In this document: one piece after another, positions 1 to 64,000 of the stretch
How the letters are laid out: each line of letters opens with the position of its first letter
Numbering within the stretch: position 1 is the first letter of the stretch
Made by a program: the position numbers and the translations under genes
Notes under the pieces: generated by a model
What the model saw: only the letters and a program-made list of their open reading frames with translations
What the model was told of the DNA's origin: nothing
Database searches by the model: none
Assembly: GCA_964016885.1 (NCBI GenBank)
Contig: OZ024744.1
Location: forward strand, 108,686,001 to 108,750,000
Source: Eledone cirrhosa
Lineage: Eukaryota
Direction: 5' to 3'
Length of the DNA: 64,000 nt

Positions 1-835
1 TTGCATCTATTTGTGCGTATATATATTTTTGGTTGGATATCAATATAACTTACCTCTCTATATATAGTGTGGATATATGCACTTTGTAATCTATGAAATG
101 TATGTGTTTTAACTATGCCAACATGTATTTATCTGAGTTTGATTATTTATACATAAACATACTTGATAGTATTTTAGAACATATCATACGCTGTATTATA
201 CTAAGTGAAATTTACCACACAGTACTATAATGTGTTGGTTAAGTTGTATATTATCGCATTACTGTATTTCATTTTCTTACTATAATTTTCATCTTTTAAT
301 ATACTATCTTTCCTAGCCATAACCTTAATTTATATTCACCTAAAAACTCAATACAACACTAATCAACATTTATTTTTACATTCCTTTTTAACTTCACTAT
401 ACCAGATACATTCAACTATCAGTTTGACAATCCCTTTCCTCCTAATAGATTTTTATGCCAATTCTACTATTAACACCCTTCAACCATTCCTTTCAAAGGG
501 TCATGACCTCAACTAAAGTGTATTACTTTTCATCTTAACACCATATGAAAAAAACAATTTGATTGGTTAGTTCTTCAACTTCCTCCGAACAAGAACATGA
601 TACTAACATACTACTAATTCTGAATAAAATTATTATTGAATAAAATTATTATTGCTTTTGAAAACAGCTGGTGATATGCATGTAAGTAAATATTCTCTTT
701 ATCTGATATTTTGTAACTAAACTTACATAGATCAATAACGGAGTATAGCTACAATGTATTATCATCACCTAGAAACGATCGTAAAACAGTGAAGTTTATC
801 TCTAATGACTTGATTTTTTATTTCATTGTTTTAAC
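1..835 (+). mobile_element. AT-rich 3' end/terminal repeat of a Penelope-like element, ending in a (TA)n/(TG)n microsatellite
   Basis: AT-rich and ORF-less. Contains a hammerhead near its end (649-792) followed directly by a microsatellite, the same layout as 4600-5830. Confidence 0.5.
649..792 (+). ncRNA. Type I hammerhead ribozyme, U3:A8 core variant, extended stem II
   Basis: Stem I TTATTGCTT(649-657)/AAACAGTGA(784-792), one mismatch. Core TTGAAAA 658-664. Stem II includes GGTGAT/ATCACC and ATGTAAGT/ACTTACAT. GAAA 772-775. Palindromic stem III ACGATCGT with GUA site. Confidence 0.6.
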
Positions 836-836
836 T

Positions 837-1290
<454 letters not shown>

Positions 1291-1554
1291 TATAAATGGA
1301 AAAAATGAAATTTCATTTCTCCCTCTTAGTACGGCTGATACCTAAATATTAGTATGTATGTACATATACATACATATATGTATACAGACGTACAGTAGTA
1401 TGTATATATATACATACATGCACACATATATATATGTACGTATAGATTTACCGAACATTTATTATAATATTCGGTTTGTTTGAAAACAAACAGTCCGAAT
1501 TAAACCGTACAGTGTTCGGCCACCATCGTTGCCCTTTTGTTCAACACTAACAAA

Positions 1555-1609
1555 GGAACGATGAACTAGTTTCTAGCTTATTAGCTGTCACCAGCACCGT
1601 ATACCTTGC
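1555..1609 (-). ncRNA. Hammerhead copy with a mutated core (CTGGTGA)
   Basis: Reverse-complement homolog of 2086-2140 with an A6G change. Confidence 0.55.
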
Positions 1610-2085
1610 TGTCAGTCTATTGAACGTTTGAAATATATACTTTCCTTATGCATATTAACGACTGAGCAGCCTAATTTGCATATCGAGTGAGTTAGTCGGC
1701 CGGGCGTACCGAAAACGATAAATGGAAAAAATGAAATTTCATTTCTCACTCTTAGTACGGCTGATACTTAAATGTAAGTATGTACACGTACATACATATA
1801 TGTATACAGACGTACAGTAGTATGTATATACATACATACATGCACACATATATATATATATATGTACGTATGGGTTTACCGAACATTTATTATAATGTTC
1901 GGTTTGTTTGTAAACAAACAGCCCGAATTAAGCCGTACAGTGTTCGGCAACCATCGTTGCCCTTTTTTCCATTTATCGTTTTCGGTACGCCCTGCCGACT
2001 AACTCACTCGATATGCCAATTAGAATGCTCAGCCTTTAATATGCATAAGGAAAGTATATACTTTCAAACGTTCAATAGACTGACA

Positions 2086-2140
2086 GGAAGGTATACGGTG
2101 CTGATGACAGCTAATAAGCTAGAAACTAGTTCATCCTTCC
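2086..2140 (+). ncRNA. Minimal type I hammerhead ribozyme
   Basis: GGAAG..GGTG-CTGATGA(2101-2107)-CAGCT AATA AGCTA-GAAA(2122-2125)-CTAG-TT-CATC CTTCC; palindromic stem III ACTAGT. Confidence 0.75.
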
Positions 2141-2753
2141 TTTGTCAGTTTTGAACAAAAGAGCAACGATGGTTGCCGAACACTGTACGGCTTAATTTGG
2201 GCTGTTTGTTTACAAACCAACCGAACATTATAATAAATGTTCGGTAAACCCATACGTACATATATATATGTGTGCATGCATGTGTGTATATACATACTAC
2301 TGTACGTCTGTATACAATATGTATGTACGTATACATACTTACATATATGTATATATATAAGCAAAAGGGATATTCAAATTGTTGGTAATTCAACAAATAT
2401 AAATGTTTATAACTGATTCAAAGCTCTCGACAGGTTTTCTGGAGTATAATATTCAATGATATTAAAGAGATTAAAGAGATTATTAAAGAGATTTTGATAA
2501 AAAATCGGAAGACAAAATAAATAAATCCAGTTACAACTTTGATCTTATCTTCAAAACTAAGAAGAATCCACCTAGCAACAAACTACTAGCCGAATTTGAA
2601 AATGAAGTAATCTCTATTATACAAAACATTAAATTTAAAAGAAACCAATTTATCGGCCAGGAGTACCTTAAAGGCCTCAAGAATACAATATACAATCTAG
2701 AAAAAACAAAGAAGATTCTTGTAAAATCTGACAAAACAAATAATTTATATGGT

Positions 2754-3512
2754 ATGGAAAAGGACGACTATAACCTTATACTGAAAGAACTCCGGAAAAA
2801 CTATAAAAGGACATCGAATGAAGATCTTTCAACCTTAAATAGAGAAGCTTCGGAAAGTATTTATAAATTAGGCATTCAAAATAGGACTGAACCCTTTATA
2901 CCTAGAAAACCGAAGATTAACTTGAAGGACCACAAAAGAAATTTTGAAGTTGAACTACCAGTCAGACTCATCGCACCATCTAATTCGGACTTAGGCATAA
3001 TTAACAAGCATATACTAGATAGAATTATACCACTACTTAAAGAAAAATCACACCTTAAACTATGGAACGGTACTAATGAAGTTATAGATTGGTTTAAAAA
3101 CATAAAATTAAAACATAAGAAAAAATTCATTCAAATGGATATTGCAAATTACTACTCCTCTATTATCCCTAGCTTACTTAATAAGGCACTTATCTACGCG
3201 TCTAAACATACAGACTTATCTAGTGATGAAATGAATATAATTCTAACAGCACGTAAAACCCTAATAGAATTTAATAATCATCTCTGGACAAGAGCCGACA
3301 GAAAAAGCAATTTTGATATCACTCGGGGATCATCTGACTCGGCGCAAGTAACAGACCTCATTGGATTATTTATTAATAATGTACTGCATAGTAAAATGTC
3401 AGAGATGACCGGAGGTTTATATCGCGACGATATGTTACTTTTAATTGAAAATCATAGCAATAGTGAAATTAATGGGAAAAAGAAATCCATAATACAACAA
3501 CTACAACCTTAA
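2754..3512 (+). pseudogene. PLE reverse transcriptase fragment
   Basis: ORF track; YRDD catalytic motif; frameshifted downstream. Confidence 0.85.
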
Positions 3513-3802
3513 TTTAGAAATCGAGAATAATTACAAAATCGTTAACTTCTTAGATGTAACCTTAAACCTTAGTACAGGTCTTTACTATCCATTCCATAAA
3601 ATTAACGAAAATTTAAATTACGTAAGTTTCAATTCTAATCATCCTAGAAATATAATAAAACAGTATTGTCAATAGCGTCCAGCAACGGATTTCACGCATT
3701 TCCGCTAATAAAAATATTTTTGATGATAAGGCAGAATATTACAATGAGGCTTTACATAGAGCGGGATACTCAAATAAAATTAAATACTTAGATAACAATA
3801 AC

Positions 3803-4575
3803 ATGATATATCATCCTAGAATTCATTATAATAACAATAAACAATTCAACTCAAATAGTAAACCAAACAAAAAAACTGGAACTAGAAATATTATTTGGTA
3901 CTCTCCCCCATTCTCATTAGGCGTTAAAACACCTTTAGCAAAGCTATTTTTTAAAGCACTAGATAAGTGTTTTCCTAAAACCCACAGGTACCACTCTATT
4001 TTTAACAGACGCACTATAAAACTATCCTACTCTACTACTATGAACATAGCACAAAATATAAACAGAATTAATAATAGAAACTTAAATTTAAATCCTAAGA
4101 TAACAATAATAATATCTCTAATAACAATATTCATAATAATAGTACCGTTCCTAGTAACAACTCCAGAAAATGTAACTAGAATTAAATCAAACTGCCCTTT
4201 ACATAATAATTGCTTAGACAAAAACGTAATTTATAAATACACAGTTAAAACTAGAGACAAAATATTTAACTATATAGGTGCCACTTCTACAAAATTCAAA
4301 GAACGCTGGTACAATCATAAACAAACATTTAATAGGTCCGATAAAAATCTTCCACTTCACTTTCACATTTAATTTGGAATTTAAAAGACAACAATATAGA
4401 CTATTCAATATCTTGGGGAACGATTTCGAAAGCACCTGCATACCGAAATATGGCTTCCTCACGAATCTATCATTTGTGTATCGAGGAAATTTTTTAGATA
4501 ATTAACTATCAAATCTCTATTAATCTTAAAACAGAATTATTTTCTAGTTGCAGACATCGCCAAAATCCCACTTTC
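3803..4575 (+). pseudogene. PLE linker + GIY-YIG endonuclease fragment
   Basis: VIYK...YIGAT..FKERWYNH, continuing out of frame to SSCRHR. Confidence 0.8.
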
Positions 4576-5726
4576 AGAAGTATTTTTAATTTATGATATT
4601 CATTACACTTGACTATATCTTATACACCTTTAAAATGATCCTATTATTTACTGAGTATTTCTTTAAAAATTTAAATTTTTTAAATGATCATGCTTCTTAA
4701 TTTTAATATTTTTAATATTTTTACCATTTGACATTATTTTCCTAATGATACTCTTCTAAATCTATTTTTTTAGATGTAGATTGATAATCTTTAATTGACA
4801 TTCTGAAAGATATCCTCTTTACGAAGGTTCTTTTTTGATCTTCAAACTTTTCACACATCTTTCGACTAAAATAATATATAATTGAAACTCTCACCCTTGA
4901 AAAAATTAATCTCACACAAAATAATATATACTTTCTGAGTAAATCATTCATCAAATTTAACGGTTAGCAAATAAGATTGGAATTATCTTTTCCTTTGCAA
5001 TTGAGCAAACATAAACATTATAATATGTATGATAAACTATATAACTTCGCTAAATTAACAATATTCTGAAAATATTTTCAATGTTGGAACAAAATAATTG
5101 AATCTACAAATTGTTCTCCTCTTACAACTTGAACTACGTCTTTTTCTTAATTTTTTTTATGTAAAATGCAAAATCAACATCCTTCGTAACTCATATGAGA
5201 AATGTAAACAACTAATAATTGTGATTTATTTCTATAAAATCACCAATAATACTTATACTTGCACATTTATTAATCTATATAGATATTTATATACTTACAA
5301 CATGTTGTAATGTAATAAGATAAAATGTACTTACAACCATAATTCTTCATATTATCTAATTGATTATATATACAATATTATAACTCACAATATAGCTAAA
5401 TAAATTTTTTAACTCTGGAATCATATTCCACCATTCCTACAAACTGTTAATTCTTTTTAAATTAACGTAAATACAAGCTCTTCTTTCTTTCTCTTTCTTC
5501 TTCCCACACATATATACACATATCCTAATAATTATTTAAATCTTCATAGCGTCTAAAAATAACGTTTTTTTCAGCCCTACACCTCAACCTCATTTTTATA
5601 CTCATCTTAATGATTTGAAATATTTGACTTTTCTTCTCTTTCCCTTCTTTCCTTCACTATTCAGGAAAAACTTGAACCTTTAAGTTCTTCTTCCTGGTTA
5701 TGTCAATATTTATAAAACAAACTTTG

Positions 5727-5787
5727 TATTTTATCTGATGAGAACGTACCAAAGTTTTGGTACCCTTGAAATATATATAATAGAATA
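5727..5787 (+). ncRNA. Minimal type I hammerhead ribozyme at the PLE 3' end
   Basis: TATTTTAT-CTGATGA(5735-5741)-stem II GTACCAAA/TTTGGTAC-GAAA(5768-5771)-TATATA-TA-ATAGAATA; palindromic stem III, AUA site. Confidence 0.8.
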
Positions 5788-5829
5788 AATATGGTTTTAT
5801 AAATATAGTTTCCATTTATTTAATATAAA

Positions 5830-6201
<372 letters not shown>

Positions 6202-6340
6202 GGATAAGAAAATACGAAGTAGTTTCAGATGTTAAAATTCTTCATTGATAAGGCTGTGATACATATTACAATAACGACAGTGGCCACGCATCAATATTTG
6301 CTGTAAGCATATATATATATATGTTTAAACTCTTATGATA

Positions 6341-6915
6341 TAATTGCCGAATTACCCGCGCCTTGCTGCGTTTCACATATTTTTTGTAAGAAAATGATGA
6401 TTGATTTTAAATCATTGATATAATTTATGGAGACAAACTCTGCATTTCAATATTACTCAACGTAAAATGTAATGCATGAAAAATTGGAAAACATTATTTT
6501 TTGTAATATATCAAATCAAAATTATGTTATTAAATCTTATTCTTATTTTGTTTCTTGTAAATAATTATTTTCAAAATATCAATTCAAAACTTTTGTGACT
6601 AGGTGTCATATCTTGTTATTTACCTATGATTTTAATTTCATATAAATTGAAGGGAAAACATTTTCAGCGGGGTTTGTGCCCCCGGGGAACCCTAATAGAG
6701 GGTTTAACCCCCATTAGGGTGTCTTAATATTATTGAAATTTGCTGAAATTTTGTGAATAGGCATCATATCTTATCATTTACCTATGGTTTAAATTTCATA
6801 TAAATCGAAGGGAAAACATTTTCGGCGGTGGTTTTCAGCGTAACTCAGAAGATCCCGTTAGGGTGAAAGCAGCGATTCTTTGCTTAAACTTTAATCTGTT
6901 ATTTTAATAAATATT
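6341..6915 (-). mobile_element. Probable non-autonomous Helitron
   Basis: Minus-strand 3' end CGCAGCAAGGCGCGGGTAATTCGGCAATT resembles the 21955-21981 terminus. The ~70-bp end (6845-6912) is shared with 13145-13212. Internal duplication present. Confidence 0.45.
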
Positions 6916-6980
6916 TGCTCTACGGTTCTTATATATTTGATATATATTTATCCTTTGGATAAATATATATCAAATATATA

Positions 6981-7580
6981 AGACCTTAGGCTATTGTTTT
7001 AGAGTAGTGACAGTCTCACTTACTTTAATTTTCAGCAAACAGGGGAGATAAAGCTGACAGAGCTCTGTTTCGCACTTTTTGGTGCTTATCAAAGCTAACT
7101 TCTCCTCCTGTTTGCTGAAAATCATGAATATTGGATTTTTATAGAATTCTAGTAATAATCAAGAACTGATTATACAGAGCGGTTGCCGGTCAAGCAGAAA
7201 TTGAAAATTAGAATTGGTGCTCTGAAATAGCGATATATATATGAATGTATATATAGTGTATTTTGCAATACACTGTATGCTTAATTAAAAGCATTTCGAA
7301 GACCTTATGCTATTGTTTTAGAGTAGTGACAGTCTCACTTACTTTGATTTTCAGCAAACAGGGGAGATAAAGCTGCGCAACAGAGTGCGAAAAAGTGCGA
7401 AACAGAGCTCTGTCAGCTTTATCTCCCCTGTTTGCTGAAAATTAAAGTAAGTGAGACTGTCACTACTCTAAAACAATAGCATAAGGTCTTCTAAATGCTT
7501 TTAATTAAGCAAACAGTGTATTGCAAAATACACTATATATACATTCATATATATATCGCTATTGCAGAGCACTAATTCTA

Positions 7581-7581
<1 letters not shown>
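6981..7581 (-). mobile_element. Non-coding ~319-bp hammerhead-bearing repeat: direct copies 6981-7299 and 7300-7375, inverted copy 7385-7581
   Basis: AGACCTTA..CTATTGTTTTAGAGTAGTGACAG at 6981 and 7300; reverse complement at ~7450-7490. Confidence 0.8.
7029..7121 (-). ncRNA. Type I hammerhead, U3:A8 variant, long stem I
   Basis: Minus strand: TTTTCAGCAAACAGGAGGAGAAGTTAGCT-TTGATAA-GCAC CAAAAA GTGC-GAAA-CAGAGCTCTG-TC-AGCTTTATCTCCCCTGTTTGCTGAAAA. Confidence 0.8.
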
Positions 7582-7620
<39 letters not shown>

Positions 7621-7621
<1 letters not shown>

Positions 7622-7835
7622 GGAACGATCGACTGTCGTCAAATTGGACCGAGGAAACAATGTTTCCGTCGGTCTTTCCAATTGCTAATACTATCTATCG
7701 GTCGCAACTCCAGATAGAAGGAGCAACGTGAAATAAAGTGTCTTGCTCAAGGACATAACGCATCGCCTGGTCCAGGAATCGAACTTACAACCTTACGATT
7801 GCGAATCCAATTATCTAACCACTCAGCCACACGCC
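7621..7835 (-). mobile_element. tRNA-derived SINE with a CORE-like domain
   Basis: A/B boxes (TGGCTGAGTGG, GTTCGATTCC) and TGTCCTTGAGCAAGACACTT; second copy at 14625-14840. Confidence 0.75.
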
Positions 7836-8151
7836 TTCACAATATTAGAAACAAAAATCAAGGTTACCAACTTATATTCAGTCCTTTATTTCTACATCCG
7901 TTTCATGTATTTGCAGGATGTTTTTTTGTTCTTGAAATCTTGTGAGGTTAGTAAACCTTATTTATGTTTGTTTTTTTTATAATTCCCCGAGGATATGACG
8001 GTTGTAGGTAATATGTATATTGTAGTTATCTGTTAACTAATAATTTCCAGTTGTTCTGCAAATACATGAACCATTATAACTGCATTGGAACAGACGTAGA
8101 AATAAAGGAGTGAGTTAAGTTGGTATCCTTGATTTGTTTCTAATATTAAAT

Positions 8152-8338
8152 ATTTGTTTCTACTTTAGGCACAAGGCCAGCAATTACCCAGTGCATTACT
8201 GGTACTTTATTTTTTTCGACCCCCGTAAGGATGAAAGGCAAAGTTAACCTCGGCGGGATTTGAACTCAGACTGTAAAGGGACGTAACTATGCTAGAAAGC
8301 ATGGCGGCGTCCAACCCTCTACCGATACTGCCAATTCC
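8152..8338 (-). mobile_element. tRNA SINE with a Nin-like central domain
   Basis: GAGTTCAAATCC B-box + TTTGCCTTTCATCCTTACGGGGTCGATAAAATAAAGTACCAG core. Confidence 0.85.
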
Positions 8339-8499
8339 TCAATGTTAATGCTCTGCTACCTGAACTGTCCTTAACAAGATATTTAACTGTTGATAACTTA
8401 ATTGTGTGGTTCAAACTCCTGGCCAACCGAGGATTGTACTCTGCATAGAGTTTCTCTCATCTTACCAAAGATAATAGTGAAATACTACACAAAATCACG

Positions 8500-8533
<34 letters not shown>

Positions 8534-8595
8534 CGCCAGGTGGTGCTGTTCAGTTAGACATGGCCTTGGCCAATACTGGCCGAAATGTATCAAAG

Positions 8596-8643
<48 letters not shown>

Positions 8644-8766
8644 GTGAGGGTTTTTTACAAAATGAAAAAAACGAGGTGTCCTACAGAGTGAAAGTATAAG
8701 GAAAAAAGATGAAATCGAAAATGCAACTGGAGTCTTTTTTTTTAAAATATATATATATTTATTTGG

Positions 8767-8810
8767 TTCCTTTACCGGTTTCGCAGTTATTCTGCTTTTC
8801 AAAAGTAGAA
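8767..8810 (-). ncRNA. Minimal type I hammerhead, U3:A8 variant, in the inverted PLE terminal repeat
   Basis: Minus strand: TTCTACTT-TTGAAAA-GCAG AATAA CTGC-GAAA-CCGG-TA-AAGGAA; palindromic ACCGGT; stem I short and bulged. Confidence 0.65.
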
Positions 8811-9905
8811 TTGAGATGGAAGGTTTGTGGTTTTTTCTCACATCTGTTTGGTGTTTGAATGTTACTTCTGTTTTATATGGAAAAAAGTGGCTCGAAAGCC
8901 AGGTTTTTAGAGAAGTAATTTGGTTGGTTGATGACTGTCATGTGAATAAGTATAATAAATTTCGCGCCAGTTCACGTTACACAGTTCTTATTATATTTGC
9001 CTTCAAAAAAAGAGGAGGCTCAGATTGTTTTTTCATACATGAGTGAAGTTTGGTTGGTTGATGCAGTCACGTGAATAAGCACATCAGCTTTCGCGCCAGT
9101 TTGTGTTTGAATTTCTTTTTACTTAAAAAAAAAGTGGCTCACAAAGGCTTTTTTTTATAAATGTAATTTGATTGGTTATAAATGAAATTATGATTGTCAC
9201 GTGAACAAGTACATTAAATTTCGCGCCCGTATTTTGGAATTCGACCAACTAAATGATTTCAAAATTTAATTAACGGCATCAATAACCACATCCAATTCAC
9301 AATGGAATACAGCCAAGATCAACTCCCATTTCTGGACATCTTAATCATAAAAAAGGCACAAATATTGAAACTGACATACACTACAAACCAACAGATTCCA
9401 AACAATACCTGCTATTCACCTCCAACCATCCAAAGCACAAAAGACGAACATTCCTTTTAACCTAGCAAGAAGAATTTCCACAATTGTCTCCAATTATGAA
9501 ACGCGAAATAAAAGACTTCAAGAATTAAAGGAAATTCTGCTCGAAAGACAGTACCCACCATTACTAATAAATAATGGAATAGAAAGGGCTAAACCAATAG
9601 GCATTGATGAATTACGAAAACAGAAACAAATTCAAGGTACGTCCAATATTCTATCATATATCTCAACACACAACACAAAGAAATGCGGAAGCTTACAACA
9701 TTATTCACAATTTCATCCCACTATTGAAACAAGACCCAAGAAGGAAAAAAGCTCCTGAAACACACAAAATAATCAAAAGCAAAAGACAACCGAAATCACT
9801 GAAAACATTACTCACCAATGCCAAATTACCATAAACCCACAACCAGCTGTCAAAAAATGTGGTCGCTCTAATTGTGGAACCTGCACTCACCTCATTGAAG
9901 GCAAC

Positions 9906-10253
9906 ATGTATATATTTCAATCAGGACAAAATTTTGCTGTAAAAAATCATTTCACTTGCTCATCAAAAAATTTAATTTATGCCATTAAATGTAAAGGATA
10001 CAATGAAGATTATATAGGACAAATTAAACTCACACTCAGAAACAGAATGACAGTTCATCGCCAACAATTACGAGACCCTACCACAAGACAGATACCACTC
10101 AGTGCACATCTAGACATATGCGCAAGTAATAAGACACCCAAATTCCAAGCCTTCCCATTTTATCTTTGCGCTGACAATACAACAGAACAAATACGAATAA
10201 ATAAGGAAAATATGTTTATTCAAAAATATAGACCAGCATTAAATATAGTTTAA
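9906..10253 (+). pseudogene. PLE GIY-YIG endonuclease fragment
   Basis: LIYAIKC...YIGQ...R...H...H...E...P.LN pattern. Confidence 0.85.
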
Positions 10254-11072
10254 TATACATTATGTCAACATCATAACATGCTAACCATCCAAACAGACAC
10301 ATACATACACACATTTTCGAAAATAAAAACCAGAACTAAATAAACCTTAACATACGTTAATACTCTAACACCTTAACATACTAACCACACACCCCACACA
10401 CACATAACTCCCTCCCCCATTTCTACTAACGGAATCATTTTCCTACACACACAAAAATATATATTCTCTCCATCTTAACATGCTAACCATACTCCCCCAC
10501 ACACATAAAACACTCATACACACACACAACTCCCTCCCCCATTTCTACTAATAGAATCATCTTCCTACACACACACACACACACAGACACACACACATAC
10601 ATACACCAGCACACAAATAAACATATATATATCTACTTTCTTTATTTAGAAAATCTGAAATTTGACACCTCAGCACATCAGCCATATTCACTGAACCAGA
10701 ACAATTCTCCTCATCCCGTTTGTCTTGACCATTATCTTTTGTTTGGCGCAAAATTCTCTAAATGGCTACAAAAAAATTCCAAAATACGGGCGCCAAATTT
10801 AATGTACTTGTTCACGTGACAGTCATAATTTCATTTATAACCAATCAAATTACATTTATAAAAAAAAAGCCTTCGTGAACCACTTTTTTTAAAGGCAAAT
10901 ATAATAAGAACTGTGTAACGCGAACTGGCGCGAAATTTATTATACTTATTCACATGACAGTCATCAACCAACCATATTACTTCTCTAAAAACCTAGCATT
11001 TCGAGCCACTTTTTTCCATATAAAACAGAAGTAACATTCAAACACCAACCAGATGTGAGAAAAACCACAAAC

Positions 11073-12779
11073 ATCAATAATTACTACTCCTCCATCACTT
11101 TACCACTTCTCCTTAGAGCTATCAATTTCGCTAAAACACTCACAGTGGTTAAGGATTTCGAAGTTGATGTCATCCACAATGCCCGTAAGTCGGTGATTAA
11201 TTTCGACGACTCTATTTGTATTAAAAATCCAATAGTACCCCATTCGACGTGAGTATGGGCGCCAGCGATTCTGCGGAGGTTACTGATCTTATCGGCCTTT
11301 TCCTTCTTTTCTCTATCAAGGACGAATTCCCCAACGTGGGCGGTGGTTTGTACCGTGATGATGGTCTTTTGACCATGACTAAGTGCGGCCCTCGTGCTTG
11401 CGACAGGTTATGAAAAGAACTCACAGCATTCTTTAAAGGCTTCAACCGCTCTATACAGGTTGAGGCCAGCCTCTCGGTCGTTAATTACCTCGACGTTACC
11501 TTCAATTTATCGAATGGCTTGTATTACCCGTATAGAAAGCCGAATGATACGCTTAATTACATAAGTAAGCATTCCAACCACCCTGCCAGCATAACCAAGA
11601 ACCTGGTAAGAAACGTTTCGTTGAGGCTTTCCCGTCTATCTACTAACGAGCATATTACTATTAAAATTTCATACTCTACGACTCCTAACCTTGCACATAA
11701 CATCACAGCTTCAAATTTAGCTAAACTACCTAGCCGTAGGAACACGTGCAACCCTGTAGTTAGTACTAACTGTAATTGTAGGAATCGGGTTGATTGGCCC
11801 CTATCCGGGAAATACCTCTCTAGTAACTTTGTCTACAAATGTAAGGTTGAAACACCCACGTCCCGTAGGGCCTACATAGGGTTAACCGCCAATAGATTCA
11901 AGCAGCGTCTTTACATGCATACCCATTCTTTTCGTTACCCTCTAAGAAGGAATATGACGTCATTTTCAGCTTATATCTGGAGTCTAAAAGACAACCACAC
12001 CCAATATAAGTTACACTGGGAGATCCTAGCTAGGGTTAGATCGTATAACGGAAATAAAAGACCATGTGACCTCTGCGCCGCTGAGGCCCTGGAAATACTC
12101 TACGCCACAGACCATATCTTAAACAAAATATCTGAGGTAATTTCGGCTTGTAAACATAAATTGCACAAAACTTTCCTGTATTACAGCCCCACATTATACC
12201 CTAACGGATAGTACGACCTATACGCGGATATTTTACGTCCTGATGTGGTAGCTAAGTATATGTTATGTTTATACCATTACTTATTTGCATAGGTAAGTAT
12301 ATATTACCGTTATGTTTTGTGAAGGTACGTATACTTTCTCGTACGTATATTTGATTGTATATGTTATGGCGTATATTTTTTTATATATTCTGGTACATAT
12401 GCTTTTGGTTATGTGTATACGTGAGTTTTGCGTCTGTGTGAGTATGCGGGTTCGTACGTATGTAGGGTGTGTGTATATGTGTACTTCGTGTTTTGGTTGA
12501 CGTTCGTCTCCGAACATTTGTGTATTTACATGTAGGTATGTGTGTGCGCTTGTTATATACGTATTTATTTATTTATATACGTTTATTTAATTATTTGTAT
12601 ACACGCACACACACACACACATTTATATGTGCGTGTATTTGTATACCTATGGTGAGTATTTTCGCGTATGCTTGTGTATGTACGTAGTTGGATGCGTGTA
12701 TGTATTTATTTAATTTCAATTACCTCTGTATTTTATTTACTTTATTCTTAACTCTGAAGCGGAGAATCATTCGGTTTCC
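11073..12779 (+). mobile_element. Second Naiad-type PLE, 5'-truncated, with an internal deletion near 11655
   Basis: FDVSMGASDSAEVTDLIG, GLYRDDGL, NYLDVTF, CNCR..WPL, YIGLTANRFKQR, CDLC..E, ISACKH. Confidence 0.85.
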
Positions 12780-13212
12780 TAGTTAGAATTTTAGTCTACG
12801 ACTTCAGTTATGCCATTTACTTAGTTTTGTCTTTGCGTGCAATTGTTCTCCACGCTCCACATATGACGTATTATCTTCGTTTTTTTTCGTTCATTGCCAG
12901 CGAACGTCTCTATGAACCACCTAATAGAATATTAGCCTACGACTTCTTTTATACCATAAATGTGGTTCTGTCTTTGCGTGTAATTGTTTTTCACCGCTCC
13001 AAATAATGACGTATTATATTCGTTTTTTCCCGTTCTTTGCCAGGGAACGTTTCCACGAACCAAAGTATCGTCTTCCTGTCTTCCTCCGGTTGCAACGTTT
13101 TTTGAAATATTTACTTCTGCGTTTACAGATTGACTTTGTTAGTTTCAGAAGATCCCGTTAAGTGTGAAAGCAGCGATTCTTTGCTTAAACTTTAATCTGT
13201 TATTTTAATAAA
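12779..13212 (-). mobile_element. Probable non-autonomous Helitron with a ~140-bp internal tandem duplication
   Basis: Body is a reverse-complement homolog of 21120-21335. One end is shared with 6845-6912. CTAG at 12779-12782. Confidence 0.5.
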
Positions 13213-13233
13213 TATATATATACATATATCTAT

Positions 13234-13476
13234 CTAAGGCGGGTAAAATTCCCGAGATCCATGGACGAGTTCTCTCCAACGGTCTCTGTCCCTCATTATC
13301 GCTGTCATGTCCTGCGTCTCAAACAGACCAGTGTCTGTCCTGAGGGCATCAACATACGTTAACCTTGGTCTTCCACTTCTAGTGTGTCCATGTAGGGGCT
13401 CCCAAAGGAGCACTGAGTGCAATGTCAACTCTGGATGTCGCTGAGCATGTCCAGCTAACCTCAGTCTCCTCTGTGT
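13234..13476 (-). mobile_element. 3' end of an RTE-like LINE
   Basis: [10 protein letters not shown]...LLWEP.HG...GRP...YVD.L..DTG; near-identical copy at 15818-16058. Confidence 0.8.
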
Positions 13477-13489
13477 CACTTTTGAGCTG

Positions 13490-13679
<190 letters not shown>

Positions 13680-13711
13680 ATAAACGTGCTGCGTGGTTGC
13701 AAATGGGTTAC

Positions 13712-14054
13712 ATATGAATAAAGTGGTCCTTCATCAGTGATCTTCCAACCATCATCGGTATTTCTTCGCTTTAAAGACCATATACCTCCGGTTGGTGCGA
13801 GCAACGGCTAAAGAAAGTCGTTGGGACACGTAAATAAAGGGAACAGCGAGAGTGTAAACAAAAAAAGATGGTGAAGCAACTTTTCGTTGCTTCACCATCT
13901 TTGTTTGTTTACACTCTCGCTGTTCCCTTTATTTACGTGTCCCAACGACTTTCTTTAGCCGTTGCTCGCACCAACCGGAGGTATATGGTCTTTAAAGCGA
14001 AGAAATACCGATGATGGTTGGAAGATCACTGATGAAGGACCACTTTATTCATAT
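13712..14054. repeat. Near-perfect ~170-bp-arm palindrome (loop TTTTC 13881-13885) embedded in (TA)n
   Basis: Arms are reverse complements; each carries CTGATGA near its outer end. Confidence 0.92.
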
Positions 14055-14065
14055 ATATATATATT

Positions 14066-14175
14066 TAGGAACAAGTATGACCCCGACGGCAGAGCTCAAA
14101 CCGTTTCGACGGCTAATTGTGGACTAATTAGTAGTCCAGAATTGAGCTCTGCCGTCGGGGTCATACTTGTTCCTA
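14066..14175. repeat. 34-bp perfect inverted repeat with a 42-bp spacer
   Basis: TAGGAACAAGTATGACCCCGACGGCAGAGCTCAA / its reverse complement at 14142-14175. Confidence 0.9.
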
Positions 14176-14252
14176 TTACCCACTCTACTACCCTAAGTAT
14201 TGAGTACTTTGGTGCCTTATGGTCCATCTGGCTCCTTACCACATTTCCTTCG

Positions 14253-14302
<50 letters not shown>

Positions 14303-14319
14303 ACTGTTGTGTTACTACT

Positions 14320-14435
<116 letters not shown>

Positions 14436-14624
14436 AGTAGTAACACAACAGTTACTTCACTATATCGAGAACAATTGTTGTTTCCCAGTGAAGTAACTGT
14501 TGTGTTACCAATTCTACCAAACTCGTCACATGGACTGAGTGCTCTACCACTACGGATATTACCTTCCAGTGTTCTACCTCTATCTCTCGCTCTCTTTCTC
14601 TCTCTCTCTCTCACTATATATATA

Positions 14625-14840
14625 TGCGTGTTGCTGAGTGCTTAGAGAATTGGATTCGCAATCGTAAGGTTGTGAGTTCGATTCCTGGACCAGACGATGC
14701 GTTATGTCCTTGAGCAAGACACTTTATTTCACGTTGCTCCTTCTACCTGGAGTTGCGACCGATAGATAGTATTAGCAATTGGAAAGACCAACGGAAACAT
14801 TGTTCCCTCGGTCCGATTTGACGAAAGTCGATCGTTCCTA
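14625..14840 (+). mobile_element. tRNA-derived CORE-like SINE
   Basis: Homolog of 7621-7835; flanked by TA repeats. Confidence 0.75.
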
Positions 14841-15193
14841 TATATGAACATAAGGGAATATTGTTAGAACAATCCCATGTAAACCATGTACAGTCTAATC
14901 CATAATAAAGGCTGTTCTGGAATAAATATAAAACTATTTCGATGCTATCATACTAGAGAATGTATTAGAACGATCCTGTGCCCTCTTTTTGTCTTTTCAA
15001 TGGTGAAAAAATCCGATTCAAACTCCACCAAGTGCATATATAACTGGCCTAATATAGCTGTTTTGGAAAGAAAACAAAAACGATTTACTGTTATAAAAGT
15101 TAGCTGCTTTGCGGATGTGAACAATTCTTTAAATATCAGGGAGAATGATAATATTTATGGGTGACTGCCACCCAACCTACAGCTTCACTACCC

Positions 15194-15267
<74 letters not shown>

Positions 15268-15817
15268 GGGAGGGGGGAGGGGGAGAGATTTGTACCCATA
15301 ATCGTTGGCACGCTTCGCTATGTGAAATTCCAACGCTGAAGCTTTCTTTCACCAATCCCTTCTTTATAGGAGCAAGTCAAGGAAAGAAATGAGCATACTT
15401 CTAACAGGCGTAATTTTCCTTTGTTTATATGTATTTGTACTTAAATGTATGTATTGTGTGTTTGTGTTTGTATTTGTGTGCGTGTTGGCGTGTGTATTTG
15501 TGTTTATGTGTGAGTGCGTACATGTGTGTGTAAATGTGTGTGAGTGTATGTATGTATGCATGTATGTATGTATGTATGTATGTATGTATGTATGTATGTA
15601 TGTATGTGTGCATATAGAAGAATCCCATTGTCTTAGGAATTTCTAACTGCGCAGTCTCACACTTGCAGCCCAGTTAGAGACTGGCAAGTATAGAATAGGT
15701 TTATTAATAGAGAGGTGTATTGATGGTAGAGTACCAGCGGTAGAGTCATTACTTCTTAAAGTGAAGGGACGGATGATTTGGCGTAGAACAATTCCAAAAT
15801 GGATTAGATATTTATAT

Positions 15818-16058
15818 CTAAGGCGGGTAAAATTCCCGAGATTCATGGACGAGTTCTCTCCAGCGGTCTCTGTCCCTCATTATCGCTGCCATGTCCTGCG
15901 TCTCCAACAGACCAGTGTCTGTCCTTAGGGCATCAACATACGTTAACCCTGGTCTTCCTCTTCTAGTGTGTCCATGTAGGGGCTCCCAAAGGAGCACTGA
16001 GTGCAATGTCAACTCTGGATGTCGGTGAGTATGTCCAGCTAACCTCAGTCTCCTCTTT
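15818..16058 (-). mobile_element. 3' end of an RTE-like LINE (second copy)
   Basis: Homologous to 13234-13476. Confidence 0.8.
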
Positions 16059-16529
16059 GAGATTAGATATAAGATAAGTTTATCTCTGATATCTCCTACT
16101 TGTCCAAAGAAGTTCATTTCGCAATCATAGGGGTCTGGGTTCAATCTTACTGAGCCGCATTTTGGGCAACTCTCATTTATCATAGCCCCGATATTTGAAT
16201 GTAGAACGAGAAGATGCGAGAAAAACCGCAATAAATTTGTTTGACTCTTCAGTGATTTGGCCGCTTATTGGTGATAAGTTAAAGCACAATCATTCGAGTA
16301 ATGTTATTTCTGAAATATTGGTATATCGGAGCTCAATCTGCGGCTGTACTCTGAGTCCGTGTCTCAGTATTTTAGAACATTACATTATCCTAACAAAATG
16401 CACCCTTCCCCAAGTTATGCGTTTCACTTTCCCAAATAAAATTAATTTAAATTTAGACTGACCACAGATCATATTGAGAAATTTGTAAAGAAATATCGAA
16501 TAGACAGAATAAAGACAGAGAAAAAGAGG

Positions 16530-16553
16530 AGAAAGAAAGAAGGAAGGAAAGTT

Positions 16554-16648
<95 letters not shown>

Positions 16649-16664
16649 AGGAAAGTAAGAATGA

Positions 16665-16700
<36 letters not shown>

Positions 16701-16708
16701 GAGAAATA

Positions 16709-16741
<33 letters not shown>

Positions 16742-16930
16742 AAACAGAAAAGAATGAAAAGAATGAAAAGATAGATGTAAGGAGAGAGAAATAAAGAAAA
16801 AGATGAAGGGGAAACAAGAAAAAGAAAAAGAAAAAGAAAAAGAAAAAGAAAAAGAAAAAGAAAAAGAAAAAGAAAAAGAAAAAGAAAAAGAAAAAGAAAA
16901 AGAAAAAGAAAAAGAAAAAGAAAAAGAAAA
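16530..16930. repeat. (AAAG)n and (AAAAAG)n purine microsatellites
   Basis: Direct reading. Confidence 0.95.
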
Positions 16931-17052
16931 TAAAGGAAGAATTCGAACTCACGACACTCAGGTTCGTGACAGTTTCTTATATTTTCTGCCATTTCGGTAC
17001 AGAAACCCGACTATATAGTTCAGCACCATTTTTTTTTTTCACCGCATTTGAA

Positions 17053-17170
17053 CAGTCTGAGTTCAAATCCCGCCGAGGTTAAACTTTGCCTTTCATCCTT
17101 ACGGGGGTCGATAAAATAAAGTACCAGTAATACATTGGGATAATTGCTGGCTTTGTGCCAAAAGTATTAT
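17053..17170 (+). mobile_element. Nin-like SINE, 5'-truncated
   Basis: Same core as 8152-8338. Confidence 0.85.
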
Positions 17171-17351
17171 TTTTTTACCGATCCCAGTCATTAGATCGCG
17201 TTCATCATCATCGATCTCTTTTTATCGAATCGCTAGGTTGCAGGTCATAAACACAGACACAAACGTAAACCGAGTCACAAGAACGCAGCTTTGAAGATAT
17301 TGCGACATGAAAATGCATTGATCCTCTCCTACGAAAGAGTGCAACAAATAA

Positions 17352-17538
17352 CTGTTTCTACTTTTGGCACAAGGCCAGCAAATTACCCAGTCAATTACTG
17401 GTACTTTATTTTATCGACCTCGTAAGGATGAAAGGCAAAGTTAACCTCGGCGGGATTTGAACTTAGAATGGCAAGGGCCGTAACTCTATGCGTCAAAGCA
17501 TGACGTCCGATCCTCTAACGATACTGCCAATCCACTGC
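17352..17538 (-). mobile_element. Nin-like SINE
   Basis: Same core, reverse strand. Confidence 0.85.
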
Positions 17539-18007
17539 CAAAGTGTGCAACAAATAACGCCAGCCAGCTGCATTTGACTGCTATTTCCGTGATCAGCGAT
17601 AATGGTTAATCGTTACCCCGCCCGCCACCACCTCTACGAGAAGATACAGCAATATTCTTGTCCGTGGATGGTAGCAATTGATATTGTTTGACCCTTCTGA
17701 GGCCCCAACACCTGAAATTAAAACTTTATTTCAAAATATTTATATTTACCAACAGAAAAACCACCCTTCGCGTGGTTTTCTGCTAGCATGTGTAGGTGTG
17801 TATATTGATATTATATACGCAGGTATATATACATGTAGATATGACACATCAAATAAAATCGTAATTGACAATATATAATACATAGAAATTGAACGAAGAC
17901 TGCGTTACACTGTCTTATTTAATCAGTAACGTAATCCATGATACATTAAAAAAGACGATATCTAATAATAGTACAGGACGATACAAAGATGAAAGAATGG
18001 TATTTAA

Positions 18008-20372
18008 CTAATGTATTGGTACGCGATGGGGCCCACCCACAGCTCCGGCGGACAGAATGGAGAAGGCGTTGCCCCGGAGGAAGGCAAGGGAGACGCGCTG
18101 GAAAAGCCACTCCAACTCGCGGGGCTCACACCTGCGGCTGGCCAGCTCAGCGCCTATGGTGGTGAGTAAGGAGATAGCCCTGGCGCCGAGGACACCAGAA
18201 GTTTCCACTGCCAGGGGAACGACCGCAAACCTGTCGGAGAGCGACCGGTATTTGAGGAATTTGGCCCCCTCAGCCCGACGTGCAGCACAACCTGGGTCAG
18301 TCGCAGACTGCACCAGGTTGCGGCTGCAGTAAGTGTCGGTGCAAGTGGCATCCCAGACGAGGGGTTTGCCACCGCGGAATGGGAAGATGGTTATGCCATC
18401 TGGCCTTTTACCGTCCCCTCGATCCATCCCCACCGGCTCGAGCTGGGAAGGGAAGCCTGCAGCGTCCAAGCCATGCTTAATGACCTCGTTGAGGGCAGTA
18501 TAGCCTGAAATGCGGCCGGCACTGTGGCGACAAGAAAGCGGGTGAAGGCCGAAAGAGTCCACGGTGGAACCGCAGCGACATTGGTGTGGCTAGCAGATCC
18601 GGAGGCCGAGCCTCAGGGAAACGCCGATTCGCAGGCTATGGTTGTCTAGCTGCGTGCCAGTGGAGAAGGAGGGCAGAACATTGAGCCAGGTACCACTGTG
18701 GGGTTTGGAGGCCGCACGAAAACAAGCAAGGCGGTGCTGGTCGAGCTGGCGTGTGAGCCTGTCTGAGGCCAGGCTGCACTGGATGGCATCCCAAGTGCGT
18801 TGGGGGGACTTGACGTCAACAGGGGGAGAAGGAGGAGGGACGTCTACTGGGCTAAGTCCCAGCCGGTCCCACGTCTCACAGGTGGCCTCACGTTCTCTGA
18901 ACACAGAGGGTTCTGTTGTGTTTTGAAGAACCCTGCTGACGAGGACGCGGCACGAGGTTACCGACGAAAGATACGCCGGCAAAGCTAGTGAGATCGGGGA
19001 CCGGAGGCCTAGGCCGCCATACTTGACCGGTAAAGTGGCCTGTTGCCACCCTATGTCGTCAAACTTGACGTTGCATATCCCCTCGGCTGCTGCTCGGATA
19101 CAAGTATCGAGGTCAGCGAGGAGAGATATCTGGGCGTAGCATGGAGCGCTGCGGAGTGTATAGAGGAGCTTCGGCATGGCGAAGCAGTTCCTCAGCAGAA
19201 AGAGAGTTGGGTGGCCGTCAATCAAGCCCAGTCGGCTCGTGAGAGTCTGGAGCTGTGGAAGCCTGGACCTGATGGTGGAGCGGATGGCCGGCGGGTGGAT
19301 CGGTGACCCGAAGATGAGGACATCCTCTTTGGGGTCACCTGAACCTGGCGGAGAATGGACCGCACGTCCAAGACGGATGCTGCAAAGCTCGCAGCATCGA
19401 GGCTGACGTTCACCACCTCCGACTTGGCCGAGTTGACCTGGAGGCCGATTCCCGCTAGGGCAGGAATCACCGATTGAAGGTCTTGGCAGACCGTCCGTAC
19501 GGGCCCGCCCAACGTAGCATCATCCAGATACCAAACGTTGAGAAGAACCGTGATACTCCGGGCGATATGGTCAATACCAAGGGCGAACAGGAGGGGTCCC
19601 AAAGGGTCGCCCTGTTGGACCCCAGTAGCATGCTCGGAGCATGCTCGGGGCTCCATATGACAGGTAGGCCAGCGGGTAGGCAGAGGGGGCTCGGCTGAGG
19701 CAGGCCTCGAGCAGATGATCCCGGCGTAATGAGTTAAAGGCATTCCTCATGTCAAGCTTGACAATGAGGTGCCTGGAGTCCCTGGATGCCGGTACCGATG
19801 GGCAGCTGCTGAAGAACTGCCTGATTGCATGACAGGCTCCCTCACAGCCACCGGACACGCCGACACCCAGTTGCACCGGACTAAACTCCTCACCCAGTTC
19901 GTGTGTGACAGACTTGCAGATCACCTTGGCAGCCAGCCTCCAGAAGACATTGCCCACAGCAATGGGGCGTATGCCACCCTCTTTCTTCCTGAGAACGGTG
20001 AGGTTGGCCGAAAAAAAGAGGCCTCGGGCGTAAGGGTCGAGGGCACCATGAATGAGCCTATTGGTGAGCGCCACAATTGCACTCAGAAGGCGGCGCCCGG
20101 CCTCAGTGGAGAGGGGGGTGTCAACTCCTTGAGGTGGTCTGGTCGGAGACCATCAACACCTCCCCAGCTGCTAGCTGGGAAGGACCTGATGGCGGACATG
20201 ATATCTGCATCAGTAGCCACAAGGAGCAGGTGGGGGTCGGGTGGGGATATGGGTCTGAGATCAGTGGGTGGCTCAAGGTGTTTGAGCCGCAGAGCAGCCA
20301 GGTTTTCTCCGTTGGTTGGAGGACAGTGTCCTCTGAGGCAACAACTCTGACTGCGGCCGAGACATCACCCAT
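18008..20372 (-). mobile_element. CRE-clade non-LTR retrotransposon (RT + zinc knuckle + restriction-like endonuclease), frameshifted, 5'-truncated
   Basis: GGIRPIAVG, KLDMRNAFN, GVQQGDPLGPLLF, WYLDD, CRC..H.LSC, EP.G..RGDGKRPDG...LVWDATCTDT. Confidence 0.85.
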
Positions 20373-20916
20373 GATAAGCTTTGCGTTTACTATATTTGTG
20401 AAATGGGCGGTGGTTGAAATTCAAATGTGCACGGTTAAATGGTAGTAGACGTGGTCGGACTGACATGAAAATTTACACACCTATGTAAAAAGTGCCAAGG
20501 AAGCAAATAGACGAGGTTTCAAATCTCTAACTTGAAAAATGTGGTCCCTGGGGCCCCAAAACTATAGCGTTCGGTGAGTTATTTCCCCCTGTTCTAATAC
20601 TTTTGTCTTATTTACAATTTCATACAAATAAAGCAGTAAAATCCCGTAGTAAGACCTAAAAAAATGGTTAGATACACCATGACGCACCGTGCATCACGGT
20701 GGAGTTGAAAAGCAGACTCAGAACATGGCGTTGTGTGGGGGTGGTTCGCAGCCCAATGTTCCAGGGCGGTCAAAAGAAGAAGAAGATGAAGAAGACGAAG
20801 AAGATGTGAGCTGGAGTCCTATCAAATATGTAGGTTGTGTCTTAAATTGAAGGTTTAGTAGAAACAATTCATGTATAGTTTTGTACTTTTCTTTTTGTCA
20901 TTCATATATAAACAAA

Positions 20917-21981
20917 TCTACTATATAAATTGGAAGTGGTCGGATGTTGTATACGTAGGTGTAGTCGGATAAACGTCGAAACGGCTTGGTGGAATGCAGC
21001 GAAAATTTACACAGTTATGCAGAATGACCCGAGGAGGCGTTGGGTCGACTTTCAAGCTACAAGCTTCCATGGTTACAGAGAAAATCGATGAAACAGGAAT
21101 TTCCCATTCAAATTGAACTGAGAGTAATCTGTGAACGCAGAAGTAAATATTTCGAGAAACGTTGCAACCGAACGAAAACAGGAAGACGATATTTTCGTTC
21201 GTGAAGACGTTCCCTGACAATGAACGGGAAAAAAGCGAGGATAATACGTCGTTATGTGGTGCGTGAACAACAATTTCATGCAAAGACAAGACCAAGTTTA
21301 TGGTATAAATGGAGTCGTTATACTAATATTCTATTTAAAATAACATAATGATTTCCAGCCCCGGAGTTTAAAAATGATGTAAATAAAATTGAAAACGAAA
21401 ATGACAGAGGTTATTAAAATAGTAAAAGTAAATAGTGAAGATTTAGGCCAGTACATACGTATGCCCCGACGGACATACACATACATACGCACACACAAAT
21501 ACATACCCCCCCCCCCCCCCACATACACACACACGAACGCGCGTATGTATAAACCTTATGCATTTCTACAGTATTTTCACCAAACTTAAGACATAGGTTA
21601 CTTATGATGGTTATGGGCACTGTAATTTTTCCAGATATTGATTATAGGGCCCCCCGGCAGATAACCCCTTTAACCACTTTAACCACTTCCTTGGAGTCGA
21701 CTGAAGCACTGCAGGGCAATGCAACAAAACGTCATAACTTCTGGAGTTCGCAACCGATTTTCATAAAACTTGACACATGGGCTACGTTTGTCCTACAAAT
21801 GAATGTGAACTCTCAGAATTGGCACATATTGGGTAGGGGACCCCTGGGGGCAGGAACTCCCTTTTGGAAAAAGCCGATGATTTTGTAAAAGTATAGTTTT
21901 CGAAGCAGCACTGAACTATTGACATAAATGGTATACACAACTGCTATTTAATATCCGAGCAACGCCGGGTACCTCTGCTAG
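20917..21981 (+). mobile_element. Non-autonomous Helitron
   Basis: A|TCTACTATATAAA 5' end; subterminal hairpin TCCGAGCAACGCCGGG; CTAG|T 3' end; no TSD. Confidence 0.7.
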
Positions 21982-22151
21982 TTATATATAAACTGCATTA
22001 GGAGAAAATTTATATGTTTATTTAAGCGATGGCCAACCGGAAGTGTTGACATTTCAGAAATTTTAAAGAAGTGAATCTTTAAATAAACAAAATATATTTA
22101 ATGGATAGCCACGAAATTTAGTAGATAAATTATATAATATTCATTCATTAT

Positions 22152-22335
22152 TTGGCAGTATCGGTAGAGGGTCTGACGCCATGTTTTGCAGCAAAGTGTT
22201 ACGGCCCTTTATGGTCTGAGTTCAAATCCCGCCGAGGTTAACTTTGCCTTTCATCCTTACGGAGTCGATAAAATAAAGTACCAGTAATACACTGTGAATA
22301 ATTGCTGGCCTTGTGCCAAAAGTAGAAACAATTAT
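22152..22335 (+). mobile_element. Nin-like SINE
   Basis: TGGCAGTATCGG A-box, B-box, core, TTA tail. Confidence 0.85.
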
Positions 22336-22632
22336 TTATTCAAAGTAATCCAACTTATTTTACAAACGCGATAAAAAAAATAAACCGTACGCAAACCCGC
22401 AGACCTTCCTTTATTATAGTTTATATTTACAAACGTTCCATCATAATTTTATGTAAGAAACTTTATATTCCAAACACCAGGTTAATGAGAAAGTTAGTTT
22501 ATAATATGAAATCCGACTAAATACTTGCTTATTTTCAAAACTGTTTAAAAACCTTTCAACAATCATCTCGAGTGAGAGCTTCAGATCTTGTTGCTTTTGT
22601 TTTGCTTAGATTTGATTTTAAATTGTCTCCCT

Positions 22633-22634
<2 letters not shown>

Positions 22635-22710
<76 letters not shown>

Positions 22711-22743
22711 CTGCTCTCTCCTGCTCTCTCCATCTCTCTCTCT
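22635..22743. repeat. (CT)n microsatellite
   Basis: Direct reading. Confidence 0.95.
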
Positions 22744-22764
22744 AACCACCTTTAAGTATTATTA

Positions 22765-25203
22765 CAGGGTGACCGTAGCTTTTGTGGGCTTTCTTCCCGA
22801 ATAACCCTCAGTGGTCTCCCTCCTATTGGGGATTGTTCATTTGTTTCTATTTTGTTACATCTTTTGCTTTTGTTTCTCTTTTTACTCACAGAAACCCATA
22901 TTTGTACCGTTCTGTACCGTTCTGTACCGTCCTTAATGTATTTTTGTAAACCCTTTGTGGCCTACCGTGGCTCTCGACGACGGAGACGGAGTGCTGTGAA
23001 GGGCCGATAACTGCTGCTGAGATACACGAGACAATTACTAGCTGCATGAGGGTAAATCGCATGGTTTGGATGGTCTACCCTACGAACTTTGCCAGACTTG
23101 TTCAGCGACCTCTTGGCAGACGGCTGTTACGACTGACAGCAGAACGGGAGAATTCACAGCTTTGTCGAGCGAGCGGTGGCGCTGCTGAGAACGAACCCGA
23201 ACAAGGGGGCCAACATAGATAATTTCAGGCCCATAACTCTGCTAAACGCAGAGTTCAAGATTTTGGCCAAGGTGCTAACAAAGAAGTTGGCGCTTGTCGT
23301 CGGTGGTCTAGTGGGAGGCGCAAACACGCACCATTCTGGATAAATGCATCCACGACAACCTCCACCTCATACGATACATCGTGGAGAGGGTAGCTAAGGA
23401 ACCTGGCATGGATGGGGCCCTGGTCAATTTAGATCCAACGAAAGCATTAGATAGGATCGACCATGAATTGCTGGCGGCGGTCCTGACGGCGGCCGACTTT
23501 GGACCCGTTTTCAGAGGGTGGGTCGCTGCTATGCACAGCGACATCTGCTCTGTGGTGAGAGTGGACGGTCACCTTTCGGAACCGTTCAACATCATGCGCT
23601 CGGTCCGCCAAGGATGTCTCCTCTCGTCCCTGTTGTACGTATTGACTCTCGAGCCATTACTGCACAAACTGGAGATGTTGAGGGAGGTCCCGCGCGAACT
23701 AGGATTTGGGAGAACCGTGTCAGCGTATGAAGACAATATCACCGTAGTGGTGTCGAGTGCCAAACACATCGAGGCGATCGGCACCACACTAAGAGAATAC
23801 GAGGCGGTGACAGAAGCAATGGTAAACTATTCAAAGTCTGTGGGCCTGCAACTCGGCGCCTGGAGAGGCAGGTCCATGCCGTCCAACAGCGTCGTCGGGT
23901 GCTGGACGGACGGACCGGTTAAATTTCTAGGGGTCTGGTTCGGTCCGGATCTCCAGACGGACAAAAGCTGGGACGAGGTGACGAGTAGGGTGGCCTCTCA
24001 TCCAGAAATGGACCGAAAGGAATCTATCACTGAAAGGTCAAGAGGAGGTGGCCAACGCGTACATCGCGTCCGTCATCTACTACCGCCTGGCCGTTGTGCC
24101 TTGTCCTAAGCCTCACCTGACTGCACTGGAGCGTTTGCTCTTTCGCTTTTTGTGGAAGGGACGTACTCCGATGGTCAGGGGTGGTCCATTTGCTGTCAGC
24201 ACCCGCTACGTCGAGGGCTGGGCATACCGTGGCCGATAATGCGCAAACATGCGCTCAGGCTACGGCATCTCCACCTCTTTCTCGACGGTGATCAGGTGTG
24301 GTAGCCCATTGCTAGACGCGTTTTTCCCCAACTCGTCTCCTTGGCCGAGCTGCAGTCCTGGCTCAAGCGAGGCCGAGAGGGAGCGCTTGGAGATTGGAAT
24401 GTCTTCAGGCGCTCACAGCCCTCGACCGATCGGGCAATGCGATCGGTGGAAACTCCACCTTGGCGTTCTATAGAGGGTTAGTGGAGGGAAAGAGCGACGA
24501 CGTACTTGGATAGACTCTGGGCATCGATGATGAAAATCAACTAGCCAATCTCTTCGGGAGACTTTCGGGCCAGGGCACATGGACAACTTCCAGAAATCCC
24601 TGGCCTGGCAGTGCTACCGGGGAGCTTTGCCAGTTCGGGATAAACTCCCCAGGCATGGAAGTACCATCAGCCGGACCTGTCCGAGATGCGCACTGGGTGA
24701 CGAAACCGTCCTGCATGCAATTGTTAAGTGTCCGAGCATTGCTGACTTGTGGGTTTATGTTGAACACCTGGTGTCACGTGTAGGGCGGATCCGGCTATCA
24801 GCTGAGTCCATCGTGAGGATTGCCCCGTCGTCTTCCTTTAGCCGGGAAGGGCAAGCAGTTTTTATCTGTAAAATCAGGGTGGAGGGGGAAGAGCATTTTG
24901 TTGAAAGATGGGTGAGAGAGAGACAAGCATGGCCCGAGTGAATGGGCTTGCTCTGACTATGCGCTTGTAAATTGCAAGTGGAACCTGGGAGAGGGCACTT
25001 TCCCTGGTGGCCATGGCTTTTTTAATGAGCTTTCTCCACGAGTATCACTCAAAAGTCTCCCCTTATTGAGGAATTCTCCTTTGTTTCTTTTTTTGTCATT
25101 TCTTTTGGGTTTTTTTTCCTTTACACGCAGAAATGCCCATTTGTACCCTCCTGTACCGTCCTGGGCTGTCCTGGGTGTCCTTAATGTTATACTTTATGTC
25201 AAC
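22765..25203 (+). mobile_element. L1/Tx1-like LINE copy 1 (RT to 3' UTR), preceded by a 3' UTR fragment of another copy
   Basis: NFRPITLLN, KA.DRIDH, SVRQGC.LS, AYEDN (decayed YADD), CPRC..ET..H...C zinc-binding motif. Confidence 0.85.
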
Positions 25204-25275
25204 CCTCGGGGTCGATAAAATAAAGTACCAGTAATGCACTGGTTGATTGCTGGCCTTGTGCCAAAAGTAGAAACA

Positions 25276-25335
<60 letters not shown>
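25203..25335 (+). mobile_element. Nin-like SINE 3' part with a long (TTA)n tail
   Basis: Core 3' half + (TTA)n. Confidence 0.8.
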
Positions 25336-25868
25336 GGGTCTTTTTGATCGCTCTCGTAAGTTTATTTATTTACCTGTCAAAACTTATTTATTGAATTTTT
25401 TTGTTGTTGTGTAAGGCATACAAGCCCTTGGACTTTGCCCTGTGAAGGGGAAAGTATAATATTTGGGCCATTTGACCCAGATATTTGAACTTTTTTACAT
25501 TTAAAAAAATTATCGAGGAAAAAAAAAACATGGCTGAGTCACGCCCTCCCACTCCCCACCCCCCAGCGATATGGTTGCTGTTGTGCGATAACGACGTGGA
25601 AGTTGAGAGGAGCGCTACGGCGAAATTAACAGAAATTGATTCAACGACCACCACCACAAACAACGTGAACAAAGACACCAATGATAACAACACTGAGAAC
25701 TCTAATTTTGAAAAAAAATGACAGAAACAGCGACAACGAAAATACAGATAACAAAATAAAATGACAACAAATGCAACATCAACACCACTAACATGAAAAC
25801 AAATAGCGACAACACCAACAGCAACAATACCAACTGCACCGAGAACAACGGCGGCACCAAAGACAACA

Positions 25869-26804
25869 ATGATAACAGCGACAGTTATAACAACAACACC
25901 AACAAGAACAACGACAACAACAACAACACACCCTACGATAACAAGAACACTTTCGCTGCGGCAGCAGCAAAAAAAGAGGCCATGCTTCAACTTGGACCTC
26001 TCAAACAAATATGAAAAGTTGGCCCAGGCATGGAAGCTCATCAAGCAAGAGCAAACCTGGGCCAACTTAACTGTCCCAGTAGAAGCTATTGAGGCAGTGG
26101 AGCGCAGAACGGTGCATTATAGATGCATCTCAGCACAAACCAAAAGGGCAGCTTTAATCCCACAAGAAGATGTCGAAGTCGCGCTGAGGTGCAGCAGAGA
26201 AGACACCGAATACATAGAGAGGGGCAGACAGTACAGCACCATTTCGGTGTTGTTCAAGTCAGAAGCCCTCGCTATGAAACACGCTATGACTCCTTGCAAA
26301 ACCAGCAAGGTCATAATGTACCCCTCCCACATGGGAAAAAGAACGGTCCGTCTCCGCATTGCTAGAATCCCACCAGGACTTGACATGTGGTGGCTTCTGG
26401 GATGTGTGATTGTGGAGGGGATGGATACCGCCCCGATAGAAGTGACAAGAACTTTCAGAGAGGACTGGTCCGGAGAATGTGAAGACAATCCCGGACCACA
26501 TCCGCCTTCAGAATGGGACGGCCATTCATATTATGATCGAGGGAAAAAGGCCGCATTGTTTTGTTTGTGGGGAAAAACCTATTTGCGAGCCTTCTGCCCT
26601 CAACTGCTGAAAGATGCAAGGGGTCGAAGGGCTCAACTGCTGCCGACGCTGGGGCGAGGACCACAACCAACACCAGCACCGGCAAAACCACCAGCAACAA
26701 CACCAATAGAAAGACCACCACCAACATTGACCACCCAGGGGGGAAACGAGGAAAGCTGTCAAATCCCCCCCCCCCCTCCAAAAAAAAAATACACACATAA
26801 ATAA
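25869..26804 (+). pseudogene. L1/Tx1 ORF1 remnant
   Basis: Homologous frames at 33970-34400 and 52369-52990; lies upstream of APE. Confidence 0.7.
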
Positions 26805-27502
26805 AAACATAAACATACACACAGACACACTTACAGATACAGACCCTTTATCTACCAGTAGTGAAGATGAGGGAAAACCAAAATCGCCCAAAATACAAAA
26901 AAGGAAACACAAAAAAAACAAAAAAACTCAACAAAGTACAAAATCACCCACAATAAAAAATACAGACACCACCCACGCAAACATCTCCCCAACAACACCA
27001 ACATCAACACCACCATCACCATCACCAGAATCCCCCAAACGCAAACAATCTAAACAGACGCAAGAACAACAAACATCTGAAACCAGACACCGCACTCACA
27101 ACAAACACAGACACAACCGAAACAACACCATCAAAACCACCACCACCACAGCCACGCAAACAAATAAAATCACACCAATGAAACATACAAAACTTCGTGC
27201 TCGTCAGGAGGGCCAACAAGGAACTGATGGCCCTCATAGCACGAAGTGAAGATATACAAAAAGAGGGGGGAATTTTTAAATCGAGCACATTTCGCGTGCC
27301 GGAAGATTTGTTTCTGGTGCGAATGTCGCTCGATTTATACAAAGAGATACGAGACAGCTTTCCTCGGGACGTGGGAAACCCGAACGTAAAACACACTTCA
27401 AGACTTTTAAAGGGGTTCCCAAAAGAAACCTCACCAACTATGGAGGTCGAACCACCCGACCTTCACAAGAACCCTTTCCTCTCTCTCTTTTAGCCAGCCA
27501 AC

Positions 27503-30500
27503 ATGGCCGTATTAAGAGTAGAAAGTTTAAATGTTCGAGGCCTGGTATCGTCCTGGAAGCAGGGTCACCTGCTCAACGACTTCAGGTCTCTAGAAATGGA
27601 TGTAATTGCCGTCAGCGAGACCAGGACTTCCGACACGCTCGCACTAGCCCCAATTTTCGAAGACTATCAGATCTTTGCATCTGTTAGTCGGCCGGGAATG
27701 GGAGGTGGGGTGGCAGTGCTGTTTATGAAAGGCCTGGATCTCGAGGTAAGGTCAATCTTCCGGGACCCGGACGGGAAGTTGGTGGTCCTGGACGTGAACA
27801 ATAACGAAGGTGGTGCCTTTAGACTGGTGGCCGTCTATGCTCCTACTGTGGCAGGACGGCCGGACTTCTTTAGACGCCTGGAAGCCTTTCTGGTTACGTC
27901 TCGCCCTTTACTGTTAGCGGGGAACTGGAACGGCATCTTAGAAGCACGCTGGGACTGTGTGGGAGTACCCGATAGGAGCGGGGGTGCAAAAGCCTAAAGA
28001 ACCTTATCAGCCAGTTCCAACTGTCTGACAGGTACCGACTAGATTTCCCTAATGCGCCAGTGTGGAGCTGGACTAACCGCATAGAGTCATCTAGATCATA
28101 TATAGACAGGATTTTCATTAGGAAAATAGACAGAAATAGTGTAAGCTGTCCACGTTTTGAAACGGTCGCCTATTCAGATCACAAGTTTGTGATCTGTATG
28201 GTCGACCTAGATAAGACGCGTAGGTTAGGACCTGATTACTGGAAGCAGAACATGTCATTTCCGGCACGTAAGGCTTATAGGGACCAGGTCAACAATTTAG
28301 TTAAGAAAAAGTTGACAGGGAAAGTCGTCAACAATAGATGGTAGGGGGCTCTCAAAAGAGAGATTAGAGTAATGTCGATAGAGTTTAGCAAAGAAGTAGC
28401 ATTAGAGAAAAATAGAAAGGAGGGGGAGTTGGTAGATAAGTTAGACGAGGCTATCGGTAGTGGCATTGCAACTAACGTGTTAGCGGCGAGAATGGCATTA
28501 GACCATTTCTTCAATGCGAAACACGAAGGTTGCATTGTCAGAGCTAAGGCGCGTGCTCTGAGAAACGAGGGAACCAAAGCTGTTCGATGGGCCCACGTGG
28601 CGGAGGCGCAGCGTGGTAATAAAACCACGATTCAGTCTTTGACGGACCGAGACGGGCACGAGCTGAGCGATTCCAAGAGAGTGTGTGAGGCCTTTCGCCA
28701 ACATTTTGCTCGGTTGTTCGGGGGAAGTGTCGGGTCAGAGACGGTGGAGGACTTCAATCCCTAACTCGATGGCTTGCCGCAACTGTCTACGGCCGACGCT
28801 GGGCGCTGCGAAAGGCCGATTACTTCAGCCGAGATTCAGGATGCCCTTGACGGCTGCATGAGGCGCAAGTCACCCGGTTTAGATGGTCTGCCCTACGAGC
28901 TTTACGTAAATATGCCAGACTTGTTCTCTAATCTCCTCGAAGCGCTCTACAGCAACTGGCAGCAAAACGGGAGTATTCCCAGTTCTGTGAGCCGGGGCGT
29001 AGTGACGCTGATAAGGAAAGACGAGAACAAGAGGGACACATTAGACAATTTCAGGCCCATAACTCTGCTCAACACAGGTTTTAAGATTTTGGCCAGGGTG
29101 TTAGCGAAGAGGTTGGCGCTTGTCGAGTATTTGGTGGTGGTGGTGGGGGGGGGGGGGGGGGGGGGGGGGGGGCAAACTTGCGCAATCCCAACCAGGTCCA
29201 TACACGACAGCCACCACCTGATGCGATGCATCATAGAGAGAGTAGGGTGTAAACCTGGCTTCGGTGGGGCTCTGATCAATTTATATCAATCGAAAGCATT
29301 CGATAGGGTCGACCATCGATACCTGGATGCTGTCCTCAAAGCAGCTGGCTTCGGCCCTGTCTTTAGAAGCTGGATCTCTGCAATGCACAGCGGCACCTGC
29401 TCGGTGGTCAAAATTAATGGCCACCTCTCGGAACCGTTTCAGGTCTCCCAATCGGTCCGTCAAGGGTGCCCTCTCTCCTCCCTTCTGTACGTATTGACTC
29501 TCGAGCCTTTACTGCGGAAGCTGGAGCTGTTGCAGGGCATCCCACTCGAACCGGGGCGCGGAAAGGCGGTGTCGGCTTATGCAGACGACATCATCGTGAT
29601 GGTGTCAGACACCTCAGAAATCGAGGTGGTCGGCAACTTATTGGAGGAATATGAAAGGTTGACGGGATCAAAACTTACCCGGAAAAGTCGGTGGGCTTGC
29701 AAGTCGGAGACGAAAGTCCATGCCGTCCAACAGCGTCGTTAGGCGCGGGAAAGACGGGCCGGTAAAGTTGCTCGGGGTTTGGTTCGGGCCAGACCTCCAG
29801 GTGGATAAGAATTGGGACGAGGTGACGGGCAGGGTAGCCAGTCTCACCCAGAAATGGACTGCGAGAAAGCTATCACTGAAAGGTCGGGCGGAGGTGGCGA
29901 ACGCGTACATCGCGTCCGTCATCTACTACCGTCTGACCGTCGTCCCTTGCCCCCGTTCGCACCTCGCCATCTTGGAGCGGCTCCTCTTCAAATTCTTGTG
30001 GAGTCGTCAGGTTCCGTTGGTGAGGCGGTCCATCTGCTTCCAGCACCCTCTACGTGGAGGGCTGGGCATGCCGTGGCTAATGATGCGCAGACACGCGCTG
30101 AGTCTGCGGCATCTCCAGATATTCTGCTCAAGCTGTGAACAGGTGTGGTCGCCGTTTGTCAGACGGGCCTTTCCGCAGCTCCTCTCTTTGACTGAGCTGC
30201 AGTCCTGAGTCAAGAAGAGACCGAGACTGGGTGACTGGCATCTGTAATGTTGCCAAGCACTCACTTCCCTCTACCAGGCGGGCAATGCGGTCGTGGAACT
30301 TCCACTCTCGAGTTCTATAGAGGATTAGTGGTGGGCAAGTGCGACGACGCATTTGGAGAGGCTCTGGGCGTCGACGAAGTCGAACTAACCAGTCTGTTCC
30401 GGAGGACTTTCGAGCCGGGGACGATGGATAATTTCCAAAAATCCCTCGCCGGTTCGAGATAAACTCTACAGACACAGAAGTGCTGTCAGACGGACCTGCC

Positions 30501-30830
30501 CGAGATGCGCGCAGAGCGACGAAACCGTTCTGCACGCACTCGTTCATAGTGAAGATTGACCCGCCGCCTTTTTTTAGCCAGGAAGGGCAGGCAATTTTCC
30601 TCTGTCTGGTGGCAGTAGCGAAAGAGGTTGTATGGTGGACGAGGTTGAAAGTAATGAAGACAGACACTTTTCTCTTCGGTCAATCCCTCATCAACTTTTT
30701 CAAGTTTCACTTGGAAAGGAAGGTGAGGGTGGAGAGTGAAGTGCTTCCCACCAGTTCATTTGTTGAAAGGTGGGCGAATGTGGCGAGAATGGCCCGTGTG
30801 AGTGGGCCTACTCTGGTCATGCGCCTGTAG
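27503..30830 (+). pseudogene. L1/Tx1 ORF2 (APE endonuclease + RT), multiple frameshifts
   Basis: ORF segments 27503-27997, 28060-28344, 28372-28764, 28774-29742, 29720-30208, 30480-30830. Confidence 0.88.
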
Positions 30831-31079
30831 ATGGGTAAATTTGATGAGGAGAGGGGTGCCCTTCCAGGGTGCTCTCGAAGCGCTGGTCGTTCAGTATTGG
30901 TGGGCTACCTGAGCTAACCCTGGGTGGTCATCCCCCCCTATTGGGGAATTTTTCTTGTATTTTTCTTGTTACTTTGTTATTATTATTCATATTGTTTACT
31001 CGACTTTTCTGTAAAACCCTACCTTCCTTTCTTGTATTGTCCCCTATATGTCGGCCCCTGTGGCCAATAAATGAAATCG

Positions 31080-31682
31080 TTACGCGTGTGGAACGAATCC
31101 GGCTATCGGCCAAGTCCATAGTGACGATCGACCCGCCACCTTCCTTAGGTCAGGAAGAGCAGGAAATTTTCCTCTGTCTGGTGGCAGTTGCGAAAGAGGT
31201 TATATGGTGAACCAGGTTAAAAGGACTGAAGACAGACACTTTTCTCTTCGGCCAATCCCTCATCAACTTCTTCAAGTTTCACCTGGAAAGGAAGGTGAGG
31301 GTGGAGAGAGAAGTGCTGCCCCCCAGTACATTTTCTAAAAGGTGGATGAATATGGCGAGAATGGCCCGTGTGAATGGGCCTACTCTGACCATGCGCCTAT
31401 AGGCTAGCTAACTTGAGGAGAGGGGTGCTCTCCCTAGGTGTCCTAGAAGCGCAGGGTGGTTCAGGATTGGTGGGGTACCCGAATCACCCCAGGGTCGTCC
31501 ACCCCCTATCGAGGAATTTATTTTGTTATAGTTATGCATAGTTTATTTTATATTTTTTATATCTTCATTGTTAAATTAGTCTTGCCATTGTGCACTTTTA
31601 TTCGACCTTATTGTAAACCCCCACTGTCCCTGTCTTTGTATTGTCCCCTACATGTCGGGACTTGTGGCTAATAAATGAAATC
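31080..31682 (+). mobile_element. Tandem 3' fragment of the same L1/Tx1 family
   Basis: Repeats the 3' ORF2/UTR; ends AATAAATGAAATC + (ATT)n. Confidence 0.85.
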
Positions 31683-31714
31683 ATTATTATTATTATTATT
31701 ATTCTGAGTTCAGA

Positions 31715-31838
31715 TCTGAGTTCAAATCCCGCCGAGGTTGACTTTGCCTTTCATCCTTACGGGGTCGATAAAATAAAGTACCAGTAATGCACTGAGTAAT
31801 TGCTGGCCTTGTGCTTAAAGTAGAAACAATTATTATTT
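31715..31838 (+). mobile_element. Nin-like SINE, 5'-truncated
   Basis: Core + TTA tail. Confidence 0.85.
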
Positions 31839-31849
31839 TTTTATTTATT

Positions 31850-33235
31850 TTCTTTCCTTATTGTTTCTGAGATATATGCCGAGTGTCTTCCTGACACCTA
31901 GGGCAAATAAATTCACAGTGTGCATTGGTAAGCCAGTTAATACAGCACATTGATTATAATTTTTAAAAAAACAGTATACATATATACACATGTGCATATG
32001 CATATGTAAATACAAGGAGGGATATCAATCTTACAGAGATAGTGCTCTTCTCAATACGTGTGCAGTACCTGTCAAAACAATTTTTTGCACCTCGTGCAGA
32101 GAGGGTAAACCAGGAATTATTCACAAATATTGTTCTGTTCCTTTCTTGATCATTCCCAGTCCTCCCACAATCACTGGTATTGTAACGGCCTTGAGGTGCC
32201 ACATTTTCTCAATTTCAATAAGCAGATCTTTATATTTTCGTAGCTTGTCAAATTCTTTTGTCGCGATATTGTGATCACATGGGATGCTCATATCTATCAA
32301 TAAACAGACCTTGTTATGTTGGTCTTTTACAATGATGTCAGGTCTATTTGCTTTAATGGTCCTGTCAGTATGTACAGGAAATTCCTGTTACTTTTTCTCC
32401 TTCAGTTACAGCCTCAGGGTGATGATTGTACCACTTGTCTTCAGCTTTGATTTTGTAATGTCGACATATTACTCAGTGTAGATATTGGCCAACTCTGTCA
32501 TGTCTATATTTGTATTCTACTGGTGCTAAAACTTTACACCCAGAGACTAAGTGATCCACTGTTTCAACCTCAGCATTGCAGAATCGGTACTTTGGGTTTA
32601 TTCCGTTTATCATCCCATTGGCCTGGTAATTACGAGTCAATAAGCTTTGATATTGGGCAGCTAAGATGAAGCCTTCACTCTCCGCCTTTAGCCCTGAACT
32701 ACGTAGCCACTGATGGGTGTGCTTTTGATCAACATCAGCTTGTTTGCTACGGGCCACATATTTGCCATGCAGAGGTTTCTACTCCCAATTTGATGCTAAT
32801 TGTCCTTGCCCTTTTGCTTTTGCCAGTGATGTTATGTGCCTAGCAGCATCAGTTGCAACAGTTTCTTTAGTCTGTCCAGCCTGGGTATCAAGCATGAGAT
32901 CAGTAGCATATTTTTTGCTCTCCTTCAAGATAGAATGAAGCTTCTTACTTCTCTCATGCTTTTCAACAAGTTTCAGCATACAGTCGTTAGTTGTTTCAAG
33001 GTATTTGGCCAGTCCAATGTAAGCAAGTTCAAATTGGATCAGGCCGCGACCTCCTTGAGTTCTAGGAAGGTAAAGACGATCCATATCTGCTTTTGGATGG
33101 TGCATCCTATTACAGGTCAGTAGCTTACGGACTTTGGTGTCGATTCTTTTGATTTCACTCATATTCCAGTTTAACACACCGAAGCTATAAGTGACAACTG
33201 GAACTGCCAAGGAATTTATGGCTAATACCTTGTTA
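31850..33235 (-). mobile_element. R4/Dong-like non-LTR retrotransposon, 3' part (zinc knuckle + RLE)
   Basis: RLYLPR..GGRGL, WL..SGLKAESEG...AAQ, RFC..ETVDHLVSGC, RHD.V, IKANRPDIIV, LIDMSIP. Confidence 0.8.
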
Positions 33236-33244
33236 TAATATTAT

Positions 33245-33346
33245 TCCCGCCGAGGTTAACTTTGCCTTTCATCCTTACAGGGTCGATAAAATAAAGTACC
33301 AGTAATGCACTGGGTAATTGCTGGCCTTGTGCCAAAAGTAGAAACA

Positions 33347-33406
<60 letters not shown>

Positions 33407-33422
33407 GTTGTTGTTGTTGTTG
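33245..33422 (+). mobile_element. Nin-like SINE 3' part + (TTA)n(TTG)n
   Basis: Core + tail. Confidence 0.85.
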
Positions 33423-33439
33423 ATGGTGGTCGTCTTACT

Positions 33440-36400
33440 GAGAAGACTTGTTTTTTTGTGAGCTCCGCAATGTAGTACATTTTCAAAACGTTCATTCAAA
33501 TCTACTGTTGTATATTTTTGAAAAAGGGTCGTAAGACTTCCGCCTTTTCCCTGTGAAGAAGAGACGCTATAATATTTCGGCCTCCTGGCCCAAATATTGG
33601 AACTTTGTTTAAAAAATATTTTCTTTTTTTTTTGAAAAAAAAAAACATGGCTGAGCCACGCCCTCCACTTTAAATCTGCTGTCGTGTGACAGCAAACACA
33701 ACATGCAACAACAAATTTAACAACACCACCACAAACAACATGAACAACGACAACAACAACAGCTGTAACAGTGACAACCAAAACACAGACAACAAAAACA
33801 ACCACGAAATTAACAACAACACCAACAGGAACATGAATAACGACAGCTCCAAGAGTAACAAAGAAACAAGGCAAGAAAGCAAAAAGCAACAACAACAACA
33901 ACAACAACGACAACAAAGAGAAAAACCCTTTCGCTGCCACAGCAGCCACGAAAAAGGCGATACTTTAGCATGGACTTGACGGACAAGGATAAAAAGTTGG
34001 CTCAGGCATGGAAACTCATCAAACAGGAACAAACCTTGGCCAACTTAACTGTCCCGACAGAGGCCAAAGAAGCGATGGAGAGGAGAACTCTGGTCTTTAG
34101 ATGCATCTCAGCTGAGACGAAAAAAGCTACCAACACTCCCCAAGCAAACGTCGAGGCTGCGCTAAGGTACATCGGAGACGATACAGATTACATAGCGATG
34201 GGGAGACAATACGGCACCATATCGGTGATGTTTAAATCAGAAGCCCCCCACCCACCCCCCATTTGAAGCACGCAATGACTCCTTACAAAACCAGCAAATT
34301 TATAATGTACCCCTCCCACATGAAAAAAAAAAAAGGACAGTTAGAGTCTGCATTCCCAGAATTCCACCAGGACTAGATATGTGGTGGTTCTTGGGAATCG
34401 TGATTGTAGATGGGGAAGTTGCCCACACACACACTCCCACTCATCTGAAAGAAACACAGCAACCTCTTCATCACTGAGCGAAGATGAGGAGGAACACCAA
34501 AAAACCTAAAAAAGAAAAAAAAAACAAAAAAAAAACACAAGAAATCTCACACACCAACACAAACAACACCAAACAGAGAAGACACACATTCGCACCAAAC
34601 ACAGACACACATACTACAACCTCCCCCCCCTCCCCAACTACAACACAACCGTCAACACAAACACCATCTCCACCAACAACACTACCACTAACACCACCAA
34701 CAACTAAAGTAAACACACACAGAGCAACAACTCACAACCACAACAACACCTAACTTCGTGTTAGTGAGGAAATCGAACACAAAACTACTGTACCTTATAA
34801 CACGAAGCTAGGAAATAGAGAAAGAGGGGAAGTCATTTAGCAGCTGCACCTTCAAAGTGGCACAAACACCTTTGCAGGTGCGGATGCCATTAAACAATTA
34901 TAAAACAATTAGAGAAAAGCTTCCCCAACGACGCGGGAATACCCAGTGTAAAATCCTCAAGTAGGCTTTTAAAGGGGTTCCCAAAGGAACCCCATCAACC
35001 AGGCATGGGGGGTCGAACCACCGACCTCCAACAACATCCGGAGAGTAAGTAACTCTCTCCTTTTTTCTAACCAACATGGGGATGTTAAGAGTGGGATGCA
35101 TAAAGCTCGGGGTCTGGGGTCGGCCTGGAAGCAGGGCCGCTTGCAGGATTTCCGACACGACCGCACTTGCCCCTATTCTTAACGACTTTGAGATCTACGC
35201 ATCCCTTAGTCGGCCTGGAATGGGATGTGGGGTGGCAGTGTTGTTGTTTAGAAAAGGCCTGGATCTCGAAGGAAGATCGATCTTCCGGGACCAGGACGAT
35301 AAGCTGGTAGTTCTAGATGTGAACAATAGAGAAGGTGGTGCTTTTAGACTGGCGCGGGACGACCAGATTTCTTTAGTTGTCTGGAAGTCTTTCTAGAAAG
35401 GTCTCGCCCTTTAGTATTATCGGGGGACTGGAACGGCATCTTAAACAGACGCTGGGATTGTGTGGGAGCAGCCGACAGATGTGAGGGTGGGGGTGAAAAG
35501 CCTCAAGTACCTGATCAGCCAGTTCCAACTGTCTGGCAGGTACCGACTAGATTTCCCTAATGCGCCAGTGTGGACGTGGACCAACCACATAGGGTTATCT
35601 AGATCGTATATTGACAGGATTTTCATTAGGAAAATAGATAGAAATAGTGTAAGACTTTTTAAAACGATCGCCTATTCAGATCACAAGTTTGTTATCTGAA
35701 TGGTCGGCCTAGATAAGACACGTAGGTTAAGACCTGGTTACTGGAAGCTGAACATGTTGTTTCCGGCACGTAAGGATTACAGAGACCGGGTCACCAATTT
35801 AGTTAAGCAAAAGGTGACAGGGGTGTGGGTCGTCAACAACAGGTGGTGGTGGTGGTGGCGGTGGGGGACTCTCAAAAGAGAGATTAGAGTAATATCGAAG
35901 AATTGTTAGAGAAAAATAGAAATAAGGGGCAGTTGGTAGATAAGTTGGTGGCATTGCAACTGACGTGCTAGCGGCGAGAATGGCATTAGACCATTTCCTC
36001 AATGCGAAACATGAAGGTTGTATTGTCAGAGCTAGAGCGCGTGCTCTGAGAAACGATGGAACCAAAGCTGTCCGATGGGCCCGCGTGGCAGAGGCGCAGC
36101 GTGGTAATAAAACCACAAATCGGTCTTTGACGGATCGAGGCGGACACGAGCTGAGCGATTCCAGGCAGATGTGCGCAGCCTTTCCTTAGGACTTTGCCCA
36201 GCTGTTCGGGTGGAGTGGTGGGTAGGAGACGGTGGCGGACTTCAGTTAATGTCTCGACGGCCGATTGTGGGTACTGCGAAAGGCATATTTACGTAAAGCT
36301 CGTAGGGCAGACCATCCAATCCAGGTAATGTGCACCTTGTTCAGCCAACAAGGGCATCCTGAACTTCGGCCTCAATTCAGGATGCTCTTGTTGGCTGCAC

Positions 36401-38170
36401 GAGGCGCAAGTAACCCGGTTTAGATATGTCTGCCCTACGAGCTTTACGTAAGTATGACAGCCTTGTTCTTCGATCTCCTCCAAGCGCTCTACTGCAACTG
36501 ACAGCAGAATGGGAGTATTCCCAGTTCTGTGAGCCGGGGCGTAGTGACGCTGATAAGGAAAGACGAAAACAAGAAGGACACATTAGACAACTTCAGGCCC
36601 ATAACTCTGCTAAACACGGAGTTTAAGATTTTGGCCAAGGTGTTAACAAAGCAGTTGGAGGTTGTCGTCGAGGATTTGGTTGGGGAGGCACAAATTTGCA
36701 CAATCCCCACCAGGTCCATACACGACAACCTTCACCTCATGCGATATATCATAGAGAGGGTAGGGTGTAAACCTGGCTTCGGTGGGGCTCTGCTCAATCG
36801 AAAGTTTTCGAAAGGATCGATCACCAATAGCTGGAGGCTGTACCCATGGCGGCTGGCTTCGGCCCCGTCTTCAGAAGCTGGATCGCTGCAATGCGTAGCG
36901 GCATCTGCTCCGTGGTCAAAATCAATGGCCACCTTTCGGAACCGTTTCAGATGTCCGGATCGGTCCGTCAAGGGTGCCCTCTCTCCCACCTTCTGTACGT
37001 ATTGATTCTCGAACCTTTACTGCGGAAGTTGGAGCTGTTGCAGGACATCCCGTTCGAACCCGGGATGCGGAAGGACTGTGTTGACATACGCAGACGACAT
37101 CACCATGATAGTGTCGAACACCTCGGAAATCGAGGTGGTCGGCACCTTTTTGGAGGAATATGAAAGGTTGACAGAGGCAAAACTAAACCCGGAAATGGTG
37201 GTGGTTTTGCAGCTCGGCACCTGGAAAGGCAAGTCCTTGTCGTCCAAAAGCTTCGTCGGGCGCTTGACGGACGCACCGGCAAATTTGCTCGGGATTTGTT
37301 TTCGTCCAGACCTCGAGGTGGATAAGAATTGGGACGAGGTGACGATCAGGGTAGCCACTCTAAACCAGAAATGGGCTGCGAGGAAGCTTTCCCTGAAAGG
37401 TCGGGTGGAGGTGACGAACGCCTACATCGCGTCTGTCATCTACTACCGCTTGACCGTCATGCCTTGCCTCCGTTCGCGCCTTGCCAAATTGGAGCGGCTC
37501 CTCTTCAACTTCTTGTGGAGGGGACAGGTTCCATTGGTGAAGTGGTCCATTTTCTTCCCGCACGCTCTACATGGAGGGCTGGGCATGCCATGGCTAATGA
37601 TGCGCAGACATGCGTTATGGTTGCGACATCCCCAGATATTCTGCCTAAATGGTGAACAGGTGTAGTCACCGTTTGTCAGACGGACCCCTCCGCAGCTCAC
37701 CTCGTTGACTGAGCTGCTGTCCTGGTACAAGAAGACACCGAGACAGGGTGACTGGCATCTGGAATGTGGCCAGGCACTTACTGCCCTCTACCAAGCGGGT
37801 GATGCGGTCAGTGGAACTTCCACTATCAAGTTCTATAGAGGTATAGCGGTGGGCAAGTGCGACGACGGTCTCGCAGAGATTCTAGGCGTCGACGAGATCG
37901 AACTAGGAGGATTTCGAGCCGGGGACTATCCCTTGCTTGGCAGTGCTACCGGGGAGCCCTGCCGGTTCGAGATAAACTCTATAGGCATGGAAGTGCTGTC
38001 AGACGGAGCTGTCTGAGATGAGCATTGAGTAACGAAACCGCTTTACACGCACTCCTCCAGTGTCCGTGTATGGACTTATGGAGTTATGTCGAACAGCTGT
38101 TGTCGCATGTAGGAAGGTCAGGCAGTTTTCCTCTCTCTGATGGTAGTAGTGAAAGAGGTTGTGTTGTGGT
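33440..38170 (+). mobile_element. L1/Tx1-like LINE copy 3, 5' portion (interrupted by the Gypsy element; resumes 42094-42525)
   Basis: Colinear homology to copy 2; TYADD. Confidence 0.88.
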
Positions 38171-38440
38171 TGTGGTTAGAAAAAGCTATCTCACTTACCG
38201 CTTTTCATAGGCGCCGCTAAATCCCATGGCTGGTTTCTCCTCTTCGACGTGCGTCCAACTCATTAATACCCGGGAGCTCCCAAACTCGCATCCACCACGT
38301 TTCTGATCACCACTAGAGAGAGACCGATCTGATGGCCATTCCGGTCGAGCACCCTTCCGGCCAAGCACCCTTCCGGTCAAGAACTCTTCCGGTCGCGCAC
38401 TCCCCAGCTTCTGGCCACCGCACACCACACCATACCCACA
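38171..38440 (-). repeat. 3' LTR (270 bp), with polypurine tract AGGGGGCG immediately upstream (38441-38448)
   Basis: TG...CA; the ~100 bp at its high-coordinate end match 41990-42093. Confidence 0.85.
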
Positions 38441-41400
38441 CGCCCCCTGATCTCAAGGATCAATTTCCCCCTCGTCCTTCTGCATATGAAAGTCTGCTGT
38501 CCAGGTTGATGGTTTGCGACTTCTTTGCCATCTCCCCAGTGTTGGGACGGCACTTTGGGTTTCCTCTTCCTCGGAGTCCGTTGACACAGTGATTCTACGG
38601 ACATCCATGACATGACGTGGTACTCCGTCCACGGACACATTGTTCTGGGAATTTACGGCCGTCACCGTTCCCCTTCCCCATTGAGATGTGCAACGTGCAT
38701 CTGGGGGCTTAACCCAGACTTCTTCGCCCACCTGCACGAATGCATTCTCTCTCCCCACTGGCCGTTGTGGTGGCGTGCACGGGTGCCGCCACTCGTATCT
38801 GAATACTGCTCTGTGTGGCACTGATTCCTCAACCTGTCCCACCCGAGGGGACATGTTGTACCAGAACACTGCCTCCATTGGTGAGATATGACCCCACTCA
38901 GCCATTGCCTTGTTCATCCGGTGGTGTCGCTCCACAATTCCATTTCCGCTCAGCCTGTACGCTGCTCTGAAGAAACGGTCCACCTTCCATCCATCGAGCA
39001 TCTCCCTCAGCGCCTCCTAGCTGAACGCTTCGCTGTTGTCCATCAGCAGTTCGTCCACAGGGCCCCGCTCCAAGAACACCTCTCTCAACGTCCGCATGAT
39101 TTCCTCGGCTGTTCCAGTCTTCATCTCCCTCCATATCGCCATCCGTCCCAGTCCACAGTTGACCATCGAGAGGTACGTTCCCTGTCGGTAGTGTGTTACA
39201 TCCACCGCCAATCGCTTCCAGTCACGATCCACCGGGAGGCTTCCCGTTTCGTGCACACCCGGGGCGGGATCAATGGACTGACATCGGACGCAGCCTCTAA
39301 CCCCCCCCCCCCCCCGAACACTGTGTCTGTTAACGTCCGAGTCGATTCTCCTGGCTAGGAACAGAGTCCTATCCACTCCCATGTGGTGCATGTCATGCAA
39401 CCCTTTCAGATCCAACTCGGCCAGCCCACACATGGCAGCTATCTCCTCTTCTACCTCCTCCGGCGCTTCCATCCAGGCTTTCTTCACCCTGGTTAAGACG
39501 TCCGCCCTATTTTTCTCTGAGGGCACGAAAACTACGCTCAGCCTCAGGTCGAACTCGGTGGCCAGCTTTCCTAAAGTTCCCAGGCGGCGCTTTATCAGCA
39601 TCTCCGCCGCCCCTCTCGTTCGCACTCTCTTCTCACTGGTGAGCACTGATTTCACCCATCCGAGTACAGTAGCCGAGTCGGTGCGTATCTCGATGGTGCG
39701 CAGTCCCCACCTCAGGGCGAGGTTCAACACTCTCAACACCGCGTCCAGCTCGGCCACATTGATGTGGTTGCAGTCGTCCTTCTTCCTAAGCCAGGCTGCA
39801 TCCTCTTCTTCCTAAGCCAGGCTGCATCCTCGACCTCAACACCTCCTATCTCCAACGTGACACCCAGCGCTATGCTGCTGGCATCGCACGATACGGTCCC
39901 GCTCTGCAATTTGGGAACATACTAGCGTCCCCGCACTGGGTCGTCGGCCTTCACCCTCTCCACGATCTCCTGCACCATGGCCACCGTCCTCTCTCCCACT
40001 CTGTTACTCCAAGTCACTCCTCCCACTCGTCTCTTGACATAGCTGAATGCCGTCCGGAGCCACCCAGCAATCGGGTAGTGACCCACCAACTTTCCACACA
40101 CCGAGAAAAGCTCCCGCCTACTCATACTTGGGCCCAGTTGTGGAACTTCATTTCCGCTCTGGAATACCAAGACGCCCGTCCTGTCTCGCCGTAGCCTAAG
40201 TCCCAGCGCGGCTCCTCCCTCCAACGCTTCTGACGGCTTCGCAGCAAGTCCATACCCCTGTAAATGGCTCGTGACCTCCGCCGCCGACACTACAAACTCG
40301 TCCACTAGGATGTCATCAATGTAGGAATTAGTGGCCTTCTTCATCTTGTCGGCCTTTCCCAGAATGGTCTTGAGGACCACCACCATGATCTTCGGTGCGG
40401 AGCTCAGCCCGAAACCGAGCCTGGTCAGGCAATATGTCCGGCCCTTATACCTGACCAGCTGATTCTGCCAGAGCTTCTCATATATATGCAATTGCAAGTA
40501 TGCCGACTTTAGATCTACGATTGCGGAACCCCCCGTCATGCGTCTCCACTCACGCATGGTTTCCCCACAGACATCCATGACCTCGCCACCCGTATGGCAT
40601 GACACGTGCTCGTTCAGCTCCCGAAAGTCCAGTACCGGCCTCACCTTGTTGTTCGTGGGTTGCGACACCGCTATTAACGGCAATACTCCGCACTTCACCT
40701 CCTCTTTCCAGGGAAGCAGTATGCCCTCCTCAATCCATCTCTCTACCTTTCACTCGAACTCGCTCCTAATGTCTCCCTTCAATGTGTGTTGATAGCAGCC
40801 CACTTTGGTCTTCAGTGTTGGTGGTTCTCCCTTCCAGTACCACTCAACAACCCATCGCTGCCCAACGAACACGGCCTTGAAGTCTGTCCTGCACAGTGTA
40901 AGCGGGGTATTTCTCCTCGTGGGCCTTCTGGTTCTCCTGTCGCGTACTCACAGCGCATACCGATGCAGCGCCGCCAAACAACACACCGACGTTGTTCAGT
41001 GACGCCTCCTCGACGGCCAATTACGTCCATGCCCATAACTACGCCGATCCCATCCACCACGTTGTCAACTACGATGGCAGAAAGCCTTATTTTCCTTCCC
41101 CGTACTGCCATCTCCACCTCGCTGCGACCTCGGCATTCAATTTTCCTGCCGTCGACTGCCCTTACACTGCTCTTCCCTCTCCACCTCTGCGCCACCCCCG
41201 CGGTCACCAGTGTCGTCGTACAGCCCGTGTCCACGAGGGCTCGCTGTGGCTTTCCCCTCACGAAGACTTTCACCACGGGCAGCGCCTCTACTCGTAAGGG
41301 GCAACTACCGGCGCAGTAGTTCCCCTTGGATCGTTTCCCTGGTCGCAGTTAGTAGCGATGTGGCCTGGTCGCTTACACCGGTAGCATATTATTTCCGGCC

Positions 41401-41987
41401 TTGACTCTCTACAGTCTCTCGCCATGTGCGGGCCCTGGCACCTAAAACAGCGACCTCTAAACGTTCGCGGGCGACCGCGTACCGAGGTTGCCTCCCTTTC
41501 ACCATTTCGCTGCCAACTGTCTTGAGCCTCTGTAGTTGCTATCGCCGCGACACTCTTCTTGGCATCTTCTGCTATGATGCGGGCCTGCTCCACCAGTGAA
41601 CGCATCTCCATTTCTTTGTAACCCGGACTTGCTGCAGTTTCACCGCTATGTCGTCTGGAAATCCATTTATGAACGCCAACCGCATCGTGCGTTCGCATTC
41701 CACCCGATATCCAGCCAACATGGCCAATCGCCGTATTTCCGCTGCGAAAATGTCAACGCGTTCACCGTTCCATCTAATTCTTGCCAGCTTAGCAAAAGCG
41801 GCTAACGGTCCCTCCGCAAACGCTTCCATCATGCGCCTCTCAATCTTTTGCGCATCCCTTTGGCTGTGTTCATCCAACTCAAGGAATAGTACCAACGCGT
41901 CCCCCTCGAGGTACAGTGCCAGGAGGCCAGCCACATCTTCTATCTTCTGTAAGCTTGCGACCAGTAAATGCTGGCCAGTAAATGCTG

Positions 41988-42093
41988 GCTCTTCCGGTCG
42001 AGCACCCTTCCGGCCAAGCACCCTTCCGGTCAAGCACTCTTCCGGTCGAGCACTCCCCAGCTTCCGGCCACCGCACACCACACCATACCCACA
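41988..42093 (-). repeat. Truncated 5' LTR
   Basis: Matches 38340-38440; fused directly to gag. Confidence 0.85.
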
Positions 42094-42525
42094 GTGGTCA
42101 CGACTGAAAGGTCTGAAGACAGACACTTTCCTCTTCGGCCAAGCCCTCGTCAACTTTTTCAAGTTCCACTTGGAAAGGAAGATAAGGTTGGAGAGAGAAA
42201 TGCTGCCACCCAGAACATATTTTAAAAGGTGGGTGATTGCTGCGAGGATGGCTCGTGTGAAGGGTCCCTCTCTGATCATGTGCCTGTAGGCTGGAAGGAT
42301 GGAGGGAGAGAGGAGCATCTTCCTAGGGTGCTCTTGGAAATGAGGGTGGGTTGGGATTTGTGGGGTTCCTAACGTCACCCCTGAGTGGTATGCCCCATTC
42401 CCATTGGGGAATTCTGTTGTTGATATTTTTTGTTAATTGTTTTTGTTTATAATTTTTACTCGAATATATATCCCCTCTCTTTGTATTGCCCTCTGTGTTC
42501 GGCCCTTGAGGCCAATAATAAAGAA
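42094..42525 (+). mobile_element. L1/Tx1 copy 3, 3' end
   Basis: RLKGLKTDTFLFGQ...; ends AATAATAAAGAAATT(ATT)n. Confidence 0.85.
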
Positions 42526-42599
42526 ATTATTATTATTATTTATTTACTAATTTAATATTTATTTATTATTATTACGAGGGATATTGCCACGCTATCTTT

Positions 42600-45050
42600 G
42601 CCGCTGGTAAGTCTTTTAAATTGTGTTTATACTTTAGCAATAGTCGTAACAAAATTTCGGCACAACCTATTACATATGGCTACCGAAAAAGTATCTTTTA
42701 GCCCGTACCAAAGTGGAATTTTCTTAACATTTTCCTCCAAAATGAAAAAATGGCCAGTTTTTTCTCTGGCAAACACGAAGAGTCAGCATTTTTAAAAGCT
42801 GCTGAAAATAATAAAAGGAATGACAGCAGTTTTAGAAGCTGTCAATAAAGCTGCTGACAACTATACTCCCAACCACGACAAAAGCAACAACAATAACAAC
42901 AACCAAAACATAGCTACAGACGTTGAATGCTTCCTACTCTGTCCAGTACACCCACCACCACTGCCACCAACGACAACGATGGCGACAAAATCAACAACAT
43001 TGCTACCAAAGGAAAAAGTCAATTTAGTGTCGCAGCAACGAGGTGGTAAGTTGATGGTGCTGGACGTGACCAACAACGAAGGCTAGTGGCTGCCTATGCA
43101 CCGATAGGGGCAGGACGGCCTGATTAGTGGGTGGGGGATTGGAACGGTATCTTGGATATACACGCTGGGACTGTGTGGGACTAACAGAGGAGGAGGGTAT
43201 AAAAACCTCGCAAAACTGCTCAGACGCTTCCAACTGTCTGACAGGTACCGACTGGATTTCCCGAATGTGCCAATGTGGACATGTACAAAACGCATCGGAT
43301 CATCCAGATCGTCTTTAGATAGGGTATCCTGTAGGGAAATAGATAAGTCTAGTATAAGTGGCCCACAATTCAAAGTAGTTGATTACACAGACCACAAATT
43401 TGTATTCTGTGCGGTCAATCTAGATAGGATTCATAAAACAGGGAGCTGGGTACTGGAAGCTAAACACGTCATTCCTGGCACGCAAAGACTACAAAGACCG
43501 GATCAGTATATTAGTTAGGCGAGGGTTGACGGGATCAGTCGTCATCAACGAATGGTGGTTCGCCCTAAAAAAGGCTATTAGAGCAGAATCGATAAGATTC
43601 TTGTTCGGCGACATCTTAGCGGATGTCTGCGCCAACTGGCAGGAAAACGGAAGGATTCCCAGTTCTGTGAGTCAAGGGGCAGTAGTGCTGCTGAGAAAGG
43701 ATCCTAACAGGGGGGTGACCTATAGACAATTTCAGGCCCATAACTGCTAAACACAGAGTTTAAAACGCGATCGGTTCGCCAAAGTTGTCCCCTCTCGTCC
43801 CTTCAGTATGTATTGACTCTTGAGCCATTACTACACAAATTGGAGACGTTGAGGAGCATCCCGCGCGAAGTAGGATGTGGGTGATCCTTGTCGGCATATG
43901 CCGAAAACGTCACCATAGTGGTATTGAGTACCAAACACATTGAGATGATCGGCACGACTCTCAGGGAGTACGAAGCGGTAACAGGAGCAAATATCAACCA
44001 GGAAAAGTCGGTGGGCCTCCAGCTTGGCACCTGGAGAGGCACGTCCATGCCGTCCAACAGTGTCGTCGGGTGCTGGACAGATGAGCCGGTTAAATTACTT
44101 GGAGTCTGGTTTGGACCGGACCTCCAGATGGACAAAACTTGTGACGAGGTAACGTTCAAGGTGGCCTCTCTCACCCCGAAATGGGCTGAGAGGAAGCTGT
44201 TCTTGAAAGGTCGAATGGAGGTGGCGAACACGTACATCGCGTCCGTCATCTACTACCGCCTGACCATCGTCCCTTGTCCTAAGCCTCGCCTGACTGCGCT
44301 GGAGTATTTGTTCTTTCGCTTTTTGTGGAAAGGACGTGCTCCGATTGTCAGGCGGTCCGTTTACAGTCAACACCCGCTACGTGGAGGTCTGGGCATGTCG
44401 TGGCTTATGATGCGCAGACAAGCGTTCAGGCTACGGCATCTCCACCTCTTCCTCGGCGGTGATCAGGTGTGGTCACCATTTACTAGACGCGTGTTTCCCT
44501 AGCTTGTTTCCTTGACGGAGCTGCAGTCCTGGGTCGAGCAAAGACCGAGAGGGAGTGCTTGGAGACTGGAATATCTTCAGGCGCTTACAGCCCTCGACCA
44601 TCGGGCAATGCGATCGGTGTAAACTCCACCTTGGCGTTCTATAGAGGGTTAGTGGAGGGAAAGAGTGACGACGTCCTTGGATAGACTCTGGGCGTCGACC
44701 AAAATTAACTAGCCAATCTCTTCGGGAAACTTTCGGGCCAGGGCCCATGGACAACTTCCAGAAATCCCTGGGATAAACTCTACTGACATCCCTTTGGGAT
44801 AAACTCTACTGACATGGAAGTTCTGTCAATTGGAACTGTCAGAGGTGCGCCTAGGGCGGCAAAACCGTCCTGCATGCACTCGTCCAGTGTATATGTTGAC
44901 CACCTGCTGTCACGTGTAGGAGGCATCCAGCTTATTCACAGAGTCCATTGTGAAGATCACTTCGCCATCCTCCTTTAGAGGGGAAGGACAGGCAGTTTTT
45001 ATCTGCCTGGTGGCCATGGCAAAAGGAGTCATGTGGTGGACGTTTGAAGC
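42600..45050 (+). mobile_element. L1/Tx1-like LINE copy 4, heavily deleted
   Basis: APE and RT fragments homologous to copies 1-3. Confidence 0.8.
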
Positions 45051-45053
45051 AGA

Positions 45054-46238
45054 TTGGGCACGATTGATGCCCACCCAGCCCTCTTCATGTTGAGGAACTG
45101 CTTTGTCATGCCGAAGATCCTCTGCACGTTTCGTAGCGCTCCTTGCTACAGCCACGCATCTCTCTTTGCTGACTTTGACACTTGTATCCGAGTCGCAGCT
45201 GAGGAGATATGCAATGTCAGGTTTGACGAGCTTTGATGGCAACAGGCCACCTTACCTGTTAGAAATGGTGGTCGGCGTTTCTTTCGTCGGTAACTTCTTG
45301 CCGCGTCCTCATTAATAAGGTTCTCCAAAACACAATGGTACCCACTGTGATAGAGGAACATGAGGCCTCCTGCGAGACGTGGAACCAGTTTGGATTTAGC
45401 CCAGCAGATGTCCCATCTCCTTTTCCCCCTTCTGACGTCAAGTCCCCCCAGAGAATTTGGGATGCTATCCAGTGCAACCTGGCCTCGAGCAAACTAGCGC
45501 GCCAACTCGACCAACACCGCCTTGCATGTTTTCGTTCGGCCTTGCAACTCCACAGCGGTGCCTGGCTCCATGCTATACCCTCCTTCTCTACTGGCAAGCA
45601 GCTAGGCAATGATAGCCTGTGCATCAGGGATTCCCTGAGGCTTAGCCTCCGGATCTGCGAGCAACACAAATGTCGCTGTGGATCCACCATGGACTCTTTC
45701 GATCTCCTCTCGCTGTCCTGTCACTACAGTGCCAGCTGCCTTCCACGCCATGCTGCTCTCAATGAGGTCATAAAGCATGACTTGGATGCTGCAGGCTTCC
45801 CCTCCCAGCTCGAGCCGGTGGGGATGGACAGAGGGGACGGCAAAAGGCTTGAAGGCATGACCATCTTCCCATTCCGCGGTGGGTAAATCCCTCGTCTGGG
45901 ATGCCACATGCAGCAACAGATTCTCCAGTGGCAACCTGGTGCAGTCTGTGACTAACCCAGGCTCTGCTGGACTTCAGGCTGAGGAGGGTAAACTCTCCAA
46001 GTATCGGTCGCTCTCCGACAGGTTTGCAGTCAAGCCTGTAGCAGTGGAGACTTCTGGTGTCCTTGGCCCTAGGGCCACCTCCCTACTCACCACCATAGGC
46101 GCTGAGCTGACTAGCCGCAGGCGTGAGTCTCACGAGATGGAATGACTCTTCAGGCGCATCTCTCTTACCATCCTCTGGGGAAATGCCTTCTGCATCCTCT
46201 CCGCCGGGGCCATCACGAGGGACCCTATTTGCTCATAA
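45054..46238 (+). mobile_element. CRE-clade LINE 3' part (second copy)
   Basis: Homologous to 18008-19225. Confidence 0.85.
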
Positions 46239-46798
46239 GAGAGAGAGAGGGGGGGGGTGAGAGATGGAGGCGATAACAGTGAGAGTTCGGCTCTTGTGTG
46301 TTCGGACCTAGTGTACGCGTGTGTGTATGTTTACACTATCGACCTTTCCATATTGTTAAATGTTTGCACAAGATTATTTAGGTGTATCTTATAATCTATG
46401 CAAGTATATTCTTACCCTTATCTTCATTCTCTACTCCCTCAATGACACTGGACTACTACATATCCTCCCCCTGTCACACTCCTACTCCTTTTGCTTCACT
46501 GTCGCATGTCATCATTCCTTAAATCTTAATCCCACTCCTCGCATCACAACATAAGCACCAACATGTCCACTATTAAATAGTCAATCCATCCCCACCTCTA
46601 CCACTAGATGTACCCCCACCATCATTCTTTCATCTTCCCAATCTCTTTCTACTTCTCCCCTCCCCCCTCCCATATCCTCGCACATTTTTCTCTCCCAAAT
46701 AATCAATGGAAACAAAGTAAAATTGACCACCATCAATAATATGCCAACAGATATATATTTTTAAACGCTGTACGGGAATCATTCTGTCATTAAGCTAG

Positions 46799-46891
46799 CA
46801 GAAGTCTGATGAGCTTTGGATTCCCGAGTCGGGCCCGATCGATAGAGATCGAACCTTGAGTTGATCAATCGCGAAACACGCGTCACACCTG
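46799..46891 (+). ncRNA. Type I hammerhead with extended stem II in a non-coding PLE-like 3' end (46360-47020)
   Basis: CAGAAGT-CTGATGA(46806-46812)-GC..CGATC/GATCG..GC-GAAA(46873-46876)-CACGCG-TC-ACACCTG; stem I has 2 mismatches. Confidence 0.65.
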
Positions 46892-47044
46892 AATAAACTT
46901 AATGAAAATTTGACACCTCGTCCATACTAGTCAAAATATAGCCAGAAATACACTGCAGTGTATATAAAATTCCTCCCTTTTTTTAACCAGACAAAATAAA
47001 TATTTCAATATTTGGTTCATCAAGTAGAATTAAGTTTTATTAAA

Positions 47045-47163
47045 AAATCTCGCCGAGATTGACTTTGCCTTTCATCCTTACGGGGTCGATAAAATAAAGT
47101 ACCAGTAAAGTACCAGTAATGCACTGGGTAATTGCTGGCCTTGTGCCTAAAGTAGAAACAATT
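47045..47163 (+). mobile_element. Nin-like SINE fragment
   Basis: Core. Confidence 0.8.
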
Positions 47164-47519
47164 AAATAGTTTTATATTTAATTGCATTTGTTCCGCAATT
47201 GTGAGGGGGTTTTGTGCATAGAATTTGTGGGGCTCCTGTGGGGAGATCGCCGCCGGAAGTTGGGGGACGACTGACCGGAAACGGGAGGACGAGTGACATG
47301 ACAAGAGGGTTCAGTGGCTACTGACTGGTCCTTTTTCGCTAGGAGTTCGTGTCGAGGGAAGACGTGTGGTGTGAAGCAAGACTGAGAGAGGCTCTGATAC
47401 TCTAACGTAGGATGTGCCGCAGGTGGACGGTTGAACAACTTTGTTCAATCAAAGACGCAAGGTAAGTCCGAATGCTTCCGGATTTAAAACCTCGAAAGAA
47501 ACAATAATTGTATTTCTAC

Positions 47520-47790
47520 TTATTGTTTTTGGAAGGTGTTTAAGCATGTGTAGATAACCTCGTATATAACACTATATGTGTTTTTTAAAATGAGCTTTAG
47601 TAGAATGTCCAGAAAACCACTTGCAGAACCTGTTATAATTGGTCTTAATTTCAAATCGTCTGTAGGTGCTAACCCGATGTATTTCGTTGTACAGGTTTTA
47701 CAAGTCCCACTTATCACTTTGCATATAGTTCATAGATATTGTTGTGGCTTATGTAGTCAATTCCTTTCTTGGTTAAACCTTTGCAATATT
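47520..47790 (-). mobile_element. Decayed GIY-YIG (PLE-like) fragment
   Basis: VISGTCKTCTTKYIG....LKLR. Confidence 0.45.
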
Positions 47791-47837
47791 TAGTAATGTC
47801 AGCAAAATTCCAATTGTTTTTTTAAAATTATTTATAG

Positions 47838-48022
47838 GTGAATTGGCAGTGTCGGTAGAGGGTCGGACGCCATGCTTTCCAGCATAGTTACGTCCCTTTA
47901 CGGACTGTGTTCAAATCTCGCCGACGTTAACTTTGCCTTTCATCCTTAAGGGGTCGATAAAATAAAGTACCAGTAATGTACTGGGGTAATTGCTGACCTT
48001 GTGCCATAAGTAGAAACAATTA
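47838..48022 (+). mobile_element. Nin-like SINE
   Basis: Head, core and tail. Confidence 0.85.
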
Positions 48023-48428
48023 TTTATAGTCGTTTTATCTTTAATAGTAATTACTGTCTCCCAACAGTTTAAGTGTATCCATCATAACTGCAATGATAAC
48101 TTTATCGGATTCTTTAATTGTAATTTCAATGTCTCTCTGTAAATCATTTAGATTTTTCCGTTCTTGTTTTTTTATTTTATACTATTTTCTATTGTTTCGA
48201 CAAGAATATGCATTATGTGTTTACAGGAGGAATCTAACGTGTTATTACTAACATTCTCTCCACTGAAGACATATTTATAACTAGTGGGTTCTCATAGTTC
48301 TCATGTTTACTTATTTCTAACAAAGAAAATATTCATCTAGCATGGGTTCACCGCAGAATTCTGTGACGTCTGTTTTAATTTCATTTGATTTTTGTGATAG
48401 GTGTTAATCCCAGAGCCTTGATATGTAT

Positions 48429-48576
48429 ATTTGAATGACTATCAATACATTCTTTGATAGATTAATTTGAATGACTATCAATGCATTCTTTGATAGATTA
48501 ATTTGAATGACTATCAATGCATTCTTTGATAGATTAATTTGAATGACTATCAATGCATTCTTTGATAGATTAATTT
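48429..48576. repeat. 36-bp minisatellite x4
   Basis: ATTTGAATGACTATCAATGCATTCTTTGATAGATTA. Confidence 0.92.
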
Positions 48577-48759
48577 AACTTCGGTTTCTCGTGCTTGGAA
48601 ACCACCTTATGTCCGGATGTTTCTGAGTTCAATTTAAAAAACGATGTTTATTATTTTGTGTATCACTGCTATTTCGCCAGATTGGTAACGGGCGTGAATA
48701 AGACCATCAAAATACTACAATATGATTAGAGATAATAAATACTATCCTACCGCATCCTG

Positions 48760-50140
48760 TTGGCACAGACCACCAGACATGGAAAGGAGTGTTTGGAAGG
48801 AACAGCGATCCAGATCTAAATACGTATGGAGAGGCCTTGTTTGACATCTGTTCTAGTATTGGGCTTTTATGAACATCTTCCAGTACGTTTGTGTTAAGAG
48901 AGGGGCTGAGATGTCAACTGATCACCATCTAGTTATCTGCAGCTTGAGACTAACTAAAGCCAAAGAAGCCCACAAAACTGGCAGATCCAGGACGGTCTAC
49001 AGGATAAAGTGAAAAGCACTGGCAGATAAGGAAGTCATGACCGGGTATATAGATAATGTTGCATCCAAATTCAGAGAACTCTCTGAGCAAACTGAGGCCG
49101 CTAGGACAGAGTGGAGATTGTTTAGTTCAGCAGTTTCTGCTTCAGCTGTGAAATGTTGCGAGCAAAAGCGTTTTGGTTCAATCAAGGAGTCAAAAATTCC
49201 ATCCGAGCAAAGGAAGTTTACAAAGCTTGGCTTGGAGATAAGTCCTCTCTTTTGCACTTGTCGTACAAGTAGGCACAAAACATCGCAACAGAGACAGTAA
49301 AGAGTCCAAAGTTAAGACATGGGAGGACTTTGGGGTTAAGCTGGAATTCGACTTCAGATCAACAAATAAAGTCTTCTGGCAGACCATCTGCTAACTTCCT
49401 AATAAGAAGTGCCAACCCGCGCCTGCTATCAGGAACGAGTCTGGGGTCCTCCTCTCTTCAGTGAGGTCCATCCTCACGTGGTGGGGAGAATAATTTGCTG
49501 ATATTCTAAACCTTATCACAACAGCATCTTCGGATGTAAACGAGGTGCACTGGAGAGCGATGACTAATCTCTTAGAGGCTAAGATCATGAGAGCAATTAA
49601 AGAGCTGAAATTTGGGAAGACCACTAGGGATGATAAAATTCAGTCCGAGATGTTAAAGGCCTTAAATAGAGAAGGTGTTCTCTGGCTGATTGGTGTGTCC
49701 CGGGTGACCTGGATCTCTGGAAGGGCACCTAAGCAATAGCAATCGGGAGGGACAATCCCAATTTTCAAAAGACAAGAAAAGCTGCTCCAGTTATAGAGTT
49801 CTCCTTGTTAAGTATCCCTAGTAAAGTCTATGCTAAGTATGTAGGGAGATTATCTAGTTCAAGCTAGCTGATAAACAGTGTGGTTTTAGCCCCTGACGTT
49901 GCCCTGACGGCCAAATATTCACACTGCGGCAGGTCTTCGAGAAATTGTAGGAGTATTGCTAACTGGTGTAGAGGAGGCTTCTTCGTAGACCTCGAAACAG
50001 AATTGTTTTAGTAAGTGGTGGATAACAGGAGGCTGAATTAAGTACAAAATTTGCTGGTGCATTAATGCGCCAGCTTCAGTATTTGGTCATCAAGTATCTA
50101 GGGGCCGTGTTCATGAGTGATGGAATGCAGGGGGCTGAAT
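48760..50140 (+). mobile_element. RTE-clade LINE remnant (APE end + RT start)
   Basis: RGAEMSTDHHLVIC, AIKELKFGKT..DD.I..EMLK, IFTLRQV.EK. Confidence 0.7.
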
Positions 50141-50141
50141 T

Positions 50142-50670
50142 ATGACATCTTTATTTTCTCCATACTCTTTTCCAGAATTCTTCAATTTCATGAATTGGAG
50201 GAGGTTCCTTTACTTGAATTGTCTGCGTCCCAATTTCCCTATAAAACCCTTTCTCATCAGACATAAACAGCTTATTTTGCCCGTAAAACCTATTTCGTTT
50301 TTCAAATCTTCTCATCCTTTGAGCTTTCAGCTGAACTTTCTGTTTCAGGGTTTCTTTGATTGATGGAATATCAGACTTTGAAGTTACATTGTATTTCTTA
50401 ATAACTTTCCTTCCTTTTCTTGACAGACTTCCTAGCACATATTTCATCCAGGATCAATATTTCTTCCCTCATCCTTTCAATTTCTTTCTCAATTTTTCAC
50501 TTCCAGGATTGTTTTTTTGTGGGGGAATGCTGTGTCTTTTTTGCTTTTACTTTAACCCACATTTCCTCTCTATTACAGTGGCTGCTGCATAACCTCATTT
50601 AGTTCTGATATATCAGGTTCCATCTCCTCAATTATTGCTTTAACAACCTGATTTCCAGTTCTCATGTGTT
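50142..50670 (-). mobile_element. R4/Dong-like fragment (pre-RT region)
   Basis: ETLKQK...KAQR.RR...NRF.QNKLF..D.K.FYR...EEFW..VW. Confidence 0.65.
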
Positions 50671-50696
50671 TTTTATTATTATTATTGTTGGGTTAA

Positions 50697-51682
50697 GGGC
50701 GGTGGATTGGCAGTGTCGGTAGCGGGCCGGACGCCATGCTTTGCAGCATAGAGTTACGGCTCTTTATGATCTGAGTTCAAATCCCGACGAGATTAACTTT
50801 GCCTTTCATCCTTACGGGGTCGATAAAATAAAGTACCAGTAATGTACTGGGGTCGATTTGATCGACTTTCCCCTCCGTCAGAATTGCTGGCCTTGTGCCT
50901 ATATAAGAAACAATTATTATTGTTGGGTTATTTTGTTTAGCTCAGTTCTGTTTCACTATTGCTTCGGGCAATAGATGTTTTCATTGTAGAGAGAGAACTT
51001 GCCTGAGAATGTGTGTTGTTCCTAGATCTTCTGTAGCTCATATTTACTGATCTTGCAGGGAAGGACGCTAAGGTGCAGGTCTGAGGATTTGGGTATTAAT
51101 CCTAATGCCCCTATTACCCCAGGGATAGTGTTTGTGGTCATCCTCCACATATGGTTGATCTCTATTTCCAGGTCTTTGTATTTTGACAGTGTTTCCATTG
51201 TTTTTATAGATATATTCTTGTCAGCGGGTTTGGAAATATCTATAAGGCTATTGGGCAGTGGATTGGCAGTATCAAGTAGAGGGTCGGACGCCATGCTTTG
51301 TAGAATAGAGTTACGGCCCTTTATGATCTGAGTTTAAATCCCGCCGAGGTTAACTTTGCCTTTCATCCTTACGGGGGTCGATAAAACAAAGTATCAGTCA
51401 CACACTGGTCGATTTAATCGACTTTCCTCTCCCCCAAAATTGCTGGCCTTGTGCCGAAATAAGATACAATTATTATTAGGGGTCGTGGATTGGCAGTATC
51501 AGTAGATGGTCAGACGCCTTGCTTTGGCGCATAGAGTTACGGCCGTTGCCATTCTGAGTTCAAATCCCGCACAGGTTAACTTTGCCTTTCATCCTTACGG
51601 GGTCGATGAAATAAAGTACCAGTAATGCACTGGGATAATTGCTGGCCTTGTGCCAAAAGTAGAAACAATTATTATTATTATT
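50697..51682 (+). mobile_element. Three Nin-like SINEs (50697-50921, 51253-51478, 51479-51682) with an antisense R4/Dong 3' fragment (50960-51250) between them
   Basis: SINE cores; minus-strand IDISKP.D...SKYKDLEIEI..MW...VIGALG. Confidence 0.8.
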
Positions 51683-51786
51683 GGCTGTCAGACGTGTTTT
51701 TTGTGAGCTCCTCAAGGTAGTGAATTTCAAGATTTTTTAATTGTATTAGTTGCCATATTTAAATTAGATACGTTCCAAAGAAATAT

Positions 51787-51824
51787 CCGCGAAAAGTGAA
51801 CCGCGATATAGCGGGGGATTACTG
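51787..51824. mobile_element. Single terminus of a Tc1/mariner (pogo/Tigger-like) element
   Basis: Minus strand TA|CAGTAATCCCCCGCTATATCGCGG; partner TIR not seen. Confidence 0.45.
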
Positions 51825-51860
<36 letters not shown>

Positions 51861-51862
51861 AC

Positions 51863-51920
<58 letters not shown>

Positions 51921-52029
51921 GTCGAACAACTGCTGTCAAGGGTGGGACCGATCCGGTTGACCACCGAGTCTATTGTAACGATCAAGCCGCCTCCCTTCCC
52001 TCTTCTGTGTCTGTGCAATAACTGTTTCT

Positions 52030-55000
52030 ACTTTTGAACAGCAACAATGCCAACTGCACCGAGAACAACAACAGTGGCACAAAAGATATAACCAACAGCA
52101 GCAGCAACATCAGCAACAACAACACCACCAACAAAACAACGACACCACTACCACCACCAACAACAACAACGACAACACCACCACCACTACCACCAACAAC
52201 ATCAACAACGACAACACCACCACCACCAACAACAACATCAACAACGACAACACCAACACCAACACCAACACCAACACCACCACCACCAACAACAACAACA
52301 ACAACAACATTACCAACAACAAGAACACTTTCGTTGCGGCAGCAGCCCAAAAGAGGCCATGCTTCAGCATGGACCTCACAAATAAAGATGAAAAGCTGGC
52401 TAAGACCTGGATGCTTATCAGGCAAGAACAAACCTGGGCCAACTTAACTGTCCCAGCAGAAGCCATTGAAGCAGTGGAGCATAGAACGGTGCATTTCAGA
52501 TGCATCTCAGCAGAAACAAAGAGGGCGGCTTTAATTGCCCAGGCAGATATTGAAGCTGCGCTGTGGTGCATCAAAGATAACGAGGAGCAGACAATATGGC
52601 ACCATTTCAGTGCTGTTTAAGTCAGAAACCTTCGCTATAAAACATGCAATGATACCTTGCAAAACCAGCAAGGTCATAATGTACCCCCTCCCACATGGGA
52701 AAAAGAAACAGCTTGTGCCCACAATCCTGGGGTTCCGACCAGGGCTTGACATGTGGTGGCTCCTAGAATGCGTGATTGTGGATGGGACGGATACCGTCCC
52801 GATAGAGGTTGCAAGGACTGTCCGGGAGGACTGGTCCGGGATTGACCTGGAGATACTTCTCCAGATCAGGCTTGAGGATGTAAAAACAACCCAGACCACA
52901 TCCGTCTCCAGAACGGGACGGTGTTACATGTAATGACAGAGGGAAAAAGACCGCATTGTTTCGTTTGAGGGGAAACAACCCCATTTATGAGCCTTCTTCC
53001 CTCAACTGCTGGAAGATGGAAGGAGTCGGAGGTCTCCTCTGCTGCCGACGCTGGCGCGAGGACCACCACCAACACCAGCACCGGCAAAACCACCAGTAAC
53101 AACACACCAACATTGGCCACCCAGGGGGGGAAACGAGGAAAGCTCTCCCATTCCCCCTCCCCACCAAAATACACACACACACACACACACAGAGACACTG
53201 ACACACTTGCAGACACAGGCCCCTCATCTTCCAGTAGTGGAGATGAGGGAAACCCCCCCCCCCCCAAAAAAAAAAGGAAACAAAAAGAAAAAATATCCAC
53301 AAAAGATGCAGACACCACCCAAGCAAACACCAACACCACCAACAACATCAACAACCTAAACAGGCACGAGAACAAATAAACGCACAACAAACACAGACAC
53401 ACCCGAAAAAACACCAACAAAGCCATCACCACCACAGTCACGCAAACAAATAAAACTGCACCAACAAAACATACAAAACTTCGTGCTCGTCAGAAGGACC
53501 AACGAGAAATTGATGGCCCTCGGAACAAGAAGTGATGAAATACAAACAGAGGGGGAGATTTTTAATCGAGCACATTTCACATGCCGGAAAGTTTGTTTCC
53601 GGTGCGAATGTCACTTGATTCCTACAAAGGGATTCGAGAGAGCTTTCCTCAGGACATGAAACCCACATCGAGACTTTTAAAGTGATTCCCCAAAAATACC
53701 CCACCAACTATGAAGGTCGAATCATCCGACCTTCACAAGACCTCGGGGGGTAAGTAAACTTTTCCTCTCTCTTTTAGCCTGCCAACATGGCCATATTAAG
53801 TGTAGGAAGCTTAAATGTTCGTGACCAGGGGTCGCCCTGGAAGCAGGGTAACCTGCTCAACGACCTCAGGTCTCTAGAAATGGATGTAATTGTCATCAGC
53901 GAGACCAGGATTTCCGACACGTGCGCACTAGCTCCCATTTTCGACGACTATCAGATCTTCGCATATGTTAGTCGGCCGGGAATGTTTAGGAAAGATCTGG
54001 ATCTCGAGGTAAAGTCAATCTTGCGGTACCCGGACGGTAAGTTGGTTGTGCCTTTAGACTACCGGGGCAGGACGGCCGAAATTCATTAAGCGCCTGGAAG
54101 CCTCTCTGGGAACATCTCGCCCTTTACTGTTTGCGGAGGAGTGGAACGGCATCTTAGACGCACACTGGGATTGTGTGGGAGTAGCTGGTAAGAGCAGTGC
54201 GTGGGTGGCGAAAAAACCTCAAGTTTCTGATCAGCCAGTTCCAACTGTCTGGCAGGTACCGACTAGATTTCCCTAATGCGCCAGTGTGGACGTGGACCAA
54301 CCACATAGGGTCATCTAGATCGTATATTGACAGGATTTTCATTAGGAAAATAGATAGTCCACTTTTTTAAAACGGTCGCCTATTCAGATCACGAGTTTGT
54401 GTTCTGTATGGTCGGCCTAGATAAGACACGTAGGTTAAGACCTGGTTACTGGAAGCTGAACATGTTGTTTCCGGCACGTAAGGATTACAGAGACCGGGTC
54501 ACCAATTTAGTTAAGCAAAAGTTGACAGGGGGTGGGTGTCGTCAACAACAGATGGTGGTGGTGGTGGTGGGGGGGGGACTCTCAAAAGAGAGATTAGAGT
54601 AATATCGATAGGATTTAGCAAAGAAGAATTGTTAGAGAAAAATAGAAAGGAGGGGAAGCTGGTAGCTAAGTTAGACGAGACTATTTGTAGTGGCATTGCA
54701 ACTGACGTTCTAGCGGCGAGAATGGCATTAGACGATTTCTTCAATGCGAAACATGAAGGTTGTATTGTCAGAGCTAAGGCGCGTGCTCTGAGAAACGAGG
54801 GAACCAAAGCTGTTCGATGGGGCCGCATGACGGAGGCGCAGCGTAGAAATAAAACCACAATTCGGTCTTTGACGGACCGAAGCGGATGCGAGCTGAGCGA
54901 TTCCAGGCAGATGTGTGAGGCTTTTCGCCAGCACTTTACTTGATTATTCGGGGGGAGTGGCTCGTAAGTCTACTCAACTGTTCGGAATGAGCAGTAGGTC

Positions 55001-57241
55001 AGAGTCGGTGGTGGATTTCAGTCCCTTCCTTCGACAGCCTACCACGTCACTCAACGGCGGATGCTGGGCGCTGCGACAGATTCGGGATGCCCTAGTCGGC
55101 TGCATGAGGCACAAGTCACTCGGTTTTAATAGTCTTCACTACGAGCTATACATAGATATGCCACAGTTGTTCTCTGATCTCCTCGAAGCGCTCTACTGAA
55201 ACTGGCAGCAGAACGGGAGTATTCCCAGTTCTGTGAGCCGAGGCGTAGTGATAAGGAAAGACGAGAACAAGAGGGACGCTTTAGACAACTTCAGGCCCAT
55301 AACTCTGCTAAACACAGAGTTTAAGATTTTGACCAAGGTGTTAGCGAAGAGATTGGAGCTTTTCGTTGAGGATTTGGTCGGGAGGCGCAAACTTGCGCAA
55401 TCCCGACAGGTTCATACACGACAATACATCATATAGAGGGTTGAGTGTAAACCTGGCTTCGGTGGGGCTCTGATCAATTTAGATCAAAAGAAAGCTTACG
55501 ATAAGGTCGACCATCGATACCCGGAGGCTCTCTTCAGAGAGCTCTCTTCAGAGGTCGGATCGCCGCAATGCACAGCAACATCTGCTCCGTGGTCAAAGGT
55601 AATGGCCACCTTTCGGTACCGTTTCAGATCTCCCGATCGGTCCGTCAAGGGTGCCCTCTCTCCTCCCCTTTGTACGTTTTGACTCTCGAGCCTTTACTGC
55701 GGAAGCTGGGGCATTCCGCTCGAACCAGGACATGGAAGGGCTGTGTCGGCGCATGTGGACATCACCGTGATGGTGTCAGACACCTCGGAAATAGAAGTGG
55801 TCGGCACCGTATTGGAAGAATATGAAAGGTTGACAGAAGCGAAACTTAACCCGGAAAAGTTGGTGGGCTTGCAGCTCGGCACCTGGAGAGGCAAGTCCAT
55901 GTCGTCCAACAGCTTCGTAGGGCGCTGGACGGACCGGTAAAGTGTTTAGTTCTAACTTGACCTCCAGGTGGATAACAATTGGGATGAGGTTGCTAAATTG
56001 GAAGGATTCCTTTTCAACTTTTTGTGGAATGGACAGGCTCCGTTGGTGAGGCGGTCAATCTGCTGCCAGCACCCTCCACGTGGAGGGCCGGGCACGCTGT
56101 GGATGATGATGCGCAAATATGTTCTGAGGCTGCGGCATCTCCAGATATTCTGTCTAAACGGTGAACAGGTGTAGTCGCCGTTTGTCAGACTGGTCTTTCC
56201 ACAGCTTGTCTCTTTGCCTGAGCTGCAGTCCTGGTACAAGAAGACACCGAGACTGGGTGACTGGCATCTGGAATGTTGCCAGGGTGACTGACATCTGGAA
56301 TGTTGCCAGGCACTCACTGCCCTCCATCAGGCGGGCAATGCGATCAGTGGAACTTCCACTCTCGACTTCTATAGAGGATTAGTGGTGGGGAAAGTGCGAC
56401 GACGCACTCGAAGAGGCTCTGGTTGTAGAGGAAGTCTAACTGACCAGTCTTTTCGGAGGACTCTCAAGCCGGGGATGATGGATAACTGCCAGAAATCCCT
56501 CTCTTATCAGAGCTACCGGAGGGCACTGCCGGTTCGAGATAAACTCTACAGGCATGGAAGTGCTGTCAGACGGACCTACCCGAGATGCGACAACCGTTCT
56601 GCACGCACTCACCCAGTGTCTGTGCAGTACTTAATGTTGTCGCGTATAGAACGGATCCGACTATCGGCCGAGTCCATAGTGAAGATAAACTCGCCGCCTT
56701 CTTTTTGCCAGAAAGGGTAGGCAATTTTCCTCCGTCTGGTGACAGTTGCGAAAGAGGTTGTATGGTGGACGAGATTGAAAGGACTGAAGACAGACACTTT
56801 TCTCTTCGGCCAATCCCTCAACTTTTTCAAGTTTCATTTGAAAAGGGGGGGGTGAGGGTGAGGGTGAGGGGGAGAGAGAATTCCCCCCCCCCCCCATCCC
56901 AGTATATTTGCTAAAGGTGGGTGATTGTAGCGAGAATGGCCCGTGTGCATGAACCTATTCTGAGTATGCACCTGTAGGCTGGTTAAATTAAGGGGTAGAG
57001 GGATGCCCTTCACGAGTGCCCTTGAAAAAGGCGGAAGGTTCAGGATTGGAAGGGTAACTGAGTGGTTCGCTATTGGGGAATTCATTTCGTTATATTTTTA
57101 TATATTTTTTATTTTAATATATTTGCATTATTGATTGTTTTTGTTATCGATTATTTTCACTCAATTTTATTGTAAACCTCCACCAACGCTGTCTTTGTAT
57201 TGCCCCCTATATGTCGGCCCTTGCGGCCAATAAATGTAATC
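52030..57241 (+). mobile_element. L1/Tx1-like LINE copy 5, near full length, decayed
   Basis: ORF1 homolog; ORF2 ATG at 53787; RT; 3' AATAAATGTAATC(ATT)n. Confidence 0.88.
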
Positions 57242-57264
57242 ATTATTATTATTATTATTACATA

Positions 57265-57740
57265 ATGGCAGTATCGGTAGGGGGTTGGACGCCATGCTTT
57301 CTAGCATAGTTACGTCCCTTTACGGTTTGAGTTCAAATCCCGCCGAGGTTGACTTTGCCTTTCATCCTTACGGGGTCGATAAAATAAAGTACCAGTAATG
57401 TACTGGTTAATTGCTGGCCTTGTGCCAAAAGTAGAAACAATTATTACATAATGGCGGAGGATTGGCAGTATCGGTAGAGGATCGGACGCCATGCTCTTTG
57501 AAGCATAGAGTTACGGCCCTTTACAGTCTGAGTTCAAATCCCGCCGAGATTAATTTTGCCTTTCCTCATTATGGGGTCGATAAAATAAAGTACCAGTATT
57601 ACACTGGGTAATTGCTGGCCTTGTGCCAAAAGTAGAAACAATTATTTGCCTTTCGTCCTTACGGGGTCGATAAAATAAAGTACCAGTAATACACTGGGTA
57701 TTTGCTGGCCTTGTGCCTAACGTAGAAACAATTATTATTA
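57265..57740 (+). mobile_element. Tandem trio of Nin-like SINEs
   Basis: Cores at ~57350, ~57550 and ~57650. Confidence 0.85.
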
Positions 57741-58039
57741 CATATAAAAATAAGAATACTCTTCGCCAGAAGAATTTCCTTCTTCCACAATTCTGCTAGT
57801 TCTCTTCCTCTTTCAATCTTTTCTATATTTCATGTACCCGTTACCCACCTCGTGGATTCTCTCTCTGTTGACCACTGGTCATTGGTCTCTGTCCGCTGAT
57901 TCATTTTTGCCCATCGCTGTCCTTGGCAGCATTTTGGCTGTTCTAGCGATGAGGTTTCTTATTTCTATAAGTATTTAAGTACAGACTCCCTTCGTGTCGA
58001 TCAGAGATAACAATGTTTTTCATTTAATATTATTATTAT

Positions 58040-58300
58040 TTCATTTTATTTGCCACAAGGGCCAACAAAAGGGAGGGAGCAATACAATAGACAGGGACAG
58101 TTGGGCGGGGTGGTACACTGAAATCGAGTAGAAAGAAATTAACAAACACATAACAATGAAGAAAAGAATTGCAACAAAGACAATTCCCTTACAGGAGGGA
58201 AGACCACCCTGGGGTGATTCAAGAACCTCACCAATCCTGAACTACCTGGTGCTACCTTAGGTGGGCGCCCCTTTCTTCTCTAAATCAGCCGGCCTACTGG
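58040..58300 (-). mobile_element. L1/Tx1 3' UTR fragment, antisense, ending in (AAT)n
   Basis: Homologous to 31400-31680. Confidence 0.7.
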
Positions 58301-58319
58301 TGAAAGTTTTTATTTTCAG

Positions 58320-59450
58320 GTTCCACCAGTATTCCATAATGCCATCTAACTAAACATATTCCTCCTCATTTGTTTTTAATTTTTTTTTCCTAAGTACATT
58401 CCAGATAGTTCTAGCTATGACATTGTGTCTCATAGGGAGGTAGTAACGAGATGACATTCTTTCACAGTTGGCAACAATGTGGCTAACATTTTTTTATCTT
58501 TGTTTTACACAGCCTACATTTATTGTCGACTGATGGCCCTCCTATTTTGTGCAGCAGATATTTGATAGGGATTTCTTGTTCCTGTATTGTATAGAGATAT
58601 CCTTTAAGGTGGGATGTCATAAACTTGTCGGAACTCCATGCCAGGATTTTTGAATGATTTATCCCCTCTATGGTCTGTTTTTTTTTTTCGTCTCAGGTAC
58701 CCATGTACAACTTTCTCTGTAAATTGGTCTATTTTTTAAAAATCTTGTTCGAGCATTGAATAGGATCTTCCAATGTTCCTGGGAGGGAGATTTATATCAG
58801 GCTTTATTCCATGTCTCTCCTCCAGAGCAGTGGCTATCCTAATGATATTATTATGTTCATACTCATAAACCTGGGCAAGATGGTTGCTGACCTTTTTCTT
58901 CTGTTGAACATGTTGCTTCAGTGTTACTATCCAGGTCTTGTATGATATTAATATGGATTTTAAACCCCAGCCACCTTCCTTGTGTGAGAAATATAGTATA
59001 GTCACATCACCATTGATGTTATAGTTTCCAGTAACACTAAGAAGCTTGCGAGTTCTTACATCCATCTCACATAGTTCTTGCAATGACCAATTCAGCAGAC
59101 CAAATGTTGGTGTTAGGATTGGCACAACATAAGAATTGTGGGGAATGTATTTGTGGTACACTGATAGTTCTAATGACCTTATTTTCTTTACTCTCCTCAG
59201 ATATTCAATTCTGGTTCCCTCCTTATTAATGGGTCCATCATATCTGACATTGTCATCCAAGATATCTGTAGTTGTCACCTGGCTGTAGAGGTTGCATTGT
59301 CAAGCTTTTAAGTTCTAGATTTCCAGAGGAGGACACAAACCTTCCACGTTTTACTGTCAAATATGCACATTTGGACTCACCAAATTTCATTCCGATGTTT
59401 GTAGAAAAATGTGTAATGAAGTCCAATTGTTTGTTTATATAGTTGGTCAT
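58320..59450 (-). mobile_element. R4/Dong-like RT/thumb/zinc-knuckle remnant
   Basis: FSTNIGMKFG..KC, YRYLG, EY.RRVKKI..LEL, GG.GL, QEQEI, CRLC. Confidence 0.75.
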
Positions 59451-59582
59451 CAACAAAGAAAAGATGGGAGATAGCTCTGGACCCACTTCCATGACCACTT
59501 TGTTTTGTGAGCAGGCATGATAGTGGGTTTAGTGAGAGGATGAAGAGCAGCACTGATAAGCTACCACCCTAAAAGATGTATG

Positions 59583-59653
<71 letters not shown>

Positions 59654-59959
59654 GGAAAAATTTGAACAGGGACAAAACAGAGAGGCAGTACAATAAATGT
59701 TTATTAATTTCACGCTCAGGAGAGTGGGGGACCGATTGTGTAGTTGGTGGAGAAAGGATCTCAGGTTGGGCATGATGGGCGTTGAGTGAAAGCAGGGGGA
59801 GGGATGAGAGGACAGGGGTGTGAAGCGGGGTGGAGTGAACGAAGGGGTGAGTGCGAAGGATAGGCAGAGACGGGGAAGGGAAAATGAAACAGAAAAACGT
59901 AGGGAGGGGGGAGTAAACACAGGAAAATTAAAGACAAAAAATCATAAAGGTAAAAACAC

Positions 59960-59991
<32 letters not shown>

Positions 59992-60473
59992 GTTTGTATG
60001 TATGTATGTATCTAACAGGCTTTTAACACCAAAGATTCGAAGACATTTTACTCATTGATACTCTAATGCTTCGGCCCACCAACATCCTCAGTAACTCCTC
60101 TGAGATCTAAAGACGATGACAATATCATCATCAAAGAGCCATCAAAAATCCTTCAGCATTGGGAGGAACACTTTACTGACCTGTTTGACAACCAATCAGC
60201 AGTCAATTTTGGAGTGATAGAGGGCCTTCCTCAATGTGAAACAGTGCACCGTATGGATCGACTTTCCTCGACTGATGAAATAAAGCTGGCAGTCAAGCAG
60301 GTTAACTCTGGTAAGGCACTAGGTCCAGATGGTATCCCAGTCAAACTGCTGAAAGTCGGTAGTGATAATGTAACGGAAGTAATAAACATCTTCATCACTG
60401 ATTGCTGGAATGGGACCCCGGTTCCGCAAGACTGGATCAACGGTATTCTGTTATTATTATACAAAGGCAAAGG

Positions 60474-60656
60474 GCGGTGGATTGGCAGTATCGGTAGAGG
60501 GTCGGACGCCATGCTTTTCAGCATAGTTACGTCCCTTTACGATCTGAGTTCAAATCTCGCCGAGGTTGACTTTGCCTTTCATCCTTACGGGGTCGATAAA
60601 ATAAAGTACCAGTAATGCACTGGGTAATTGCTGGCCTTGTGCCTAAAGTAGAAACA
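60474..60656 (+). mobile_element. Full-length Nin-like SINE with an ~18-bp TSD
   Basis: ATTATACAAAGGCAAAGG at 60456-60473 and 60657-60674. Confidence 0.9.
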
Positions 60657-62064
60657 ATTATACAAAGGCAAAGGTGAAAAATCGATATGTGGCAACTACC
60701 GTGTCATCACTTTGTTGGAAGCTGTTGGCAAGGTTCTCGCGAGACTTTTGCTCAACAGACTGGAGGAGGATATTTGTCCTATAGCTCTCCCAGAATCACA
60801 GAGAGGTTTTAGAAGAGGAAGAGGAACAGTTGCCATGATTTTCTCTGTAAGACAAATACAAGAAAAATGCATTGAGCAGTGTGTTCCCCTATATCAAGTC
60901 TTTGTCGACCTAACGGCACAGTTAACAGTGATGCACTCTGGATAATACTTGAAAAAGTAGGATGTCCACCCAAGTTTGTGAGTATGCTAAAGCAGCTGCA
61001 CAGAAATATGGAAGCTCAAGTTACCTTCAATGGCCAACTATCTGGGGAAATCCCAATTCTCCATCTTCTTTGCTACCTTGCTCACACATACTTTCCATGA
61101 TTGTGACAGAGGCATTCTCTTACGGTTCAGAACCACTGGAAAGGTTTTCAACTTAAGAAGGTTTAATGCCAAGACAAAAACTGTTCAAGCTTTGATCAGA
61201 GACCTTCTTTATGCCGACGACGCTGACTTCCTAGCACTCACAGAAGCTGACATGCAGCACATTATGGACAGTTTCTCATCCTCGTGTACAGCATTTGGGC
61301 TTACAATCAGCGTTAAAAAGACCAAAGTAATGTTTACTTCTGCTCCTGGAGAAGCATATACTGAACCTAATATTATGGTTGATGGAACCAGGTCGGGAAT
61401 AGTAGATAAATTTGTCTACTTGGGTAGCACACTCTCAAATGATGGCTCCTTGGTTACTGAAATACATCTGCGCACCAAGAAGCCCTCTGTGTTGCCTTAA
61501 AACAATTGGAAAAGAGAGTTTGGGCAAATCGCAACATTACCAACAATTCCAAGGTGTATATGTATAGATCATGTATTGTGTCAGCTCTTTTATACTCTGC
61601 TGAAACCTGGACGTTATTCCACACATCAAATTGTCTGAGCGATTTCAGCAGAAATGTTTAAGGCGCATATTCAACATCAAGTGGTAAGACAGAACTCCTG
61701 ACATCGATGTCCTTGTCAAAGCAGAATGTCCTAGCATTAAGTTTCAAGTAACATCTTCTCAAATACACTGGACAGGACATATCGTCCGCATGAAAGAAAG
61801 AGCAGGATCCTGAAGCAACTGTTTTACTGTGACTCCATCTTGGAAAAAAGCCTCAACACAAACCGAAAGTGAGGTACAAGGAGAGTATCAAGAACAACCC
61901 CCAAAGAGCTGGCATTTGATAAAGACAACTGTGAGGAGATAGCTCTAAATAGGGCTGAGTAGAGAAAGCACATAAAGGGCAATTGCAAAATGTTTGAAGA
62001 ATGTCGTCTAGAACATAAACAACTGAAGTGTCAACTCCAGAAGGGCTGTGGTCACAGTCTAGAT

Positions 62065-62840
62065 GAAGTCATCAGTAGCTGGACATGTAATTTCTATCAG
62101 TGTGTACACCTCTCAAAGGCTGGTTATGTTAATCACCTGAAGTCATCAATAGCTGGACATGTAATTTCTACCAGTGTGTACTCCTCTCAAAGGCTGGTTA
62201 TGTTAATCACCTGAAGTCATCAGTAGTTGGACATGTAATTTCTACCAGTGTGTACTCCTCTCAAAGGCTGGTTATGTTAATCACCTGAAGTCATCAGTAG
62301 CTGGACATGTAATTTCTACCAGTGTGTACTCCTCTCAAAGGCTGGTTAGTAACCAGTTAGTCACCAGTAAGTCACCCAGTAAGTCACCTGAAGTCATCAG
62401 TAGCTGGACATGTAATTTCTACCAGTGTGTACTCCTCTCAAAGGCTGGTTATGTTAATCACCTGAAGTCATCAGTAGCTGGACATGTTATGTCTATCAGT
62501 GTGTACTCCTCTCCAAGGCTGGTTATGTTAATCACCTGAAGTCATCAGTAGCTGGACATGTAATTTCTACCAGTGTGTACTCCTCTCCAAGGCTGGTTAT
62601 GTTAATCACCTGAAGTCATCAGTAGCTGGACATGTAATTTCTACCAGTGTGTACTCCTCTCAAAGGCTGGTTATGTTAATCACCTGAAGTCATCAGTAGC
62701 TGGACATGTAATTTCTACCAGTGTGTACTCCTCTCAAAGGCTGGTTAAGTTAATCACCTGAAGTCATCAGTAGCTGGACATGTAATTTCTACCAGTGTGT
62801 ACTCCTCTCATAGGCTGGTTATGTTAATCACCGGAAGTCA
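62065..62840. repeat. 74-bp tandem satellite, ~10 copies
   Basis: Unit GAAGTCATCAGTAGCTGGACATGTAATTTCTACCAGTGTGTACTCCTCTCAAAGGCTGGTTATGTTAATCACCT starting at 62065, 62139, 62213, 62287... Confidence 0.95.
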
Positions 62841-63148
62841 CATGAAAGGATAACTACCCACAACACCACTCAACAAAGACCTGGTGAAACAACGTGTGTG
62901 ATATGCTACAAAGTGTGTAGAACTAGTTCTGGACTAAAAAGACACATGGTGGTACATAAAGATTGTGTCCCACAGAGTGACCCCACCAGTCCTGTGGAAA
63001 GCACAACTCTCTTCTGTCACCTGTGTTGTAAACCATGAAGATCTACAGCTGGCCTATAAACTCATCTACGAAGTCATGGACGTGGATGGGATGACAATGA
63101 AGAATCAATAAGAGATGGCAATCATCTGTGAAGACGCTGCAAACCTCA

Positions 63149-63645
63149 TATATATATATGTGTGTATGTGTATGTCTGTTTGTATATATGTATGTATGTT
63201 TGCATGTATGCATGCATGCATGTATGCGTGTATGCATGTTTGTGTATATGTATATAATCATGTATGTATGTATGAATGTATGTGTGTGTGTATATGTATG
63301 TACGTACGTACGTATGTATGTGTGCATGTTTGTGTATATGTATATAATCATGTATGTATGTATGAATGTATGTGTGTGTGTATGTATGTACGTACGTATG
63401 TATGTGTGCATGTTTGTGTATATGTATATAATCATGTATGTATGAATGTATGTGTGTGTGTATGTATGTACGTACGTATGTATGTGTGCATGTTTGTGTA
63501 TATGTATATAATCATGTATGTATGTATGAATGTATGTGTGTGTGTATGTATGTACATACGTATGTATGTATGTGTATATGTATGTATACATGTATGTACT
63601 ATGTATGTATGTGTGTCTGTGAATGTATGTATGTGCATGTGTATT

Positions 63646-63689
<44 letters not shown>

Positions 63690-63810
63690 ATATGTGGGTA
63701 GGTATGTATATATGTTTGTGAGTTTGTATGTAATGAATGTGCGTATATGTATGTTGTTTATACATATGTGTGTGTATGTATGGTGTATGTGTGATATATG
63801 TGTCGTGTAT
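63149..63810. repeat. Compound TA/TG/TATG microsatellite with higher-order repetition
   Basis: Direct reading. Confidence 0.9.
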
Positions 63811-63961
63811 CATGCGCCTCTAACGTTGCTACAGCAGGGAGCCATTGCTACCTTCACTAAATACTCTGCGCAACACACTGCTATGCTGGAAATAGCAGCT
63901 AAATACTCAGTAAAGCACACCCTATTATCTTATAGAGGACGACATACTCGATTGCGAGGTC

Positions 63962-64000
<39 letters not shown>

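Follow-up and report, generated by a model that had tools for sequence, protein, structure and literature searches.

Metazoan non-LTR retrozymes consist of tandem units of 150-450 bp and low GC content with a type I hammerhead in each unit (PMC7229834; bioRxiv 10.64898/2026.07.22.740005, in the text available for both). The element described here shares these properties, as it does the lack of a protein family, and Penelope-type mobilisation has been proposed for the known retrozymes in the accessible parts of those sources, as it is here for the present element. Penelope-like insertions, as far as the available text of PMC8557442 goes, share with our element the partial tandem copies, a tail of 30-40 nt confined to one end and, at the 5' end, an inverted copy that is 5'-truncated, and also two internal start sites and (TA)n or other microsatellite targets (available parts of PMC8557442 and PMC11167929). 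According to the accessible text of PMC11167929, purified Penelope protein cleaves and extends both strands, starting at two internal sites; for Anolis, the same text reports that cleavage was dispensable in vitro and that none of the RNA-seq reads had its end at the hammerhead site. The hammerheads of Penelope-like elements cut poorly in vitro according to the available portions of PMC4209133 and PMC11167929, and we found no assay of a U3:A8 ribozyme in those of PMC6765202 or PMC3088659. Descriptions of the element class, of the U3:A8 core and of the inverted layout already exist.

In the 64-kb stretch of Eledone cirrhosa DNA that we analysed (the window), a 319-nt mobile repeat carrying a hammerhead motif is present as a single head-to-head insertion in a (TA)n tract (Table 1). 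Unit positions 1-319 are numbered along the plus strand and the RNA sense is the minus strand. The direct copies at 6980-7056 and 7299-7375 (77 nt) are 97% identical, as are the inverted arms at 7207-7375 and 7414-7582 (169 nt). The inverted arm has an intact cut site at 7414/7415, without the 5' half of the ribozyme, and terminates inside (TA)n at its canonical 3' start. On the left, at 6980, the start is non-canonical, and a snap-back duplication stands in place of the left arm's canonical 3' end. On this side the element is bordered by a very high-copy repeat of 158-nt period (window 6588-6955 and 13150-13215), which has a (TA)n-flanked end at 6914 and in the other contigs compared usually continues differently past 6955. 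Neither a spanning piece nor an empty allele was found in the four contig sets compared with the locus, and a target-site duplication is unreadable within (TA)n targets. The GC content is 0.30 at 6001-8000, and no stop-to-stop frame of 120 aa or longer lies between 6248 and 8666.

Table 1. Features of the retrozyme locus, in window positions
Feature	Position	Strand	Basis or remark
Full 319-nt retrozyme unit (unit 1-319)	6980..7298	-	Period from direct repeats, and many full units of 95-97% identity elsewhere in the genome
Predicted type I hammerhead, U3:A8	7052..7096	-	Structure scan and covariation in 191 copies; cut predicted between 7056 and 7055
Second unit, 5'-truncated (unit 1-77)	7299..7375	-	Predicted cut, between 7375 and 7374, is within the range of possible breaks (after 7373, 7374 or 7375)
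Junction patch of two short inverted-arm copies	7374..7392	+	TG, AG and AAA microhomologies as links
Inverted arm, unit 101 to 1, then 319 to 228	7390..7582	+	Outer end is the canonical 3' start (near unit 228)
(TA)n microsatellite, usual target of the family	7583..7621	.	Sequence; most outer ends of other copies also lie in (TA)n
27-nt inverted (snap-back) duplication of the neighbouring repeat	6927-6953/6957-6983	.	Overlaps unit 1-4 by 4 nt

Other mobile sequences are found in the window. A head-to-head pair of an unrelated repeat occupies 1343-2351, with 390-nt arms that are 92% alike and, at ~2100-2140, a hammerhead-like C3:G8 core with a palindromic stem III; this pair probably represents a second retrozyme-like family. 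A Penelope-like remnant at 8823-11072 comprises a GIY-YIG domain (9759-10250) between inverted arms of 129-138 nt tandem repeats, and a search of it with a loose pattern found no hammerhead core. Reverse transcriptase remnants (PF00078) lie at 23312-24106, 28765-29739 and 39922-40746, the last also containing DUF7047.

The hammerhead motif consists of stem I AGCU/AGCU, the core UUGAUAA at 7092, stem II GCAC/GUGC, GAAA and a palindromic stem III, which places the predicted cut between unit 77 and 76. It is the one complete hammerhead found by a structure scan of both strands of the window, where ten Markov controls together gave 1 match; Rfam at its gathering score returned no match in the window. 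Among 191 ungapped copies the core positions are 94-100% conserved and 185 copies have the U3:A8 pair. At two stem II pairs, C-G and U-A replace each other (42 and 26 of the 191 copies). The core is also conserved in a sibling family of 316 nt and 83% identity, in which stem I is GGCC/GGCU, with both sides changed. Since the copies are related, these compensatory changes reflect few events. A conserved core, three helices, a 3-8 Watson-Crick pair and compensatory stems together identify a putative type I hammerhead of the Penelope-type variant. The cut-to-cut monomer is predicted to fold well below its shuffles in energy (z -7.8), and to favour a non-hammerhead local fold (-20.6 versus -8.3 kcal/mol), which counts against cleavage.

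An exact 35-mer from near the 3' end has 2,534 matches in the 3.0-Gb genome, so that the family numbers at least 2,534 matches. Judged from its sequence, the family is a non-LTR retrozyme found mostly as head-to-head pairs in (TA)n, the known Penelope-type layout. Fetched loci were decomposed by jumping alignment, and an unbiased set of 171 locus ids, some overlapping and with their ends deduplicated, was drawn from the first 100 places of the 35-mer search and the first 100 of 207 of a second search. Excluding same-direction jumps (29) and small indels (23), this set provided 258 5' ends, of which 197 belong to head-to-head inversions and 61 run into flank. Scored ends were available for 148 of the sampled locus ids, and 98 of these have the head-to-head arrangement. 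Its 99 junctions fall at all unit positions, and 79 of them have two canonical outer ends, a 228-class start being paired with a 254-class (254-264) start in 73 of the 79; at the window locus the left start has been lost. Of 698 diagnostic sites, 43 disagree between arms of the same locus, compared with 36.5% for random pairs. Junctions prefer 2-5 nt of microhomology, and 45 of 98 contain an insert. The ends of paired arms are uncorrelated overall (Spearman -0.06), with 7 pairs within 10 nt of each other versus 3.4 after shuffling, and no one-molecule rule that would tie both arm ends together in general was seen.

Tandem units of the 319-nt period are found genome-wide, and the sibling family forms tandem arrays of up to 7 units (L339, L314, L335; G000:C1). 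One sibling 25-mer has 2,360 matches, some of them from the main family, and the sibling break rate is lower, at 0.19% per base. One retrozyme array is interrupted at its TA tract by ~1.6 kb with matching inverted ends (L061:2760-4362), which looks like a DNA transposon insertion. Penelope-like protein remnants occur in 6 of the 378 fetched locus ids, none arranged as pLTR-ORF, and no autonomous partner sharing the pLTR or the 3' end was identified among these 378. In a single case (L178:1-1930; G000:C4:341998727-342001746), a retrozyme arm that ends at unit 62 meets a Penelope-like copy head-to-head across a short patch; this copy is 5'-truncated and shares 85% identity with window 9605-10584. 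This chimera hints that the two arms of an insertion may derive from different RNAs, and it names a candidate partner family.

A sequence-only reading of the window locus had noted that the second copy stops within 1 nt of the predicted cut and that a patchwork and an inverted copy, whose start it put in stem II, follow. Both observations stand with small refinements. The last matching base of copy 2 is 7375 (unit 77), and as 7374-7375 (TG) also fit the next patch, the true break is at unit 75, 76 or 77, a range (7373-7375) that includes the exact cut. The patch is templated from the inverted arm: 7374-7385 corresponds to unit 95 to 84 with 1 mismatch, 7384-7392 to unit 97 to 89, and the inverted arm then resumes from unit 101, in loop II. 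Each step of the patch begins in 2-3 nt of microhomology. Taken as one event, the coincidence of break and cut (3 of 319 positions, ~1%) is weak evidence within a family of thousands. The maximal match of the window copy is to unit 77, where end counts stand at baseline, and this single copy is therefore no proof of ribozyme activity; by a rough estimate, a share of 0.39 of the unit-77 ends spills over from the peak at 76 described below. That in vivo cleavage lies behind this particular end is a tentative attribution, and we lean against it.

The same reading went on to explain the inverted copy by one reverse transcriptase that ran off the cleaved 5' end and then switched template. The range of the break would suit such a model, and the patch can be read as three rounds of microhomology-primed copying from the end of the direct arm. 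The inverted arm is RNA-sense, however, so that its template must have been cDNA, and its outer end, in (TA)n, is a canonical 3' start; moreover, inversions are found at all positions, regardless of whether an arm ends at the site. We regard the template switch as very improbable and abandon that part of the earlier proposal. The inverted arm continues across a site that is uncut and begins at a 3' start of its own, so that two priming events followed by microhomology joining are the likelier origin. Fold-back on an arm's own cDNA was also considered as a general source of inversions. It needs a 254-class arm that ends nearer the 3' start than the 228-class arm, and it was ruled out because 41 of 74 junctions have a 228-class arm that is shorter than its partner.

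Ends in the unbiased sample are scattered across the whole unit, with a mean of 0.32% per base. Only 4 of the 258 fall at unit 75-77 and the top bin, with 6 ends, is unit 62, which counts against cleavage. Among paired arms there are 164 read-throughs of the site versus 2 stops within 1 nt of it. A broad excess of ends is found at unit 57-63 (window 7036-7042; 19 of 258 in 7 nt), immediately ahead of the G-C-rich segment in the long hairpin, and is possibly a strand-displacement stall.

Six positions (62, 75, 76, 77, 89 and 117) were counted genome-wide with 17-mers that end at the chosen position and are followed by two non-consensus bases; each match was inspected and its junction was classified by eye. 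Ends within an inversion or in flank were taken as true ends. Same-direction jumps do not enter the peak counts, since a number of them represent deletions, either across the hairpin of stem III or from one AGCT repeat to another. The jumps from unit 75-77 excluded in this way were 6 of 21 matches in the 4-G subfamily and 1 of 12 in the 5-G subfamily, and 5 of 9 in the sibling family. Same-direction jumps from the cut site that skip stem III or more are seen in L124, L125, L130, L133, L136, L163 and L346-L348; repeat slippage and jumps across a cut RNA look alike in such cases. True ends made up 15 of 21 matches (4-G subfamily) and 11 of 12 (5-G subfamily) at unit 76, 2 of 4 at unit 75 and 3 of 7 at unit 77, the window copy among the last. 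The corresponding numbers were 11 of 13 at unit 62, 5 of 11 at unit 89 and 9 of 21 at unit 117, where three are partners of a 76 end. Among units 75, 76 and 77, for which anchor numbers are nearly equal, 15 of 20 true ends lie at 76 (P 1.7e-4, or 1.7e-3 with microhomology weights).

For fold values, matches were restricted to loci holding the exact sampling motif, and the denominators were estimated from 79 locus ids on one contig. On this basis unit 76 has 15 arms in 13 loci versus 3.3 expected, an excess of 4.5-fold by arm and 3.9-fold by locus (P 4e-5), while the neighbours 75 and 77 stand at 0.8-fold. Microhomology alone, in a model fitted to 98 junctions, would give 1.13-fold at 76. The observed value is 1.5-fold at unit 117, which has the same AAGCT end, and 0.5-fold at unit 89, the end at the 12-nt palindrome. 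Unit 62, where there is no cut site, reaches 3.3-fold genome-wide, and non-cleavage hot spots of comparable size therefore exist. The sibling family has 4 true ends among 9 matches, in 4 loci versus 2.1 expected, and this 1.9-fold excess is not significant (P 0.16). The breakpoint histogram that had been suggested as a check on cleavage is thus borne out in the position of the excess, ~4-fold and one base wide at the predicted site, and not in its size, the peak being small among the unbiased ends. We consider in vivo self-cleavage the probable cause of the peak at unit 76.

Both arms end at unit 76 in 9 of 19 inversion loci from two targeted searches (L138, L140, L356, L357, L360, L361, L364, L366 and L367), whereas elsewhere symmetric junctions number 1 of 97. 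Three of the nine (L357, L360 and L367) have a mismatch or an internal deletion in one arm, and eight have the usual two starts. Copying of these loci from one master was rejected, as their flanks differ except for repeats common to L353, L364 and L366. In L153, L156, L160 and L167 the partner arm passes the site and extends as far as unit 115-117, which argues against cleavage.

The same two-armed element could acquire its 76 ends without cleavage, by pausing of the reverse transcriptase in the long hairpin or at a protein-bound ribozyme, combined with joining favoured at AGCT. Ends are indeed dense along unit 41-68, and the excess at unit 62 arises with no cut at hand. The AGCT palindrome, which is able to self-anneal, joins 6 of the 9 symmetric loci and also the three 76/117 loci; fold-back ends are seen at the 12-nt palindrome (L374, L376 and L377), and the sibling family, which is without the AGCT palindrome, shows only its modest excess. 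However, the peak at 76 is one base wide and coincides with a site predicted beforehand, and the microhomology model accounts for little of it. Unit 117 shares the AAGCT end yet has no symmetric junction (P 0.017), and unit 89 has no junction with two canonical arms. In L138, moreover, two arms that both end at 76 are separated by a 31-nt T/A insert, without microhomology, and in the sibling locus L349 both arms likewise end at the site around an insert. A stall before the helix would be expected at unit 77-81 rather than at 76. Pausing and joining are, on this evidence, an unlikely source of the peak.

A central deletion in a longer palindrome after insertion could also have produced the window junction, which would then be silent on reverse transcription. 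Long inverted repeats are unstable, a snap-back rearrangement is present at the left end of this very locus, and such deletions could yield the 76/117 joins. Against this, stabilising deletions would not make perfect AGCT-centred palindromes such as those of L140, L356, L361 and L364, nor would they single out one base at the cut site, and we consider this origin extremely unlikely.

We therefore return to two priming events and microhomology joining, with self-cleavage of a minority of templates. In the model that we propose, a Penelope-type reverse transcriptase would prime from both ends of the (TA)n target, with a start near unit 228 for one arm and a start at the internal (UA)n tract (254-264) for its partner, and the two cDNA ends would be joined by microhomology-primed patch synthesis. 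Most of the template RNA would be uncut, multimeric or circular, so that synthesis usually reads through the ribozyme. A small share, ~1.5% per pass as estimated from the fold excess, would be self-cleaved, and synthesis on it would run off the 5' end at unit 76. The left arm of the window locus may be one such product, its template a multimer in which only the 5'-most ribozyme had cut, and the right arm would have stopped at about unit 101 of an uncut unit. As a whole, two-armed Penelope-type insertion with a small self-cleaved share of templates behind the 76 ends is, in our judgement, fairly likely. The balance tips slightly towards a genome that preserves a fossil record of U3:A8 cleavage, with ~1/70 templates cut and with some insertions in which both reverse transcriptases ran off cut 5' ends. 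In the palindromes centred on the cut site, both run-offs may possibly have come from the same RNA molecule. The earlier suggestion of a genomic fossil of run-off at a self-cleaved 5' end thus finds its backing in the family-wide peak at 76 and much less in the copy for which it was made.

If the peak stems from cleavage, cleaved linear RNA sometimes served as a germ-line template, most templates being uncut or circular, and breakpoint histograms would then offer a general, sequence-only assay of ribozyme activity during retrotransposition. The strict pairing of the two 3' starts on opposite arms constrains the mechanism of head-to-head insertion in its own right. Our literature search, in the text available to it, found no report of Penelope or retrozyme 5' ends that peak at a hammerhead cut, and no mapping of 5' ends against the cut site was found in the accessible parts of PMC7229834 or bioRxiv 10.64898/2026.07.22.740005.

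The locus differs from described non-LTR retrozymes in that its family occurs mostly as short head-to-head pairs in (TA)n and has a U3:A8 core, and it is known from sequence alone. Unlike Penelope-like elements, the retrozyme has no protein-coding part, and the one-base excess of ends at its hammerhead site differs from Anolis and its lack of RNA-seq ends there (PMC11167929, available text). The minimal U3-A8 hammerheads of Schistosoma mansoni (Cercyon), as presented in the accessible text of PMC4209133, share with ours the core covariation, a palindromic helix III predicted to act as a dimer and opposite-strand motif pairs 100-700 bp apart. In comparison with Cercyon, the motif described here has a 4-bp stem II without a bulged base, a longer palindromic stem III and a long hairpin that extends stem I, and it is part of a non-coding unit. 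In the R2/HDV and Perere-3/twister elements, 5' genomic junctions at the cut have likewise been taken as evidence of in vivo cleavage (available text of PMC8501958). The cut sets the normal 5' end of those elements, whereas here it would be a minor exit from a template that is mostly read through.
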